A stretch of 63,322 nt of DNA, filler included, from Anaerolineae bacterium (GCA_029262755.1; 6 parts of 6 records of this genome joined end to end with filler, not necessarily neighbours in it); one strand, 5' to 3'. Numbered from the whole stretch's first letter, positions 1 to 63,322 are shown. Numbers and translations: made by a program. Notes: generated by a model from the letters alone, not told the origin.

Positions 1-49
1 TCAGACCGGCGAGCGCGGCGAGCGCGAGGAGGGCAACGCGAATCAACAT
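1..49 (-). CDS. Possible 5' end of a secreted protein running off the window
   Basis: ATG at 49 gives MLIRVALLALAALAGL..., a signal-peptide-like N-terminus; only 16 codons are visible. Confidence 0.35.
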   Translation of the reverse strand, partial: MLIRVALLALAALAGL

Positions 50-361
50 GCGGGCAGTGTAGGCGCAGGCGCGGATCAAACAAACACCACCCACACAGTG
101 TGACGCCCATCACACTACGATCATCGCCGCAGGCCCTACGCTGTGTCTGACGGTGGACCTCGGTCGGAATCGGCGCCGCAGCCAACCCCGCACTCTTGAT
201 TCAATCGCGTCCGTGGCAATCGAACCCAACAACCAAGCCGCCACGGACGCCACCGTCACATCGAGTATCAGTGCCGAGTACCGAGTACCGGGATCTCGCG
301 ATCCCACCCTACAAGGCAGCGACGCGGAGGCCGGCGACACCGCCTTCGCGGCTCACACACA

Positions 362-505
362 GGCGGTCGTCGGCCCCCTCGCGGGTCGGAGGGCAGGCCG
401 ACCCCGAAGCGCGCACCTGGGGGGGAGCGCTGGGGCCGACGAACCGCCACCTCCTCCTTGGGAGAACGGGGCCTCCGACAATCGTCGGGGGCCTCGTTCC
501 TGTTC
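362..505 (+). ncRNA. Candidate structured small RNA with anti-SD-like motif and terminator-like hairpin
   Basis: Stem 362-377/432-448, inner hairpin 383-389/398-404, ACCTCCTCCTT at 449-459, and a 16-bp hairpin 464-479/484-499 whose two non-Watson-Crick pairs are G-U on the + strand. Confidence 0.45.
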
Positions 506-641
506 CCGCTGCCGATTACGCTCTCCGCCCCCCTCCAGCACGATGCAGCATAGAAGTGCGCGAATGGGGATCGATCCTGTGCTCGACCGCGTCGTTGCGC
601 CGGTGAGCGACGTGGCGTCCGCCTGGTGATACCATCCCGCC

Positions 642-1700
<1,059 letters not shown>

Positions 1701-1778
1701 CGACCGTACGAACTCCGATCGCGATCGCACGGCCGCGATCGTGCGGTCACCACCCCACCTCACCCCCAGGATGACGAC

Positions 1779-3200
1779 ATGGCCCTCCCAACCTCCGTGC
1801 CCATCATCACGTCCGGCGACGGGACGCGCGTAGAGCGCGACTCGCTCGGCTCGCGCGAGGTGCCGAATGCGGCGCTATACGGCATCCAGACCCTGCGCGC
1901 GCTGGAGAACTTCACGATCACCCGCGTGCCCATCGCCCACTTTCCCGACCTCGTGATCGGCCTCGCGCTGGTCAAGCAGGCGGCCGCGCGTGCGAACCGC
2001 GAGCTGGGCGAGCTGAAGGACGATGTGGCGGTGGCCATCGACGCCGCGTGCGCGGAGATCGCGTCGGGCAAGCACCACGCGCACTTCGTGGTCGACATGA
2101 TCCAGGGCGGTGCCGGCACCTCGACGAACATGAACGCCAACGAGGTCATCGCGAACCGCGCGTTGGAGAAGCTCGGCTACGAGCGTGGCGACTACGCGCA
2201 CTGCCACCCGAACAACCACGTCAACCGGTCGCAGTCCACGAACGATGTCTATCCGACCGCCATGAAGGTCGCGATCCTGCGCTATCACCGCACGTTGGTG
2301 CGCGTCCTCGGCCAGCTGATCGACTCCCTCGCCGCCAAGGCCGAGGAGTTCGCGGACGTACTGAAGATGGGCCGCACCCAGTTGCAGGACGCCGTGCCGA
2401 TGACCCTGGGCCAGGAGATCTCGGCCTGGGCCGAGACGCTACGCGAGGAGGTCGAGCGCCTGGACGTCAACGTCCGCCTGTTCCATGAGGTGAACTTGGG
2501 CGGCACCGCCATCGGCACGGGTCTCAACGCGGATCCGCGCTACGCTACGCGCGCGGTGGCACACCTTGCCCAGCTGTCCGGCATGCCGATCACGCTGGCC
2601 AAGGACCTCGTCGAGGCTACGCAGGACACGGGCAGCTTCGTAATGTACGCCTCGTCGCTCAAGCGCCTGGCCGTGAAGCTCTCCAAGATCAGCAACGATC
2701 TGCGCCTGCTCTCCTCCGGCCCGCGCGCCGGCATCGGGGAGCTGAAGCTGCCTGCCGTCCAGCCCGGCTCGACGATCATGCCGGGCAAGGTCAACCCGGT
2801 GATCCCGGAAGTGGTCAACCAGGTCTGCTTCAAGGTCATCGGCAACGACCTGGTCGTCACCCTGGCCGCGGAAGGTGGGCAGCTTCAGCTGAACGCCTTC
2901 GAGCCCGTCATCGTCCACAGCCTCTTCGAGTCGATGGGCATGTTGGCCAACGCCATGGACACCCTACGCATTCGCTGCATCGACGGCCTTGAGGTCGATC
3001 GCGAGCGCACCCGTTTCCTCGTGGAGCGCTCGATCGGCATCGTGACCGCCCTCGTCCCCGAACTCGGCTACGACGTATGTGCCGAGCTCGCGCACGAAGC
3101 ACTCGAGACGGATCGTGGCATCTTGGAGTTGGTGCTGGAGCGGGGCTTGATGGACCAGGACCGGCTGGAGGCGCTGCTGGCACCGGAGAGCATGGTCTAA
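1779..3200 (+). CDS. aspA: Aspartate ammonia-lyase (fumarase/aspartase family)
   Basis: YGIQTLRALENF, QGGAGTSTNMNANEVIAN, SQSTNDVYPT, KMGRTQLQDAVP, GSTIMPGKVNPV, GQLQLNAFEP. Confidence 0.93.
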   Translation: MALPTSVPIITSGDGTRVERDSLGSREVPNAALYGIQTLRALENFTITRVPIAHFPDLVIGLALVKQAAARANRELGELKDDVAVAIDAACAEIASGKHHAHFVVDMIQGGAGTSTNMNANEVIANRALEKLGYERGDYAHCHPNNHVNRSQSTNDVYPTAMKVAILRYHRTLVRVLGQLIDSLAAKAEEFADVLKMGRTQLQDAVPMTLGQEISAWAETLREEVERLDVNVRLFHEVNLGGTAIGTGLNADPRYATRAVAHLAQLSGMPITLAKDLVEATQDTGSFVMYASSLKRLAVKLSKISNDLRLLSSGPRAGIGELKLPAVQPGSTIMPGKVNPVIPEVVNQVCFKVIGNDLVVTLAAEGGQLQLNAFEPVIVHSLFESMGMLANAMDTLRIRCIDGLEVDRERTRFLVERSIGIVTALVPELGYDVCAELAHEALETDRGILELVLERGLMDQDRLEALLAPESMV

Positions 3201-3314
3201 GAGCCCTCGTTCTTCAGCCGAAACCGCCCGTGGCATAGTTTCGTCGAGACGAGATGCCGAGTCGGAATGCCGATCCGGAGCTTCTTGTTGCACCTAGAAC
3301 GCGAGGCGAACGCC

Positions 3315-6300
3315 ATGGCATCCATCTCCATCCTCCCACCCAGGCTGGTTCGCGCCGCGGCCGTGGCCGTTCTCGTCGTCGCATCGGTGCTCCAATCCGC
3401 CGCCGCGCCGGCCGCAGCACAGACGGGTCCTGGTCCGCTCGACGTCTCCGAGCCCCCCACCGGCGAGCTCTGGGTGCAGAACCTCGCGCCCAACCCTGGC
3501 TTGCAGAACCTCGCGCTCGGCCTCTTCGACGACGCCGGCCGGACGTCGTTCCCCCCCATCGGCCTCCTGCCCAGCCCGCGCAGCAACGACCTGCTTTGGA
3601 CGGGCCAGCTGCGCGCCTCGCTCGCCGACGGCTCCTACGGTGTCCACATGCGCTCCTCCGCGCAGCCGGAGTTCCCGAGCGTCGCCGTGGTGCGCAACGA
3701 ATGGCCGGCTAGCGGCGCCGCTGCCCTCTACGCGGCGCAGCCCGGCGCCCAGGAAGTGCTCGTGCCCCTGGTTGCGCGTCAGGTCGGCCCCTCCGGCCTG
3801 AGCTCGCGTGTGCACATCCAGAACCTGCACGTGAGCCAGCGCAAGGATGTGCAGATCACGGTCTACGCCATGGCGACGGGCGCGGAGGCCGTGACCTTTG
3901 TGCGCACGATGCCGTGGGGCGCTTCAATCACGCTCGACTTCGCAACGGACCCCAGCCTCGTCCACCTGCCAGAGAACTTCATTGGCACCCTGACCGCCCG
4001 TGCCGAGACCGGACAGCGCATCACGGCCGTGTCCACCGGGCCGCTGCGCAACCGCGCGCGCGGCGTCTTTGCGATCCCCGCCCTCGCCCCCGACGCCTTC
4101 GACACGACGCTATACCACCCCCGCTACGTCACGCGGCGCGCCGAGCAGCGGCGCAACGGCACCACGGTGACGACCTCTACATGGCTATCGGTCGCCAACC
4201 CGAACCCCAATCCCATCGATGTGAACGTCACACTCTTCGGCTCCGACGAGCCGGGCAACACCTGCGCCGGCCAGACCTTCTTGCACTCCGCGTCGCCGGC
4301 CACCATCCCAGGACACGGCCTGACCTCGTTCCTGAACGGGCTACCGGACAACTGCGCGGCGAGCGTCCTGATCGAAGCGAGCGCACCCGTTGCCGCCACG
4401 GCGATCGAGTCGGCCACGGACGGTTCGCTCACCGCCGCGACGATGGCCGTCGGCGCCTCCATCGCCCAACGGGACGCGCACCTGCCGCTCGTGCGCCATG
4501 ACTACGACGACCTGAGCACGAGCGTCCACGTTGTGAACGCCTCCTCCGAGGCAGCCGTGGCCACGCTCACCCTGACCTACGTCGCCGACAGCACGACCAA
4601 GTCGTCGACGCGTACGGTTCCGCTCGCGGGCGGCGCGTCGGCCCGCTGGGATATGTGGGAACCCGACGCCATGCCGCCGGGCTCGGTCGGCACGGTGCGC
4701 GTGCGCTCGAACAAGACGGACGCGCCGATGACGGCCATCGCCCGCGAGAGCTCGGACCGCGGCCTCAAGGACGATGCCGCCTACAACAGCCTCACGGTGC
4801 CCGTCGGCGTGGACATGCCCCCCGCGCCAGACCCCTTCTTCCCCTCCCAACACGCGCCGCTGCTGCATTACTCGGGCGTCTACGACCTCGGCCTGATCGC
4901 AACCGGCACCACGGAGGCGGAGCGCCAGCGCATCCACACCACGCTCAACGACCAGGCCTGGCAATACGCCAAGCGCACGGGCGTCACGGTGGCGGTGGCC
5001 GTCGTGCCCTACGTGATCGACGGGCTGCCCTACCAGGACTGGCTCGCCGCCCAGATGGACACCGGCTTCCCCGATTTACCCATCCGCGCCCGCACCTGGG
5101 TCGCCGGCCTGGAGTACAACGGCGTCACGCGCTTCGGCCGCGCGGGCAAGCTCCTGCCGGTCGACGCCGGCACCTTCCCGACCCGCGGTGACTTCCTCGA
5201 AGACGCCTGGGAGGCCAACCTGGTCCTCGGCAACGACCGCCCGGCCGCCGTCCCATGGCTACGCATCGGCTGCGCGCCGAGCTACCGCAGCCTCGCCGTC
5301 GTCACCGGCGCCAAGGACGTCGTCCAGGGCAACGAGCTTATGGCCTGGCTGACCGCCCCCGACCAACAGCGCCAGAACTACGCGCCGACGATCCCCGGCC
5401 GCACCCGCATCGGCCTGCCCACCCGCGCCCCCCTCTACGCCGACCTCGCCATCGATTGCGGCGACGCCCCCGAAGTCCTGCGCACAGCGCCCGACTCCGT
5501 CGCCGAGGTCGTCGACGAGGCCGACGCCGCCGCCGACTCCGTGGCCGCCGCCCTCGCCGCGCTACAAGTCGACGCCCTAGGCGACGCCGCCAACCCGGCC
5601 AAGGCCGTCGGCGTCCCGGCGGGCGCCCAGTTCGTCCTCGCCCAACCGATGCTCGACACCCTCACCGACGCAGAGATCCGCACCCGCCTGCGCTCCGACG
5701 CCGGCCTGGTCGTCGGCGTCCTCACAGTCCGCGAATCCCCCCCACCCACGAGCACCCCCGTCCCAACGGCGACCTCGACAACCGTCCCGACCGCAACGTC
5801 CACCGTAACGCCGACCGCCACCGCGGAGCCAGTGACCCCAACGCCCACCGACGATCCGCTCCCGCCGTCCGCCACGCCGACCGCGACCGCCACGGACGAC
5901 GCCCCCTCGCCCACCCCGGACGGCGAACCGCCGACCGCTACGCCGACACCGGACGATGGCGCGACCGTGACGCCGACGCCAGAGGACGTCCCACCCACGG
6001 CGACCCCCACCGACGAAGGCGCGACACCGACGCCGGACGGCACCCCGACTGGCCCGATCTATCTGCCCTACGTATTGCGCAACTACGATCCGTCGATCGG
6101 CAGCGTCGTAGCAAGCGGCGAGAGACGTGAGGGCACGGTCGCGAGGCACGTGCGTATCGCGGGTGGGGTCGATACCGCGGGGCACGCCGCGGATGCACGT
6201 CCGGTCGACGGCGCGCGTTCGGTCGCGAGCGAGCGTTCGGTTGACGGCGCGCGTCCGACTGCAGGCGAGCGTTCGACTGCAGGCGAGCGTTCGGTCGACG

Positions 6301-6812
6301 TCGCGAGGCCGGTCGATTCCGCGCGTCAGACTGCAAGCGAGCGTCCGGCCGACACCGCGCGGCCGGTCGACAGTGGGCGTCCGGTCGCCAGCGCGCGTTC
6401 GGTCGACAGCGCACGTTCGGTCGACAGCGCGCGTCCGGTCGACACCGCGCGTTCGGTCGACAGTGGGCGGCCGGTTGTCTCGACGTTCGCCGCGTCACCC
6501 GCGCTCAAGCGATTGCGCGCCGCCGTCCGTCCTGCCGCGAGCAACGCTCTCGCCGCCACAGCGCAGGTCACTTCCACGACGGTCATCGTGGTCTGGAAGG
6601 AGACCTCGCCGGGCGTCATCTCCACCACGCTCGTCGCCGACGACGGCATATCGCCGATCGCTCCCGCCACGCTGCGCATGGCCGTACCGGTTCCGGTTGA
6701 GTCTGGATTCCCGGGCGGAGGCGCGGAGCCGGAGGTGTGGATTGAGACCGGGTCGACGATCTATTGTTTCGCACAAGGCTCGAACCGGGGATGTCTTAGA
6801 TTCGAGGATTGA
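3315..6812 (+). CDS. Large secreted multidomain protein with Pro/Thr linker, internal IYLPYVLR motif and hexapeptide repeats
   Basis: Signal peptide (AAAVAVLVVASVLQSAAAPAAAQ), repeated beta-rich modules (VHIQN/LSVAN/VHVVN), long PT/AT linker, GC-rich third positions; start could be 3267 or 3315. Confidence 0.8.
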   Translation: MASISILPPRLVRAAAVAVLVVASVLQSAAAPAAAQTGPGPLDVSEPPTGELWVQNLAPNPGLQNLALGLFDDAGRTSFPPIGLLPSPRSNDLLWTGQLRASLADGSYGVHMRSSAQPEFPSVAVVRNEWPASGAAALYAAQPGAQEVLVPLVARQVGPSGLSSRVHIQNLHVSQRKDVQITVYAMATGAEAVTFVRTMPWGASITLDFATDPSLVHLPENFIGTLTARAETGQRITAVSTGPLRNRARGVFAIPALAPDAFDTTLYHPRYVTRRAEQRRNGTTVTTSTWLSVANPNPNPIDVNVTLFGSDEPGNTCAGQTFLHSASPATIPGHGLTSFLNGLPDNCAASVLIEASAPVAATAIESATDGSLTAATMAVGASIAQRDAHLPLVRHDYDDLSTSVHVVNASSEAAVATLTLTYVADSTTKSSTRTVPLAGGASARWDMWEPDAMPPGSVGTVRVRSNKTDAPMTAIARESSDRGLKDDAAYNSLTVPVGVDMPPAPDPFFPSQHAPLLHYSGVYDLGLIATGTTEAERQRIHTTLNDQAWQYAKRTGVTVAVAVVPYVIDGLPYQDWLAAQMDTGFPDLPIRARTWVAGLEYNGVTRFGRAGKLLPVDAGTFPTRGDFLEDAWEANLVLGNDRPAAVPWLRIGCAPSYRSLAVVTGAKDVVQGNELMAWLTAPDQQRQNYAPTIPGRTRIGLPTRAPLYADLAIDCGDAPEVLRTAPDSVAEVVDEADAAADSVAAALAALQVDALGDAANPAKAVGVPAGAQFVLAQPMLDTLTDAEIRTRLRSDAGLVVGVLTVRESPPPTSTPVPTATSTTVPTATSTVTPTATAEPVTPTPTDDPLPPSATPTATATDDAPSPTPDGEPPTATPTPDDGATVTPTPEDVPPTATPTDEGATPTPDGTPTGPIYLPYVLRNYDPSIGSVVASGERREGTVARHVRIAGGVDTAGHAADARPVDGARSVASERSVDGARPTAGERSTAGERSVDVARPVDSARQTASERPADTARPVDSGRPVASARSVDSARSVDSARPVDTARSVDSGRPVVSTFAASPALKRLRAAVRPAASNALAATAQVTSTTVIVVWKETSPGVISTTLVADDGISPIAPATLRMAVPVPVESGFPGGGAEPEVWIETGSTIYCFAQGSNRGCLRFED
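6194..6480 (+). repeat. Degenerate 18-bp coding tandem repeat, about 16 copies
   Basis: Units like GCGCGTTCGGTCGACAGC encoding (A/E/G)R(S/P)V(D/A)(S/G/T). Confidence 0.85.
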
Positions 6813-6813
6813 T

Positions 6814-8862
6814 TCAACCGCGCGCGAGCCTGAAGCCGATGTATTCGGCAATGAGCGTCGCATGATTTGAGTCTCGGAGCCCCGTTCGTACGCCGTCATT
6901 CAGATCGCGCCAGCCACCTCCTCGCACGACCCTATATGGTGCGCCCGCGGCACTCTCGTTCTCTCGACCGTCCGCAGCGATGTACGGATAGGCAAGCGCT
7001 GTATCAGACGGCGAAGAGCCGAAAGCCGTGCTTGTCCAGTCCGCGGTGTTGCCGCTGAGATCGGCGACTCCCTCTGGCGTCGCGCCGCCGGGGAAGAGTT
7101 CGGCCGGCGTAGGGCGGCGAACGTGGGAGTTCAGGACATTGCCCTGCATGGAGTTGAATGCGTCGCCCCATGCGTACAAGCGCTTCGCGGACCCGCCGGC
7201 AGCCGCCTCCCACTCGACCTCGGTCGGCAGACGATACGAAACGCCGGCTTGCCTGGTCAGCCACCGCGCATAGGCGACCGCCTCGTACCAGGTCACCCCT
7301 ACGACCGGCTGAGCCGGATGGTTGTAGCGACTGTCGTGCCAAAATCGGGGAACTGTAATCCGGCCCCCCGGATATAGTGCGCGGAGGTGATCAGCGAAAT
7401 CCGCGTCTGACATCTCAATGCGTTCGCGCCAGCGTTCAAACTCTTCTTCTGTATAAGCACCCGACTGGAATATCGACTTCAAGCGGTCAGGACGCTGGAC
7501 GTACAGGTTGCGGAACAAGGTGATAGACGCGTGCTTTCCCGCCGCCGTCGTCTCCCCCCGCCGCCAGGCCTTCGCGTCCTCCGTCGTCCACCAGCGCTCG
7601 TCCTCATACCCACCTGCTTCGATGAAGCAGGCGTATTCCGCGTTCGTTACCGCGAATTGGGCGAGGGCGAAGGGGGCGATCTCGACTTCGTGGCGGGGGA
7701 CGTGGGCGTCGGTGGTGATGCCGTAGATTTCGTAGGGTTCGTCGTCGCCGATGGGGTAGGTGCCGCCGGGGATGTCGATCATGGGCGGCAGGAGGTAGCG
7801 GTCGCCTTCGGGGCCATCGCCGGGGGTCAGGCGGGGGTCGCCCAAGTCGCCGAGGGCGAAGCCGGCCGCGATGCGCTCGCGTAGGTCGGCGTCGGGGTCG
7901 CGGCTGCGGTCGAGCAGGGCGTGGCGCAGCGTGTCGAGCAGCGTGGCGGGCAGGCGCGAGCGCACTTCGGCCTGGGCGGCGCAGCGGGCGGCCACGACGA
8001 GGTTCGCGTCGATCAGGCCCGTGACGAAGGCCGCCGGGTCGTCTGCCATGGCTGATGCGAGGACCATCGTTTCCTCCCAGCCCGTCGAGGGCAGGGGCGG
8101 CAGCGGGTCGGCCGGATCCAGGCCGGCGATGACCTCCTCGACGGTCGGGCTCACCGCGTCCGCGCGCCACGGGCGCTGGACGAGGGCGGGATCGGGGTCG
8201 GCCGCGACGTGGCGGGCGGCGAAGTACTCCTGGACGAGCTGGTGGATGTACATCAGCTCACCGGCCGCTTCGTCCTCGTCGAGCACGGCGAGGGCGGCGC
8301 CCGCGGCGACGATGCGCTCGTCGGCCTCGTGGTCGAGCAGGTCGAGCGCGTCGTCGAAATCGACCCGGACCTGCGTGTGCTCGCCGTCGATGCGGGCCTC
8401 TTGCATGGCGTGGGCGAGGTTCGACAGCTTCGGCACGAGCAGGCCGCGCTCGGGCAGGTCCCACGGCGTCTTCCAGCGCCAGTTGGTGAGGCGGCGCAGG
8501 TCGCGGCTGGCCAACAGCTCGCCGCTCTCGAAGAGCGGGTTGTCGCGCTCGATCTCGCGACGGAGGGCCTGGCGCACGAAGCCCGTGAAGAGCCCGGCGC
8601 GGCCGGCGGGCATCTCGCCGGAGGCCTCGACCTGCTCCACGAGGAGCGAAAGGAAGTAGGGGCTGCGCAGGACCTCCAGTTGCGGCCGGCCGGCCAGGCC
8701 CTGCCAGATCTCACGCCAGCGCGACGGACTGTAGAGCTGCAGGAAGTCGCGGACCTGGTCGTCGGACAGGGCCTCGATACGGATCTGGGGCACCCGCAGC
8801 TCGGGGGAGGACAGCGACTGGCTGTAGTCCAAGGCGCGGCAGCTGAAGACGACGCGGTTGCC
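6814..8862 (-). CDS. NACHT-type NTPase with C-terminal FGE-sulfatase (SUMF1-like, C-type lectin fold) domain; 5' truncated by gap
   Basis: Frame is open to the gap (GNRVVFSCRALDY, NACHT sensor region; RSPYFL); FGE motifs FAVTNAEY, QPVVGVTWYEA, YRLPTEVEWEAAA, DLSGN, RVVRGGGW, IGFRLAR. Confidence 0.88.
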   Translation of the reverse strand, partial: GNRVVFSCRALDYSQSLSSPELRVPQIRIEALSDDQVRDFLQLYSPSRWREIWQGLAGRPQLEVLRSPYFLSLLVEQVEASGEMPAGRAGLFTGFVRQALRREIERDNPLFESGELLASRDLRRLTNWRWKTPWDLPERGLLVPKLSNLAHAMQEARIDGEHTQVRVDFDDALDLLDHEADERIVAAGAALAVLDEDEAAGELMYIHQLVQEYFAARHVAADPDPALVQRPWRADAVSPTVEEVIAGLDPADPLPPLPSTGWEETMVLASAMADDPAAFVTGLIDANLVVAARCAAQAEVRSRLPATLLDTLRHALLDRSRDPDADLRERIAAGFALGDLGDPRLTPGDGPEGDRYLLPPMIDIPGGTYPIGDDEPYEIYGITTDAHVPRHEVEIAPFALAQFAVTNAEYACFIEAGGYEDERWWTTEDAKAWRRGETTAAGKHASITLFRNLYVQRPDRLKSIFQSGAYTEEEFERWRERIEMSDADFADHLRALYPGGRITVPRFWHDSRYNHPAQPVVGVTWYEAVAYARWLTRQAGVSYRLPTEVEWEAAAGGSAKRLYAWGDAFNSMQGNVLNSHVRRPTPAELFPGGATPEGVADLSGNTADWTSTAFGSSPSDTALAYPYIAADGRENESAAGAPYRVVRGGGWRDLNDGVRTGLRDSNHATLIAEYIGFRLARG

Positions 8863-8863
8863 G

Positions 8864-8963
8864 NNNNNNNNNNNNNNNNNNNNNNNNNNNNNNNNNNNNN
8901 NNNNNNNTTAATTAATTAANNNNNNNNNNNNNNNNNNNNNNNNNNNNNNNNNNNNNNNNNNNN
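8864..8963. other. Artificial contig spacer
   Basis: 100 bp of N containing TTAATTAATTAA (stops in all six frames). Confidence 0.99.
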
Positions 8964-8964
8964 T

Positions 8965-9237
8965 GTGATCTGGGCCGACAACGCCCCGGCGGAAGGCCCC
9001 GACCACGCTCCCTTTCGCCTTCGCCGCCGCGGCGAAGCCCTCTTCCTGGCCTCCCAAAACGCCATCGTCGACGCGATCGACTACCCCGAAGTACCCGAAG
9101 GCGCGAGCTACGGCCGCCGCTGGGACGGAGCCGCTGCCTGGGACGGCTGCTTCACCCCCACGCCGGGCCGCGCAAACGGCTGCTGGGGCGCGACCGGCGA
9201 TCCGCTGTGGCTGCCGTTCGGGGTGGTCGGGCGCTAG
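8965..9237 (+). CDS. C-terminal fragment of a lamin-tail-domain protein
   Basis: IWAD..GPDHAPFRL..GEALFL..VDAIDY..SYGR..PTPGRAN resembles lamin-tail domains; ends in LWLPF motif; 5' truncated. Confidence 0.75.
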   Translation: MIWADNAPAEGPDHAPFRLRRRGEALFLASQNAIVDAIDYPEVPEGASYGRRWDGAAAWDGCFTPTPGRANGCWGATGDPLWLPFGVVGR

Positions 9238-9348
9238 CGGGCGAGCGGGACCCTGGTCATGGTTGGGCGGAATGTTCGGAGTTCGGCAACCGTGACCGTG
9301 AACCGTTAGAGCGCCCGAACTCGATCCGGCTGCACATTGTCCGCAGCT

Positions 9349-9498
9349 CTAGGCCGTTCCCACCGCGCCTAGCAACGGCATCGTCATCTGCCGCTGTGTC
9401 AGCCACGCCACACCGTCCGCGGTGACGCGCACCATCTCCTCGATGCCTAGGTAACCGCGCCCCTCGACGACGACGCCCAACTCCACGGTGTAGACCTC
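9349..9498 (-). pseudogene. C-terminal remnant of an M24 (Xaa-Pro) aminopeptidase
   Basis: EVYTVELGVVVEGRGYLGIEEMVRVTADGVAWLT matches the M24 C-terminus; no matching N-terminal part upstream. Confidence 0.65.
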
Positions 9499-9836
9499 TG
9501 ATGCGGACGATTCGGCTGCAGCGGCTGGTACGTCGGCGCGAACGTGGCGCAAAGGTACCACGTTGATGGCGGGGACGGGGTCGCCATGGTGCGACGAGCG
9601 CGGGTAGCATGCAAGGGGATCACGACTCTTCACGGCTGCGGTCGAACCCGACGATGTAGACGTCCTTACGTTGACCGCATCGGCATCGGCATCAGACATC
9701 GACGTCGGCCCCGAAATCAGCATCGATTCAGGCATCGGCGCAGGCTACAGCGAAGTGCTAGCAGAGTGCTTGCACGCACGCTAACCCATCGCTAGGCTGT
9801 GACCAGACACACGAGAGGTCCGCGATGGGAGTTTGC

Positions 9837-10061
9837 ATGGCCACGATCACGATCCGCCGGGTTCCGGACGACGTCATCGGCCGCATCAAGGAGTCCGCAG
9901 CGAGGCGCGGCCATTCCATGGAGGAGGAGGTGCGCGAGCTCCTGCGGCAACGCTACGCCGAACGCGCCGAGACCGTGGCCCGAATGCGCGGTCGATGGTC
10001 CAAGCTGAATTCTCCATCGGCCGAAGATATCGAGTCTTGGATCGGCACGGGACGTGATTGA
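9837..10061 (+). CDS. FitA-like ribbon-helix-helix antitoxin
   Basis: MATITIRRVPDDV..IKESAARRGHSMEEEVRELL; directly upstream of a PIN gene. Confidence 0.88.
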   Translation: MATITIRRVPDDVIGRIKESAARRGHSMEEEVRELLRQRYAERAETVARMRGRWSKLNSPSAEDIESWIGTGRD

Positions 10062-10064
10062 TCG

Positions 10065-10484
10065 ATGGACATCGTCCTAGACACCAATGTCCTTGCGTAC
10101 GCGTTGCTCGGCGTGCCGCGTCATGGCGCTACAGCAACACGGCTCCTATCCGCGGCGCAAGCGATCGTCGTGCCTGACGTTTTGCGCGCGGAGCTCGCCA
10201 ACGTCCTATGGCAGTGGGCGCGATCTTCTCACGTCGCCCCGTCCACGGCATTGGCGCTGCTGGATGACGCGGAAGCGCTGCTGAGTGAGGTCGTGCCCTC
10301 GGATCATCTGTGGACGGAGGCGCTGCTGCTGGCCATGGATGCCGACCACCCCGTCTACGACACGCTCTTCGTCGCGCTGGCGCGCCAACGCGGCATTCCG
10401 GTTGTCACCCACGACCGCGCTTTGCTGCGGCGCTTTCCCGACCACACTGTTTCGCCGACGCGCTTCTTGGCCACGGTTTCGTAG
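10065..10484 (+). CDS. vapC: VapC/FitB-type PIN domain toxin
   Basis: IVLDTNVL, ELANVLW, VYDTLFVALA, VVTHD acidic PIN residues. Confidence 0.9.
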   Translation: MDIVLDTNVLAYALLGVPRHGATATRLLSAAQAIVVPDVLRAELANVLWQWARSSHVAPSTALALLDDAEALLSEVVPSDHLWTEALLLAMDADHPVYDTLFVALARQRGIPVVTHDRALLRRFPDHTVSPTRFLATVS

Positions 10485-10581
10485 GTCGCCGATTCACCGG
10501 GCCTGCGCAGGGTGCGTCGCAGCGCGGCACCCGTGACTTCGTTGCGACAGTCCATGTCCTTCGCGAAACACGAGTGATCAT

Positions 10582-12756
10582 CTACCCGTCCTCGACTACC
10601 CGCCACGTCGCGCTCTCGTTCGCGCCGCTTGCGCCACGCTCGTCCGCACCATCTTTGCCCGCATCACGCTCGCCCACCGTATCCGCCGCAACAACGGAGA
10701 TCACGAAGGTCCCCGGCGGATCGTCAGCCGCCGTGTAGATCGTCGCCCGTGCTCCACCTTCCGCGAACGTTCGAACGGGGAGCAGGCCGACGCGCTCCGT
10801 GGTGCCGGACGGCGTCATACGCAGGACCTCGAACTCGACGTCGGCCTCCGGGGGCAGGCCAAGCGCACGTATGTGGAACGTTGTCCCGGGCGGCCCCTCG
10901 GGCGGCCACACCTCGATGGCACGCCGCTGCAGCGTGAAGCGTGCTGCGTTGGGGCCGATGGCAAGCCCTGAATCCATACCCATCTCGTCTAGGCCGAAGG
11001 GATTCAGATTATCCGTTCGAAACACATACTCCCCCGCTGGATCGTCCGCCCGCGTAGGAATGCGCTCTACCGCGTGACCGCGCGCGTCTGTTCGCAATTC
11101 CAGGCTCGTGAGGTAGCGCGCCGAGTCGAGCGTGGCGAAAAGCCCTCCGTCGCGCATCGGCCCCTCGTCCGCGCGATAGACGTCCACGCGCACCACCGAA
11201 TCGGGCGCACGCTGGGCAACGACGAGCGTCACATCGTCGCCCGCAACCCCCGTGGATGGCACGGTAAAGATCGCGGCATCAGCCTCCGCTACTACCTGGA
11301 ACGCCGACTCGGTCGCATCGCTGCGGACGACCGTGTCTTGCACCTGCATGCGGTATTCGCCGAGCGGGTCGTCCGGCATCGGCCGCCACGTGAACGTGGA
11401 GGTGCCGTCGTCGCGCACCTCTAAGGGCCGCGCCGCGATCTCGCCCGCTTCGTCGGGTCCGAGCACGCGGGCCACCACTTCGCGGCCTGGAGGAAAGCCA
11501 GTAAGGCACAGTTGAACGCTCTGCCCGACCCACACCGTCCCGACCCTGTCTGTACCGGGCTGCGCCGTCAGCCGCACGCTCGGTTCCACTTCCCATCGAC
11601 AATTCCCGACCCTAGCATCGACCACGAGCTGCTCGGCCACGTCCTTGGGCGCAAAGCCCACTGGGGCGAACACGCTAGCCTCTCGGCTCATCGCACCCTC
11701 CCCTGGCGTTGGGCCGCGCAGGGACAAGCCCAGATCGATTTGCGACCACCGAAACGAATCCGAAGTCGACAGCCGCGGATCGCGTTCCCGGGCCAACTCA
11801 TCCATCCCGTCCGTAAGAAAGTAGTAGGTTCCGATCGGGTCATCCGCCGCGGTGTCCAGCTTGAGGAGTGCCTCGCCGCGTGCATCGGCCTGGACGTCCA
11901 CCGTCGTCCGGTAGGCGGCCAGCGTCGAGCCATCCCGTGCTTTGTGATAGACGGGAATCGTCAGCAGTTCCAACGGCGGAACACCGGCAACGCTGAGCTC
12001 AAATTGCATACCGGCCGGCCCCCCGGCGAATGGAGCGAGTATCAGCCGCAGATCCTCGCGCGGTACGACCGCGAACGTGGTCCGTGCCGTAGCGCCCGCC
12101 TGCTGCGCCCGCAACGCGTAGCGCCCCAAGGAAGCCCCAACCCCCGGTTGCCACGCGATCACGCCATCCTCGCCAGGCTCCGGCACGTGAGCGGGCAGTC
12201 CGTTGGGCCGCAACAACTCGAGTTCGATCGGCGCGGCCGCATCGAAACCGCAAGGCAGGAGCGAGATGACATCGAGCACCGCAACGCGTGCAGCGCTGCG
12301 TTCGACACTCGGCCCCGGGTTCCCATCTTTCGGGCACGAGACCAATCGAAAGTCCGTACTGGCCCACCTACCCACATTCTGTCCACTGGGCCCAAGGACC
12401 GCTGCCACCCCCTCCGGCACCGGATCGGCTCGCCCGAGGACTGAGTCTTCGGTGGAGGCATCGGATGCCGCATCGGTCGTTTCTTCGGCCGAGGCTTCCC
12501 TCGTCGCGTCCGGCTTCGCGTCCTTCGACGCGCGCGCGTCGTCACCCGACGGCCCCGGCGATGCGTCGGGACTTTCGGCATCCCCTTGCTTCGCAACCGC
12601 ATCAGCCGTCGCCGTCGCGGCGAGCGCGAAGGCCGCTGGATCCGGCGTTGGAGTTGGCACTGCGACCGGATCCGGCCTTCCGCCGCCACCGCAAGCCGAC
12701 GTTAGGAGAACACCACATAGGATGCTCAAGAGGACGAGCGGCGAAGGCCCTCGCAT
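10582..12756 (-). CDS. Hypothetical lipoprotein with repeated beta-sandwich modules
   Basis: Lipobox LTSA-C after a hydrophobic stretch from ATG 12756; recurring ADDPxGxY/F module ends. Confidence 0.7.
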   Translation of the reverse strand: MRGPSPLVLLSILCGVLLTSACGGGGRPDPVAVPTPTPDPAAFALAATATADAVAKQGDAESPDASPGPSGDDARASKDAKPDATREASAEETTDAASDASTEDSVLGRADPVPEGVAAVLGPSGQNVGRWASTDFRLVSCPKDGNPGPSVERSAARVAVLDVISLLPCGFDAAAPIELELLRPNGLPAHVPEPGEDGVIAWQPGVGASLGRYALRAQQAGATARTTFAVVPREDLRLILAPFAGGPAGMQFELSVAGVPPLELLTIPVYHKARDGSTLAAYRTTVDVQADARGEALLKLDTAADDPIGTYYFLTDGMDELARERDPRLSTSDSFRWSQIDLGLSLRGPTPGEGAMSREASVFAPVGFAPKDVAEQLVVDARVGNCRWEVEPSVRLTAQPGTDRVGTVWVGQSVQLCLTGFPPGREVVARVLGPDEAGEIAARPLEVRDDGTSTFTWRPMPDDPLGEYRMQVQDTVVRSDATESAFQVVAEADAAIFTVPSTGVAGDDVTLVVAQRAPDSVVRVDVYRADEGPMRDGGLFATLDSARYLTSLELRTDARGHAVERIPTRADDPAGEYVFRTDNLNPFGLDEMGMDSGLAIGPNAARFTLQRRAIEVWPPEGPPGTTFHIRALGLPPEADVEFEVLRMTPSGTTERVGLLPVRTFAEGGARATIYTAADDPPGTFVISVVAADTVGERDAGKDGADERGASGANESATWRVVEDG

Positions 12757-12959
12757 GGGCGATGCCCGCGAAACAACGCCGCGATGCCATCGCCACCCAG
12801 CCCAGCACGTGGTTCGCGCGATTCGAGCCGCTTGTCGTCCGTAGTGGTCTTGTCGCATGCTGACGTCCTCAAGGTGGCCGATGAGCGCGTACTGCATGCT
12901 GTAGCTCGCGCTTCACGCCCTACGCCCATCACAACAGCGAATTCAGGAGCTCGCGTCCC

Positions 12960-13493
12960 ATGGAACCCGTCCGCGCCGTCATCCGCTCCCAATTCCATGC
13001 CACGTTGGACATGCTCGATGCAGCCGTCGAGGCCTGTCCCGACGAGCTGTGGGACCGCCGAAGCGATACGAACGTGACCTGGAAGCTAGCCTACCACGCC
13101 CTGTTCTACACCCACTTTTACCTGCAGCCCACCGAGGGTGACTTCACGCCGTGGGAGCGGCAATTGGACCACTACCGGCCCATGGGACGCCAGGGGGCGT
13201 GGGGCCGGTCCGCTATCGCCGCCGCCGCCGCGGAAGCCTCCACGGACAAGCCTCCGCTGTCCAAGGCCGGCATACGCGACTACCTCGCGTTCTGCCGCGG
13301 CGAGGTCGATGCACAGACGGCGACGGTGGATCTCGATGCGCCGTCCGGCTTCTCATGGCTTCCGATGAACAAGCTCGAGCTCCAGTTCTACAGCATGCGC
13401 CATGTCATGCAGCACACGGGCGAGCTGTATGAACGCCTCGAGACCCACTGTCCGAATCTGCCCTGGGTGGGCATGACGAAGCAGGACGCGTAG
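12960..13493 (+). CDS. DinB family protein
   Basis: CPDELW, WKLAYHALFY and MRHVMQHTGEL His motifs. Confidence 0.85.
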   Translation: MEPVRAVIRSQFHATLDMLDAAVEACPDELWDRRSDTNVTWKLAYHALFYTHFYLQPTEGDFTPWERQLDHYRPMGRQGAWGRSAIAAAAAEASTDKPPLSKAGIRDYLAFCRGEVDAQTATVDLDAPSGFSWLPMNKLELQFYSMRHVMQHTGELYERLETHCPNLPWVGMTKQDA

Positions 13494-13561
13494 GACGGCG
13501 CGGGACGATACTCACCGATGAAGCATGCATACACCACTACCGGGAGCTCCGCATACATCCT

Positions 13562-14401
13562 ATGAACGACAGTCCCAAGCCTTTCCCACTTGCCATCGCG
13601 CAAATGCCTATTACGGGCGATGCGCGCCGGAACGGTCACACTATTCGAGCTTTGATGCGCGACGCTGCGGCTCAAGGAGCGCGTTTGATACAGTTTCCTG
13701 AAGGGGCGCTCTCCGGCTATGCCAAGAATCCGATTCAAAGTTGGGAGGAGGTGGACTGGACGGATGTCAAGGACGAGTTGAATTGGATCATGAGGCTGGC
13801 GAAACAGCTCCAACTCTGGGTCGTGCTTGGTTCCGCTCACCCGCTAACGCCACCGAACCGGCCACACAACAGCCTATACATCGTGTCAGATCGGGGTGAG
13901 CTTGTCACACGCTATGACAAGCGTATTTGCTCGTACACCGAGACAACCACGTTCTATTCGCCCGGCACGGAGGCGATCACCTTCGATGTGGACGGCATTC
14001 GATTCGGGTGTCTCATCTGCATTGAGATCAACTTTCCCACCCTCTTCATTGAGTACGGCGAGCTCGGTATAGATTGCTTGCTGCTTTCATCCTACCCTCT
14101 TGATGCATTTTTCTATACGAAGGTCCGAGCCCATGCTGGAATTCACACCTTGTGGATTGGCCTGTCGGTGCCAACAGAGTGCGCGCATCTGATGAACGCC
14201 GGATTGATAGGCCCAGATGGCCAGTCCGTGGCTGAAGTTGACACAGAGATTGGGCTAGTGGTTGCGAGTCTTGATCCGTCCGCAACACAGTTCCAGATTG
14301 CACTTCAGCACGCGCGCCCCTGGAGAGCAAGCGCCCTAGCCGAATTCAACAAGGGTCGATCGATCGTCGACGCGCGATCTGCCGATCGCTCTTGTCTGTA
14401 G
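13562..14401 (+). CDS. Carbon-nitrogen hydrolase (nitrilase superfamily)
   Basis: Glu-Lys-Cys triad contexts FPEGALSGY, RYDKR, LICIEINFP. Confidence 0.9.
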   Translation: MNDSPKPFPLAIAQMPITGDARRNGHTIRALMRDAAAQGARLIQFPEGALSGYAKNPIQSWEEVDWTDVKDELNWIMRLAKQLQLWVVLGSAHPLTPPNRPHNSLYIVSDRGELVTRYDKRICSYTETTTFYSPGTEAITFDVDGIRFGCLICIEINFPTLFIEYGELGIDCLLLSSYPLDAFFYTKVRAHAGIHTLWIGLSVPTECAHLMNAGLIGPDGQSVAEVDTEIGLVVASLDPSATQFQIALQHARPWRASALAEFNKGRSIVDARSADRSCL

Positions 14402-14449
14402 AGCGAGCGTTTCAACCCCATCACCCCGCTTCTGCGCCCGTCCAATCCC

Positions 14450-15871
14450 CTACCGCAAAAGCACTGCATCGCCCGGTTTGCGCGACAGCAGCGATTGGGG
14501 GAGCGTGCGTTGCGCCGCGCCTTCGGCGAGGAAGAGCCACGTGATCGCGCCAGGGCTGACCGTCGCGGAGATGCGCGACACGGTGCCGTCGCGGGCATCG
14601 AGGTTGCCGATGGCATCGAACGAGCGGACGAGGGCGGGTGATATGCGCTCTATCTCGACCCCGGATTCGTCCTCGCCCACGACCACACCCGCGACACCGC
14701 TGTCCCGCAGAACGACGAGCTCGTCGGACCGATCGTCCGATCCCACATCGCCGGGCGCATTCGAATGCACCGTCGCCGCCTGATCGTCGCTTGTCGATGC
14801 CGTTTCAGGCGCTGCGAGCTCGATCGATGCGATGCTCGACTCCACAGCCTCGACCAGGACATCGCCCTCGGGACCCTCTTCAGGCCTACCCTCCGGCGCA
14901 ACGGGCTCCGCCGGCTCAACGGCGGCCGGCGGTTCCGAAGACTCCGCCGGCGGTTCCGGCTCGCCGGGCGGCGTCACGGGCTCGTCCGCCGGCGGCGCGT
15001 CCGGCTCCACGTCGGGGATCGCGTCGGCTTGATCGTCCGAACCCGCGTCCACCGACTCCTGCGACTCCTGCGCGTCCTGTCCATCCACGGCCTCAGCTGC
15101 GCCGTGATCGTCCTGATCCTCCGCGACCGCTTCACCCTCTACAACCGCCTCGGCCGGTGCCACTTCGTTCGATCCGTCCGCAAGCGCCGGTAGTGGCGCC
15201 GTCGTGTCCGAACCGGCGGCGAAATTCAGGGCCCACATCGGACCCCATGGGCCGTTGGGGTTGAAGCCGACGCCGATGTGCGTGAAGTTCTGATGCAGAA
15301 GGTTTTTGCGGTGCGGCGTGCTCGTCTTCCACCAGGCCAGCGCGCGCTCCGGCGTCTTGCGGGCGCAGATGATGTTCTCGCCGGCCCAGTTGTTGTACGG
15401 GTAGCCGTAGCGCGCCATCCGGTTCCGGGCGCTTGAACCATCGCTACCGGTGTGATTGCAGCGGCCCATGGCCGCCATGTCCGCGGCGTGCGCGGTGGCC
15501 GAGGCCGTCAGCCGGCCGTCGAGGGCCAGCGGGTACAAGCCGTTCTCAGCGCGGTAGCGGTTGATGAGATCGTAGAGTTCGAGCGTCATGCGCTCGGCGG
15601 TGGACAAATCCGCTGCGCCCAACCGATCCCGTGACGCCGTCCAAATCGCATCCGAATCCGGCGCGGGTGCGTTGGCGGGTCGCGCTTCGGGTGCGGTACT
15701 GGGTTCGGTACTGGGTGCGAGTTGGGGCGCAAACAGAGGTGAGACACTCGGCGCGGACTGCGGCAAGGCCACGGGCGCGCTCAGCGGCGCGGCTCCGGCG
15801 GACGAGGGCGCGAGTACCGGTGTGAGCGCGCCGGCCAGGCCGAAGGCAACGGCTATGGCAAGCACAGGCAT
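14450..15871 (-). CDS. Secreted CAP (SCP) domain protein with acidic Pro-rich extension
   Basis: INRYRAENGL, AHAADMA, NHTGSDGS, GENII, WKTSTPHRKNLL, HIGVG; signal peptide from ATG 15871. Confidence 0.85.
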   Translation of the reverse strand: MPVLAIAVAFGLAGALTPVLAPSSAGAAPLSAPVALPQSAPSVSPLFAPQLAPSTEPSTAPEARPANAPAPDSDAIWTASRDRLGAADLSTAERMTLELYDLINRYRAENGLYPLALDGRLTASATAHAADMAAMGRCNHTGSDGSSARNRMARYGYPYNNWAGENIICARKTPERALAWWKTSTPHRKNLLHQNFTHIGVGFNPNGPWGPMWALNFAAGSDTTAPLPALADGSNEVAPAEAVVEGEAVAEDQDDHGAAEAVDGQDAQESQESVDAGSDDQADAIPDVEPDAPPADEPVTPPGEPEPPAESSEPPAAVEPAEPVAPEGRPEEGPEGDVLVEAVESSIASIELAAPETASTSDDQAATVHSNAPGDVGSDDRSDELVVLRDSGVAGVVVGEDESGVEIERISPALVRSFDAIGNLDARDGTVSRISATVSPGAITWLFLAEGAAQRTLPQSLLSRKPGDAVLLR

Positions 15872-16416
15872 GCGCGCGAGCCCGCGATAGTCGGGGGCCC
15901 GTCTCGGAGATACGTGGTTCGCCGTCTCTAGGCTGCGAGAGCGCGTACGTATCGGCTTGAAGTGGAGGTCGGGATGGGATCGAAACGGAACATTGCGTTT
16001 GCTACTATACATAATCATGCCTCAACGGTAGCAGGGCACTTCGCTTCCCCCCAAGCGTGGGTCGTTCATCGTCCGGCCGCTCTACGTGACGAGTTGCGGC
16101 CCACGGGACGTCCCAGCCGGCACATGGTGGCTCGAATTGCGCGAGCGCGCCAACGCGCACGATTGCCTTGCCGACATGCCCGCATCGCCCTAGTAGTCCA
16201 ACCAGCTTGGAGATGCGGGAAGTGAGGGAGCCAATGCGCCGCGCCGGTGGTTCGCAGAGAGGAGGGAATAGCATCGCTATTGCCGACGAGCGGCGGGCCG
16301 CCGGCGTGGATGCAGTGGCTCCCGAACCCGCAGATTCAGGCTGGTTGGACTACTATTATTTTGGCTGAATCGTAACTCCAACCTCGCTCTCCGACCGCCC
16401 TCGCAGGAGCAATTCC

Positions 16417-16776
16417 ATGGCGTCCGATAAGGAGTTCGTCGCGTACGCGGCGAGCCAGATGGCCGCAGCCGGCACGATCACGTACCGCTCCATGTTCGGC
16501 GAGTACGGGATCTACTGCGACGGAAAGTTCGTCGCCCAAGTGAGTGACAACCGTCTGTTCATCAAGCCGACGGCGGAAGGTCGCGCCTTTCTCGGCGACG
16601 AGATCGAGGAGGCTTCGCCCTATCCTGGCGCAAAACCATCCATCTTGATCGGCGAACGGATCGAGGACGCCGCGTGGTTGAGCGAACTACTCCAGATCAC
16701 GGAGCGCGCCCTACCCGCACGCAAACCGAAAAAGCCCAAGAAGGCGAAGTCCGCGAAGACTGCGAAGAAGGAATAG
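16417..16776 (+). CDS. TfoX/Sxy N-terminal domain protein with Lys-rich tail
   Basis: ITYRSMFGEYGIYCDGK..DNRLFIKPT..PYPGAKP; RBS AGGAG. Confidence 0.88.
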   Translation: MASDKEFVAYAASQMAAAGTITYRSMFGEYGIYCDGKFVAQVSDNRLFIKPTAEGRAFLGDEIEEASPYPGAKPSILIGERIEDAAWLSELLQITERALPARKPKKPKKAKSAKTAKKE

Positions 16777-17032
16777 AGCAGAGAAGCCTGAATCGCGACG
16801 AGCGGGGCCAGGGTGCAGCGACCTCCCGGTTTCTACCGGTTGAGCCGAGATGAGCCGCCTGCACGTCGGATCCGAGGCCGTTCACGCTATGGTTTGCGCC
16901 CGTTTGTCGCATTCGGGAGCGGATGCGGCACCATGAGGTGTGCGGCTGGAACTCGTGGCGTGCGACCGCGGGTGTAGCGGCTAGGACAGCCGCAAGGCGA
17001 CGGGCGAACGGCGAACGGCGAACGAGGATGTC

Positions 17033-18718
17033 ATGACGAAGCCGACCAACCTACGAAGTCAGCCGGAGCTTCCGGAGCGATGGGAGGAGCGGGTGGCCGA
17101 CGCCGCCCAGATCCTGGCCGCGATCGCAGCCGACCGCGGGCTTCTGGCGTTCGTGGGTCACGCGGACCGCGAGCTCTTGCTGCAGTCCGCCGGACGCGTC
17201 ATGCATCCGGAGCAGGTCGAGCGGCTACGCCTGTCGCGCGTGCGACGGCGCAAGGACGTGCTCGAGAAGCGCCAAGCCGACGAGGATCTCCTCGACAAGA
17301 CGGGGATCCGCCTCGCCCGCTCCAAGCCGGTGTTCGTGACGCCGTACCGGCCCGCGCCGGCCGAGATGCCGCTGGAGCGCGAAGAGGGCGAGGAAGCGCC
17401 CCGCGTCACGAATGCGCGCAACTGCTACGTGTGCAAGACGGACTACGACGAGATCCACGCCTTCTACGACCAGCTCTGCCCTGAGTGCGCCGCATTCAAC
17501 TGGACGAAGCGCTCCCAGACCGCGGATCTCTCGGGCCGCACGGCCCTGATCACCGGTGCGCGCGTCAAGATCGGCTACCAGGCCGCGATCATGCTGCTGC
17601 GCGCCGGCGCACGCGTGATCGTCGTGACCCGCTTCCCGCGCGACGCCGCCCAACGCTACGCCCGCGAGCCCGACTTCGATACGTGGCACGGGCGGCTGAG
17701 CATCTACGGCCTCGATCTACGCCACACGCCGAGCGTGGAGACCTTCACTACCTTCCTGTGTGAGACGGAAGATCGGATGGACTTCATCATCAACAACGCG
17801 TGTCAGACCGTGCGCCGCCCGGCCGGCTTCTACGAGCACCTGATGCTTGCCGAGACCGAGCCGCTCTCCGCGCTGCCCGAGAAAACGCAGGGCCTCGTCG
17901 AGGCCTACGAACGCTTCCGCGCGGGTAGCCTGCGGGACGCGATGCCGGGCCTCACCGACCACCCACCGGCCGAGGGCGCATCTGTGGGCACATCTGTGGA
18001 CCCATCGGATGATGCGGGTACGGGAAACGAAGGACCCGACGGTGCGCCGCGCATGACCGGCACGTCCGCATTGCTCGAGGACCCGCTCGCGACGATCGCG
18101 CATGCCACGGGCATCCTTCACGCGGCCGCGCTCTCGCAGGTGCCGCTGTTGGACGAGGACGAGCGGCGCGACCCCACGCTCTTCCCCGACGGCCGGCTCG
18201 ACGCCGACCTGCAGCAGGTGGACCTGCGCGAAAAGAACAGCTGGCGCCTCGGCCTGTCCGAAGTACCGGCCGTCGAGCTGCTCGAGGTCCACCTCGTCAA
18301 CGCCGTGGCGCCCTTCATCCTCAACGCGCGCCTCAAGCCGTTGATGCTGCGCCACCCGAGCGCCGACAAGCACATCGTCAACGTGTCGGCCGTCGAGGGC
18401 CAGTTCTACCGCGCCTTCAAGACGGACAAGCACCCCCATACCAACATGGCCAAGGCCGCGCTAAACATGATGACCCGCACCTCGGCCCCCGACTACGTGC
18501 GCCACGGCATCCACATGAACTCGGTGGACACAGGCTGGGTGACCGACGAGGACCCCGTGGCACTGGCCGAAGCGAAGCGCGAAGAACACCGCTTCCACCC
18601 CCCGCTCGACATCGTCGACGGCGCTGCCCGCATCATCGACCCCATCGTGGACGGGATCAACACGGGCGAGCACGTGTGGGGTCAGTTCCTGAAGGACTAC
18701 AAGCCGACGGATTGGTAG
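17033..18718 (+). CDS. Extended SDR-family oxidoreductase with N-terminal CxxC..CxxC motif
   Basis: ALITGARVKIG, INNA, VNVSAVEG, NMAKAALNM, NSVDTGW; CYVC..CPEC. Confidence 0.85.
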   Translation: MTKPTNLRSQPELPERWEERVADAAQILAAIAADRGLLAFVGHADRELLLQSAGRVMHPEQVERLRLSRVRRRKDVLEKRQADEDLLDKTGIRLARSKPVFVTPYRPAPAEMPLEREEGEEAPRVTNARNCYVCKTDYDEIHAFYDQLCPECAAFNWTKRSQTADLSGRTALITGARVKIGYQAAIMLLRAGARVIVVTRFPRDAAQRYAREPDFDTWHGRLSIYGLDLRHTPSVETFTTFLCETEDRMDFIINNACQTVRRPAGFYEHLMLAETEPLSALPEKTQGLVEAYERFRAGSLRDAMPGLTDHPPAEGASVGTSVDPSDDAGTGNEGPDGAPRMTGTSALLEDPLATIAHATGILHAAALSQVPLLDEDERRDPTLFPDGRLDADLQQVDLREKNSWRLGLSEVPAVELLEVHLVNAVAPFILNARLKPLMLRHPSADKHIVNVSAVEGQFYRAFKTDKHPHTNMAKAALNMMTRTSAPDYVRHGIHMNSVDTGWVTDEDPVALAEAKREEHRFHPPLDIVDGAARIIDPIVDGINTGEHVWGQFLKDYKPTDW

Positions 18719-18728
18719 GCGTACCGTC

Positions 18729-19028
18729 CTAACTTTGCCGATCTCGATCCGCACGGACGTCCCGGAGCACGGCTTCAGCAAGCGGCACGGTGTGGGCCCC
18801 CCGCCGCTCGCGAATGGACTGCCCAAGGGCGATCGCGCGATCCAGCGCGTCAGTTCCTTCGCCCGAGGCTTGCTGCGTCAGACGCTCATACTGCGCCACC
18901 GACATCACCACCACCTTCGGTCGCCCTCCGCGCTCGACGATGAAGGTTTCGTCTGTTTCCACGTCGCGGCGCATCAACTCACCGAAGCGCGCCGGCGCCT
19001 CTGTCGCCGTCCACATAACGACCATCAT
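18729..19028 (-). CDS. Phd/YefM family antitoxin (orphan)
   Basis: TATEAPARFGELM..FIVERGGRPKVVVMSVAQYERL; RBS GAAGGGAG; no toxin gene follows. Confidence 0.75.
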   Translation of the reverse strand: MMVVMWTATEAPARFGELMRRDVETDETFIVERGGRPKVVVMSVAQYERLTQQASGEGTDALDRAIALGQSIRERRGAHTVPLAEAVLRDVRADRDRQS

Positions 19029-19122
19029 CGCTCTCCCTTCGGATCCGCGTGTCGTCGACACCACGTGTGGCACCGTTCATCAATCGATACGCTACTCGAT
19101 GGATCGAAAGTACACAACGTGC

Positions 19123-19782
19123 CTACGCTCCGCGAACGACCAACCCCAGCGCGAGCGCCCACATGACGACGGCGATCGTCGCATCGAGAACGCGCCACGC
19201 GCCCGGCCGCGCGAAGACCGGCGCCAATCGCTTCGCGCCGAAGGCCAGGCCGAAGAACCACAGCACCGAGCCCGCCATCGCGCCCGCCGCGAATAGCCAT
19301 CGATCAGGCAGTGGCAACCGCCCGCCGACGCCGCCAAGCAGCACCACGGTGTCGAGATACACGTGCGGGTTGAGCAGGCTGAAGCCCAGCGCCATCAGGA
19401 CGGCGTCGCGTAGTCCGGTCGCCGATGCGTTCCCCTCGGCAGGACCACCCGCGCCGCCCACCCCCGCGTCCAACGCCTCGTTCCCACGAACGGCCGACCA
19501 CATCGCGCGGGCACCGTACACGACAAGGAACAACGCTCCGCCTAACGTCACCCAGCGCAGCGCCTCGGGACGCTCGCCGAGAAGCGCGCCCATGCCCGCC
19601 ACGCCGAGGGCAATGAGGCTGACGTCGCTGAGCGTGCTCACCGCCGCGGTAACAAAGACCCGGTCGTGGCGCAGCCCCATGCGCAGCACGTGCGCGTTCT
19701 GCGCGCCGATCGCGACGATGAGCCCGAGGCCGAGGCCGAAGCCTTCGAGGAGGGGGCGGAGGGTTAAGGGTAGGGGCGACAC
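19123..19782 (-). CDS. LysE/ArgO family amino acid exporter
   Basis: GLIVAIGAQNAHVLRMG, LLNPHVYLDTVVLLG, WRVLDATIA. Confidence 0.93.
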   Translation of the reverse strand: MSPLPLTLRPLLEGFGLGLGLIVAIGAQNAHVLRMGLRHDRVFVTAAVSTLSDVSLIALGVAGMGALLGERPEALRWVTLGGALFLVVYGARAMWSAVRGNEALDAGVGGAGGPAEGNASATGLRDAVLMALGFSLLNPHVYLDTVVLLGGVGGRLPLPDRWLFAAGAMAGSVLWFFGLAFGAKRLAPVFARPGAWRVLDATIAVVMWALALGLVVRGA

Positions 19783-20005
19783 GCAGCGCTGCTCCCGCGA
19801 GTTTCTTGGACGCCAAAGAGAGACGCCGATGATGCCACGAGCGGCGCCGAGGCGTCTGCGACCGCGTTGGCGACCGAGTTGACGACCGCGCTACTCGACC
19901 GTCTGTGACACGCCCCAAGCCCACCCACTTTCGGCACCCCACCTCCATAGCGTATCCTGGCGTCTCATGTTTCCACGCCCGTGATTCCCGTTGGAGGCGG
20001 AGCCC

Positions 20006-20629
20006 ATGGCCAAACAACTCGTGTTCCGCCTGGACGACGAAGAGATCGCCCTGGACATGGAGAAGGTCGATCGCAGCAAGCTCTACGGCTACAAGGATCG
20101 GCTCGTGCTCGACGAGGACGGCGAGCCTTGCGAGCTCGTCACGCTCGCGGGCGATGGGCGCACGATGGTCGGCAAGGGCGGCATCGCGATGGCCTATGTC
20201 TCGGCCGACCGTGAGTGGTGCAACAAAGCTGACCTGACGCCGATCGACCTCGACGGCGAGGTAATGCGGCCCGTGCCCTCCACCTTCAACGCGCCCGTCG
20301 TGCTCGATCAGACGGCGGGCATCCAGGACTATCTCGACCACGACATCCGCTCGGTCTACCTGCTCACCAGCGAGGACGAGCTCGGTGCTCTACGCGCGCG
20401 TCTCGAAGCCGGCGCGATCTTCCGCTTCGACTTCTCGTATCGCGGGGGCTTGGAGGCCGACGCGGCCTTCCTGCTGACGGGCAGCGACGGCAACGTATTC
20501 ATGGCCATCGGGCGGCCGGCGACCACGACGTACGTCGGTCTCCAGGAGAGCGCGGGGATGGCCGCCCAAGCGGATTCGGAAGACGATGAAGATGAAGACG
20601 AGGATGACTTCGGCTTCGGTGTGATTTAG
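20006..20629 (+). CDS. Hypothetical protein, putative divergent Ku-like protein A with acidic tail
   Basis: RBS GGAGG/GGAG, coding-like codon usage; the pattern SVYLL..GALRARLEAGAIFRFDFSYRGG..AFLL resembles the Ku core C-terminal half (by eye only). Confidence 0.6.
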   Translation: MAKQLVFRLDDEEIALDMEKVDRSKLYGYKDRLVLDEDGEPCELVTLAGDGRTMVGKGGIAMAYVSADREWCNKADLTPIDLDGEVMRPVPSTFNAPVVLDQTAGIQDYLDHDIRSVYLLTSEDELGALRARLEAGAIFRFDFSYRGGLEADAAFLLTGSDGNVFMAIGRPATTTYVGLQESAGMAAQADSEDDEDEDEDDFGFGVI

Positions 20630-20650
20630 AACGCGGGGAGAACGGCGACG

Positions 20651-21406
20651 ATGGGCGAGCTCAACATCAGCAACAGCGCCGGACGCGACGCGGTGGTCAG
20701 CACGGACGCCGACGCGCCGCCGCCGCGCGTGCGGTGGCTGGACGACCTGGGCCGGCAGGCCTTCCCGACGCGCATCCTCAAGTCCGAGATCGGCCACGAC
20801 TACCCCGCGCTGCTCGAAAAGCACGGCGATCCCGAGGCCGTGGCGCAGGCGCTCGTCACGGGCGACCCCGAGCTCGACATCGAGACCTTCGGCTCCTTCC
20901 TGACCGAGACGTCGCGGGTGTACATCGACCAGCACGGCGAGATGGCCCACCGGGTGAAGCACGTGGAGATCATCCGCAACCCGGACGGCACCGAGCGTGA
21001 GCGCCGGCCGCGCGCCCGCGTACGTCAGAACATCGCGGCGCCGGACCCGCTGCTCTGGAGCGGACGCATGATCGACAAGGCCGAGGCCTGCCGTCGTTTC
21101 GTCTTCTCCGCCCGGCTGCAGCTGACCCACGTCAACGGCCTGACCTATGACTTCCTCTACGCGATGGCCAAGGAGCTGGAGGAGAAGGACGCGCTCATGC
21201 TCGTGGGCGCCGGCCCGAAGTCGAACCAGCCGCTCATCGTGCGCAACGGCGGCATCCCCCATCGCGGCTTCCTGGAAGGGCGCACGGACGGCGACCGCTA
21301 CCTGCTCGTGCTGCACCTGTCGATGCAAGAGCTCAAGGCGCCCGAGCCCGGCGACGAGGATGAAAACGGGGACGAGGGCGGGGACGGGGACGCCGACAAT
21401 GGGTAG
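20651..21406 (+). CDS. Hypothetical protein, putative divergent Ku-like protein B with acidic tail
   Basis: RBS GGGGAG; FVFSARLQL..GLTYDFLYAMAKELEEKDALMLV..LIVRNGG..FLEGR..YLLVLHL resembles Ku core; overlaps ligase start by 8 bp. Confidence 0.6.
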   Translation: MGELNISNSAGRDAVVSTDADAPPPRVRWLDDLGRQAFPTRILKSEIGHDYPALLEKHGDPEAVAQALVTGDPELDIETFGSFLTETSRVYIDQHGEMAHRVKHVEIIRNPDGTERERRPRARVRQNIAAPDPLLWSGRMIDKAEACRRFVFSARLQLTHVNGLTYDFLYAMAKELEEKDALMLVGAGPKSNQPLIVRNGGIPHRGFLEGRTDGDRYLLVLHLSMQELKAPEPGDEDENGDEGGDGDADNG

Positions 21407-23060
21407 CGCGAACCTCGTCGATCCGGGCCGCATCAAGGTCCGCATGGGCGCCTACGGTACCGCACAGTCCACGGCGCTGGTGGAGACGGTGCTCTTCAGC
21501 CGCGTGCAGGACTACCGGCGCCAGCTGAGCGCCCGGATGATCCCGCTGGACCCGGCCGACATCCGGCGCAAGATCGCGACCAGCGAGTACCACGTCAGCC
21601 GCAAGCTCGACGGCGAGTTCACGGTGCTGCTCTACAACCACGGTGAGGCGGTTTCGGTGAACTCCGGCGGCACGGTGCGCATCGGCCTGCCGTGGATCGA
21701 GGAGGCGGCGAAGCGTCTGGACGAGGCAGGCCTGCTGGAGGCGATGCTCGTCGGCGAGCTGCACATCGAGCGCGACGACGGGATGCGGGCGCGCATCCAT
21801 GACGTGATCTCCGCCGTTCGCACCCCGGGCAGCCAGGACGATCTGGACCGCGCGCACTTTGCGGTCTTCGACCTGATGTCGGTCAACGGCGAGCGTTGGA
21901 CGCAGCCTCTGCGCGAAACGCGCGCACGGATCGAGGAGCTCGTCGGTGGCGGCGAGCGCATCGCGCCGGTCGAGGGCCAGTGGGTGCAGGACGCGCGCGG
22001 CATCGAGGAACTGTACAAGACCTGGGTGAACGGCGAGGAGTGCGAGGGCATCGTCGTACGCGGCGACAGGGGCGGCCTGTACAAGATCAAGCCGCAGCAC
22101 ACGCTGGACGTCGTGGTCGTCGGCTTTAGCGAGGGCCAGGGTGACCGCGAGGGCATGCTGCACGACCTGCTCGTCGGCGTCCTGCGCGAGGACGGTTCGA
22201 CCCACCTGCTGACCCGCGTGGGCGGCGGCTTCACCGACGAGCAGCGCCGCGACTTTCTGCTGCAGCTCAAGGAGCTGGTCGTCGAAAGCGACTACGCGGC
22301 CGTCAACACCGCCCACGTCGCCTACCAGATGGTACGGCCGTCCTGGGTCATCGAGATCACGGGCCTGAGCATCCTGGCCAAGACCACCCGCGGCGGCCCC
22401 ATCAACCGCATGGTCCTGGACTGGGACGCGCCCGCCGACACCTACCGCGTGATCCGCCGCCTCCCGCTGGCCAGCGTGATCTCGCCGCGCTTCGTCCGCC
22501 GGCGCGAGGACAAGCAGGCCCACCCGGACGATGCCTCGATCCGCCAGATCGCCGACGTCGTCGAGGTCCCGCTCTCCGACCAGGAGGCGGGCGGGCTGCG
22601 CCCCCAAAGCAGCACGATCCTGCGCCGCGAGGTCTACACCAAGGAGCTCAAGGGCGCGCTCATGGTGCGCAAGCTCGTGATGTGGAAGACGAACAAGGAA
22701 AGCGAGGAGGAGTTCCCCGGCTACGTGGTCCATTACACGGATTACAGCCCCAACCGCAAGACCCCCCTCAACCGCGACATCCGCGTCTCGAGCTCACGCG
22801 AACAGATCGACGACCTGTGGGACGAACTCCTCGACAAGGCCGTCAAGGGCGGCTGGGTCCGCCACGCGGGCAGTGGTGGTGGCGGGGTCGCGAGCGAGAG
22901 CGAAGGCAAAACGAAGACGGACGGTGCGGCGAAGAAGCCCGCCGCCAAACCGAAGGCGAAGTCCAAGACCAAGTCCGGCGAGAAGCCCAGCGCGACGTCC
23001 GATTCCAAGCCCAAGCCCCCCACAAAGCGCAAGCCCAAAGCACCCAAGGCCGACGGATGA
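21399..23060 (+). CDS. ATP-dependent DNA ligase with extra C-terminal (WGR-like) domain and Lys-rich tail
   Basis: Motif I RKLDGE, III LVGELH, IIIa FAVFDLM, IV EGIVVR, V YKIKP..LDVVVVG, OB fold RVGGGF..VRPSWVIEI, VI PRFVRRREDK. Confidence 0.9.
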   Translation: MGSANLVDPGRIKVRMGAYGTAQSTALVETVLFSRVQDYRRQLSARMIPLDPADIRRKIATSEYHVSRKLDGEFTVLLYNHGEAVSVNSGGTVRIGLPWIEEAAKRLDEAGLLEAMLVGELHIERDDGMRARIHDVISAVRTPGSQDDLDRAHFAVFDLMSVNGERWTQPLRETRARIEELVGGGERIAPVEGQWVQDARGIEELYKTWVNGEECEGIVVRGDRGGLYKIKPQHTLDVVVVGFSEGQGDREGMLHDLLVGVLREDGSTHLLTRVGGGFTDEQRRDFLLQLKELVVESDYAAVNTAHVAYQMVRPSWVIEITGLSILAKTTRGGPINRMVLDWDAPADTYRVIRRLPLASVISPRFVRRREDKQAHPDDASIRQIADVVEVPLSDQEAGGLRPQSSTILRREVYTKELKGALMVRKLVMWKTNKESEEEFPGYVVHYTDYSPNRKTPLNRDIRVSSSREQIDDLWDELLDKAVKGGWVRHAGSGGGGVASESEGKTKTDGAAKKPAAKPKAKSKTKSGEKPSATSDSKPKPPTKRKPKAPKADG

Positions 23061-24151
23061 GCGATCATCTCTCAATCATCGCGGACCAGTGGCGCGAGCG
23101 GGCCGGCGAGCTCGGGCATTGGGCGATGCGCGCCTTGGTCAACCGGACGGATGTCTGGGGGCGCTACCTCAACTTCAAGCAGCGCAAGGTCGACGCGGAC
23201 GGCGTAGTGCACAACGCGATCACGGCGCCCTTCAAGCAGGAGCGCGGCAAGATCTTCTTGCAGGAAAGCTCGCTCGTGAAGCACTTTCAGGCCAAGAAGG
23301 AAGGCGAAGCGCTCGGCCTACACAGCATGAGCGCTCACCGCAGCTCGCGCTGGATGGCGATCGACATCGACCTGCACGACTCGCTGGACGATTCCGTCAC
23401 GCCGGAGGGCAATTTTGCCGCGGCGCTCCACTGGTGGAACGCGCTGCGCGAGATGGGCCTCGACCCCCTGCTCATGGACTCCAACGGCCGCGGCGGCTTC
23501 CACCTGCTTGTCCTCTTCGCCGAGCCCATGACCACCGAGAGCGTCTACTACTTCCTCAAACGCTTCGTGGCCGACTACGAGATGCGCGGCTTGGACCAGA
23601 TGCCCGAGACCTTCCCGAAGCAGCTACGCGCCAAGGCCTACGGCAGCTGGCTGCGGCTTCCCGGCCGCCACCACAGCCGCGCCCATTACACCCGCGTCTG
23701 GAACGACGACCCGGCCGAGGACGAGCCCTGGCTCGAGGGACACGGCGCCATCGACCGCATCCTCGAGATCGGTCAGGCGCAGCCCGAGGTGCTCGTGGCC
23801 ATCGGCCTGGAGCCGGCCATCGAGACGATCTGCCTCGACTTCGACGGCGTGCTCCACTCCTACGTCTCCGGCTGGCAGGGCGAGGCGAACATCCCCGACC
23901 CGCCCATCCACGGCTCCGACAAGGCCGTTGCCCGCCTGCGCAAGCGCTACCGCATCGTCGTCCACTCGGCCCGCTGCTTCAACAAGGAGGGACGCGATGC
24001 CGTCCGCGCCTGGCTCAAGCAGCACGGCATCGAGGTCGACGATGTCTGCGAGCACAAGCCCCCGGCCAAGGTCTACGTCGACGACCGCGGCGTGCGCTTC
24101 GACGGCGATTGGCAAGAGACCATGGTGGCGATCGACGCGTTTCGGCGGTAG
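23057..24151 (+). CDS. Archaeo-eukaryotic primase (AEP/PrimPol) domain fused to HAD-superfamily phosphatase
   Basis: AEP motif I WMAIDID, motif II SNGRGGFHLLV, ETFPKQ..WLRLPG; HAD ICLDFDGVL..VHSAR..KPPAKVYVDDR; ATGA overlap with ligase. Confidence 0.85.
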   Translation: MSDHLSIIADQWRERAGELGHWAMRALVNRTDVWGRYLNFKQRKVDADGVVHNAITAPFKQERGKIFLQESSLVKHFQAKKEGEALGLHSMSAHRSSRWMAIDIDLHDSLDDSVTPEGNFAAALHWWNALREMGLDPLLMDSNGRGGFHLLVLFAEPMTTESVYYFLKRFVADYEMRGLDQMPETFPKQLRAKAYGSWLRLPGRHHSRAHYTRVWNDDPAEDEPWLEGHGAIDRILEIGQAQPEVLVAIGLEPAIETICLDFDGVLHSYVSGWQGEANIPDPPIHGSDKAVARLRKRYRIVVHSARCFNKEGRDAVRAWLKQHGIEVDDVCEHKPPAKVYVDDRGVRFDGDWQETMVAIDAFRR

Positions 24152-24211
24152 CGTAGCCCCGCACGCGGGCTCGCAGACCGCGACGCGAACCATGGTTTTG
24201 GAGTCAGTGTC

Positions 24212-24559
24212 GTGCGCTACCCCGTAACCCCCGACGGCCGCTACTTCGTCGTACGCGGACGCCTCTGGCGCCGAAGCGACCCCTCGATTCCCGAGGACGA
24301 GCGCCGCAAGCTCGTGGGCGAGCTCATGCGCCACCGATCCGCGGTGGGCCACGCGAAACGCGCCGGCGACGCAGCGGCGGAGAAGGAGGCCCGCCGCGGG
24401 GTGCACGCGGCCAAGGTCGCCCTCGGCGAACGCGGCCCCGTTTGGTGGCAAGACGGCGCGCCGGATTTCAACCGCTACCTGGTCAAGAACTCTCCCTACC
24501 AGGCGTGGTTCGACGACCTGGACGTGAAGGGGCCAACGGGTGCAGCACCGGGTCGATAG
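24212..24559 (+). CDS. Small conserved hypothetical protein
   Basis: TPDGRYFVVRGRLWRRSDP..AKVALGERGPVWW recalls a widespread uncharacterised family; GTG start with GGAG. Confidence 0.75.
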   Translation: MRYPVTPDGRYFVVRGRLWRRSDPSIPEDERRKLVGELMRHRSAVGHAKRAGDAAAEKEARRGVHAAKVALGERGPVWWQDGAPDFNRYLVKNSPYQAWFDDLDVKGPTGAAPGR

Positions 24560-24611
24560 CCCCTCCGTTGGGGCTCAGCTTGCCGGCAATCCGGCGCAGG
24601 TCGGACCCACA

Positions 24612-25730
24612 TTATCCATCGGGCGGGCTCTCGCTCGCACCGTACTCAAGGGCGGCCGGCAACGAAAAATGCCGAAACAGCGAGCCGTCGAGGAAGGCGA
24701 CCATCGCGGCGATGCGACCGTCGACGATCTCGATCAGATGGAGCGAGTAGGGCAGGAACGGCCCCGCGGGCTCGGACCGGTGGTAGAGCGCGCACGCAGG
24801 CAGACCGTTGGCGCGCGTGGGCAGCATGCGGAACGTGCCTGCCATGGCCGGCATCAGCACCATCGCGGCCAGGGATGCGCGGATCTGCTGCGCTCCGAGC
24901 AACCACTCTGGCAGCGGCGGCATTGCGAGGGTCGCATCGTCGTGCAGCAAGGCCACGAGCGCGTCCACATCGGCCGTTTCCCACGCCGCCATGTAGCGCG
25001 CGAGGAGCGCGGCGGTGACGTCGTCATCGGCCGAGGGCGCGCTGTCAGCCAAGGAGCCTGCTCGGCGCTGAACCGTCTCGCGCGCCCGCTGCAGCGCGCT
25101 GTTGACCGCGGCGACGGACAGCTCGAGCAAGTCTGCGCATTCGGCGGCGCGATAGCCGACTACGTCGCGTAGCAGCAAGATGGCGCGCTGCTTGGGCGGC
25201 AGCAGCTGAAGGGCGACCAGAAACGCGAGCGCCACGCTCTCCCGCTGCGAGTATTGGGCTTCCGGCGTAGCGGCCGCGATCTCGGCGGCCTCGTCCGGCC
25301 AGGGCTCGATCCAGATGGGATCCAAGCGTGGCGGCTCGCGCATCTCGGCCGCGGGCGTCGCCGGTCCGAGATCCATCGGCAGCACGCGCCGCCGCCGCTT
25401 CTCGAGCGCGTCGATCCCCACGTTCGTGGTGATCTTGAACAACCACGTTCGCAGGCTCGAGCGGCCTTCAAAGGAAGGCAGCCCGCGCCACGCCTTGAGC
25501 ATGCTCTCCTGAAGCAAGTCCTCGGCCTCGTGGAGCGAGCCGGAGAGCCGGTAGCAATGTGCGCTCAGCTCCCGCCGATAGGGCTCCATGAGCGATGCGA
25601 AAGCGTGCTCATCGCCCTCACTCGCCGCCTGGAGCGCAGACGTCTCCTCGAAGCGCAACCGGTCTTGGTCGTGCCGAGCTTCCGTCGAGCGCTTCCAGGC
25701 GGGCAAGCGTGGATCGTTAGGCGTCGTCAA
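24612..25730 (-). CDS. ECF sigma factor with C-terminal SnoaL-like domain (SigG-like)
   Basis: HCYRLSGSLHEAEDLLQE, FEGRSSLRTWLFKITTN, LPPKQRAILLLRDV, RYMAAWETADVDALVALL..MPP. Confidence 0.9.
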   Translation of the reverse strand: MTTPNDPRLPAWKRSTEARHDQDRLRFEETSALQAASEGDEHAFASLMEPYRRELSAHCYRLSGSLHEAEDLLQESMLKAWRGLPSFEGRSSLRTWLFKITTNVGIDALEKRRRRVLPMDLGPATPAAEMREPPRLDPIWIEPWPDEAAEIAAATPEAQYSQRESVALAFLVALQLLPPKQRAILLLRDVVGYRAAECADLLELSVAAVNSALQRARETVQRRAGSLADSAPSADDDVTAALLARYMAAWETADVDALVALLHDDATLAMPPLPEWLLGAQQIRASLAAMVLMPAMAGTFRMLPTRANGLPACALYHRSEPAGPFLPYSLHLIEIVDGRIAAMVAFLDGSLFRHFSLPAALEYGASESPPDG

Positions 25731-25749
25731 CGGCGTGGCGTTCGGGCGT

Positions 25750-26439
25750 TTACCATTCGGACCACTCCCCTGCCGCGGGCTCCCAGATGCCGGACGTCGG
25801 CGCTGCGGTGAAGGCCTCGCGCATGACGGAATTGTGCTTCGCGTCGCCGTAGTGCTCGTTCATGCCATCGCGGTCATGCCAGACGTCGAGCCCCAGCAGC
25901 TCGAGCGGAGCGTCGCTGCCCGGCGGGTTCATCTTGACGAACATCTGGTGCGAGATCAACCCGCGTCGGCGTGCATCGCGCTGCGCGTTGATATCTGCCG
26001 CGCGGAACTTCGCGATCGCCTCGTCGGGCGACCCGATCTCTCCCCGGACCATCGCAAGATAGCGATCGGGACGGCTGCGCGGCACGGGCAGGTGGTAGGA
26101 ATACGACCCCTCCGCGTTCATCCAGATGTTGGCCTCCCGCGCGCTGAACAGCTTCGTGCCCTGCTGCACCACTTGTTCGTTGGCGAAGAAGTCCATGATG
26201 CCCTGCGGGTCGGCCCACACGTCGAGGAACATGAGCTTGCCTGCCCCGCCCCCCGTGCTCGGGCCGGCCGACATGGGCGCATAGACCATGTGGCTGAGAT
26301 CGCCGAGCGACCGCGCCGCGGCGATCCCCTGCGGCGAACCAGCGGTCTGGTTGTGCAGGACGCGCATCTCTTCCAGCGTGCTGGGCAGCATATCGCCCTG
26401 AACGGTGAGTAGGACGGGCCATTGAATCGATGTGCTCAC
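25750..26439 (-). CDS. Hypothetical protein with internal duplication (dimeric alpha-beta barrel-like)
   Basis: RBS AAGGAG; two similar halves (SH..LMFLDVWADPQG / SH..LLGLDVWHDRDG); 19 bp upstream of the sigma gene. Confidence 0.75.
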   Translation of the reverse strand: MSTSIQWPVLLTVQGDMLPSTLEEMRVLHNQTAGSPQGIAAARSLGDLSHMVYAPMSAGPSTGGGAGKLMFLDVWADPQGIMDFFANEQVVQQGTKLFSAREANIWMNAEGSYSYHLPVPRSRPDRYLAMVRGEIGSPDEAIAKFRAADINAQRDARRRGLISHQMFVKMNPPGSDAPLELLGLDVWHDRDGMNEHYGDAKHNSVMREAFTAAPTSGIWEPAAGEWSEW

Positions 26440-26820
26440 GGAATCTCCTTGGGGGACGCGCGGTTCGCGCCTTCTCTCTGCTCTTCACGCGGTATAGACG
26501 GGCACGCGCGCGAAACTCATCGGTCGGGCGAAAACTCGTCGGGTTTTGGGTCCCCGATCTCCTCCCCGGACGATCTCGTTGGCCGCTCTGCCCCTCCCGC
26601 TCTTCCCTTCACTCTGCTACTCTTCCGCCCGCTCCGTTCGCGCAGCTCCGACGCGAACCCACATGTACGAGGTGAACAAAGGACGATGCTCTAGACCTCT
26701 CCTGCCGGCCCGATCGGCCGCTCCACGGCCGCTGATCGACTCCGCCGCTTCCGTTCGGCCACGACCCGCGCTGCTGGATCGCGCATAGGCTTCGTGGCCA
26801 CCGGCCCAGGAGAGACGCGC

Positions 26821-28446
<1,626 letters not shown>

Positions 28447-28490
28447 ACAGCATCAGTCGCAGGATCCAACCGCACCCCAGGAGCCTTGCC

Positions 28491-28673
28491 GTGATGATCA
28501 GGACCGTAGACCAGCCCGACTTGGAGCCCCTCTGCCCACATTGCTCCGAGAGCCTCGAGACCGTTTGGACGCGCGTGCTCCAGAGCACGCTCGGCAAGCG
28601 ATACGTCTACTTCTGCTCGAAGTGCCGCAAGGTCCTCGGCGTGTCCCACCGCAAGGGTTTTTGGATGGGCTGA
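28491..28673 (+). CDS. Small zinc-ribbon protein
   Basis: CPHC..CSKC; RBS AGGAG; start GTG 28491 or ATG 28494. Confidence 0.75.
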   Translation: MMIRTVDQPDLEPLCPHCSESLETVWTRVLQSTLGKRYVYFCSKCRKVLGVSHRKGFWMG

Positions 28674-28716
28674 GGGCGGCCCGTACCCGCGACTCGACCT
28701 CAACATCGGGCTGCGG

Positions 28717-28790
28717 GGTCCCTCTCGAAATCCCAATATAAGCTCCTGGTTATATAACCCGGGAGTAATATAGACTTTTCGAGAGGGACC
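28717..28790. repeat. 74-bp imperfect palindrome with perfect 14-bp terminal inverted repeats
   Basis: GGTCCCTCTCGAAA (28717-28730) / TTTCGAGAGGGACC (28777-28790); central GGTTAT|ATAACC on the same axis. Confidence 0.9.
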
Positions 28791-28973
28791 ACAGCGAGCG
28801 CCGAGATCGGCGCCACCGCTCACCGCTCACGCCGCCGAGAAATCCCGATGCGCTGCGGTGATCTCCATGCACGAACCGGTCCGTGCTCTCATCTCTCACG
28901 CTGTGTTCAGTGATAGCGCCTATAGATACGGTGCCTCGGAGCCCACCACCCCCAACCGATCGGATCCTTGCGC

Positions 28974-29861
28974 ATGAACCAACTCCCGCCCGTTCGCCAT
29001 TCAGTTCCCCACGTCCATCTGTGGTCGCGACGCCTGCTCCTGCTCGTCGCGCTTGCCGCACCCGGCATCGCGAGTTGCGCGAAACAAGGACCGTCGGAGC
29101 TCCTCGCAGCAGCGACGCAGACACCTCGCGCCGCGCAGGCGCCACCCGCTGCCTCGCACATCCGCGCGCAGGCGACGGCCATCCCCGCGCGACCGGTGCT
29201 CTCCCCAGCGCAGCGGGCGACCGCGCGGGCGACCTACGTGGCGGAGGTCGACGCACACACGCCCCTGCCGACGTGGGAACCGAAGCCGACCTCGACGCGC
29301 TACACCAGCGATGACGTGATGAATGACATCGTCAGCTGCTGCAACTGGGCGGACTTGGCTTGGGACCCCGACGTGATCGTCAGCGCCACGTTTGGCGCGG
29401 AGCTACCGCGAACCGTCAGGACCCGCGCGCACGAATTCCCGGAAAGCCCGGTCGCTCTGCCCACCTCCTTCTGGTACACGCGACACATGGAGGTCACGGT
29501 CACCGAGGTCTTCAAGGGCGGCCCGCAGGTCCAGGTCGGGGATACGCTCGTCGTATCCGACTCACACCCCGACAACGAAATGCATGCGATCGTCGAATAC
29601 GGCGGTTGGCGCCACGATCACCCGGAGCCAGGCAACCGGTACCTCTTCTTCCTCATCGAAGACCCCGAAGATACTGCACACGGGCCGGGGCATTACTACG
29701 GTTATCCCGTGCAACGGCTCCTGGTGACCGCCGATGGCTTATGGATCGCCACCCCGGAACGGAACCGGATGATTTCTGTGATGGATACGCCAGGACCCGT
29801 ATTCCTCGATCAACTGCGCAACGAGATCGTTCGGGTGCAGGAGCTGGTGGGCGACGGCTAG
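28974..29861 (+). CDS. Hypothetical lipoprotein
   Basis: RRLLLLVALAAPGIASC lipobox; VTVTEVFKG..GNRYLFFL OB-like region. Confidence 0.7.
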   Translation: MNQLPPVRHSVPHVHLWSRRLLLLVALAAPGIASCAKQGPSELLAAATQTPRAAQAPPAASHIRAQATAIPARPVLSPAQRATARATYVAEVDAHTPLPTWEPKPTSTRYTSDDVMNDIVSCCNWADLAWDPDVIVSATFGAELPRTVRTRAHEFPESPVALPTSFWYTRHMEVTVTEVFKGGPQVQVGDTLVVSDSHPDNEMHAIVEYGGWRHDHPEPGNRYLFFLIEDPEDTAHGPGHYYGYPVQRLLVTADGLWIATPERNRMISVMDTPGPVFLDQLRNEIVRVQELVGDG

Positions 29862-29929
29862 TTTGTCGCCTCGAACGCGCTAGGGGCCTGCGCCTCGAGG
29901 ACCATATCAGTTGCGCCGCCGGCGATCCG

Positions 29930-30029
29930 NNNNNNNNNNNNNNNNNNNNNNNNNNNNNNNNNNNNNNNNNNNNTTAATTAATTAANNNNNNNNNNNNNNN
30001 NNNNNNNNNNNNNNNNNNNNNNNNNNNNN
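29930..30029. other. Artificial contig spacer
   Basis: N run with TTAATTAATTAA. Confidence 0.99.
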
Positions 30030-30165
30030 TCGTCTTGCCCGCACCGTTGGGGCCGATCAGCCCAAAGACACTTCCTCGCGGAATCTCGAGAGACAGTTTC
30101 TGCACCGCGATTTTGGACCCGAAGCGGCGGGTGAGGCCGCGGGTCTCGATGGCTAGTGCGCTCAC
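30030..30165 (-). CDS. ABC transporter ATP-binding protein, N-terminal fragment
   Basis: [23 protein letters not shown]alker A; truncated by gap. Confidence 0.88.
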
Positions 30166-32486
30166 GACCCACCTCCCCCGTTGCCGCCACGGGACCGCAT
30201 CGTCCGGCCCTGCCCTTCGATCGGTACGCGCCCGAGCAGCAACGTCGGCCGATCGACCGCCGCGCGACGTCGCTCGATACCGATGGTCACGGGTGGATCG
30301 TCGGACCAGCCGGCGAGCACGGCTTCGCTCGGAGCGAATCGAGAGGAGCCCAACAACCTTCTGGAAGTAGAAGGATTCCCGTAGTACCCGTTCTGCGGAT
30401 CGTAGAACGCCGAGGCTAGGCGACGCCGTTCGGGCCTATCGCCGGCGAACGTGTACGAGTTGGGCACCTGACCGATCGCGCCCTCCACGTTGATTCGTCC
30501 CGAACCAGACCACGCCGGCAGCGGCATGGATCGCGGACCATAAAACAGATAGGCACCGTCAACAGGGCGATCGAAGGGCGAGCCGACCGTGCCTTGGACG
30601 TCTGACAAACTTCTCTGTTGCTCGCTGAACCTGAGCCCGTCGCCGGCGACCTCCTCGACAAACGGCCATGGGACGACCGCTTCAAACGCGAAGCCGCCGT
30701 TCGACCATTGCGCGACGCTCAGATCGCGCAATGCGCCGTCGCCGCCGAAGATCAATTGCATCTGGCCGGCCTGGGGGACGCTGCGTCCCTCACTACGCAG
30801 AGGGTGCGCCCATGCGCCGTCCAGGTCGAAGTCGTAGTCCCTGCTCGCGGGCGAGCTGAGGTCGACCCAACCCTGGACGTGGGCGACGCCGCCACCGACG
30901 GGAACGCGAACCACCGAATATTGCGTCTGTTGCAGCGTGCCGCCGTGCAACCACAACCCGAAGGCGTAGCTCAAGCCGGTGAAGGCCAAGGTCAGCGCGG
31001 GTATCGTCACCCACGCTAGATCCAAGCGACGCCGGGATCGTAAGAGCATGTAGTTGATCGGCCCGACCACGACTACGTAGCTGGCGAGGACCAGGAAGAG
31101 CGCCATAGGCGAAGGCAGCCCGGACTGCCGCTCAATTCCGGCTGCCGCGGCCAAACTCTGCGGCATGAAGCGCTCATCAACGAGCGCCTGGTGCACACTA
31201 CCAGGACGCTCCACGTGCAACCGCATCCACATCGTCTCGTCGCCCGCCCATCCTCGAAGCGGCGGCACCCCTGGATCCACGGCCAGGGCCACGACCACAC
31301 CGTCGCCCACGTCCCGCTTGACGATGAGCGGGAGGTCGGCCAGCTCTTCGCCACGCAAGGTTGCCGCCGCGAACTCCTCCGGAGCGCCCCCATCGACCTC
31401 ATTCTCGGCGGCCTCATCCCCGGCGACCTCGTCTTCCAACGCGCCGTCGTCCTCCGCGGCAGCCTGTCCTTCCTCATTCTCGGACTCTTCCCTGGATTGC
31501 TGTTCGCGCAATATCTCGGCTATCGCTCCCTCGCCCGAATCCTGCTCCTCAAACGTCGCCTCGACGGTGGCGCCGTCCACCGGCCTCAACCGGGCGACGG
31601 TCGCGGGACGGGCGAGATCCTCAGTGCCCATCGAACCGCTCGCCACCCAGCGCCCCAAGGATTGGAGCCCGGGGACGATCTCCACGCCCGCCGACTCGGC
31701 CGCCCGCAACTCGGGTGGCAGTCCTGCCGTGGCTTCGGCGCCGCGCGTGCCGCCGAGAACGGTGACCTGTCCACCAAGCCGGACCCACTGGACGAGCGCT
31801 TGCCGCTGCGCCTCGGTCGCGCCCGCAAGGCTGTCTGCGACGATCACGTGCTCGATGGCATCGAAGAGCAGGGGATGGTCGGGTAAGTTCTTCGCCGGTT
31901 CGCGCACGATACGGGCGGGGCTGTTCACGCGACCCGTGGCGATCGCCAGGCCTTCGAGGCCGACGAGACGCGGATCATCGTCGCCGATTACGAGGATCAT
32001 GAAGAGGTCGTCTTCGCCGTCCAACGTGAGCCGGCGCTGTTCTCTCTGCCGTCCCTGGGTTTCGAGATAGATCGCCCCCCCGCCGTAGCGCGAGGGCAGG
32101 AAGGGCAGGATGAGCTCCTTGCGGGCGCCCCGGGGCAACTCGACGGACGTACGATAGTCGACGTTTTGACCGGTGCCTTCTATCACGAGCTCGACGTCCC
32201 GCGCAGGACCGTCGTTGTTCAGGCTCACCGCCACGCCGGTCCACGACTCGTGCTCGTAGTTGCCGCCGAACAAGGGCTTCGCGTTCCAAGAGAGGCCGCT
32301 ATCCGCGATCGGGGCGTCGTTCTGCGGCGCGGGCGCGGACCAGACGGTCGGCGGCGGCGCCGTTACGCCCGCGGCGGCCAGCATCGCCGCAAGCAGCCCG
32401 ACGACCGCGAGGCGGCGGCGCACGGGCCGCGAAGGCGGGAGAAGGGGTCGATGCATGGCAGGCCTCCGAATGGCGGCGGGGTGCAT
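30162..32486 (-). CDS. Secreted/membrane protein coupled to an ABC transporter
   Basis: Signal peptide, [11 protein letters not shown] (GATase-like segment), TM pair [18 protein letters not shown]; overlaps ABC start by 4 bp. Confidence 0.75.
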
Positions 32487-32762
32487 ATTCGTCTCGCGCA
32501 CGGTCTCCAGTGTGCCACCGTGGAACCCGGATCACCATCCTCCGCGCGGAAGCAGGCTCGTCGCGCAGGATGCGCTGCCCCACGGCATAGACGTATGAGC
32601 GAGCGATGAGGGGATGGTTGGCAAGAGACGTTCCACGGCCGACGTTCCACCACATTCGGATCGAACCGAAAGCCTCCCGGTGCGGTTCGGAAACCAGACC
32701 CGGACGGTCTACCCTACTTGCCGCCCGAACCGCCCCCCATGCGACGGCGAAGGACCACCACC

Positions 32763-33467
32763 GTGACCGAACCACAATCGCCGACCCCGACCGCGACCCC
32801 GGCGGCGGCCGACACCGACAACGGCGCCACCGACGTCGAGCAAGCAGCGCTCATCGCCGCCCTGCGCGCCGGCGACGAGGAGGCCTTTGCAACCCTCGTG
32901 GATCGCTACCACGAGACCATGGTGCGCGTGGCGCAGATGTACGTCGCGGATCGTCCCACGGCCGAAGAGGTCGTGCAGGAAGCCTGGCTCGGCGTGCTCA
33001 GCGGCATAGAGCGATTCGAGGGCCGTAGCGCGCTCAAGACCTGGATCTTCCGCATCGTCACCAACCGCGCGAAGACCCGAGGCAAGCGCGAGAAGCGCAC
33101 GATCTCCTTCTCCATGCTCGGCCCCGTCGACGATGAGAAGAGCGGCGAGGACCCCGGCATGTTCCTACCCGAAGGTCATGAGTGGGCCGGCGCGTGGTCG
33201 GCCGCCCCCGAAAGCTGGATCGGATTGGAGGATCGGCTCCTCCAGCACGAGGCGCGCAAGGTGGTCGAGCAAGCCATCGCGGAGCTACCGGAACGACAAC
33301 GGATGGTCATCACCTTGCGCGATATCGATGGGTGGTCCTCCGACGAGGTTCGTAACGAGTTGGCCGTAAGTCAGACCAATCAGCGCGTATTGCTACACAG
33401 AGCGCGCGTCAAGGTCCGACAGGCACTTGAGAACTACCTCGCACGAAGGGAGGGCGTGAACGCATGA
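32763..33467 (+). CDS. ECF RNA polymerase sigma factor
   Basis: AEEVVQEAW, FEGRSALKTWIFRI, LPERQRMVITLRD, NQRVLLHRAR. Confidence 0.92.
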   Translation: MTEPQSPTPTATPAAADTDNGATDVEQAALIAALRAGDEEAFATLVDRYHETMVRVAQMYVADRPTAEEVVQEAWLGVLSGIERFEGRSALKTWIFRIVTNRAKTRGKREKRTISFSMLGPVDDEKSGEDPGMFLPEGHEWAGAWSAAPESWIGLEDRLLQHEARKVVEQAIAELPERQRMVITLRDIDGWSSDEVRNELAVSQTNQRVLLHRARVKVRQALENYLARREGVNA

Positions 33468-33730
33468 GTCACGAAGATCACGATCACCTCAGGTGCCGCA
33501 AGCTGGCCGAGTCCATGACTGCGTACATCGACGACGATCTCACGCCGGATGACCGGCTGCTGATCGACAAGCATCTGGGCGAATGCGGCGGCTGCCACAA
33601 CTACCTCGATCAGATGCAGCACACCATCGACACGATCAAGGCCCTACGCGGCTCGGCGCCGGCGCCCGAGACCAGGGCCAAGCTGCTCGGCTTGTTCCGT
33701 CAATGGAAGCAAGACCGCGAGGATTGCTGA
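33464..33730 (+). CDS. Zinc-binding anti-sigma factor (zf-HC2)
   Basis: YIDDDL..HLGECGGC (HxxxCxxC); ATGA overlap with the sigma gene. Confidence 0.9.
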   Translation: MSHEDHDHLRCRKLAESMTAYIDDDLTPDDRLLIDKHLGECGGCHNYLDQMQHTIDTIKALRGSAPAPETRAKLLGLFRQWKQDREDC

Positions 33731-35040
33731 CGGAGCGGCAGGCTGGGTCCGGCCGCGGGGGACGGTTGCGACGCGCCGGTCGCCGCGGTAGCGGAAGAAG
33801 CCGCCGGAGAATTGGTCCCGCCCTAGCAGCCACCATCACCGGTTTGCTCGTCGGGATGCTGCTGCTCCCCGCATCGCGCCAGGCCATCGGGGTCGCGCTC
33901 TTCCTGCCCGATCTCGTGCCTTCGGTCGCGGCGCGGCCGCTCATGTGGGTCACGCGGTCGCCGGAGCGCAGGACGGTCCGCTTCGAAGCCGGCACGGCAG
34001 CATCGGTACAGGCAGCCGCAACGGAAGGCTCCGGTTCGGCCGTCGACAGCGAGCTTCGACCCACCGACAACACCCACAACAGCGACAATACGGACAACAG
34101 CTCCGGCTGGGACGGCGAGCTGTATCTGCCGGCCGGCCCCGGCCCTCACCCCGGGCTCGTGATCGCGCTCGGCGTCACGCCCGCCGGACGCAACGACCCG
34201 CGCGTCGTGAGCCTCGGCGACGGCTTGGCCCGCCTGGGCGTGGCGGCCTTCGTGCCCTACAGCCCCAACCTCGAGCAGCGCCGCGTGACACCCGACGAGA
34301 TCGACTTCATGGTTGCGGCGCACGGCACGCTCGCGGCTCTCCCCTCGGTCGACCCCGCACGCGTCGGCTTCTTCGGCCTCTGCGTCGGCGCTTCGCTGAG
34401 CGCGCTGGCCGCCGGCGACCCACGCATCGCTGACGACGTCGCGGTGCTGGGCTGGTTCGGCGGCTACCACGATCTCGCGCGGCTCGTGGCCTCCGTGGCA
34501 AGCGAGAGCTACATGGACGACGGCGCGGTCGTGCCGTGGACGCCCGACACGTTGGCGCGCGAGGTCGTGGGCGAGCAGCTGCTGTCCCTGCTCGACGAGG
34601 ACGAACGACGCGCGGTCGAGCTGTCGGTGGTGCAGGGCGTGCCGCCCGCGGATGTTGACGAGGCCTTGGGCCGCACATTCTCGCCACGCGCACACACCGT
34701 CCTCGCGCTACTCAACCACCCGGACTACCCGACCTCCCTCGCCCTGCTCGAGGCATTGCCTGCCAAGGACCGCGCCCTGCTGGCCACCCTCTCGCCTACC
34801 ACCCGCGCCGCCGCGGTCCGTGCGCCCGTCTTCGTGATGAGCGACACCGGCGACACCCTGATCCCGCACGTGGAGACCGACGCGCTGGCGTCGGCCCTGG
34901 GCGCACGCGTGCAGCGCCGCACGGTGTTCACCGTGTTCAGCCACGTGGATCTGGACCGGCTCGACGAGCCGCTGCGCGTCGCACGCGAGCTTGCGGCGCT
35001 GCATGCCCAGGTGCGCGGGATCGCGGGGACGCTGCGCTAG
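33724..35040 (+). CDS. Membrane-anchored alpha/beta hydrolase-fold protein
   Basis: N-terminal TM; VDPARVGFFGLCVGAS nucleophile elbow, DTGDTLIP, FSHVD; start uncertain. Confidence 0.72.
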   Translation: MLTERQAGSGRGGRLRRAGRRGSGRSRRRIGPALAATITGLLVGMLLLPASRQAIGVALFLPDLVPSVAARPLMWVTRSPERRTVRFEAGTAASVQAAATEGSGSAVDSELRPTDNTHNSDNTDNSSGWDGELYLPAGPGPHPGLVIALGVTPAGRNDPRVVSLGDGLARLGVAAFVPYSPNLEQRRVTPDEIDFMVAAHGTLAALPSVDPARVGFFGLCVGASLSALAAGDPRIADDVAVLGWFGGYHDLARLVASVASESYMDDGAVVPWTPDTLAREVVGEQLLSLLDEDERRAVELSVVQGVPPADVDEALGRTFSPRAHTVLALLNHPDYPTSLALLEALPAKDRALLATLSPTTRAAAVRAPVFVMSDTGDTLIPHVETDALASALGARVQRRTVFTVFSHVDLDRLDEPLRVARELAALHAQVRGIAGTLR

Positions 35041-35170
35041 GGGCGAGCTCCACGATCTTCCCGGACGAGGACGTCGAACGCGCCGGCCATACGTATCGCG
35101 GCGACCATTCCAATCGCGCCGGCTACGGGAATTGTTAGTGGCCTGCGCTTTTCCACCGCGACCGCCCCGA

Positions 35171-35953
35171 TCAGCGCAGCCCTGCCTCGCGCGCCAACCA
35201 CGGCAGCCACGCGGCCCATCCGGGTGTGGCCGTCGGCTCGATAGCCGGCGTGGCGCTCGATTCGCCGGTCGGCGTGGCGGTGCCCGTTTCGGTCGCGCCG
35301 GGCGTCTCGGTCGGCGACGGCGTGCTCGTGGGCGAGTCGGTCGGGGTCGCCGCTACGGGCGTAGCCGTCGGGAGCGTCGTAGCCGTCGGCGCCGGAGTCG
35401 GTGGCGGGCCGGAGCGAGAGACGAGCACCTGCTTCACCACCAGCGAGGGGGCGTCGCCCTCCGGGGTGGTGTCGCCGTTCACGGAGTTGCCCGCGCCATA
35501 CATCGTCACCTCGGCGCCTTCCCCGATCGGCGCCGTCCACGCGAAGGAGAACGTCGCGGCGCCCGTGTCGGGGTTCACGATCTTGGGGTTGGAGTGGGTC
35601 AGCTCGCCCTCCAAGACCTGCGTGTCGGGCCCTAGCGATTGGAGAAAGCCCGCGGTGACCGAGACATCAAGCCCGGCCGCGAGCAGCTGGCCCTCCGCGA
35701 CGGTGAGCGTGAACACGCGCTGCGCGCCGGGCGGCACGAACGACGGGCCCTCCAACGTCACCTTGGGCGGAAAGCCGCCCAGGTGGCAGGCCGTGCAGTC
35801 TTCGCCGTCGTTCGTGGCGGGGTTGCCTGAGTAGCCCACCATCCCACGCCGGCGCGCGTGCGAGGCCGGGCTGTGTAGGGCGATGACGGTGAAGGCGAAG
35901 AGGAAGCCGCATAGGGCTGCGGCAGGCGCGGCGTAAACGGGGACTCGCATCAT
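35171..35953 (-). CDS. Secreted Reeler-like domain protein with CxxCH motif, PT linker and WLPWLARE tail
   Basis: Signal peptide, CTACH, ELTHSNP, FAWTAP, YGAGNSVNGD..GD. Confidence 0.75.
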   Translation of the reverse strand: MMRVPVYAAPAAALCGFLFAFTVIALHSPASHARRRGMVGYSGNPATNDGEDCTACHLGGFPPKVTLEGPSFVPPGAQRVFTLTVAEGQLLAAGLDVSVTAGFLQSLGPDTQVLEGELTHSNPKIVNPDTGAATFSFAWTAPIGEGAEVTMYGAGNSVNGDTTPEGDAPSLVVKQVLVSRSGPPPTPAPTATTLPTATPVAATPTDSPTSTPSPTETPGATETGTATPTGESSATPAIEPTATPGWAAWLPWLAREAGLR

Positions 35954-36164
35954 CGCATCCTCTTGGACCGGCAGTGGGTGAGCACGCGTGCAGGCGCGCG
36001 CCACCGCATTATGCGTCGCCCAGGCCTGCGAGCGCATGCCTGGTCCGTACGATACTCGTCAGGAGGAACGCTGTCGCGAATCGCCGGGTCGCACGCTGTC
36101 GCAACGTTCGTCTCTTCAACCGTCACGAGCGACATCCCTACGAACTACGGCATCCGGGCGCTAC

Positions 36165-37214
36165 CTACACCTTCGACCACACGCGCGTGTTGAGCGCGAG
36201 GCCCTCCACGATGTCTTCGGCGAGGCCGATCTCGGCCAAGTAGGTCGCGAGATCGTGGACATCGATCGTGGCGTCGCGCGACCAGATGGAGGGCGGCTCG
36301 AAGCTGTCCTCGTCGTTCTCGATCGCGAGATACATCCGATCACCGACGAACGACAACCACAGCCGGCGATCAATCAGTTCATGGAAGTCCAGAAGGCGTC
36401 GCATCAGGCTCGTTGAGAGCAGGTAACGCGCTTCCACCTGATCGCTCCCGAACACGGCGAAGGCATCTTCGAAGTCCGGGTCTTCGAGCCGAACGTCCTC
36501 GAAGGTCTTGGCCGCCGGATGGTCGCGCTTCAAGCGCCCGCGAATCGCCGAACGCGCACCGAAGCTACCGGATTGCGGCACGACCGCCGTGACGCCCTGG
36601 AAGTGCTTGTGGAAGTCACCGACAAAGAACAGCCCCTGGAAGATCGTGTGCCAATGGGTAGTCGTGTTGCCCTCGCTATCGGTGCTCTCGGTCTTGTACA
36701 AGGCCTGCACCTCGGAGACTTCGAAGTCCGTCTTTCCCAGACGCCCTGCAATCAAGTCCTCGTGGTCGTAGCGATCGATCGCCTGTCGGAACAAGCCACT
36801 CGCCCGGAAGTCCTCGATCGCGATTCCGTCCTCCGCCGAATACGCGGCATCGGGATAGCGCCGTGAAACGAGCCGGCCAATCACGCGCTCCTTGAAAGAG
36901 GCACGGTATTCCTTGTGCGCCGGCCCGACGGCGAACGCCCAGATCCCGCTGCCGATAATCGCCGTGACCACCAGGCCGAAGATAACGAAGAAAAACGGAA
37001 AGGATTGCGCGATCACGAATCCGAAGAGGATCACGGCCACGAGGGCCCCCACGGCCAGTAAGACCCCCAAAACACGCAGCGCCTTCGCGCGCACCACCGC
37101 GTGCTGAGCGGCGAGATCCTCGAGATCGGGCGCCAGCATTGCAAGCGCCTCGGACGCGGCCGCCAGGGCCGGCGCGGGCAGGTTGCCACGCTGCCCGCGC
37201 TTGGAGACGCTCAC
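36165..37214 (-). CDS. DUF3137-like membrane protein (lemA-associated)
   Basis: Two TM helices; TIFQGLF, LEDPDFEDAFAVFGSDQVEARYLL. Confidence 0.82.
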   Translation of the reverse strand: MSVSKRGQRGNLPAPALAAASEALAMLAPDLEDLAAQHAVVRAKALRVLGVLLAVGALVAVILFGFVIAQSFPFFFVIFGLVVTAIIGSGIWAFAVGPAHKEYRASFKERVIGRLVSRRYPDAAYSAEDGIAIEDFRASGLFRQAIDRYDHEDLIAGRLGKTDFEVSEVQALYKTESTDSEGNTTTHWHTIFQGLFFVGDFHKHFQGVTAVVPQSGSFGARSAIRGRLKRDHPAAKTFEDVRLEDPDFEDAFAVFGSDQVEARYLLSTSLMRRLLDFHELIDRRLWLSFVGDRMYLAIENDEDSFEPPSIWSRDATIDVHDLATYLAEIGLAEDIVEGLALNTRVWSKV

Positions 37215-37230
37215 GTGCGGCTAAGTCCAA

Positions 37231-37803
37231 TCACGTGCGGTCGCCGAACAACGCCCCCACGTCCGGCGTTGCGGTCTCGCCTTCGTCGACCTCGAAGTAC
37301 GGGCGTCGCGCGAGGTTCATCATGCCGGCGACGATGTTGCTCGGGACCATCTCGATGGCGTTGTTGAATTCCGTGACCACCGCGTTGTAGGTGCGGCGCG
37401 CGGCGGAGAGCTGCTCTTCGATTTCGTTGAGCGCGGCCTGCAGCTGCAGGAAGTTCTCGCTGGCCTTGAGGTCCGGGTAGGCCTCGACCTGGATCATCAG
37501 CTGGCCGAGGGCGGCGCTCGTGGCGCGATCGACCTCGGCGCGCTCTTCCGCGCTGAGATCGCCCGTCATCGCGCGGGCGCGCAAGGCGGTTAGCTCGCGC
37601 AGCACGCCGCTCTCGTGATCCATGTAGCGGTCGACCGCGCCGACCAGGTTCGGGATCAGGTCGAAGCGCTTCTTGAGCATGACGTCGACGCTGGAAAGGG
37701 ACTCATCAACGCGATTGCGCTTGCCGATCAGGCCGTTGTACAGCCCGACAAAGACAAGACCGAGCACGATGAGGAAACCGACAAAGAGGTAGACGAATAG
37801 CAT
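37231..37803 (-). CDS. lemA: LemA family protein
   Basis: YNGLI, KKRFDLIPNLV, EAYPDLKASENFLQLQ, ARRTYN. Confidence 0.95.
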   Translation of the reverse strand: MLFVYLFVGFLIVLGLVFVGLYNGLIGKRNRVDESLSSVDVMLKKRFDLIPNLVGAVDRYMDHESGVLRELTALRARAMTGDLSAEERAEVDRATSAALGQLMIQVEAYPDLKASENFLQLQAALNEIEEQLSAARRTYNAVVTEFNNAIEMVPSNIVAGMMNLARRPYFEVDEGETATPDVGALFGDRT

Positions 37804-38014
37804 GATGGGCGCGGCGGGCACCCACGACGGGCTCGAAACGGCGGCACGTGGCGCATGGCACGGTGCGACCGGTTCGAGACGCTGCGGTGGGGCGAAGCCG
37901 CAGACCTCCTTGGATGGGGGCCGCGAGAAGATTCGGAACGCGGCCGTCGGGAGCGGTTTGGCTGCCACGGTAGCGGCAGGCGATACGATGATACGTGGAA
38001 TCGGGCACGCGGTC

Positions 38015-38443
38015 TCACGAGTCGAGCTCGGAAGCCGGCTCGAGACGTTCAAGGTCGTCGATGAGATCGACGTCGCGATCGAAGGAATAGATCGTAGCTA
38101 TCCCCTGACGCTTCATGTGTAGGGCACAAAGAGCGTCTTCAAAGTCCAGGGTAGGGTGGGTCGCCATTAGATCGAGGGCACGCAGGAACACCTTCTTGTG
38201 GTCAAGAAGAAGTGCCGGCATGGCGATGATGGGCGCCAGGAGATCGCGAACTTGTGGGGCGGACACGTTGTAGTGGCGCTTGGAGCGCAACACGAACACG
38301 ATCTCGGCGATGATGGCCTCGGTCGTGACGACCTCCTCCTCGCCGGTTTCCACGCGCTCGATGAGTTGCCGAGAGGCGGCGGCTTTATCCGTGTCGTCGC
38401 CCGTGAAATAGCGGAGGAACACGTTGGTGTCGATGAACCTCAT
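38015..38443 (-). CDS. vapC: PIN domain toxin
   Basis: FIDTNVFLRY, AEIVFVL, LDFEDA, YSFDRD. Confidence 0.9.
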   Translation of the reverse strand: MRFIDTNVFLRYFTGDDTDKAAASRQLIERVETGEEEVVTTEAIIAEIVFVLRSKRHYNVSAPQVRDLLAPIIAMPALLLDHKKVFLRALDLMATHPTLDFEDALCALHMKRQGIATIYSFDRDVDLIDDLERLEPASELDS

Positions 38444-38712
38444 TGCTCGCTGCGCGCGTCGTCGACAATCTGCTCCGCTCGATCCTCGCGCGCCTCTTTC
38501 GAGACCGTCTTCAGATCGTCTTCTCGACCGATGGGCGCAATCGCACCGTACGCGGACTGGACCGTGTAGCGCATCGGGATCAGGCGCACCGCACCAGACT
38601 CTTCTACCTGGAAGATAACTTTGTCGCGCGGCCCAACACCAAGCAGGCGCCGCACGGCGGCGGGGATGGTCACCTGGCCTCGCTCGGTAATGGTGGCTTG
38701 GAGTGCACGCAT
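38440..38712 (-). CDS. AbrB/MazE/SpoVT-type antitoxin
   Basis: ATITERGQVTIPAAVRRLLG; RBS AAGGAGG; 4-bp overlap with the toxin. Confidence 0.9.
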   Translation of the reverse strand: MRALQATITERGQVTIPAAVRRLLGVGPRDKVIFQVEESGAVRLIPMRYTVQSAYGAIAPIGREDDLKTVSKEAREDRAEQIVDDARSEQ

Positions 38713-38820
38713 GGCCGCCTCCTTCATGTTTGTCAGCAGTTACAGTGTATTTTAGCGGTAGCAATGCACGCTTTCAAACGCTGTTGGATGTGGCGGCTCG
38801 GAGCGCGCGCGATCACCACC

Positions 38821-41319
38821 TCACTCGCGCCGCGCCCACGGTAGGTACACCGACGCGCGATCCGGCGCGTCGATGGTGGGCGTCACCTCGGGCGTCTCTG
38901 GCGTAGCGGGCGTCACGGGCGTCCCCGTTGCCACCGCCGTCGCAACCACCGTCGCCGTCGGGCTCGGCGCACCCGTCGGCGTCGCCACGGGCCCCGCGCC
39001 GCGCGCGGCGTCGAAGAAGTCGAGGACCGCGACGTTGGCGTCCGCGAAGAAGACATGGTCGGCCCAGCTTACGTCGAGTTGTTCTTGCACGCGGCTGCGT
39101 AGGGGCTGGATTTGCGCGGGTAGTTCCGCGGACCAATCCCAGGCCTTGGGGGCGCCGGACAGCCAGTTCCACGGCACGAACGAAGGCGAGAGCACACCGG
39201 AATCGACCATTGCCGCGTGGACCTGGCGCGAAGTTGCGTTGTCGATCCCCGGCTCGCGGGCGAACCGTGTTGCGTAGACCGGGGTGGCGCGCAGCGTGAA
39301 GAGGCCGGTGGCGATGCCGCGCGCGAGGAGCGTTTCGTGGTTCTGTACCGCCTGCATCGTGTCCACCCGGCTGTCGCGCATGCCGAAGGCGAAGAAGTAG
39401 GGCACGTCCGTCTCGCGCATCACGGAGCGGCGACCGCCCGCGCTGTAGACGGCGCCGGCGGATAGGTCGAGCGCATCGGCCAGAATGGAGGCGAAAGCGC
39501 CGCCGTTGGACATGCCGAGCGCGAAGGCCGGCAGATCATCCGGCACGGCGGGCAGGGCGCGCATGCGGGCGATGGCGTCGGCCACGTGCGCGATGTCCGG
39601 GTTGCCGGGGTGCGGCGAGGTCGTGTCCCACTGCCGTGCTTGCCGGTCCGTGCTCTCCGGCACGAGCACGGCGTAGCCGCGCGCGACGGCGTCGTCCAAG
39701 AGGAGACGCTTCTCCGCGCTGCGCTGGCGCTCCACCCAGCCGTCCGCGCTGCCTCCCGAACCGTGCAGCGCGATCACGATGCCGACGGGATCGGCCGGGA
39801 CGTGGGCGTGGACGGCGCCGCCGTCGAGCGCGATCGTCTGCGGCGACCAGCCCGCCGCAAAGCGCCAGGTCGCAGAGACGGAACCGGAGGCGCGCAGCGT
39901 CACGTAGGTGTTGCGCGCACGCGGCTCGTCCAGCCGGACGGCGTCGGCGTCCGCGGTCACCCAGCGGTCGAAGGTGCTGCCAGCCGGATCCGGGTCGGCG
40001 AAGATCGCCACGCGGCCGTTCCAATCCTCCGGACCATCGCAGCAGCCGCCCTTCACGCTCACCAAGTCGGGCGCGCGCGCCGGTTGGGTCGGCTTGCCGC
40101 GCGTGTGGCGAAGCATCCGCGCGTCGAGGAACTCCGTCACCGTGTGGAAGACCTCGGCCGAAAGCGTGTGGTCCGCGTAGGCAACCTGGAGCTGCTCGTA
40201 GATCGCCCCTTCCTTGTCCCGATGGGCGGCACGGATGGCCGTGCGCCAATCGCTGCGCCGGGGGCTCTCGCGCAGGAAGCCGCCGGCGTCCAGGTAGCCG
40301 CCGCTTGCAATGTCGTCGTAGATCTCGCGGCTATGGCCGGGATGGGTTCCGAGGATGCTCCAGAACCGCAAGGGGTGAAGCGGCTGCGGCTCGAACCAGG
40401 CAACGTCCGTCGGGATGCCGCGCCGCGCCAACGCATCCGCCGACTGCTGTCCGCGTTCGTTGGCACCGGTGGTGTCTTGCCTTCCGAGGACGAACAAGGT
40501 CGGCGATTCCATCAGGCCGTCCAGGGCCGGAGGAAGACCGTTGCCGTAGAGCACGGCCACGTCGAAGTCCATGGCCTCGGCGAGCAGCCCGGCAAAGCCG
40601 GCACCGTTCGAGAAGCCGATCGCCGCCCGCGGCCAGGCCGCGTCGAGGATACCTTCGTCGGTCAACGCCTCGAGCGCGCCGCGCACACGCGCGAGGTCGT
40701 CGTTGGCGTCGGCGGGCCACGTGGTGTCCCAGGAATTGGAGCTGCGATTCAGGCTGTCGATCGCGACGACCGCGTAGCCGTGGTGCACGAGTTGGCGGGT
40801 CAGGTTGCGTTGCTCGGGCCGGTCGCCGTTGAACCATTCCTCCGCCTCGCCGCTGCCGCGGTGGGCGAGAAACACGACGCCGACCACGCGTTCGACCCAA
40901 CCACCGGTCGCGGCCCCGTCGCCCGGCACCTCGACGTGGATCCGGACCCCGTCGCGCATGAGCGTCGTGGGCGCCCATACGGCGGAGTCCTCGAGCTCGG
41001 CACGCACGAGCACATCGGCAGCGGGCATCCGCACGACGGTGTGCGGCGCGTAGATATCGGCCACGGCGGCGCGATCGCCGGCCCACCAGCGGAACAGGTC
41101 GCCGTGATTGGTCGGGTTTGCCCAAATGTGAACCAGCGCGCCTGGCGCATAGTCGCCGGAGCCGCTGCCGTTGCGCACGGTGAGCGCGTAGGTGTCTTGC
41201 GCCTGCACACGCGACGTGCCCGGTAGCAACACACCGGCGCCGGAAGTTCCCGAGAGCACTACTGCGAGGCCGATCACGAGGCCGGACCAGGCAGCGAGTC
41301 GGAGAATGGTACGAGACAT
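38821..41319 (-). CDS. Secreted tandem esterase (two alpha/beta hydrolase domains, each after a small beta domain) with PT linker and VYLPWARRE tail
   Basis: GFSNG and GMSNG nucleophile motifs, GRQD/GMRD, ADH twice; signal peptide from ATG 41319. Confidence 0.82.
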   Translation of the reverse strand: MSRTILRLAAWSGLVIGLAVVLSGTSGAGVLLPGTSRVQAQDTYALTVRNGSGSGDYAPGALVHIWANPTNHGDLFRWWAGDRAAVADIYAPHTVVRMPAADVLVRAELEDSAVWAPTTLMRDGVRIHVEVPGDGAATGGWVERVVGVVFLAHRGSGEAEEWFNGDRPEQRNLTRQLVHHGYAVVAIDSLNRSSNSWDTTWPADANDDLARVRGALEALTDEGILDAAWPRAAIGFSNGAGFAGLLAEAMDFDVAVLYGNGLPPALDGLMESPTLFVLGRQDTTGANERGQQSADALARRGIPTDVAWFEPQPLHPLRFWSILGTHPGHSREIYDDIASGGYLDAGGFLRESPRRSDWRTAIRAAHRDKEGAIYEQLQVAYADHTLSAEVFHTVTEFLDARMLRHTRGKPTQPARAPDLVSVKGGCCDGPEDWNGRVAIFADPDPAGSTFDRWVTADADAVRLDEPRARNTYVTLRASGSVSATWRFAAGWSPQTIALDGGAVHAHVPADPVGIVIALHGSGGSADGWVERQRSAEKRLLLDDAVARGYAVLVPESTDRQARQWDTTSPHPGNPDIAHVADAIARMRALPAVPDDLPAFALGMSNGGAFASILADALDLSAGAVYSAGGRRSVMRETDVPYFFAFGMRDSRVDTMQAVQNHETLLARGIATGLFTLRATPVYATRFAREPGIDNATSRQVHAAMVDSGVLSPSFVPWNWLSGAPKAWDWSAELPAQIQPLRSRVQEQLDVSWADHVFFADANVAVLDFFDAARGAGPVATPTGAPSPTATVVATAVATGTPVTPATPETPEVTPTIDAPDRASVYLPWARRE

Positions 41320-41762
41320 GGTTGGCTCCCTTGCTGCCGGCGGTTGTGCCGGCATGGTGGGCGGACTCTGTGTTGCGGGATGCTGAGTGCGATGCTGAGT
41401 GCGATTCGTTCTGATGGGTAGTGATCCACCTGTATCTGGACGCGATCCGCCCGCATTTAGGGACACGGACGCCTTCCGCCGTTCCCCTTGCCGCGTCGTC
41501 CAGCAGACCATCCTTCGCGGGCCGGTTCACACGCAGCAACAGGGCGAGACCGGATTCCGACCCTGCGGCCTAGTAAATCGCGTGGCGCCCCCGTACCATT
41601 CAGTGCGTACGACACACTTGGAGCGCAACCGCACGCGCGGGGAGCACAACCGCAACATCCTGCGCGTCCTAAACGCACCAGTTCCTGCAACAACTACGTG
41701 CACTTTGTGCACGCGTCTCTTGTCCATCGCGGCATCCCTATTTCGAGGAGTTGCATCCCCGT

Positions 41763-42656
41763 ATGGCCTACCACCGCAGCGCAGCCTCGCTCACCCTGCT
41801 CGCCACGATGTTCGCCGCGACGCTCGCCCTCTCCGCGTGCGGCGGCGCGGGCAACCGTACCGTCATCCAGAACAAGGGCTCCGACACCTTGGTCAACGTA
41901 GCCCAAGCGTGGGCCGAGAACTACCGTGCGGTAAACCCGGACGTCGCCGTCGCGGTGACGGGTGGCGGGTCGGGCACCGGCATTTCGGCCATGATCAACG
42001 CCACTGTCGATATCGCCAACGCCAGCCGCACCATGAAGGACAGCGAGCTCGAGGCGGCCCGCGCCAACGGCATCGAGCCGATCGAGCACATCGTGGGCTA
42101 CGATGCCCTCGCCGTCTTCCTCCACGAGGACAACCCTCTCTCGGAGATCACCCTCCCGCAACTCGCGGGAATCTACGGTGACGGCGGCGAAATCCAGTCG
42201 TGGAGCCAGCTCGGCGTGACCGTTCCCGGCTGCGACAGCGACGAGATCGTGGTCGTGAGCCGGCAGAACAACTCGGGCACCTACGAGTATTTCCAGGAGA
42301 CCGTGCTGGGCAAGGACGGCGACTTCCGACTCGGGACCAACGACCTGCACGGTTCCAAGGACGTCGTCGATCTCGTCGAGAACACGCCGTGCGCCATCGG
42401 CTACAGCGGCCTGGCCTACGCCATCCCGGAAGTGCACATGCCCTGCGTCGTGGACACGAGCGGCAACTGCATTACGCCATCGAGCGAGACGGCGATCGAC
42501 GGCAGCTACCCGATCGCGCGCCCGCTCTTCATGTATACCGCCGGCGAGCCGCAGGGCGCTGTCGGCGACTATCTGGCCTGGGTGCTCAGCGCGGAGGGAC
42601 AGTGCATCATTGCCGAGAAGGGCTACGCGCCGGCAGAGCCGGTCGACTGCGGCTGA
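41763..42656 (+). CDS. pstS: Phosphate ABC transporter substrate-binding lipoprotein
   Basis: Lipobox LSAC; KGSDT, GGGSGTG, ASR, RQNNSGTYEYF, YPIARPLFMY. Confidence 0.95.
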   Translation: MAYHRSAASLTLLATMFAATLALSACGGAGNRTVIQNKGSDTLVNVAQAWAENYRAVNPDVAVAVTGGGSGTGISAMINATVDIANASRTMKDSELEAARANGIEPIEHIVGYDALAVFLHEDNPLSEITLPQLAGIYGDGGEIQSWSQLGVTVPGCDSDEIVVVSRQNNSGTYEYFQETVLGKDGDFRLGTNDLHGSKDVVDLVENTPCAIGYSGLAYAIPEVHMPCVVDTSGNCITPSSETAIDGSYPIARPLFMYTAGEPQGAVGDYLAWVLSAEGQCIIAEKGYAPAEPVDCG

Positions 42657-42729
42657 GCACGAAGCTTGGCACGACACCTACGACACCTTCGGCGCCGTTC
42701 GCGTTGAGCCCCCACCACGGAGGGCCACG

Positions 42730-43791
42730 ATGACCCATTACGACCGACGCATCGAGCAAGATGAGCAGACGATTCGCGAGCGCGTGCGCAAGGTGGCCGA
42801 CAAGGTCGAGCGCGCGTTGGACGACGCCGTGCGCGCAATCCTGACCGACGACCGCGCCCTGGCCAACGCCACTATCCTCGGCGACCTCGAGATCAACCGC
42901 GAGATCCGAGACATCGATCACCTGTGCCTTGCCTTCGTCGCGCGGCACCTACCCACCGCCGGGCACCTGCGCTTCGTGTCCGCCGTGCGCCGGCTCATCA
43001 TCGAGCTGGAGCGTGTGGGCGACTACGCGGTGACGATGTGCCGTGCGGCAGTCCAGCTCAAGGCGCCGCCGCCGGGGCCGATCCTGCGCGACATCGAGAT
43101 GATGGCCGATCACTCGCGCCAGACGCTCAGCGAGTCGATCAAGGCCTTCAACAACGGCAATGCCGATCAGGCGCGGGTCGTGCGCAACCTCACGCGCCAG
43201 ATGGCGAGCAGCTTCCGACGCGCGATGGCCGATCTCGTGCGCGAAGGCGAGAGCGGGGAGCGCGACCTGGCGGACATCTTCGCCCTGCAGTCGATCCTCG
43301 GCCGTCTGGAACGTGTCAACGACCAGGCCAAGAACATCTGCGAGGAGACGATCTTCGCCGTCACAGGCGAGACGAAGCCGCCCAAGGTCTACCGCGTGCT
43401 CTTCATCGACGAGCGCGACGACTGCCGCACGAAGCTCGCCGAGGCCGTGGCACGCAACGACTTTCCCGACAGCGGCCGCTACGCTAGCGCGGGCTGGAAG
43501 CCGGCGGCCGAGCCGGATGCCGCGTGCCGCCGTGCGCTCGACGACGAGGGGCTGGACTTGGACGAATACGAGCCCAACCTCCTGCGCCCCGTGCGCGACG
43601 TCCTCGACGACTATCACGTGATCGTCGGCGTCGGCGCCGACGCGCGGCCGCATATCCCGGAGTTGCCCTTCCATACGGTATTGCTCCACTGGGAACTGGC
43701 CCCGGCCGAGAGCGCCACCGCCGCGCTGCCCGAGATCCGCGAGCGCGTGCGCGGGCTTATGCGCACCCTTCGCGGCGAGGACGCGTCTTGA
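42730..43791 (+). CDS. phoU: PhoU fused to C-terminal ArsC/LMW-PTP-like domain
   Basis: ELERVGDYA and LERVNDQAKNICE PhoU repeats; VLFIDERDDCRTKLAEA..SAG LMW-PTP-like fold. Confidence 0.88.
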   Translation: MTHYDRRIEQDEQTIRERVRKVADKVERALDDAVRAILTDDRALANATILGDLEINREIRDIDHLCLAFVARHLPTAGHLRFVSAVRRLIIELERVGDYAVTMCRAAVQLKAPPPGPILRDIEMMADHSRQTLSESIKAFNNGNADQARVVRNLTRQMASSFRRAMADLVREGESGERDLADIFALQSILGRLERVNDQAKNICEETIFAVTGETKPPKVYRVLFIDERDDCRTKLAEAVARNDFPDSGRYASAGWKPAAEPDAACRRALDDEGLDLDEYEPNLLRPVRDVLDDYHVIVGVGADARPHIPELPFHTVLLHWELAPAESATAALPEIRERVRGLMRTLRGEDAS

Positions 43792-44741
43792 GCTCTCCGT
43801 TGGCGACGACAACGGGGTCGAACCCGGCGCCGCGCGGGCGCGGGGCTTCCTCTGCGCCCGATCGCAGGGACCGGGCCTGGTACGTCGACAGGGCGATGCA
43901 GGCCGTGGTCTTCGTGGGCGGCATTTCCGGCATCGTGGCCATCATCGGCATCTTCGTGTTCATCATGCGCGAGGGCTTCGGCTTCATCGTCGGGCCCATG
44001 GATCCGGTGGAGTTCTTCACCTCGATCGCGTGGCGACCGACCTCGAGCAACCCGACCTACGGCATCCTCGCGCTTGCAGCGGGTACGGCGAGCGTCACAG
44101 GGTTGGCCATGCTCATCGCCGTGCCGTTTTCGCTCGGCGCCGCCATCTACATCGGTGAGTTCGCCACGGGCCGCACACGCGAGACGCTCAAGATTCTGGT
44201 CGAGATGCTGGCCGCGATCCCGTCGGTGGTCTGGGGCTTTATCGGCCTGAGCATCATGAACAAGCTGATCATCCGCGTGTTCGACGTGCCCATCGGCCTC
44301 AACGTGCTCAACGCCGGCGTGATCTTGGGGCTGATGGCCGCACCGATCATGACCACGATTGCCGAGGACGCGCTGAAGGCCGTCCCGGACACCTACCGCG
44401 AGGCGGCCGAAGCCATGGGCGCCACGCGCTGGCAGGTCGTGCGCCACGTCGTCCTGCCCGCCGCCAAGAACGGTCTTGTCGCCGCGGTTCTGCTGGGCGT
44501 CGGCCGCGGCTTCGGCGAGACGATGGCCGTGTTGATGGCCAGCGGTCACTCCATCAACCTGCCGACGAGCCCCTTCGATTCGGTGCGCGCTCTGACCGCG
44601 ACGATCGCGGCGGAGATGGCCGAAACGGCCAACGGCTCGGAGCACTACCAGGCGCTGTTCACCCTGGGCATCCTGCTCTTTGCGGTCACCTTCGTCATCA
44701 ACCTCACCGCGGACATCGTCGTTCGCGGAAGGAAGGCGTAG
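43788..44741 (+). CDS. pstC: Phosphate ABC transporter permease
   Basis: EMLAAIPSVVWG, EAAEAMGATRWQ, GRGFGETMAV. Confidence 0.93.
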   Translation: MSSPLATTTGSNPAPRGRGASSAPDRRDRAWYVDRAMQAVVFVGGISGIVAIIGIFVFIMREGFGFIVGPMDPVEFFTSIAWRPTSSNPTYGILALAAGTASVTGLAMLIAVPFSLGAAIYIGEFATGRTRETLKILVEMLAAIPSVVWGFIGLSIMNKLIIRVFDVPIGLNVLNAGVILGLMAAPIMTTIAEDALKAVPDTYREAAEAMGATRWQVVRHVVLPAAKNGLVAAVLLGVGRGFGETMAVLMASGHSINLPTSPFDSVRALTATIAAEMAETANGSEHYQALFTLGILLFAVTFVINLTADIVVRGRKA

Positions 44742-45641
44742 ATGGACACCATCGAGGCCACGCAGTCCACGCTCTTTGCACGAACGCCGCTCGACGGACG
44801 TAACGAGCGGCACGAACGTTGGGTGCGGCGCCTGTTCCTGGCCATGACCCTGCTCTTGATCCTGCCGGTCGCGCTGATCTTGCTCGTGCTTGTCGTGCGG
44901 GGCTCTTCGGCGCTTTCGTGGGAGTTCTTCTTCACCTACCCGAGCGACGGAATGACCGCCGGCGGTATTCTGCCGGCGCTGGTCGGCACGATCTGGCTCG
45001 TCGCGGTCGCCCTGCTGGCCTCCGTGCCCGTCGGCGTCGCGGCCGCGCTGTACTTGAGCGAGTACGCGCCGGACACCTGGCTCACGCGGCTGATCAACCT
45101 GGCGATCATCAATCTGGCCGGTGTGCCGTCCATCGTGTACGCGCTCTTCGGCATCGGCGCCTTCGTGCTCTTCTTCCAATTCGGCACGAGCATCCTCGCG
45201 GCCAGCCTCACGCTGGCGGTCATGACGATGCCCGTGGTCATCGTATCAACACGCGAAGCATTGCAGTCGGTACCGCAGGCCTTCCGCGAAGCCTGCTGGG
45301 CCATGGGCGCGACGCGCTGGCAAACGATCCGCAAGGTCGTGCTGCCCAACGCGATCAGCGGCATCTTGACCGGCATCATCCTCGAGGTCTCGCGCTCCGC
45401 GGGCGAAACGGCGCCGATCATGTTTACGGGAGCTACCGCCTATATGGCTTTTCTTCCGGAATCCGTATTCGATCAGACGATGGCGATGTCACTGCATCTT
45501 TTTGTCATCTCAACGCAGATCCCGGACGTGCCGGATCACCTTCCCTATGGAGTCGCACTGCTGTGGATTTTGATCGTTCTGGTCTTGAACGCCACGTCCA
45601 TTGGATTCCGTGTTTACCTGAGAAAAAAGAAGAAGTGGTAA
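44742..45641 (+). CDS. pstA: Phosphate ABC transporter permease
   Basis: NLAGVPSIVY, GATRWQTIRKVVLP, RSAGETAPI. Confidence 0.94.
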   Translation: MDTIEATQSTLFARTPLDGRNERHERWVRRLFLAMTLLLILPVALILLVLVVRGSSALSWEFFFTYPSDGMTAGGILPALVGTIWLVAVALLASVPVGVAAALYLSEYAPDTWLTRLINLAIINLAGVPSIVYALFGIGAFVLFFQFGTSILAASLTLAVMTMPVVIVSTREALQSVPQAFREACWAMGATRWQTIRKVVLPNAISGILTGIILEVSRSAGETAPIMFTGATAYMAFLPESVFDQTMAMSLHLFVISTQIPDVPDHLPYGVALLWILIVLVLNATSIGFRVYLRKKKKW

Positions 45642-45691
45642 TGCGGATGACGTCAACTCCAGCATCACAGCCCACGCAGACGACCAGGAAT
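45641..45691 (+). CDS. Probable 5' end of pstB, truncated by gap
   Basis: ATG overlapping the pstA stop; position only, no motif visible. Confidence 0.4.
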
Positions 45692-45791
45692 NNNNNNNNN
45701 NNNNNNNNNNNNNNNNNNNNNNNNNNNNNNNNNNNTTAATTAATTAANNNNNNNNNNNNNNNNNNNNNNNNNNNNNNNNNNNNNNNNNNNN
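45692..45791. other. Artificial contig spacer
   Basis: N run with TTAATTAATTAA. Confidence 0.99.
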
Positions 45792-45890
45792 CGACGATGG
45801 CCGGGGCGACGGTCGTGGGGTCGGCGGAGCATCGGCCGGCGATCGTGGGAGCGACGATCGTGGGAGCGACGATGGCGGGAGCGACGACCG

Positions 45891-46121
45891 CTGAGCGCCG
45901 ATCTGGGTTTCCGGCACCGCGTGCGCAAGACCGGCGAGGTCGAGGTCCGTCGCGACGGACGGACCGTGATCGTGGTGCGCGGCGACGCGGCGGCCAAGCT
46001 GGCGCGCAAGCTCAAAGGGTGCACGCCGGACGGGGTGCAGCAGTTGCTGGCGCGCGCCACGGGGAACTACAAGCGCGGGAACGAGCGCGATGCGAGGCGA
46101 AAGGAGCTGCGCGAGGGCTGA
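45891..46121 (+). CDS. Small basic hypothetical protein
   Basis: LGFRHRVRKTGEV..QQLLARATGNYKRGNER; start uncertain (CTG 45891 or GTG 45921). Confidence 0.6.
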   Translation: MSADLGFRHRVRKTGEVEVRRDGRTVIVVRGDAAAKLARKLKGCTPDGVQQLLARATGNYKRGNERDARRKELREG

Positions 46122-46356
46122 GGGTCGCAAGGGCCTACCTACGTTATGCGGCGACCGCCACGTACTTTCGTGAGGCCTTTCCATCCGGTCGTGGCAACGT
46201 TCGCAACGAAGTCCGCGCCTCCTTGCGACGGAGTCGGGCACGTTCGAATCGCCGATTCCGACGGCTTCCCTATTCGCCGCCCCCGGGCCCCTCTGGTACC
46301 CTGCCGCGCTATCGCGCGTGGTCGCATCCGGCCGCCGCACCCGGGAGAGCCAGCCG

Positions 46357-48060
46357 ATGAACTACGGCTTTGTCATCGACAACCGCAGCTGCATCGGCTG
46401 TCATGCGTGTAGCACCGCATGCAAGGCCGAGAACGAGGTGCCGCTGGGTGTGAATCGCACCTGGGTGAAGTACGTCGACAAGGGTGCGTTTCCGCACGTT
46501 CGTCGGCATTTTCAGGTCAATCGCTGCAACCATTGCGCGAACCCGCCTTGTGTTTCGATCTGTCCGGTCACCGCGATGTACCAGCGCACGGACGGCATCG
46601 TCGAGTTCGATCCCGAGATCTGTATCGGCTGCAAGGCCTGCATGCAGGCCTGCCCCTACGACGCGATCTACATGGATCCCGACACCGGTACGGCCGCCAA
46701 GTGCCACTACTGCGCGCACCGGACGGACATCGGACTGGAGCCGGCCTGCGTCGTGGTATGCCCGACGCAAGCGATCATCGCAGGCGACCTGGACGATCCG
46801 GACAGCCGCATCTCGACGCTCGTCGCGCGGCACAACGTCAGCGTGCGCAAGCCCGAGCAGGGCACGTTGCCCAAGCTCTTCTATATCGACGCCGACGAGG
46901 TCACGCTCAGTCCCTCCTCGGGCATGGCGCCCAGCTCCTTGATGTTCAGCGAGCTGGACAGCGAGCAGGACGTAGCGGGCGCGCGGATGGAGAGCCTCAA
47001 CCCGCGCTACGGGCTGGATCAGGGCGCCGCGGACTACACCCGGCCCATCGTGCTCGGCGCCGGCACGCAGGCCGGGCACATGGTGCAGACCAGCTACACG
47101 GCGCAGCATAAGGTGCCGTGGCATTGGCCGGTACCGGCCTACTTGGTCACGAAGGCGATCGGCGGCGGCATGTTGATGCTGCTCGCCCTGCTCTTTGGGC
47201 TCGGCGCGACGCCGTTCAGCCGCACGGTCGCGATTGCCGGCGCGCTGACCGCGCTGATTGCGATCGGCGCGACCACGGCGCTGTTGGTCTTGGACCTCGA
47301 CAAGCCGAGCCGCTTCTTGAGCGTGCTCACGCGGCCGCAGTGGAAGAGTTGGCTCGCGCGCGGCGCGTACATCCTCGTTGGATTGACGGTCGTCGCCGGC
47401 GTGTGGTTGCTCGTGGAATCGGCGGCCGCCCTCGGCCTGCTGCCCGCAGGCGTCGCCGACCTCGCCCGACCGTGGCTGCTTAGCACCAGCGGCGTGCTCG
47501 GCCTGCTCGCGGCGGTGTACACGGCGTACCTGTTCGGGCAGGCGGAGGGACGCGATCTGTGGCAGAGCACGTTGCTGCCCGGTCATCTCGCGCTCCAGGC
47601 CGTGATGGCCGGCGCCGCCGGGCTGTTGCTGCTGCTTGGCGGCGTGCTACCGGCGCTTGGGGCCATGTGGCCGGCAGGGCTCGGGGCCGCTTCCGTCGGC
47701 GGGTTGGCATGGCTCGCCGAGGGGGCGGGCATCTGGCTGGTGGCGATCCTCATCGGCACGCTCGTGATCGATCTGGGGGTGACCTGGAGCGGCGAGCTCG
47801 GCATGCCGCACGCCAGCACCTCGGCGGCTCGTGCGGCGCACGAGATCCGCAAAGGCAAGTGGTCCACACACTTCTGGGGCGGCGCGGTGGGTATCGGCCA
47901 TGTACTACCGCTAGCGTTGTTGGTGCCGGTCATGACCGGCACGATTCCGAGCAGCTTCGGCATGCTCGCCGTGTTGGTTGCGTCTGCTGCGGCGATCGGG
48001 GGGTTGTACGTGTACGAGCTTTGCTTCGTCATGGCGCCGCAGGAGGTGCCCAATTCCTAG
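46357..48060 (+). CDS. 4Fe-4S dicluster subunit fused to NrfD/PsrC-type membrane anchor
   Basis: CIGCHACSTAC, CNHCANPPCVSIC, CIGCKACMQAC, CHYC..PACVVVC; WHWPVPAYL, LDLDKPSRF, multiple TMs. Confidence 0.92.
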   Translation: MNYGFVIDNRSCIGCHACSTACKAENEVPLGVNRTWVKYVDKGAFPHVRRHFQVNRCNHCANPPCVSICPVTAMYQRTDGIVEFDPEICIGCKACMQACPYDAIYMDPDTGTAAKCHYCAHRTDIGLEPACVVVCPTQAIIAGDLDDPDSRISTLVARHNVSVRKPEQGTLPKLFYIDADEVTLSPSSGMAPSSLMFSELDSEQDVAGARMESLNPRYGLDQGAADYTRPIVLGAGTQAGHMVQTSYTAQHKVPWHWPVPAYLVTKAIGGGMLMLLALLFGLGATPFSRTVAIAGALTALIAIGATTALLVLDLDKPSRFLSVLTRPQWKSWLARGAYILVGLTVVAGVWLLVESAAALGLLPAGVADLARPWLLSTSGVLGLLAAVYTAYLFGQAEGRDLWQSTLLPGHLALQAVMAGAAGLLLLLGGVLPALGAMWPAGLGAASVGGLAWLAEGAGIWLVAILIGTLVIDLGVTWSGELGMPHASTSAARAAHEIRKGKWSTHFWGGAVGIGHVLPLALLVPVMTGTIPSSFGMLAVLVASAAAIGGLYVYELCFVMAPQEVPNS

Positions 48061-48073
48061 CAAGAAGCCCGCT

Positions 48074-48450
48074 GTGGGCCTGTCTCCCTATCCGCCGGTC
48101 GACCGCTGGAATGACTGGACCGAGCACGATCCACGGGCGTGGCCGCGGCGCGAAGAGCGCAATTACACGCTGGTGCCCACGGTGTGCTTCAACTGCGAGA
48201 GCGCGTGCGGCCTGCTGGGTTATGTCGACCGCGAGACCCTCGAGATCCGCAAGTTCGAGGGCAATCCACGCCACCCCGGCAGCCGCGGTCGCAACTGCGC
48301 GAAGGGCCCGGCCACGCACAACCAGGTCTACGATCCGGAGCGGATCCTGTATCCGTTGCAGCGGGTCGGCGAGCGCGGTGCTGGCCAGTGGAAGCGCGTG
48401 ACGTGGGACGAGGTTCTCGACACGCTCGCGGCCCGCTTGCGCGCCGCATT
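48074..48450 (+). CDS. Molybdopterin oxidoreductase catalytic subunit, N-terminal fragment
   Basis: CFNCESAC..GNPRHPGSRGRNCAKG..RILYPLQR..WKRVTWDE; truncated by gap. Confidence 0.9.
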
Positions 48451-48550
48451 NNNNNNNNNNNNNNNNNNNNNNNNNNNNNNNNNNNNNNNNNNNNTTAATT
48501 AATTAANNNNNNNNNNNNNNNNNNNNNNNNNNNNNNNNNNNNNNNNNNNN
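48451..48550. other. Artificial contig spacer
   Basis: N run with TTAATTAATTAA. Confidence 0.99.
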
Positions 48551-48879
48551 AACAGGGGACCCGTACGATGTCCACGGACACCTGGTTCGCAGCTTCGTGT
48601 GGCGAACAACAGCATCGAGTTCTCCTGCTAGAATGCCGACGGCGGCGCGGCCGGAAGGATGCGAGGCCCGCGTAATCATTGTCGACGTCGGCGGAGGTAT
48701 GGGCAAGATTTGTCCTCCCGGCTACGAGTTGACCCTACCGGCGAGGGTTGCCGCGGCAGGCGGCATAACGATTCTGCCCCGCGGCTCGCAATCGCAATCG
48801 CACGACGTCGACGTTAGAGTTCGCTTTCCCGACGGCCCCATCTCGCGCGGGCCGGCGCGCCCCACACAGGTGTGTCACG

Positions 48880-49371
48880 ATGATGGATTCGCCCGACCTC
48901 CAACCGCAGGACTCGGATTCCAGCGTGCCTGTCCATCGGCCGCGCGTCGCATGGATTCGGCTCGCTGCGTTGGCCCTGCTACTGCTCGCAACCGCGCCGT
49001 TTTTCGATTGGCGGGGCCTGGTCGCGGATATGTCGCGCGCAACCGATCCGTGGGACGCCGAAGCGGTCGAGATCGAGGCGAAGGGGCTGGACGGGGTCTT
49101 GGTGGTGGGCGGACACGGCGTCGAGCGCATCGACGGCGCTAACTTCATCCGAGTGCGGGTCGCGTCGCCCGACGATCCGGCTGAGCCGCCGACCCTCCCG
49201 CCGGGACGACGCGTGCGTGCGACGTTCCAGGACGATATCGGTGCAGAGATCGGCTGGCGGGTCCTTGAGCCGGTGGATAGCGGCGCACATGGGGCGGACG
49301 GACGCGCGCTGCGGATTCCCATTCCGTCTGGGGCCGAGCCCGCCCGCATCGTGCTGGACTTCGCCCCGTAG
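48880..49371 (+). CDS. Hypothetical membrane-anchored protein
   Basis: N-terminal hydrophobic helix; plausible codon usage; no recognised motif. Confidence 0.55.
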   Translation: MMDSPDLQPQDSDSSVPVHRPRVAWIRLAALALLLLATAPFFDWRGLVADMSRATDPWDAEAVEIEAKGLDGVLVVGGHGVERIDGANFIRVRVASPDDPAEPPTLPPGRRVRATFQDDIGAEIGWRVLEPVDSGAHGADGRALRIPIPSGAEPARIVLDFAP

Positions 49372-49439
49372 GGCAGCGACGGGGGCCGGCGTTCCCGGGT
49401 CCCGTGCCGCGATCCCGTTGATGGTCCCGGCAACCGGCA

Positions 49440-50504
49440 TCAGCGGAGGGCAACACGCTCCACGTCGAGCATCTCGCCGGGTCCCGCGCCCGGACGGCGA
49501 CGTAGCACCGAGATCGAACGCACCCCGTTGTCCAGCAGGTAGTCCCTGCCTCGGTCGAGGTCCATTGCAACCTGCTCGGGACCGTGACTGTCGTCCCCAA
49601 AACAGAAGCCGATGCCAAGTGCATCGGCGCGGCGGACGAGCCAGGGTGCCGGGTACGGTGCGTCGAGCCCCTTGCGCCAGCCCGCCGTGTTGAGATCGAG
49701 GATGGCGCCGACGCGGGACACGGCATCTAGCGCCTCTTCGGCCGCGGCGCGAATCGGATCGGTGTCCAACGCCCCGAGCGCCGCACCGTTCTTGCGGATC
49801 AGATCTAGATGACCCACGACCTCCGGTCGTAGGCGAAGCACCATGTCGGCCACGGTGCGGTAGTAGCGCACGGCGAGCGCCTCCCGTCCGCCGGCCTCGT
49901 CCATCGCGAGCCGGAATGTTTCCGGCCGCCCATCGATGCTTCGCTCCCCGACGTAGTGAACCGAGCCGACCACGTAGTCGAAGCGGTAGCGCTCCCGGTA
50001 GGCCTGCATCCGGGACAACCAGTCCTCAGGAGGCACAACCTCGGCCTCGAAGCCGCGCAGGACGTGCAGTCGACCGGCGTAGCGCGCGACCAGCGCAGAG
50101 GTCTCGTGCGCATACGCCGCAAAGTCACGTTCCAGCTTGGCTACATCCCAGCCCATGGACCGCTCTTCGGAATAGAGAAAGCGCGCGGCGCCGCGCGGCG
50201 CGTGCTCGCTCAATCCGTAGGTGTCACATCCGGCGGCGACGGCGGCGTCGAGGATTTCCTCCAGACTGCCGACGGCATGATCGCAGTATGCGCCGCTATG
50301 TCCTCCGTGTAGCGAGACACGCCACGCCTTGCGAGCAACGCGTTCGGGCACGGACGGCGGCGTCGAAGAGGAGGCGGGCGTGTGGGTATGCGACGGAATG
50401 CGAGTCTCATCGGGCTGGGTAGTGGCCGGTTGATCACCCAATCGTGATGGCCTGGGGTTTTGGGCCGGGACGGCCTTGTCTCCGGTCGTCATGGATTTTG
50501 CCAC
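49440..50504 (-). CDS. PHP-family histidinol-phosphatase (HisJ-like)
   Basis: SLHGGHS..CDHA, SEHAPR, GFEAE, VGSVH, GHLDL, LNTAG, GDDSH; true start probably downstream of 50504. Confidence 0.88.
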   Translation of the reverse strand: MAKSMTTGDKAVPAQNPRPSRLGDQPATTQPDETRIPSHTHTPASSSTPPSVPERVARKAWRVSLHGGHSGAYCDHAVGSLEEILDAAVAAGCDTYGLSEHAPRGAARFLYSEERSMGWDVAKLERDFAAYAHETSALVARYAGRLHVLRGFEAEVVPPEDWLSRMQAYRERYRFDYVVGSVHYVGERSIDGRPETFRLAMDEAGGREALAVRYYRTVADMVLRLRPEVVGHLDLIRKNGAALGALDTDPIRAAAEEALDAVSRVGAILDLNTAGWRKGLDAPYPAPWLVRRADALGIGFCFGDDSHGPEQVAMDLDRGRDYLLDNGVRSISVLRRRPGAGPGEMLDVERVALR

Positions 50505-50636
50505 CTATGGGCGCGCCTTGAGAGCGCATAGGGGGCGCTCGGTGACTACGGGCGAACGCAGCGAACCCGCTCGTAGGCGCGAGAACATGCTCCTCGAAGC
50601 ATCGTGGGGAGCATGTGCCCGACAAACGTCCCCGGC

Positions 50637-52364
50637 CTACACCAGCCGGGGGGCACCGAACACGAGTTGCGGGCACAAGCACAGTGCGTTCGCCCGTTCC
50701 AGCAGCAGCATGGTCTCCAGGCTCGCCGCCAACGACGTGGCGGGCGCGAGACCGGATGCAACGGCCGCGGCCGTTGCGAGGCCGGCAAGAGGGCCGATGC
50801 GGTCGCGCCGCAGGTGGATCTCGCGGCGCGCGGCACGCGGGCCGAGTCCGGCAAGCTCACGCGCCATGGCGTAGGCGTCGTCGAGGCCGCCAAGCGTGTC
50901 GATCAGCCCGTGCGCCAGAGCCTGACGCCCGGTCCACACGCGACCCGCTGCGACGGCTTCCACGTCTTCGATGCTCATTCCCCGTGAGGCAGCGACCCGG
51001 GCTACGAAGACGTCGTAGGTACGTTGGATCCCGCGGCGAACGATGGCTTCTTCCTCGGTGCTGAACGGACGGTCGCCATCGTAGATGCGAATGCCCTCGC
51101 CGCGAGCGATGACCTCCCGGTTGATGCGCATCCGGTCGAGCAGGCCCGAGACGACCATCTTGCCAGACAGCACGCCGATCGAGCCCGTGATCGTGCCGGG
51201 ACGGGCGAAGATGTGCCTGGCCGGGGTCGCGACGTAGTAGCCGCCACTGCCCGCAACAGCGCCCATGACCGCAAGCACGGGCTTGCGCTCCGCGACGGCA
51301 TCCAACGCGGCGGCCATGGCCTCCGACGCCGTCGCGCTGCCGCCGGGTGAGTCGATCCATACCACGAGGGCCGCGACGTCGTCGTCTTCCAAGGCCTTGC
51401 GCGCCTCCTGGACGACCGTTCGATCGCCGGCCCGCGCATCGCCTCCGAGCAGCGGGATACCGGGGGCGCCGCGTGGCGCATGTCGGCTCTCACCGTCGAC
51501 GATCATGCCCTCGATGCGCAACAGACCGATGTGCCGCGCTCCGCGCGCGGGCGGCCGCGGCACGACCGCCTTGCGCGCACGCTGCCAGCGCTCGACGACC
51601 GCGGGTTCGTCACGGTCCGCCAGATGGGTCGGCAAGCGTTCCTCGGACACGATCGCGTCGACCAGGCCGTGCTCGACCGCCTCGAGGTCCGTATAGGGGG
51701 CGCCGTCGATCACCGCCTTCAACGCACCTTCCTCCAAGGAGCGGCCCTCAGCGAGCGCCTGCACGAATTCCTCGTAGGCCCCTTCGATCAACCACGTGGC
51801 CATGGCCCGCGATTCGCTCGACATATCGCGACGCGCCAATGTATCCGCCGCAGACTTGTAGGGCGAGATCGGCACGGCGTCGAAGCGCAGGCCGACCTGT
51901 TCCAGCGCGCCGGCCAGAAAAGGATACGTGCGCATCACACCGAGGGGCGCGATTCCGCCACCCTTCTGTAGGAGAACCTCGTCACACGACGACGCGACAT
52001 ACAGGGAACCCGTGCCGTATTGCGTGGCCCACGCGATCACCCGCTTGCCCTGGGCGCGCAGCTCTGCAATGTGGCTACGCAGCGACTCCAACGTGGCCGC
52101 GGGCAGTTCCAAGGCCCGCAAGTGCAGGACGACGCCACGGGTACGAGGATCATCCCCGACGGCGCGCAACGCGTCGGCAAGATCGTGCATCGAAGGCTCG
52201 TCGGGCAACAAGAGGCGCTGCCACGGTGGCCGCACCGGCGGCAGCTCCGCCAGATCCGGCTCGATGACGATCAGCGCATAGTCCGGCGCCTCGGAGGCCC
52301 AAGCCTTCCGCTGTTCAACGGCATAGCTCGTCCACTCGGCGGCGTAACGCAGGCTGTCCTTCAT
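50637..52364 (-). CDS. sppA: Signal peptide peptidase SppA (S49, long form)
   Basis: YKSAAD, IDSPGGSA, AGSGGYY, TITGSIGV, GRVWTGRQA. Confidence 0.92.
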   Translation of the reverse strand: MKDSLRYAAEWTSYAVEQRKAWASEAPDYALIVIEPDLAELPPVRPPWQRLLLPDEPSMHDLADALRAVGDDPRTRGVVLHLRALELPAATLESLRSHIAELRAQGKRVIAWATQYGTGSLYVASSCDEVLLQKGGGIAPLGVMRTYPFLAGALEQVGLRFDAVPISPYKSAADTLARRDMSSESRAMATWLIEGAYEEFVQALAEGRSLEEGALKAVIDGAPYTDLEAVEHGLVDAIVSEERLPTHLADRDEPAVVERWQRARKAVVPRPPARGARHIGLLRIEGMIVDGESRHAPRGAPGIPLLGGDARAGDRTVVQEARKALEDDDVAALVVWIDSPGGSATASEAMAAALDAVAERKPVLAVMGAVAGSGGYYVATPARHIFARPGTITGSIGVLSGKMVVSGLLDRMRINREVIARGEGIRIYDGDRPFSTEEEAIVRRGIQRTYDVFVARVAASRGMSIEDVEAVAAGRVWTGRQALAHGLIDTLGGLDDAYAMARELAGLGPRAARREIHLRRDRIGPLAGLATAAAVASGLAPATSLAASLETMLLLERANALCLCPQLVFGAPRLV

Positions 52365-52493
52365 GATGGTAGTCTCCGGGCGGCGGTCGCTCGCGAACGA
52401 GCCTCGTTGCGGCGTGCGGGTATCTGGGGAGGACTTCGGACCGCGGAAGGCGGTAGTTGGCCACGGCAATAGTAGCGGGCGCCGGCCTCCCCG

Positions 52494-53930
52494 TCAGCGA
52501 ACGTCGCCACGCGCCACGACCCACCCCGCTTGTGCCGGAACCTCGACGATCACCATCGCACCGGGCGAGGGTGACTCTCCTGCGGGGCCCGCCCACCGGC
52601 CTTCCAGCAGCGGCGGCTCGCTTGTATCACGCATTCCCCGCTCCGGATCCATCACGGCGATGTCGGCAAGCACCCCGTCCTGCGCTGGCCCGCCGGCCTG
52701 GTCCGCGGGGGCGTGGTCACCGCGTTCGCTTACGCGAACGCGCAGCGCGATATGATCGCCGGCAAACCGTCTGCTGACGACGGTGGCTGTGCACGGGAGG
52801 TCGTGCGAGCCCTGCGCGTTCGCAGGTTCGTTCGTGGCAGGTCCGTGCGCAATGTCAGCCCCGCGGTCGGCCGCATCGTGGATGTTGCCGACAACCTGCT
52901 TGGCTACCTTGAGGCGCGGGGACGTCTCTTCCCGGTCCTCGCTCTTCGCCGGTCCCACGTGCACGTCCTCGGGTCGCAGCAACCACCATCCCGTGCCTGC
53001 AACCGGCCCATCGCGGATCGGCGCGCGGGTGCCGAGCGCGCTGCGCAGCGAATCGAGGTCCCACGTTGCCGGGATCGCGTTGACGGGACCGAGCAGGCGA
53101 GCGACGGTTCGATCGACAGGACGGGCATAGATCCGTTCCGGTGAGTCCACCTGACGAATGCGTCCCTCCATCATGACCGCTACCTGATCGGCGAGGCCGA
53201 GCGCGTCGGCGCGGTCATGGGTGACGAGCACCGTGGTGACCGCGGCCTCCCGCTGTACGTCGCGGATGAGCCGACGCATCTCCCCGCGCAACTCGGCGTC
53301 GAGACTGGCCAGCGGCTCGTCGAGCAGCAGCACACGGGGTCGCGCGACGAGCGCGCGGGCCAGCGCGGCTCGCTGCCTTTGGCCGCCGGAGAGCTCGGCC
53401 GGTCGGCGCCCCGCCAGGCCGTCGAGGCGAACCCGCGACAGCATCGCTAGCGCTCGCGCATGGCGTTCTCGGCGCCCGACTCGCTGCATGCGCAGACCGA
53501 AGGCCACGTTCTCAAGCACGTTCATATGGGGAAAGAGCAGATGCGCCTGGGGCACGAGCACAGCGCGACGGCGCTCCGCCGGAACGCCGGACATGTCCTG
53601 CCCACCGATATAGATCTGGCCGGCCGACGGCGTCAAGAGGCCGGCAACGAGCCGCAGGAGCGTGGTCTTTCCGCAACCGGAAGGCCCGAGTATCGCGGTA
53701 ATCTCGCCGTCCCGCGCGACCAGGCGCGCATCACGCACGGCCGGACCGGCCGTTCGTTGCTCACCGGGATAGGCGAAGCGGACTCCTTCCAGGCGTACGT
53801 CGCCGCTCTGCGAGTCGAAGCCCGGCGGGGACTCTGCGCTGTCCTCGTCGCGGACTGAGTCCGTCACGCGGCGCGTCGCGCGCTTCACGCCCTTGGCTGC
53901 GCTCGCCGCCCTGCTCGCCCTATCGCTCAT
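52494..53930 (-). CDS. ABC transporter ATP-binding protein (PotA/YnjD-like)
   Basis: GPSGCGKT, LFPHMNV, LSGGQRQR, LLLDEP, VTHD. Confidence 0.9.
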   Translation of the reverse strand: MSDRASRAASAAKGVKRATRRVTDSVRDEDSAESPPGFDSQSGDVRLEGVRFAYPGEQRTAGPAVRDARLVARDGEITAILGPSGCGKTTLLRLVAGLLTPSAGQIYIGGQDMSGVPAERRRAVLVPQAHLLFPHMNVLENVAFGLRMQRVGRRERHARALAMLSRVRLDGLAGRRPAELSGGQRQRAALARALVARPRVLLLDEPLASLDAELRGEMRRLIRDVQREAAVTTVLVTHDRADALGLADQVAVMMEGRIRQVDSPERIYARPVDRTVARLLGPVNAIPATWDLDSLRSALGTRAPIRDGPVAGTGWWLLRPEDVHVGPAKSEDREETSPRLKVAKQVVGNIHDAADRGADIAHGPATNEPANAQGSHDLPCTATVVSRRFAGDHIALRVRVSERGDHAPADQAGGPAQDGVLADIAVMDPERGMRDTSEPPLLEGRWAGPAGESPSPGAMVIVEVPAQAGWVVARGDVR

Positions 53931-54781
53931 CCACCGGCCTCCGCGGCGCTCGCGCCGACCGCAAGATCATCCTCGGCCAGCGAGCGACCCAGCAGCGCGA
54001 GCAAGAGCATGGGAGGAGCGATAAACACGCAGGCGATCGCCGCGGCTCGCGCGTGTTCGCCCGCGCCAACGTAGGCATACAACTGCAGCGGCAGCGTCAC
54101 GACCCGCCCGCCGCCAACCAGGAGCGTAAACAGATACTGGCTCCAGGAGACGAGGAACGCGAAGGAGGTCGCCAGCCCGATGGTCGGCGCGAGCATCGGT
54201 GCCGTGACCCGCCACCAGCGGGACCAGCGGCCCGCCCCGAGGCTACGCGCCAGATCGTCCCACGCGGGGCTCAAGCGTCCGAATGCCGCAGCCGTGAGCA
54301 GGGTGGCGTAGGGCAGCGTCGGGACCAGATGCGACGCCGCAACCGCGGGAATCGTATCGACGAGGCCGACGCGCGCGAAGGCCGTTTGCAGTCCCATGGC
54401 CACCGCGATCGGAGGCACGAGGGCGGGGCCCACTACGAGCGCCCGCACGGCCGAGCGGCCGCGCCACGGTTCCGCAAGCGCGCGCCCGGCGGGCAGCGCG
54501 ATCGCCATCGACACCAGCGCGGAGAGCCCGCTGACGGCCAGGCTGTCGGTCAACGCGCTCAACGCGCGACCGCCCGGATCCAGCACGGACTGCCAGGCGG
54601 AGGCGGACCACGTCGATGGCCACAACGAGGGCCATCGCCAGACATCGGCAACCGACCAGAGGAGGAGCGGCACGATGGGCGCCGCGAAGAGCAACACGAC
54701 CATCCAACGCAGGAGCGCGGCCCTCGATGGGGCTTGGGTCGCCCCGGAGACCGATCGTATCCTCAGCCGCACGTGTGTCAC
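53927..54781 (-). CDS. ABC transporter permease
   Basis: Multiple TMs; ARSLGA EAA-like loop, FLVSWSQY. Confidence 0.88.
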   Translation of the reverse strand: MTHVRLRIRSVSGATQAPSRAALLRWMVVLLFAAPIVPLLLWSVADVWRWPSLWPSTWSASAWQSVLDPGGRALSALTDSLAVSGLSALVSMAIALPAGRALAEPWRGRSAVRALVVGPALVPPIAVAMGLQTAFARVGLVDTIPAVAASHLVPTLPYATLLTAAAFGRLSPAWDDLARSLGAGRWSRWWRVTAPMLAPTIGLATSFAFLVSWSQYLFTLLVGGGRVVTLPLQLYAYVGAGEHARAAAIACVFIAPPMLLLALLGRSLAEDDLAVGASAAEAGG

Positions 54782-55662
54782 GGAATCGCCCTCCGCAGCG
54801 CACCGGCGCGGTGCGCGACCACGAGCCGGGAGCCGCCCACGGCCAGCAAGAGCACCGCAGCCGCCACGAAGGCGATGAGGAGTCCCACCGCTGCGGCCTC
54901 GTCTCTACGCGCAAGATCGATGTCGACGAAGGAGCGCCAGGCGAGGACCGGTAGGGCCTGCGGCAAGCGGCGCCCGAGGAGGAAGGGCACCTCAAAAGAC
55001 CCGAAGGCAAAGGCGAACACGAGCGCGGATCCGGCGCCGAGCGACGGCGCCAACGCAGGCAGCGTGACGTGACGGAGGCGCTGCCAACGACCGGCGCCAA
55101 GCGTGCGGGCGGCCTCCTCGGCTAGGGTTCCCGTGCGACGCATCGCGCCGAGTAAGACGAATGCCATGAAGACGCCGGCCTTCCAACCGTAGGCCACGAT
55201 GATGCCGAATCCATAGGGGTCTTGCGTCAGCGCCGGCATCGCGGCAGGCGACCCGATGAGGCCCAGGGCGTTTCCGATACGGGCCACCAATCCGCTCTGG
55301 CCAAGGCCCAACGTGACGAGCACCGCGGCGACCGCGTAGGGGACCGGCAGCGCGACACCAAACAGGGCGAGCGCTACGCGACGAGCACGAAATCGTGGCC
55401 GAAAGAGCAGCGCCGCCCCCACGCCAATCGCGGCGGCAACCGCGGTGGAGGCCAGCGCAATCCATAGGGAGAAGCGGACGGACGCCCAGAGCTCCGGACG
55501 CCCGACCAACGTCCGGTAGGCATCGAGGCTCGTGGTGGATGGCCCGGTCATCGGCAGCCGGCCGACGCTCTGCAGTGCGGCCATCCAAAGTCCACCCCCG
55601 AAGAGCACCGCGATCACGAGCAACGCGGGGGCAAGGGCGATCGCACGACCGACTCGGGTCAA
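54778..55662 (-). CDS. ABC transporter permease
   Basis: EEAARTLGA, FAFAFGSFEVPFLLG; TTG start overlapping the upstream stop. Confidence 0.88.
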   Translation of the reverse strand: MTRVGRAIALAPALLVIAVLFGGGLWMAALQSVGRLPMTGPSTTSLDAYRTLVGRPELWASVRFSLWIALASTAVAAAIGVGAALLFRPRFRARRVALALFGVALPVPYAVAAVLVTLGLGQSGLVARIGNALGLIGSPAAMPALTQDPYGFGIIVAYGWKAGVFMAFVLLGAMRRTGTLAEEAARTLGAGRWQRLRHVTLPALAPSLGAGSALVFAFAFGSFEVPFLLGRRLPQALPVLAWRSFVDIDLARRDEAAAVGLLIAFVAAAVLLLAVGGSRLVVAHRAGALRRAIP

Positions 55663-57209
55663 CGGCCTAGGACCTCCGCCTCCCACCCCTGCTCGAGAAC
55701 GGCAACCCATGACGCATGCGGTTCGGGACGAGCGGCCGCGGATAGCACCGGCAGGGGAAGCGTCGCGGGACCGCGTGGCAGCTCGTCTACGGCCACCTGC
55801 CACGCTTCGCTGAGCTTCGACCGGTCGAGGATGCTCAGATCTCCCCACTGATCGGGTTGCGCTTTGCTCACCTGCGCGCCCGGTTGGCCGAGCAGGTCGG
55901 CCAACGCCATCGCGCCGGCCTTGTTGGGGGCGTTCCACGGAATGGCCAAGTAGTGCGTATTGGCCAGCATCCCGTCGCGCAACACGAATGTCCGGGCCGT
56001 GTCCGGATAGCGCCCCTCTTCGATGAATCCGGATGCGGCGGACGGGTTGTAGTTCATGTCGAAATCGACCTCGCCGTTCGCGAAGAGGTCGTTGAGCTGG
56101 CCGAGACCCGCCGGATAGGTGTCGCCGGCCCGCCACAGCGATGGCGCGATCGAGCGTAGCCTCTCCCAGCAAGGTGCGGTCGCGGCCTCAATGACGTCCT
56201 GTTCGCGCTGCGGATCGACCGCAACGTTCATCACGTCGGGGTCCGGCGCCAACGAGCGACAGACCTGCCGCACGAACGCACTGCCCGTGAAATCGGGAGG
56301 GGCTGGGTACGTGAAGCGCCCGGGGTGATCCTCGATCCAGGCCCAGAGTGCAGCCAGGTCGTTCGGGGGCGTTGGGACCGTCTCGGCGTCGTGCACGAGG
56401 ACGAAGACCGCACGGCCCCATGGCATCTCGTAGCCTTCGATCGGCACGCCGAGATCCAGCTGCCAGCTTGCGTCCATCCAGTCGAGGAATCCGCTCGCGG
56501 GCGTCCAAGCAGCCCACGGACCGTAGAGCAGATCGCTTTGCCGAAGCGTGTGAAAGTTCTCGCCGTTGATCCAGATCAGGTCGACGCTGCCCGGATCATG
56601 TCCCGCGGCTTTGTCGGCCGCCACCTTGTTGACGATGTCGACGGTATCCTGAAGCGGAACAACGTCAAGCTCGATGCCGAGCCGACCGATCGCTACGTCC
56701 GCCACGTAGTCGTCGACCCAGTCGTTGATCCGAGGATCGCCCGCCCAAAGCGCCCAACGCACGGTCGAACCTACGCCGGCGGCCTGCACGTCCGCCCACG
56801 TCTTGCCCTCCCATCCCGGAGGTGGCGCCACGCCAAACGGTGCCGCCTCCGCTCCGGCCACGATGTCCGGGCGGTCACCCGCGGTAATCGGGTGGCCGAG
56901 ACCGCCCTGTAGTTCGTCGTCGCGCGCCTCCACCATGGGGTCGGGGGGGGTTGGAAGCTCCGAGGTCGCCGACGTCGTGTCGTCGGGCTCGGTTCGTGCC
57001 CCATCGGCATCCTGCTGCGTGCCGCATCCGGCTAGCCCGAGCGCGATCGCAACAAAGAGGGCACGGTGCAACGTGGCATCGCGCAACGCGTGGATGTCGA
57101 AGGGCCACGATCGGGTCCGCGCGCGCGAAGGGCCGAATGCCGACGTCGACGGCGCATCCGGAGCATCACAGGCAGGATCACACGCGAACTTGGTTGAACG
57201 GGCTGTCAT
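55659..57209 (-). CDS. ABC transporter substrate-binding lipoprotein, YnjB-like
   Basis: Lipobox LAGC; DLIWINGENF, PGRFTYPAPPDFTG, NTHYLAIP. Confidence 0.88.
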   Translation of the reverse strand: MTARSTKFACDPACDAPDAPSTSAFGPSRARTRSWPFDIHALRDATLHRALFVAIALGLAGCGTQQDADGARTEPDDTTSATSELPTPPDPMVEARDDELQGGLGHPITAGDRPDIVAGAEAAPFGVAPPPGWEGKTWADVQAAGVGSTVRWALWAGDPRINDWVDDYVADVAIGRLGIELDVVPLQDTVDIVNKVAADKAAGHDPGSVDLIWINGENFHTLRQSDLLYGPWAAWTPASGFLDWMDASWQLDLGVPIEGYEMPWGRAVFVLVHDAETVPTPPNDLAALWAWIEDHPGRFTYPAPPDFTGSAFVRQVCRSLAPDPDVMNVAVDPQREQDVIEAATAPCWERLRSIAPSLWRAGDTYPAGLGQLNDLFANGEVDFDMNYNPSAASGFIEEGRYPDTARTFVLRDGMLANTHYLAIPWNAPNKAGAMALADLLGQPGAQVSKAQPDQWGDLSILDRSKLSEAWQVAVDELPRGPATLPLPVLSAAARPEPHASWVAVLEQGWEAEVLGR

Positions 57210-57407
57210 GATTTGCTCCGGTCATGGGGACGGTGAGCGTTGGGCGTGCCGCGAATTTGTGGGAACCGGTCTATTGACTTCCGTAGTGTATGGATCGAGA
57301 TGGGGACTACACGGGCGCGACGTCGGAAGATAGGAGGGGAGAGTAGGACCGGGACCAAGACCGAGACCAGTGCGGTGCCGAAGAGATCCGTCGCGCAATC
57401 AACGTGG

Positions 57408-59018
57408 CTACCATCGACGGGAAAGACGTAGCCAGCGGGCGACCCACCGGGCGGCTCGGGGAGTGAAGCGCGCACGCTGCCATGCGTCGCCAACCTTGCG
57501 CAGGGCCTCGGAGCGTGTGGGGTACGGATGGATCAACGCCGAGAGCCCGGACAGGCCGACGTCGTGTTCCATGGCCAACGTGAGCTCGCCGATGAGCTCG
57601 CCCGCGTGGCGGCCGACGATCGTGCCGCCCACGATGCGGTCCCTGCCGCGCGCCACGTGGACGCGCACGAATCCGGCATCGACGGCGCCGTCCTCCGCCT
57701 CGCCCTGTTCTACCTTCACACGATCGAGCGCAGCGAAGGGTTGGTCGAAGGTGTCGATGGCCATGCCCTCCCTGGCCGCGCTAGCGGGGGTCCGGCCCAC
57801 ATGGGCCAGCTCCGGGTCGGTGTAGGTGCAATGGGGAATCCGCAGCCTCGCGCGCGAAGAGCGTCCGGGAAACAACGCGTTGCGCACAACCATACGGGCG
57901 GACGCATCGGCCGCGTGCGTGAAGCGCTCGGCGAGGGCGACGTCGCCCGCGGCATAGATCCGCCGGTTCGTGGTGCGTAGGCCCGCATCGAGCTTGAGAG
58001 CACCGCGCTCATCGAGCGCAACACCCGCCTGGTCGAGACCGAGTCCGCTCAAACGAGCGCGGCGTCCGGTCGCGAGGAGGACGCGCTCGTAGGTCGCCTC
58101 CTCCGTCGACGCGGAGGGCGTTGCTTTCGGCGTACCCTCGCTCGGGGTCCAGCGTACGACGACCGGTGCCGGCGCCGCATTGTTGGGCGCAACACCGCCC
58201 GCGCTTTCGCTGCCAAGCGCGCGGAGCCCGCTCACCCGCGTACCGGTCTCGATGCGCACGCCGTCGCGGCGTAGCGCTGCTTCGACGACGGATGCGGCAT
58301 CCGGATCTTCGAGCGGCAAGATGCTTGCGGCGCTCTCGAACAGGGTCACGGCGCAGCCGAGGCGCTGCATCGCCTGCGCGATCTCGCAGCCTACGGCCCC
58401 GGCGCCGATCACGGCGAGGCTCGCCGGCGGTCGTTCAAGCTCGAACAGGCTCTCGTTGGTCAGCGCCGAGACCGATTCAAGGCCCGGGATCGGAGGCGCC
58501 CACGGCGCGGCGCCCGTGGCCAGGACCGCGCGGCGAAATCGCAGGACGGTCTGGTCAACACGCAGCTGGTCCGGCCCCGTAAACGCGCCCGTGCCCAAGA
58601 AGACATCAATCCCCAACTCCGTGAATCGTTGCGCGGAGTCGTGGGGCGCGATCTCGGCGCGGATCCGGCGCAGCCGCGTGAAAACCGCTGCGCCGTCCAC
58701 CGGCCGGCCGCGAGCCGCGATCGCGGCCGATGCGAGCAGCGCCTTGGAGGGAACACAGCCGTGGTTCAGACAATCGCCGCCCAAGAGCGCTCGTTCCACG
58801 AGGGCCACCCGCGCGCCGAGACCGGCGGCCACCGCGCTGGCGACGAGACCGGCGACACCGCCGCCAAGGACCACCATATCGTAGCGGTCCGCGGGCGTGG
58901 GATTGAGCCAGTCGGTTGGGTGGAGGGAGGCGACGAGGTCGCGGTTCTCCGGCGTATCGCGCAGGCGCGTCGGGCCGGCGACCAGATCGGTCGAGGGTCG
59001 GTTGCGATCGACGTTCAT
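57408..59018 (-). CDS. FAD-dependent pyridine nucleotide-disulfide oxidoreductase (MerA/Lpd-like, not MerA)
   Basis: GGGVAG, GGDCLNHGCVPSK, GAGAVG, AAGD, TYTDPE, HPYPTRSE; no C-terminal Cys-Cys. Confidence 0.9.
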   Translation of the reverse strand: MNVDRNRPSTDLVAGPTRLRDTPENRDLVASLHPTDWLNPTPADRYDMVVLGGGVAGLVASAVAAGLGARVALVERALLGGDCLNHGCVPSKALLASAAIAARGRPVDGAAVFTRLRRIRAEIAPHDSAQRFTELGIDVFLGTGAFTGPDQLRVDQTVLRFRRAVLATGAAPWAPPIPGLESVSALTNESLFELERPPASLAVIGAGAVGCEIAQAMQRLGCAVTLFESAASILPLEDPDAASVVEAALRRDGVRIETGTRVSGLRALGSESAGGVAPNNAAPAPVVVRWTPSEGTPKATPSASTEEATYERVLLATGRRARLSGLGLDQAGVALDERGALKLDAGLRTTNRRIYAAGDVALAERFTHAADASARMVVRNALFPGRSSRARLRIPHCTYTDPELAHVGRTPASAAREGMAIDTFDQPFAALDRVKVEQGEAEDGAVDAGFVRVHVARGRDRIVGGTIVGRHAGELIGELTLAMEHDVGLSGLSALIHPYPTRSEALRKVGDAWQRARFTPRAARWVARWLRLSRRW

Positions 59019-59758
59019 ACAGCGAGCTCCGCGGGGCTCGTTCGACCGCGGACGAAGCGAGCGATCAGCAAACCGGCGAGCCCCAGGCCGAGTCCCGCGG
59101 CTGCATAGTCAAGCCGCAAACCCGGCTCCGCTAGGCGAAACGACTCGAGGCTTGCGCCAAACAACACGAACTGCACAGTGCCGGGTAAGGTACCGATCAT
59201 CGTCGCAAGCACGAAGGCTCCCAGCGGCAACCGCAGCGCGCCGGCAACGATGCTCACCCCGTCGAACGGCAGATAGATCAGCCGCATGACCAGCACCGCT
59301 TCAAAGGGCGAGGCCTGCATTCGCTCGCGCCAGGCGTGCAGACGTCCGGCGCCGAAACGGTCTCCACCGGGCGGGCCGTCTTCCGATATCCATGCCGCAC
59401 CGAGGCGTCGACCGATGTAGTACGCCGCCACCGCTGACAGGTTTGCGGCCAGCACGGTAAGCAACGTGCCGCGTAGAGGACCGAAGAGGAAGCCGCCTGC
59501 GAGGGTGAGCACCGTGGCCGAGAACAAGAAGGCAAGCCGTGCGACGTAGGCTCCGACATAGAGTGCAGGACCCCAGACGGTCTGCGAGACCACGTGGACG
59601 AAGCCAAGACCCACCGCCTCAGGGCCCATACCTCGGGCGCGCGCGAAGATCCATGCCCCGATCGCCGTTCCGAGCCAAAGCGCGAGCACGATGACGCGGG
59701 GACGTACACGAGGTGTGGGGCTATGGGTTCGGCTATCTACCGCAGGGCCATCGGTCAT
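59015..59758 (-). CDS. TVP38/TMEM64 (DedA/VTT) family membrane protein
   Basis: LTLAGGFLFGP, MRLIYLPFD, FVLATMIGTLPG. Confidence 0.88.
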   Translation of the reverse strand: MTDGPAVDSRTHSPTPRVRPRVIVLALWLGTAIGAWIFARARGMGPEAVGLGFVHVVSQTVWGPALYVGAYVARLAFLFSATVLTLAGGFLFGPLRGTLLTVLAANLSAVAAYYIGRRLGAAWISEDGPPGGDRFGAGRLHAWRERMQASPFEAVLVMRLIYLPFDGVSIVAGALRLPLGAFVLATMIGTLPGTVQFVLFGASLESFRLAEPGLRLDYAAAGLGLGLAGLLIARFVRGRTSPAELAV

Positions 59759-60141
59759 CCGGCTCTCCCTACCAGCCATGGTAGCGGCAAGGACCATGAG
59801 GAACAGGATTCGATGGGTCTTGGCGGTGAGTTTGGGCCGGGGCTGGTACTCGGGAGCAATTCCATCGATCCAAAGTGGGCGGCCGCTCCGACATCCTGTA
59901 GCAACGTCAGATCATGTCATGATGGACGCAAGGGGGGTCCGACTCGCAAGACTCCGCACGGCGGATGACTTGGGCCGGGGCCCGATTGTGACGCGCGTGC
60001 GACACAATCGGGTCATGATTCCTCTGCGATCCCGGGGATCGAGACTATAATGCGGGGCTAGTGCCAGCGCTCGATGCGCGACACCAACGATTGAATCCCC
60101 GACCTCCCTTTGGTCGGGCGTGGCTCTAGGAGAAGCGGGAG

Positions 60142-60391
60142 ATGGCAGACAACGCTGAAGCGCCGATCAATGGCGCGCCGCCGGACGTAACGATCGAGGA
60201 GCGCGACTCCGTCATCATCCGTTTCGCCGGTGATTCCGGCGACGGCATGCAGCTGACGGGCACGCAGTTTACGAACACGGCCGCCGTAATCGGCAACGAC
60301 ATCAGCACGATGCCCGACTTCCCCGCAGAGATCCGGGCCCCTGCCGGCACGTTGGCCGGCGTCAGTGGATTCCAGGTTCACTTCTCAAGCG
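60142..60391 (+). CDS. 2-oxoacid:acceptor oxidoreductase alpha subunit, N-terminal fragment
   Basis: [33 protein letters not shown]. Confidence 0.92.
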
Positions 60392-60491
60392 NNNNNNNNN
60401 NNNNNNNNNNNNNNNNNNNNNNNNNNNNNNNNNNNTTAATTAATTAANNNNNNNNNNNNNNNNNNNNNNNNNNNNNNNNNNNNNNNNNNNN
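60392..60491. other. Artificial contig spacer
   Basis: N run with TTAATTAATTAA. Confidence 0.99.
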
Positions 60492-60492
60492 G

Positions 60493-63322
60493 GGCCGCAC
60501 GGCGGCTACGGGGCCGCGGACCGAGGGTGACGTCGACCTAGGCTTCGATCTCGGCATCATCCGCCCGGTGAGCGTGTCCGGTCACATTTGGCACGACGCT
60601 GACCGCGACGGCGTTCGTGACGCCGGCGAGCCCGGCCTGGGCGGCGCAAGTGTTGCGCTCTTCCGCGATGACGATGGCGTGCCCGGTCCTTCGGCCGGCG
60701 ACAGCCCGGTCGACATCATGGACTCGGACGCATTGGGAGGCTACGGCTTCGATGATCTTTCGCCCGGCGACTACTACATCGACGTGGTCGACAGCTCGAT
60801 CCCGTCCGGTATGGCGCCCACTACGGGTAGCTCGGATCCGTCGCCGGTAGTCGCGCTCGGACCGGGCGACGCGGTGAACAACCTCGACATCGGATACCGT
60901 GGGGTCGACCCGACCCGCGGCGCCCTCGGGGACACCGTCTGGTACGACGCGAACGGCAACGGCATCCACGATCCCGGCGAAACGGGTATCGGCGGCGTGC
61001 GGGTCGTGGTGCAAGGACCCAGCGGCACCGTGTCGGCCTTCACCGATCCGGATGGTTCGTGGCTGATCACGGAGTTGATCCCGGGTCAGTACGCGATCGC
61101 GGTCGACACGGCGACCCTGCCGGCCGGACACAATCCGACGCCGACCAACGGCGGTCCCGTGCGCGTGCTGACGTTGCCGGTCGGGGTTGACGTGCTCTAT
61201 GCCGACTTCGGCTTTGCGGCAGCGTCCACCGTGACCGGCACGATCGGTGACACGGTGTTCTTGGACGGCGACGGCGACGGCATCCAGGACCCAGGTGAAC
61301 CGGGGATCCAGGGGGTCACGTTGAACGTGGTCGACGACGGAACGGGCGATATCCTGGCCACGACCGTGACGGACGGCGACGGCCACTACGACTTCTTCGG
61401 CCTCACGCCGGGTGACTACACGGTGGTCGTGACGGACAACGACGACGTGCTGGGCACCTTGGTCCTGACGACCTCGCCGGCACCGACGACGAGCATCGGG
61501 CTCAGCGGTGGTGAGGACTACGACGACGCGGACTTTGGCTACGGAGTGCCCGCCGATGTCGCAGGCCCCGTTGCGGGCATGGTCGGCACGACGATCTGGC
61601 ACGACGTTGACGGCGACGGCCTGCGCGATCCGGGCGAATCCGGGCTCGAGGGCGTGGACGTCGACGTGTGGCGCGACGTGGACGGGGACTTGGTGCTGAA
61701 CCCAGGCACGGACGTGCTGGTTGCGACGACGACGTCGGATGCATTCGGCCAATACGTGGTCGCCAACCTGCCCTTCGACGACTACCTGGTCGACGTGGAC
61801 GACGCGTCGACGCCGCTCTTCGGCATGACCAAGACGACGGGCACACCGGCGACAGACGACAACAGCCAGGCGGATCCCTATGCCACGACCCTGACGTCGG
61901 CCGACCCGAGCGACGTCGCGGCCGACTTCGGCTACGAGGCGGTCGTGGGCCACCCAATCACGGGTATGGTCTTCGCCGATGTCAACGGCAACGGCGTCTT
62001 CGAGCCTGGCCTCGACATGCGCATCCCGCGCATTCCCGTCTCGCTATTCCAAGACACCAACGGGAACGACGTGTTGGACTCCGGCGAGCCCAGCCTGGGC
62101 ATGACGGAGACGAGCGAGGATCCAAGCACCGTGGGCACGTACACATTCCCCAACATGCCGGACGGCGACTACATCCTGGTGGCCGAGGCCAACGGTACGC
62201 GGTTGGAGGGGTACTTCCAGACGACCCAGACCGCGACGGGCGGCACGGAGCCGGCCGAGGTGGACGGCGCGCCATCGCCCAACCACAACTTCGGCTTCCT
62301 AGCCCCCGGCGGCAGCCAAACCAATCCCGTTTCGATCGTGACCTTCGGCAGCGAGCGAAGCGCGGACGGTGGAGCACGGGTGACATGGACGACGGCGAGC
62401 GAGGCCGGCAACGCGGGCTTCGACGTGTACGTGGAGACGGCGCAGGGAATCCGGCGCCTGAACGAGCAGCTGGTGCCGACGGCGTCCTCGGATGCTTTCG
62501 GTCCGCAAGCGTACGTGCTGGACGTGCCGGCGGAAACGCTGGGCGAGGGCTCGACGCTGTGGATCGAGGACGTGGACCTGCGCGGTGAAGCGCGGCGGCA
62601 CGGCCCCTTCGAGCTAGGCACGAGCACGGGCGACACGCTGGACATGCGCCCGATCGACTGGCCGACGATCGCAACGGAGCACGCGGAACTGGGCGTGGAG
62701 CGCACGACGGCGACGGCGGACGAGGCGGCGGCACGGCTGGACGCGTTGCGAACGGAGTTCGCGGCGGAGGGTCTGGACGTGGACGGCGCGCAACGGGCCG
62801 GCGCACTGAATGCCGGTGCGGACGGCACGTTCGACGCGAACGGTGACGCGAACGGTGACGCGAACAGTGACGCAAACGGTGACGTCACGACGGACGGCGC
62901 GATGGACGCGCAACTGGCGGAGCGCTTCGTGGATGCGCTGAGCCGCTCGGATGCATCGGGCGCGTTGGTGGATCTGCGCATCGAGCAGACGGGGTTGGTG
63001 CAGGTCACGCATGCGGACCTGGCGGCGGCGGGGGTGGACCTGACGGGCCTGCCGACGGCGCTGCTCGCGGTGACGGTGGACGGACGCGCGGTGTCGCGCG
63101 ACGTGGCCGGCGGCGCAACGTGGTCGGCGGACTCGGCGCTCGTGTTCCACGCTCGGACGCGCGATAGCGTGTACGGCGAGGCGAACGTGTACCGGATCGG
63201 CCTGGATTGGGACGCGGCAACGCGGATCGCGCAGGCGGATGGTACGCCGAGCGCGGATGCGGCGGCGCCTGCCTGGTACCTGGAGACGGTGTCGATGAAC
63301 CGCGACCACGGCTACGCGCCGG
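60493..63322 (+). CDS. Large surface protein fragment: SdrD B-like repeats followed by a region resembling the C25 peptidase N-terminus (missing from ORF track; open at both ends)
   Basis: Five repeats of G.(I/V)(W/F).D.(D/N)GDG..D.GE.G..GV..DFG(Y/F); then VTWTTASEAGNAGFDVY and LRIEQTGLVQVTHADL..DSVYGEANVY. Confidence 0.82.

Follow-up and report, generated by a model that had tools for sequence, protein, structure and literature searches.

A candidate NHEJ-like DNA break-repair module with two predicted Ku-fold proteins in an Anaerolineae bacterium

The analysis of the window (i.e., the whole stretch of 63,322 nucleotides under investigation) points to a putative NHEJ-like DNA break-repair module, made of parts that have gone unrecognised and encoded by four adjacent genes between positions 20006 and 24151. 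With two predicted Ku-fold proteins, a DNA ligase, and a fusion of polymerase and phosphatase, these genes most likely form an unannotated set of tools for joining broken DNA ends back together. We assign to this reading, in which DNA rather than RNA would be the substrate and end joining the presumable activity, a probability of about 60%. A literature search retrieved no description of this system.

All four genes lie on the plus strand as open frames: gene 1 (20006–20629, 207 aa), gene 2 (20651–21406, 251 aa), gene 3 (21399–23060, 553 aa), and gene 4 (23057–24151, 364 aa). Genes 1 and 2 are separated by a 21-bp gap, genes 2 and 3 overlap by 8 bp, and genes 3 and 4 share the 4 bp of an ATGA, which provides translational coupling between the ligase stop and the gene 4 start. 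The frame of gene 3 is open from position 21147, and its start was placed at 21399 since the homologues align from residues 1–7 of that start. A GGAGG ribosome-binding site can be read directly on the plus strand within 19991–20005, 9 nt 5' of the gene 1 ATG, and the GC3 of the four frames ranges from 0.82 to 0.94. The tight coupling of four same-strand genes claimed in the original prediction was recovered in all its details (frames, gap, and overlaps). No sigma-70-like promoter or intrinsic terminator scored above chance between 19500 and 24800, and the locus is flanked by ordinary chromosomal genes.

The AF2 models of the gene 1 and gene 2 products (pLDDT of 75.3 and 92.5, respectively) both exhibit the β-barrel core fold of Ku, a likeness that concerns predicted models only. 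When the gene 2 model was compared with the PDB using Foldseek, 50 matches were obtained at E ≤ 1e-3, with Ku chains in all the matches listed (E 1.3e-5; TM 0.48/0.52 with the Mycobacterium tuberculosis Ku 9i91_B); for gene 1 the matches at the same threshold were 22, again Ku in all those listed, the best one being Bacillus subtilis Ku (9vnq_A, E 6e-6). The same family was retrieved by VIA-align, a structure aligner independent of Foldseek, run on 48,161 chains: the top match of gene 2 was M. tuberculosis Ku (Z 12.2, rmsd 3.7 Å, 164 aligned), with Ku80 (Z 11.9) and B. subtilis Ku (Z 11.6, 162 aligned) further down, and those of gene 1 were B. subtilis and M. tuberculosis Ku (Z 11.1, 100–102 aligned residues). 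In the viral library BFVD, phage Ku alone scored against gene 2.

It is known that the Ku barrel is common to the SPOC and the Integrator INTS13/14 domains, which bind proteins and not DNA. These domains scored about 1–2 Z under Ku in VIA-align (Z 10.2–11.2 for gene 2 and 8.2–9.4 for gene 1). The alignments of gene 2 extend over 162–164 positions with bacterial Ku versus 105–118 with SPOC-type domains, whereas the Ku alignments of gene 1 are no longer than the SPOC ones; the candidate arm region of gene 1 (residues 28–65) was modeled with low confidence.

Neither protein matched any entry of Pfam, NCBIfam, or PHROG, nor any PADLOC model or PDB sequence profile. The Pfam Ku family (PF02735) was absent from both and from the 63 + 49 homologues scanned singly, and the profiles built on the two proteins retrieved no Ku from the PDB at E ≤ 10; from the same database a 14-sequence Ku profile retrieved both bacterial Ku (E 8e-78) and human Ku80 (E 4e-4). 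By sequence profile, genes 1 and 2 do not belong to the Ku family, and hhalign gave a probability of at most 8.6% also when the two were compared with each other. The comparison of each protein by structure and by profile is divided, with Ku retrieved by Foldseek and VIA-align, on the one hand, and hhalign probabilities of 0.18% (gene 1) and 0.29% (gene 2) against the 14-sequence Ku profile, on the other. The two proteins are predicted to fold like Ku though no sequence search recognises them. The original prediction had called them Ku-like on a purely positional basis; the modeled fold of both speaks in its favor, while no sequence link to Ku emerged.

The composition of the two proteins differs. 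In gene 1 there is an acidic linker, and the C-terminal peptide is conserved, with the family consensus D-[LM]-M-D-F-[DG]-M-I (DDFGFGVI in the window copy); each gene 1 segment beyond residue 27 is net acidic in 48–49 of the 49 homologues. Since gene 1 is acidic throughout and its match to Ku is confined to the barrel, whether it acts as a DNA-binding subunit is uncertain. The gene 2 product of the window combines a net basic core with an acidic tail, the latter being replaced in some relatives by a histone-H1-like or a SAM tail; its hairpin 100–135 is net basic in just 20 of 63 sequences. Histone-H1-like basic tails were found in some of the ligases as well as in one gene 2 relative.

Gene 3 encodes a complete ATP-dependent DNA ligase, judging from its domains and motifs. 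Both the adenylation domain (PF01068, residues 59–230) and the OB domain (PF04679, residues 251–372) exceed the Pfam cut-offs (29.4 versus 26.2 bits and 34.4 versus 27.5 bits, respectively). Six ligase motifs had been assigned to this protein; among 25 aligned homologues, motifs I (KxDG), III, IV, V, and VI are retained in all the variants listed, while motif IIIa varies and does not hold as a conserved one. The best NCBIfam model is the ligase domain of LigD, below its cut-off; with 62.3 bits against TIGR02779 (cut-off 227.75) and 47.4 bits against TIGR02776 (cut-off 373.2), gene 3 falls outside LigD as delimited by these two models. An RNA_ligase model also touches the protein at E 3.9e-5, below its cut-off. 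The OB domain is followed by a further conserved C-terminal domain (approximately 385–486) and by a basic, Lys/Pro/Ala-rich tail (approximately 495–553), which is optional according to a survey of the tails. A WGR domain was sought in this region: no Pfam family matched eight isolated ligase tails at E ≤ 10, the triad ligases were not among the matches of PF05406 in genomes G001–G005, and hhalign of 25 ligase tails against six local WGR sequences (nine were extracted and three containing stop codons were dropped) yielded a probability of 4% over 35 columns on the last helix.

Gene 4 encodes a protein in which an AEP primase-polymerase is joined to a HAD phosphatase, as the original prediction had proposed. 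The two domains, AEP-TOTE (PF22548, residues 61–217) and HAD_SAK_2 (PF18143, residues 258–344), are both above their Pfam cut-offs (28.2 bits versus 27 and 30.7 bits versus 27.5), and the catalytic residues are invariant in 14 homologues: DID (D103, D105) and SNGxGGFH (to H149) in the former, and DFDGV (D261, D263), together with S304, K334, D342, and D343, in the latter. We take these six HAD residues to be the DxDx(T/V) motif I, the later Ser, the Lys, and the DD of the HAD motifs. These Pfam families come from a conflict system (AEP-TOTE) and from RNA-repair proteins (HAD_SAK_2). The polymerase domain also matches a CRISPR-associated PrimPol model, as well as PDB 7nqf/7nqd at E 1e-3, 7nqf being presumably CAPP (CRISPR-associated Prim-Pol). 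PF21686 was found in gene 4 only, at 15.5 bits versus a cut-off of 27.4. The absence of a LigD phosphoesterase (PE) domain, also part of the original prediction, was confirmed in the Pfam search of the four proteins.

The conserved unit is the triad formed by gene 1, gene 2, and the ligase, whereas gene 4 is an optional partner. The order of the triad is retained in 24 out of 27 metagenome loci of at least 9 kb and in every genome that was checked, and is intact also in divergent copies sharing 26–44% identity. In all the five genomes picked through gene 4, gene 1 adjoins gene 2, and the ligase directly follows in four; in G004 it is located 2 kb downstream of genes 1 and 2. Each of the nine genomes harboring a full-length gene 4 has gene 2 and the triad, whereas, among ten genomes found through the triad (gene 2), gene 4 is carried by four and undetectable in five. 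The triad has a patchy distribution (6/201 genomes in the order sample and 7/201 in the phylum sample), and the four full-length copies of gene 4 in the order sample all belong to its six gene 2 carriers. Gene 4 is mostly unlinked or convergent to the triad, even though a linkage recurs in several distinct arrangements. The idea of a fixed four-gene operon has therefore to be abandoned, and conservation of the gene neighborhood extends to the order of the triad and usually not to gene 4. A count of canonical Ku gave 1/15 triad carriers versus 28/201 genomes of the phylum sample, so that the carriers are not clearly depleted.

DNA-end enzymes are found among the genes adjoining other triads. 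An Exo_endo_phos (ExoIII-like) gene (L201, L206) or a Metallophos_2 gene (L161) is located immediately 3' of the ligase, and other neighbors encode a PolX with a PHP domain (L177), AddB-like (L146) and AddA/AddB-like (L183) nuclease-helicases, Rad52/22 (L135), and BRCT proteins (L175, L176). The presence of such alternative DNA-end enzymes (ExoIII-like, metallophosphoesterase, PolX, and AddAB-like) favors DNA-break repair. The ExoIII-like, metallophosphoesterase, and PolX partners are, on the other hand, typical of base-excision/gap repair, and one might imagine a single-strand break/gap repair similar to that of LigC and Prim-PolC, with the Ku/SPOC-fold pair acting as protein scaffolds for the ligase and the end-cleaning enzymes. 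According to PMC8211822, Prim-PolC repairs gapped excision intermediates, and such a role would agree with an acidic gene 1 whose Ku match covers only the barrel shared with SPOC, and with SPOC and INTS13/14 scores close behind those of Ku. However, bacterial Ku provides both the longest and the highest matches of gene 2, and the AddAB-like and Rad52-like neighbors point to double-strand breaks; we consider this explanation unlikely.

A different origin might be sought in mobile elements or conflict systems, the module circularising or protecting the incoming linear DNA of an element, or acting on the nucleic acid of an invader. The divergent triads of G082 and G143 adjoin a large serine recombinase as well as DUF2924, and their ligase is fused to an AAA ATPase, G082 harbors three copies about 87% identical in DNA, and two further triads are flanked by an integrase and a DDE transposase; the patchy presence of the triad and the matches of the gene 4 AEP domain to a conflict-system family and to the CRISPR-associated PrimPol model point in the same direction. 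Nevertheless, the neighbors of the window locus are ordinary chromosomal genes, PADLOC has no match for genes 1–3, relatives of gene 2 were not found in viral contigs or plasmids, and an equal patchiness is described for canonical NHEJ in PMC7719229. This makes such an origin quite unlikely, and the role against nuclease damage (defense) suggested in the original prediction found no supporting evidence in the PADLOC and viral/plasmid searches. Lastly, the ends might be those of RNA, with the HAD domain healing 3'-phosphate ends, the AEP adding nucleotides, and the ligase sealing. The family of the HAD domain, the sub-threshold RNA_ligase match, and the presence, upstream of two triads (L165, L185), of a gene for a CCA-adding or poly(A) polymerase go in this direction; yet motif VI and the OB domain, both features of DNA ligases, are present in gene 3, whose scores exceed both DNA-ligase cut-offs, the Ku folds, like the histone-H1-like tails, speak for duplex DNA, and most of the informative neighbors are DNA enzymes, so that RNA repair appears very improbable.

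In the preferred reading, i.e., NHEJ-like break repair, genes 1 and 2 would encode two distinct and extremely divergent Ku-fold proteins pairing like Ku70/Ku80 to hold the DNA end. It is the adjacency of the two genes that suggests a heterodimer; we also infer a ring and the binding of DNA ends, with gene 2, owing to its basic core, as the main DNA-contacting subunit, and the C-terminal peptide of gene 1 as a docking element that might recruit a partner, possibly the extra C-terminal domain of the ligase. Gene 3 would seal the break, its basic tail adding non-specific affinity for DNA, and gene 4 would make the ends ready, with the HAD domain stripping 3'-phosphates and the AEP domain filling gaps or adding nucleotides, the two taking the place of the LigD PE and POL domains. 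The data agree with the proposal that different parts supply the activities of LigD.

It is known that bacterial NHEJ (M. tuberculosis; B. subtilis YkoV/YkoU) relies on a Ku homodimer (PF02735) and on LigD, composed of LIG, POL, and PE. Similarly, the module places a Ku-fold end-binding candidate beside an ATP-dependent DNA ligase, an AEP polymerase, and an enzyme that would clean 3' ends, and the two systems share a patchy distribution and basic low-complexity DNA-binding tails. They differ in that the module has not one but two distinct Ku-fold genes, neither recognisable by sequence, a ligase under every LigD cut-off and provided with an extra C-terminal domain, a polymerase of another AEP family (PF21686 being below cut-off), a HAD phosphatase in place of PE, and a polymerase-phosphatase gene that is optional and usually unlinked. 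Two distinct Ku-fold subunits encoded together are reminiscent of eukaryotic Ku70/Ku80, both of which contribute chains to the top structural matches; unlike them, genes 1 and 2 lack the vWA domain, the Ku C-terminal arm, and the SAP domain, and their heterodimer is presumed. SPOC and INTS13/INTS14 share the β-barrel with both genes, but they serve transcription or RNA processing in eukaryotes, have no ligase partner, and align with gene 2 over shorter stretches, of 105–111 residues as compared with the 162–164 of bacterial Ku. CAPP and the AEP of TOTE systems are the closest sequence relatives of the gene 4 polymerase domain, which differs from them in being fused to HAD, in lacking a CRISPR or TOTE context, and in co-occurring with the ligase triad. 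A stand-alone ATP-dependent ligase and a separate AEP polymerase are also found in the mycobacterial LigC/Prim-PolC (gap repair), which is not known to have Ku-fold partners or a HAD fusion.

It is tempting, albeit with somewhat less than even odds, to regard the module as a second, sequence-invisible bacterial Ku lineage, consisting of a two-subunit pair, like that of eukaryotes, with its own ligase and with end-processing enzymes that can be exchanged. If this were true, surveys based on Ku would underestimate how widespread end joining is in bacteria, and heteromeric Ku would not be a eukaryotic invention.

Four open frames lie on the plus strand of the window exactly where an operon had been proposed, i.e., gene 1 (20006-20629, 207 aa), gene 2 (20651-21406, 251 aa), gene 3 (21399-23060, 553 aa) and gene 4 (23057-24151, 364 aa). 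The operon is real and tightly coupled: genes 1 and 2 are 21 bp apart, genes 2 and 3 overlap by 8 bp, and genes 3 and 4 share an ATGA. The GC3 values of the four frames range from 0.82 to 0.94, and GGAGG is found ahead of the ATG of gene 1; scans for promoter and terminator consensus sequences gave no signal above chance. The GC content of the window is 61-72%, and all of its relatives belong to the Planctomycetota, chiefly to the Pirellulales. The operon is flanked by ordinary chromosomal genes (LysE exporter, short-chain dehydrogenase, TfoX, ECF sigma factor and ABC-F ATPase). A 115-aa frame without a Pfam family (24212-24559, plus strand, GC3 0.84) is located 60 bp past gene 4 on the same strand, and does not recur as a gene 4 neighbour in other loci. 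The minus strand carries an ECF sigma factor gene fused to a SnoaL-like domain (24612-25730), closely preceded on that strand by a 229-aa frame without a Pfam family (25750-26439). Two long frames with coding-like GC3, also without a Pfam family, are present elsewhere in the window (3267-6812, plus strand, 1,181 aa; 30162-32501, minus strand, 779 aa).

Gene 3 scores above the Pfam cut-offs for both DNA-ligase domains and matches PHROG 114 (ATP-dependent DNA ligase) at 1.7e-24 and archaeal and human DNA ligases of the PDB down to 1.2e-11; among the NCBIfam models the LigD ligase domain ranks first, though gene 3 scores far under its cut-off. Ligase motifs I, III, IV, V and VI are retained in every listed variant of 25 homologues. 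The family shares a further domain past the OB domain, reaching approximately residue 486, and about half of 62 homologues carry an Ala/Pro/Lys-rich tail ending in a basic cluster, while in four, including one from a partial contig, a classic AAA ATPase takes the place of the tail. A WGR-like tail was also considered, and sequence tests gave it no support. Since LigA is present in all five of the carriers of genes 1, 2 and 3 (hereafter, the triad) that were checked, the triad ligase is an accessory one. The C-terminal fusion to the AAA ATPase, about 1,041 aa in all, was observed in two genomes, at loci L088 (3398-6526, minus strand) and L089 (9061-12186, plus strand), where it adjoins a large serine recombinase and DUF2924, and also at L087 and L096; one genome has three copies, each on its own contig, with a DNA identity of about 87%.

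The products of genes 1 and 2 have no family in Pfam, NCBIfam, PHROGs or PADLOC, nor was any family found by single scans of 63 homologues of gene 2 and 49 of gene 1, and profile searches of the PDB with both gave no match. When compared by hhalign with a Ku alignment built from 14 Planctomycetota genomes, they reached a probability of just 0.18% (gene 2) and 0.29% (gene 1). As a control, the Ku profile was run against the PDB and reached bacterial Ku (8e-78) and human Ku80 (4e-4); genes 1 and 2, if they are relatives of Ku, are thus more distant from the bacterial protein than is human Ku80. The two genes were also compared with each other (hhalign 0.02%, and 8.6% over 200 collinear columns with a wider alignment), and a common origin could not be demonstrated from their sequences. 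Gene 2 is net basic at residues 1-50 in 53 of 63 sequences and at residues 136-232 in 55 of 63, and gene 1 is acidic in all segments past residue 27. At its C-terminus gene 1 has an acidic linker followed by a peptide, D-[LM]-M-D-F-[DG]-M-I, which hardly varies among about 115 of 120 homologues, a pattern that would suit a docking motif. Two relatives of gene 2 bear, respectively, a histone-H1-like HC2 tail (P0405) and a SAM domain (P0365) in place of the acidic tail of the window's gene 2.

At the level of the predicted fold, both genes point to Ku. Gene 2, folded from an alignment of 63 sequences (28-80% identity), gave a model with pLDDT 92.5 and pTM 0.76, for which Foldseek returned 50 PDB matches at E<=1e-3; among the matches listed, all are Ku chains (M. 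tuberculosis Ku, another bacterial Ku homodimer, human Ku80 and Ku70). VIA-align, which is independent of Foldseek and compared the model with 48,161 chains, ranked first M. tuberculosis Ku (Z 12.2, 3.7 A, 164 aligned residues), then Ku80 (11.9) and B. subtilis Ku (11.6, 162 aligned), followed by SPOC domains (10.5-11.2, 105-111 aligned) and INTS13/14 (10.2); beyond the Ku-barrel group the scores do not exceed 4.7. In a viral structure library, only phage Ku proteins score. The gene 1 model is less sure (pLDDT 75.3, low at residues 28-34, 42-65 and in the tail); among the matches listed by Foldseek there is only Ku, the best being B. subtilis Ku at 6e-6, and VIA-align placed first B. subtilis and M. 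tuberculosis Ku (Z 11.1, 100-102 aligned), then Ku80 (9.5) and SPOC domains (8.2-9.4). In these models, both proteins therefore have a Ku-type barrel; the match of gene 2 reaches past the barrel, and that of gene 1 does not clearly do so. The two Ku-like genes of the original prediction are thus right as predicted folds, but none of the sequence searches linked them to Ku. An ESM Atlas model of one homologue (P0170) was discarded, its pLDDT of 0.33 making the matches meaningless.

The order of the triad is conserved. Relatives of gene 2 form 569 clusters at 50% identity, and 566 metagenome stretches carry one. Genes 1, 2 and 3 occur in that order in 24 of 27 metagenome loci of at least 9 kb, and the order is kept in copies that are only 26-44% identical. 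The possibility that the set is core to Planctomycetia (copies about 60% identical) was abandoned, gene 2 being present in only 7 of 201 genomes of a phylum sample and 6 of 201 of an order sample. Canonical Ku was found in 1 of 15 triad carriers versus 28 of 201 genomes of the phylum sample, with no clear difference; a complementary distribution of triad and canonical Ku is not significant in this sample. Some loci depart from the usual arrangement. At L199 (34-1830, plus strand), gene 2 occupies the C-terminal portion of a 598-aa frame, the initial 350 or so residues of which have no Pfam match, and neither gene 1 nor the ligase was detected on this 9.8-kb piece; at L168 (8001-8708, plus strand), a gene 2 relative is directly preceded by a 394-aa frame without a Pfam family, neither gene 1 nor the ligase being detected within 8 kb.

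Gene 4 is above the Pfam cut-offs for AEP-TOTE and HAD_SAK_2 and weakly matches a CRISPR-associated PrimPol and a polynucleotide-kinase PHROG; its catalytic residues are invariant across 14 homologues. Literature searches for TOTE gave no description of it. Relatives of gene 4 are present in 157 species genomes, and in a survey of its neighbourhoods, for which 80 loci were kept, at least two triad genes lie within reach in only 10. In five of five genomes picked via gene 4, gene 2 is single-copy with gene 1 beside it, and the ligase is directly downstream in four and 2 kb downstream in the fifth. Starting from gene 2, a gene 4 relative is found within 8 kb in only 3 of the 27 metagenome loci of at least 9 kb. 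When linked, gene 4 is convergent to the ligase at 7 loci; in 2 genomes it lies 2-2.5 kb downstream in the same orientation, at one locus it is only 138 bp downstream, and at two loci it is upstream. The 4-bp coupling of ligase and gene 4 seen in the window was in none of the linked loci surveyed. In the closest relatives of the window, which are about 80% identical, the contigs bearing genes 1, 2 and 4 match in length (7,736 and 11,384 bases), and this suggests that the genes are linked there as in the window.

In the order sample (n=201), full-length gene 4 is present in four genomes, all within the six carriers of gene 2; one of the remaining two carriers has gene 4 fragments and the other none. 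Partial matches occur in 21 further genomes (mostly the HAD part alone, in two part of the AEP), and an AEP-only paralogue without gene 2 in one. Five carriers of gene 2 were drawn from the phylum sample, and gene 4 is present in one of them. The triad occurs in every one of the 9 genomes that have full-length gene 4, and gene 4 in only 4 of 10 genomes reached via gene 2, counts that do not represent independent events, the genomes being related to one another. Gene 4 is an optional partner nested within the triad carriers. The four-gene operon originally proposed is real in the window, but the set is better viewed as a conserved triad to which gene 4 may be added. In the order sample, about 19 of 201 genomes contain frames whose match to gene 4 is confined to its HAD half (E 1e-9 to 1e-12); they are mostly small and stand-alone (about 135-230 aa, one of 488 aa) and mostly in genomes without the triad.

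Flanking DNA was available for 41 triad loci, and the scan of nearest open frames covered about 36. Unrelated housekeeping genes make up most of the neighbours, and those that recur and are informative encode DNA-end enzymes. The ligase is immediately followed, in the same orientation, by an Exo_endo_phos (ExoIII-type) gene at L201 and L206 and by a small metallophosphoesterase at L161; a PolX with a PHP domain is convergent at L177; an AddB-like nuclease is found at L146, an AddA/AddB-like pair at L183 and Rad52/22 at L135. Genes for proteins of about 680 aa that combine a BRCT domain with pentapeptide repeats also come immediately after the ligase in the same orientation (L175, 10410-12464; L176, 7718-11848), and a MerR-HTH-TPR gene with a 194-199-aa protein without a family is located between ligase and gene 4 at L020 (5165-6953), L093 (10381-12133) and L145 (11041-12772). 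What emerges is a constant core, the ligase and the two Ku-fold proteins, accompanied by interchangeable enzymes for end processing, as expected of an end-joining or break-repair system. This parallels the gain and loss of the POL and PE domains of LigD in the nonconventional NHEJ described in PMC7719229.

On these grounds, the joining of DNA breaks in the manner of NHEJ is the reading that we favour, with a probability of roughly 0.6. The products of genes 1 and 2 would act at the DNA end as a Ku-like pair, possibly forming a ring that binds the end, and the ligase would seal the break; gene 4 would process the ends, its HAD domain removing 3'-phosphates and its AEP domain filling in. The repair of gaps or nicks, with the Ku/SPOC-fold proteins serving as scaffolds, is an unlikely alternative; SPOC domains come close behind Ku in the structural ranking of both proteins. 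A role in mobile elements or in conflict is slightly less probable still. The serine recombinase and DUF2924 beside the AAA-fused ligases of L088 and L089, an integrase at L172 and a transposase at L203 point elsewhere than break repair; searches beyond the chromosome gave 77 pattern matches and no relatives for the gene 2 alignment in viral contigs, no match for gene 2 in plasmids, and only 26-29% ligase matches for the ligase in cultured phages. The least probable reading, and an improbable one, is RNA repair, in favour of which is the CCA-adding or poly(A) polymerase gene at L165 and L185, another neighbour pointing away from break repair; against it, gene 3 scores above both DNA-ligase cut-offs.

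Full-text searches of the literature on bacterial Ku-like or NHEJ ligase systems found no description of this system, and passages from surveys of Ku/NHEJ distribution make no mention of it, so that, as far as searched, it is new to print. In bacterial end-joining surveys, as described in PMC7719229, a genome is positive only with a recognisable Ku domain; surveys of this kind would count the triad system as absent or as a ligase only. The operon would be of high interest to DNA-repair specialists. Two large protein families now annotated as hypothetical would get a testable name. If the Ku-fold pair binds DNA ends, a compact joining kit of three or four genes becomes available for testing, the distribution of bacterial end joining must be redrawn, and the origin of the Ku70/Ku80 pair gains a prokaryotic parallel.

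What the first reader, a model, noticed from the sequence alone, without database searches (positions are those of the whole stretch)
20006..21406. Two tandem divergent Ku-like proteins: a possible bacterial Ku heterodimer
Seen: the 207-aa and 251-aa proteins have little obvious identity to each other. Both end in a strand-helix-strand-strand pattern: (Y/Q)L..helix ending LE..hydrophobic strand-R-(N)GG..FL..DG..hydrophobic strand. This parallels the Ku core C-terminal half (roughly YYL.P..Y.LL..AL......V.R..L). Established: characterised bacterial Ku is mostly homodimeric, while eukaryotic Ku70/80 is a heterodimer. Inference: a duplicated, diverged pair may form an obligate heterodimeric ring. 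The similarity is judged by eye and is remote.
Basis: inference. Interest (0 to 1): 0.82.

Follow-up and report, generated by a model that had tools for sequence, protein, structure and literature searches.

The report
Hidden two-subunit Ku-like ligase operon
Two unannotated neighbouring genes encode proteins that are each predicted to fold like Ku, the ring that grips broken DNA ends; they always travel together and almost always sit in front of a dedicated DNA ligase, so they probably form an unrecognised DNA break-joining kit.

Summary
The two ORFs are real: A is 207 aa and B is 251 aa. They head a translationally coupled operon, A-B-ligase-(AEP polymerase + HAD phosphatase).

Sequence methods see no Ku. 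There is no Pfam, NCBIfam, PADLOC or PDB-sequence match, and profile-profile comparison with Ku is no better than decoys.

AlphaFold2 models give a different answer. A has pLDDT 88.9 and B has 79.5. In two independent structure searches, the best matches of both models are solved Ku structures, covering 158-177 residues. SPOC barrels come next and cover only about 100-113 residues.

Comparative genomics:
- The order A-B-ligase holds in 63 of 63 complete loci.
- In a 201-genome sample, A and B occur in the same 6 genomes with the same copy numbers.
- In 5 of 5 genomes where B has no adjacent A, A is encoded elsewhere.

The most likely reading is a very diverged two-subunit Ku working with its own ligase. 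The heterodimeric ring and DNA-end binding are inferred, because the complex predictor was unavailable.

Canonical Ku is not clearly excluded: it is present in 3 of 26 cassette genomes. This scan had noted similar cassettes on other DNA. My literature searches found no paper describing it.

The parts
20006..20629 (+). Gene A, 207 aa. Predicted Ku-core fold in residues 1-177, followed by a disordered acidic tail that ends in a conserved h-D-F-x-M-h C-terminal motif (DDFGFGVI in this window).
20651..21406 (+). Gene B, 251 aa. Predicted Ku-core fold in residues 1-232 with a helical insertion at about 47-80, followed by a short acidic tail.
21399..23060 (+). ATP-dependent DNA ligase, 553 aa. It has nucleotidyltransferase and OB domains, a conserved extension at about residues 374-490 with no Pfam match, and a Lys/Pro-rich tail. 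Its ATG overlaps the stop codon of B.
   Evidence: Pfam DNA_ligase_A_M and DNA_ligase_A_C. Best NCBIfam hit NHEJ_ligase_lig, 62 bits against a cut-off of 227.75. PHROG DNA ligase 1.7e-24. PDB sequence hits are to archaeal and Lig1-type ligases. Junction and tail. The extension has no Pfam hit.
23057..24151 (+). AEP primase-polymerase fused to a HAD phosphatase, 364 aa. Its ATG overlaps the ligase stop codon (ATGA).
   Evidence: Pfam AEP-TOTE at 28.2 bits and HAD_SAK_2 at 30.7 bits, both just above their cut-offs, plus a weak LigD_Prim-Pol hit. PADLOC PrimPol. PHROG primase and polynucleotide-kinase phosphatase. Junction. A homologue lies within 7 kb in only 6 of 89 loci.

Best explanation
A and B are two extremely diverged members of the Ku-core fold: a beta-barrel plus long bridge arms. 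They work as a pair, most likely as a Ku70/80-style heterodimeric ring that threads onto a broken DNA end. They hold that end for the dedicated ATP-dependent ligase encoded immediately downstream. In this genome the operon also supplies the other two LigD-type activities as a separate fusion protein: an AEP gap-filling polymerase and a HAD 3'-phosphatase in place of LigD's PE domain. Together these would make a complete end-joining kit that Pfam cannot see. The conserved acidic tail of A, with its terminal D-F-x-M-h motif, is proposed to be the flexible tether that recruits the ligase or the polymerase, as the C-terminal arm of bacterial Ku recruits LigD.

Shown here: the genes, their coupling, their co-inheritance and the predicted folds. 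Inferred: the heterodimer, the ring, DNA-end binding, the role of the tail and the end-joining function.

For: Linkage. The order A-B-LIG on one strand holds in 63 of 63 loci that carry all three genes at full length. Median gaps are 42 nt and -4 nt. Pairwise distances of the three proteins correlate at r = 0.91-0.93. The order is kept even where B is only 35-44% identical to the window's B.

A and B are needed together. Of 201 genomes sampled from one phylum, 6 have A and the same 6 have full-length B, with matching copy numbers of 3, 2, 1, 1, 1 and 1. One further genome has only a 55-residue B fragment. Six loci lack an adjacent A. In 5 of 5 of those genomes that I tested, one full-length A gene lies elsewhere.

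Context parallels ku-ligD. Canonical planctomycete ku genes are followed by ligase genes in the same way. The ligase's best NCBIfam hit is the NHEJ ligase domain. The AEP and HAD domains are in the same operon here.

Ku-like appendages. Some B homologues carry Lys/Ala-rich PAKKA-like tails. Such tails are known on M. smegmatis Ku (PMC3553676, abstract seen in the listing).
Against: There is no sequence evidence for Ku. PF02735 matches 0 of 104 A members and 0 of 66 B members even at E <= 10. hhalign against a 15-sequence Ku alignment gives probability 0.2%. Decoys reach the observed score in 33 of 41 runs for A and 6 of 41 for B. One nominal B-Ku hit, P = 0.033, did not hold up: 32 of 100 decoys reached it.

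The structural scores are moderate. TM-scores are 0.36-0.50 and rmsd is up to 12.7 A in the rows printed. SPOC domains score nearly as high in Z. Parts of B, residues 21-45 and 71-100, have pLDDT of about 58-71.

No complex was modelled, so neither a ring nor an A-B interface has been seen. Both proteins are acidic, with pI 4.1 and 5.0. Both appear to lack the C-terminal 'sling' of mycobacterial Ku: the alignments end near Ku residue 174-193.

The cassette does not clearly replace Ku. Canonical Ku is present in 3 of 26 cassette genomes, against 32 of 194 genomes without the cassette.

The ligase is not adjacent in 6 of the first 80 loci that have room downstream. The AEP-HAD gene is nearby in only 6 of 89 loci.
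Confidence: 0.6

Rival explanations
1. A and B each form their own homodimeric Ku-like ring. The result would be two different rings with separate tasks, not one heterodimer.
For: Characterised bacterial Ku proteins are homodimers (PMC12784962, passages read). In 4 loci B sits directly before the ligase without A (L011, L045, L052, L071). Sequence similarity between A and B is marginal.
Against: A and B co-occur in the same genomes with matching copy numbers. A is present elsewhere in 5 of 5 genomes where it is not adjacent to B. Their divergence is correlated, r = 0.91. The two proteins have complementary appendages: an acidic motif tail on A and basic tails on some B homologues.
Confidence: 0.15
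2. A and B are SPOC-like beta-barrel adaptor proteins. They would bind peptides or proteins, for example to regulate or localise the ligase, and would not encircle DNA.
Against: Ku chains rank first in both searches and align 158-177 residues, against 100-113 for SPOC. This means the long arm region is matched as well. No SPOC entry appears among the printed Foldseek rows. The arm region of A, residues 28-105, is modelled at pLDDT 89-98. The gene order mirrors ku-ligD.
Confidence: 0.12
3. The operon is an RNA-repair or conflict (anti-phage or mobile-element) system rather than chromosomal DNA end joining. In that case A and B would bind RNA or foreign nucleic-acid ends.
For: The AEP domain matches the 'TOTE conflict system' model and the HAD domain matches the 'Swiss Army Knife RNA repair' model. 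The ligase also matches Pfam RNA_ligase weakly, 24.3 bits against a cut-off of 27. The cassette is sporadic: 7 of 201 and 5 of 301 sampled genomes. It is scattered over several phyla at 51-63% identity and is multi-copy in G082.
Against: There is no PADLOC hit for A, B or the ligase. No relative of B was found in IMG/VR viral contigs. Flanking genes are varied housekeeping genes, not defence or mobility genes. The ligase has the OB domain and its best hits are DNA ligases.
Confidence: 0.08

Closest known systems
Bacterial two-component NHEJ: Ku homodimer plus LigD (M. tuberculosis, B. subtilis; PDB 8v53, 9i91, 9ig8, 9vnq)
   Same: The predicted core fold of both A and B matches. The end-binding gene lies directly upstream of an ATP-dependent ligase. 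Polymerase (AEP) and 3'-end-cleaning activities are available. Some B homologues carry Lys-rich tails, like the PAKKA repeats of M. smegmatis Ku.
   Different: There are two different subunits instead of one. Sequence similarity to PF02735 is undetectable. The C-terminal helical 'sling' seems to be missing. A ends in an acidic tail with a D-F-x-M-h motif. The ligase is a separate, divergent family (62 bits against a cut-off of 227.75 for the NHEJ ligase model) with its own C-terminal extension. The polymerase is a separate protein fused to a HAD phosphatase, and there is no PE domain.
Putative Ku3-Ku4 heterodimer of Sinorhizobium meliloti (PMC6379672)
   Same: Two co-operonic, co-required Ku-type genes are proposed to form a eukaryote-like heterodimer in a bacterium.
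   Different: The paper (passages read) treats Ku3 and Ku4 as ordinary Ku orthologues that work with LigD4. A and B are invisible to PF02735 and have their own ligase family.
Eukaryotic Ku70/Ku80
   Same: It is a heterodimer of two diverged paralogues with the same core fold. Human Ku80 and Ku70 chains are among the top structural matches.
   Different: A and B consist of the core only. They have no vWA domain, no SAP domain or Ku80 C-terminal domain, and no DNA-PKcs context.
SPOC domain (e.g. PHF3, FPA, SHARP, RBM15)
   Different: SPOC covers only about 100-113 residues and lacks the bridge arms. SPOC proteins bind phospho-peptides, not DNA ends, and have no ligase linkage.

Membership tests
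Ku (Pfam PF02735, Ku core) | Sequence match to the family HMM above the gathering score | tested here: not met
   No PF02735 hit for A or B at E <= 1. 0 of 104 A-family members and 0 of 66 B-family members hit at E <= 10. The same HMM finds Ku in 32 of 201 sampled genomes.
Ku (Pfam PF02735, Ku core) | Profile-profile similarity to aligned Ku sequences | tested here: not met
   hhalign probability is 0.2%. Decoys reach the observed score in 33 of 41 runs for A and 6 of 41 for B. A nominal P = 0.033 was not robust: 32 of 100 decoys reached it.
Ku (Pfam PF02735, Ku core) | Ku core fold: beta-barrel with long bridge arms | tested here: met
Ku (Pfam PF02735, Ku core) | Dimer that closes a ring around duplex DNA | not testable with these tools
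Only monomers were modelled.
Ku (Pfam PF02735, Ku core) | Preferential binding to DNA ends | not testable with these tools
   This needs EMSA or a similar assay.
Ku (Pfam PF02735, Ku core) | Genomic linkage to an ATP-dependent DNA ligase | tested here: met
   The order A-B-LIG holds in 63 of 63 complete loci. The ligase cluster is present in 82 of 89 loci.
Heterodimeric Ku (Ku70/80-type) | Two distinct paralogous subunits that are both required | tested here: inconclusive
   Co-occurrence is strict: the same 6 of 201 genomes with the same copy numbers, and A elsewhere in 5 of 5 genomes where it is unlinked. Paralogy has only weak support (P = 0.016). No interaction test was possible.
SPOC domain | Stand-alone beta-barrel of about 120-170 residues without bridge arms | tested here: inconclusive
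LigD (multidomain NHEJ ligase) | LIG domain fused to an AEP POL domain and a PE phosphoesterase domain | tested here: not met
   The ligase has only the nucleotidyltransferase and OB domains. Its scores are far below the LigD model cut-offs: 47-62 bits against 227-373. The AEP domain is on a separate protein fused to HAD, and no PE domain was found.

The most novel reading that the evidence does not exclude
Bacteria from several phyla carry a complete end-joining pathway that sequence searches cannot detect. In it, an obligate Ku70/80-like heterodimer (A+B) loads on DNA ends. Through A's conserved acidic D-F-x-M-h C-terminal peptide it recruits its own ligase family and, in some genomes, an AEP-HAD polymerase/phosphatase. 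In some lineages the ligase is fused to a classical AAA unfoldase. That unfoldase might strip the trapped ring from repaired DNA, as p97 does for eukaryotic Ku. If true, heterodimeric Ku and ATPase-driven Ku removal would not be eukaryotic inventions.
Probability: 0.4. Interest if true: 0.85.

Novelty: new variant of a known kind. Interest (0 to 1): 0.72.

Why it matters
Surveys of bacterial NHEJ count genomes by Ku and LigD sequence models. A Ku-fold pair that those models cannot detect, with its own ligase family, would mean end joining is more widespread and more varied than those surveys report. The pattern scan found the cassette in at least 551 stretches of the one-genome-per-species collection, at a frequency of about 2-3% in the two phyla I sampled.

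It would also provide a natural, minimal two-subunit Ku for studying why eukaryotic Ku is a heterodimer. The proposed recruitment peptide is easy to test. The compact ligase, polymerase and phosphatase set could be useful for genome-editing repair in bacteria.

Tried and rejected
- Sequence routes to Ku all failed: Pfam, NCBIfam, PADLOC and PHROGs, PDB sequence profiles, hhalign and decoy tests. Searches timed out, the latter after its first comparison.
- The ESM Atlas was of no use. It lacks the exact B sequence. Its own models of homologues are poor, with pLDDT 0.32 and 0.46, and no hit was usable.
- Replacement of Ku was rejected as an argument. Ku is present in 3 of 26 cassette genomes against 32 of 194 others, which is no clear difference.
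- Genome-wide association with the AEP-HAD gene is weak. A strong match was found in 1 of the 7 B-positive genomes and in none of the 194 others. Two of those others have partial matches.
- A phage origin found no support: no relative of B in viral contigs.
- A WGR-like tail on the ligase found no support: no Pfam WGR hit in the window's ligase extension or in 11 homologues.
- No promoter or terminator signal stands out.
- Expression could not be assessed: no RNA holder was listed, and read laying was not used.
- Literature searches found no description of this cassette. This covers the held library only.
- The listing of cluster members gave no organism names.
- The window's own genome is not held. 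Its Chloroflexota-like assignment comes only from earlier scan notes and was not checked.

Full report
THE GENES. The flagged interval holds two + strand ORFs. A runs from 20006 to 20629 (207 aa) and B from 20651 to 21406 (251 aa). A GGAGG lies 9 nt before A's ATG and a GGGGAG lies before B's ATG. B's stop codon overlaps the ATG of a 553-aa ORF (21399-23060). That ORF's stop overlaps the ATG of a 364-aa ORF (23057-24151). The four genes therefore form a translationally coupled operon.

The third gene is an ATP-dependent DNA ligase. It matches Pfam DNA_ligase_A_M and DNA_ligase_A_C. Its best NCBIfam hit is the NHEJ ligase domain, but at 62 bits against a cut-off of 227.75. It also matches the PHROG DNA ligase family at 1.7e-24. 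It carries a C-terminal extension with no family match and a Lys/Pro-rich tail.

The fourth gene fuses an AEP primase-polymerase (AEP-TOTE, with a weak LigD_Prim-Pol hit) to a HAD phosphatase (HAD_SAK_2, plus a PHROG match to the polynucleotide-kinase phosphatase). The operon thus holds the three activities of LigD, differently packaged, preceded by two unknown proteins.

WHAT SEQUENCE METHODS SAY ABOUT A AND B. They say nothing.
- There is no Pfam, NCBIfam, PADLOC or meaningful PHROG hit.
- There is no PDB sequence hit with family profiles.
- PF02735 (Ku) matches 0 of 104 A-family members and 0 of 66 B-family members even at E <= 10.
- I built a Ku alignment from 15 of the 38 planctomycete Ku matches that the same HMM found in 32 genomes. 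hhalign of A or B against it gives probability 0.2%.
- Block-shuffled decoys reach the observed score in 33 of 41 runs for A and 6 of 41 for B.
In my decoy test, 32 of 100 decoys matched or beat the score.

A and B are not detectably similar by BLASTP (E = 2.6). hhalign gives P = 0.016-0.018 over a collinear stretch of up to 126 columns. The local score beats 41 of 41 decoys, but the signal sits in the middle of the proteins.

WHAT STRUCTURE PREDICTION SAYS. A was modelled from a 104-sequence alignment at 23-71% identity, built with the help of an exhaustive profile search that found 751 representative clusters. The model has pLDDT 88.9 and pTM 0.74. B was modelled from 53 sequences and has pLDDT 79.5 and pTM 0.59. 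Residues 21-45 and 71-100 of B are the weak parts.

Foldseek against the PDB gave only Ku in the rows printed.
- For A the top hit is the B. subtilis Ku core bound to DNA (9vnq_A, E = 6.9e-6). Mycobacterial Ku and human Ku80/70 follow. There are 22 hits at E <= 1e-3.
- For B the top hits are mycobacterial Ku (8v53, 9i91, 9ig8) and Ku80, starting at E = 6e-5. There are 38 hits at E <= 1e-3.
- TM-scores are modest, 0.36-0.50. I would expect this for monomer models whose long arms are free.

An exhaustive VIA-align search of 48,161 chains, which does not use Foldseek, agrees.

Both proteins therefore have the Ku/SPOC barrel and, beyond it, the arm region that separates Ku from SPOC. The alignments stop near Ku residue 174-193. 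The C-terminal 'sling' described for mycobacterial Ku (PMC12784962, passages read) therefore seems to be absent.

COMPARATIVE GENOMICS. B has 2372 word-indexed homologues and A has 288, all of them unnamed or 'hypothetical'. A pattern scan of one genome per species found at least 551 stretches encoding B. The 80 best are mostly Planctomycetota, with Hormoscilla and Oscillatoria, Leptospiraceae and Verrucomicrobiota also present.

By clustering ORFs across 89 loci, the ligase is present in 82 and A in 78. Other neighbours vary: a MerR-TPR protein in 9 loci, the AEP-HAD gene in 6, and sulfatase, peptidase or RecQ genes in a few. In the 63 loci with all three genes at full length, order and strand are A-B-LIG in 63 of 63. 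Median gaps are 42 nt and -4 nt. Pairwise divergences correlate at r = 0.91-0.93. The order persists in distant copies, where B is 35-44% and A is 24-37% identical to the window's proteins.

With family HMMs, 84 of 93 loci have A. Three of the 9 misses are contig ends and 6 are real. In four of those six, B sits directly before the ligase, and in two B stands alone. In 5 of 5 of these genomes that I tested, one full-length A gene lies elsewhere. The sixth, L047, was not tested.

In an even sample of 201 genomes from the phylum of G001, B occurs in 7 and A in 6. The six with full-length B are the same six that have A, with matching copy numbers (three copies in G082, two in G101). The seventh B hit is a 55-residue fragment. 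In a second phylum sample, 5 of 301 genomes have B, and all five have A-B-LIG. The cassette is therefore rare, patchy and co-inherited, and A and B go together even when unlinked. This is the strongest indirect argument I have that they work as a pair.

WHAT DOES NOT FIT NEATLY.
- Canonical Ku is not excluded. It is present in 3 of 26 cassette genomes against 32 of 194 without the cassette. 'It replaces Ku' is therefore not shown.
- Both proteins are acidic, with pI 4.1 and 5.0.
- The AEP-HAD partner is usually not nearby. It gave a strong genome-wide match in only one of the seven B-positive genomes of the sample.
- The AEP and HAD models carry 'conflict system' and 'RNA repair' labels. However, there is no PADLOC hit and no viral relative of B, and the flanking genes are housekeeping genes.

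APPENDAGES THAT SUGGEST A MECHANISM. A ends in a disordered acidic run followed by a conserved terminal h-D-F-x-M-h motif. The motif is present in 112 of 115 near homologues and 90 of 107 diverse representatives. This is the design of a tethered recruitment peptide. Some B homologues carry long Lys/Ala-rich tails like the PAKKA repeats of M. smegmatis Ku (PMC3553676, abstract only). Nine of the 11 'longer' hits also carry SAM domains. In three distant cassettes the ligase is fused to a classical AAA ATPase. In eukaryotes the AAA ATPase p97 is reported to remove trapped Ku; I saw only search listings and abstracts for this. An analogous role here is speculation.

COMPARISON WITH WHAT IS KNOWN. 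In function and layout this looks like bacterial Ku-LigD end joining. As family members, A and B fail the sequence definition of Ku (PF02735) and meet the fold definition on predicted models. Ring formation and end binding are untested. A bacterial Ku heterodimer has been proposed before from genetics, for S. meliloti Ku3-Ku4 (PMC6379672, abstract and discussion passages read). The paper treats those as ordinary Ku orthologues. My six literature searches found no description of this cassette.

Earlier AI notes of this scan describe similar 'hidden two-subunit Ku-like' cassettes on other DNA. Sequence look-ups found no close copy of this window's proteins among them. I treated those notes as leads, and the fold test reported here is my own.

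VERDICT. The Ku-like reading is supported by predicted fold, and the partnership is supported by co-occurrence. The heterodimeric ring and the end-joining function remain inferences. I class this as a new variant of a known kind of system.

Noticed in passing
L081:1894-5022(-), L083:497-3625(-), L085:7761-10886(+): In distant copies of the cassette the ligase is a 1041-1042-aa protein fused at its C-terminus to a classical AAA ATPase (PF00004 plus AAA_lid_3). It could be a ring-removal or remodelling activity.
   Followed up: partly
P0391, P0393, P0394, P0396-P0401 (homologues of B): Nine of the 11 'longer' B homologues carry a C-terminal SAM domain flanked by Lys-rich tails. P0392, P0040 and P0087 have PAKKA-like Lys/Ala tails without a SAM domain.
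   Followed up: partly
G138:C68:45526-46894; G128:C94:11583-14090; G067:C2:34979-36282; G022:C252:9417-10707; G048:C223:40251-41562: Five sampled genomes of the phylum of G001 carry two canonical PF02735 Ku genes next to each other. These are candidate ordinary Ku heterodimers.
   Followed up: no
G082 (L081, L082, L083): One genome carries three separate A-B-ligase cassettes on three short contigs, and G101 carries two. The reason for the multiple copies is unknown.
   Followed up: partly
window 22518-22868 (ligase residues about 374-490) and 22869-23057: The ligase has a conserved extension of about 115 aa with no Pfam match, followed by a Lys/Pro-rich tail. The extension is a possible docking or DNA-sensing domain.
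   Followed up: partly
L070:9462-10637 and 8 other loci: A MerR-type HTH plus TPR protein follows the ligase on the same strand in 8 of the 9 loci of this cluster. It may be a local regulator.
   Followed up: no
window 24212-24559 (+): A 115-aa basic protein (pI 10.1) lies just after the operon. It has no family hit and was not found in the related loci.
   Followed up: no
window 18729-19073 (-): A Phd/YefM-type antitoxin gene has no obvious toxin gene beside it. A LysE-like ORF lies at 19123-19782 (-), between it and gene A.
   Followed up: no
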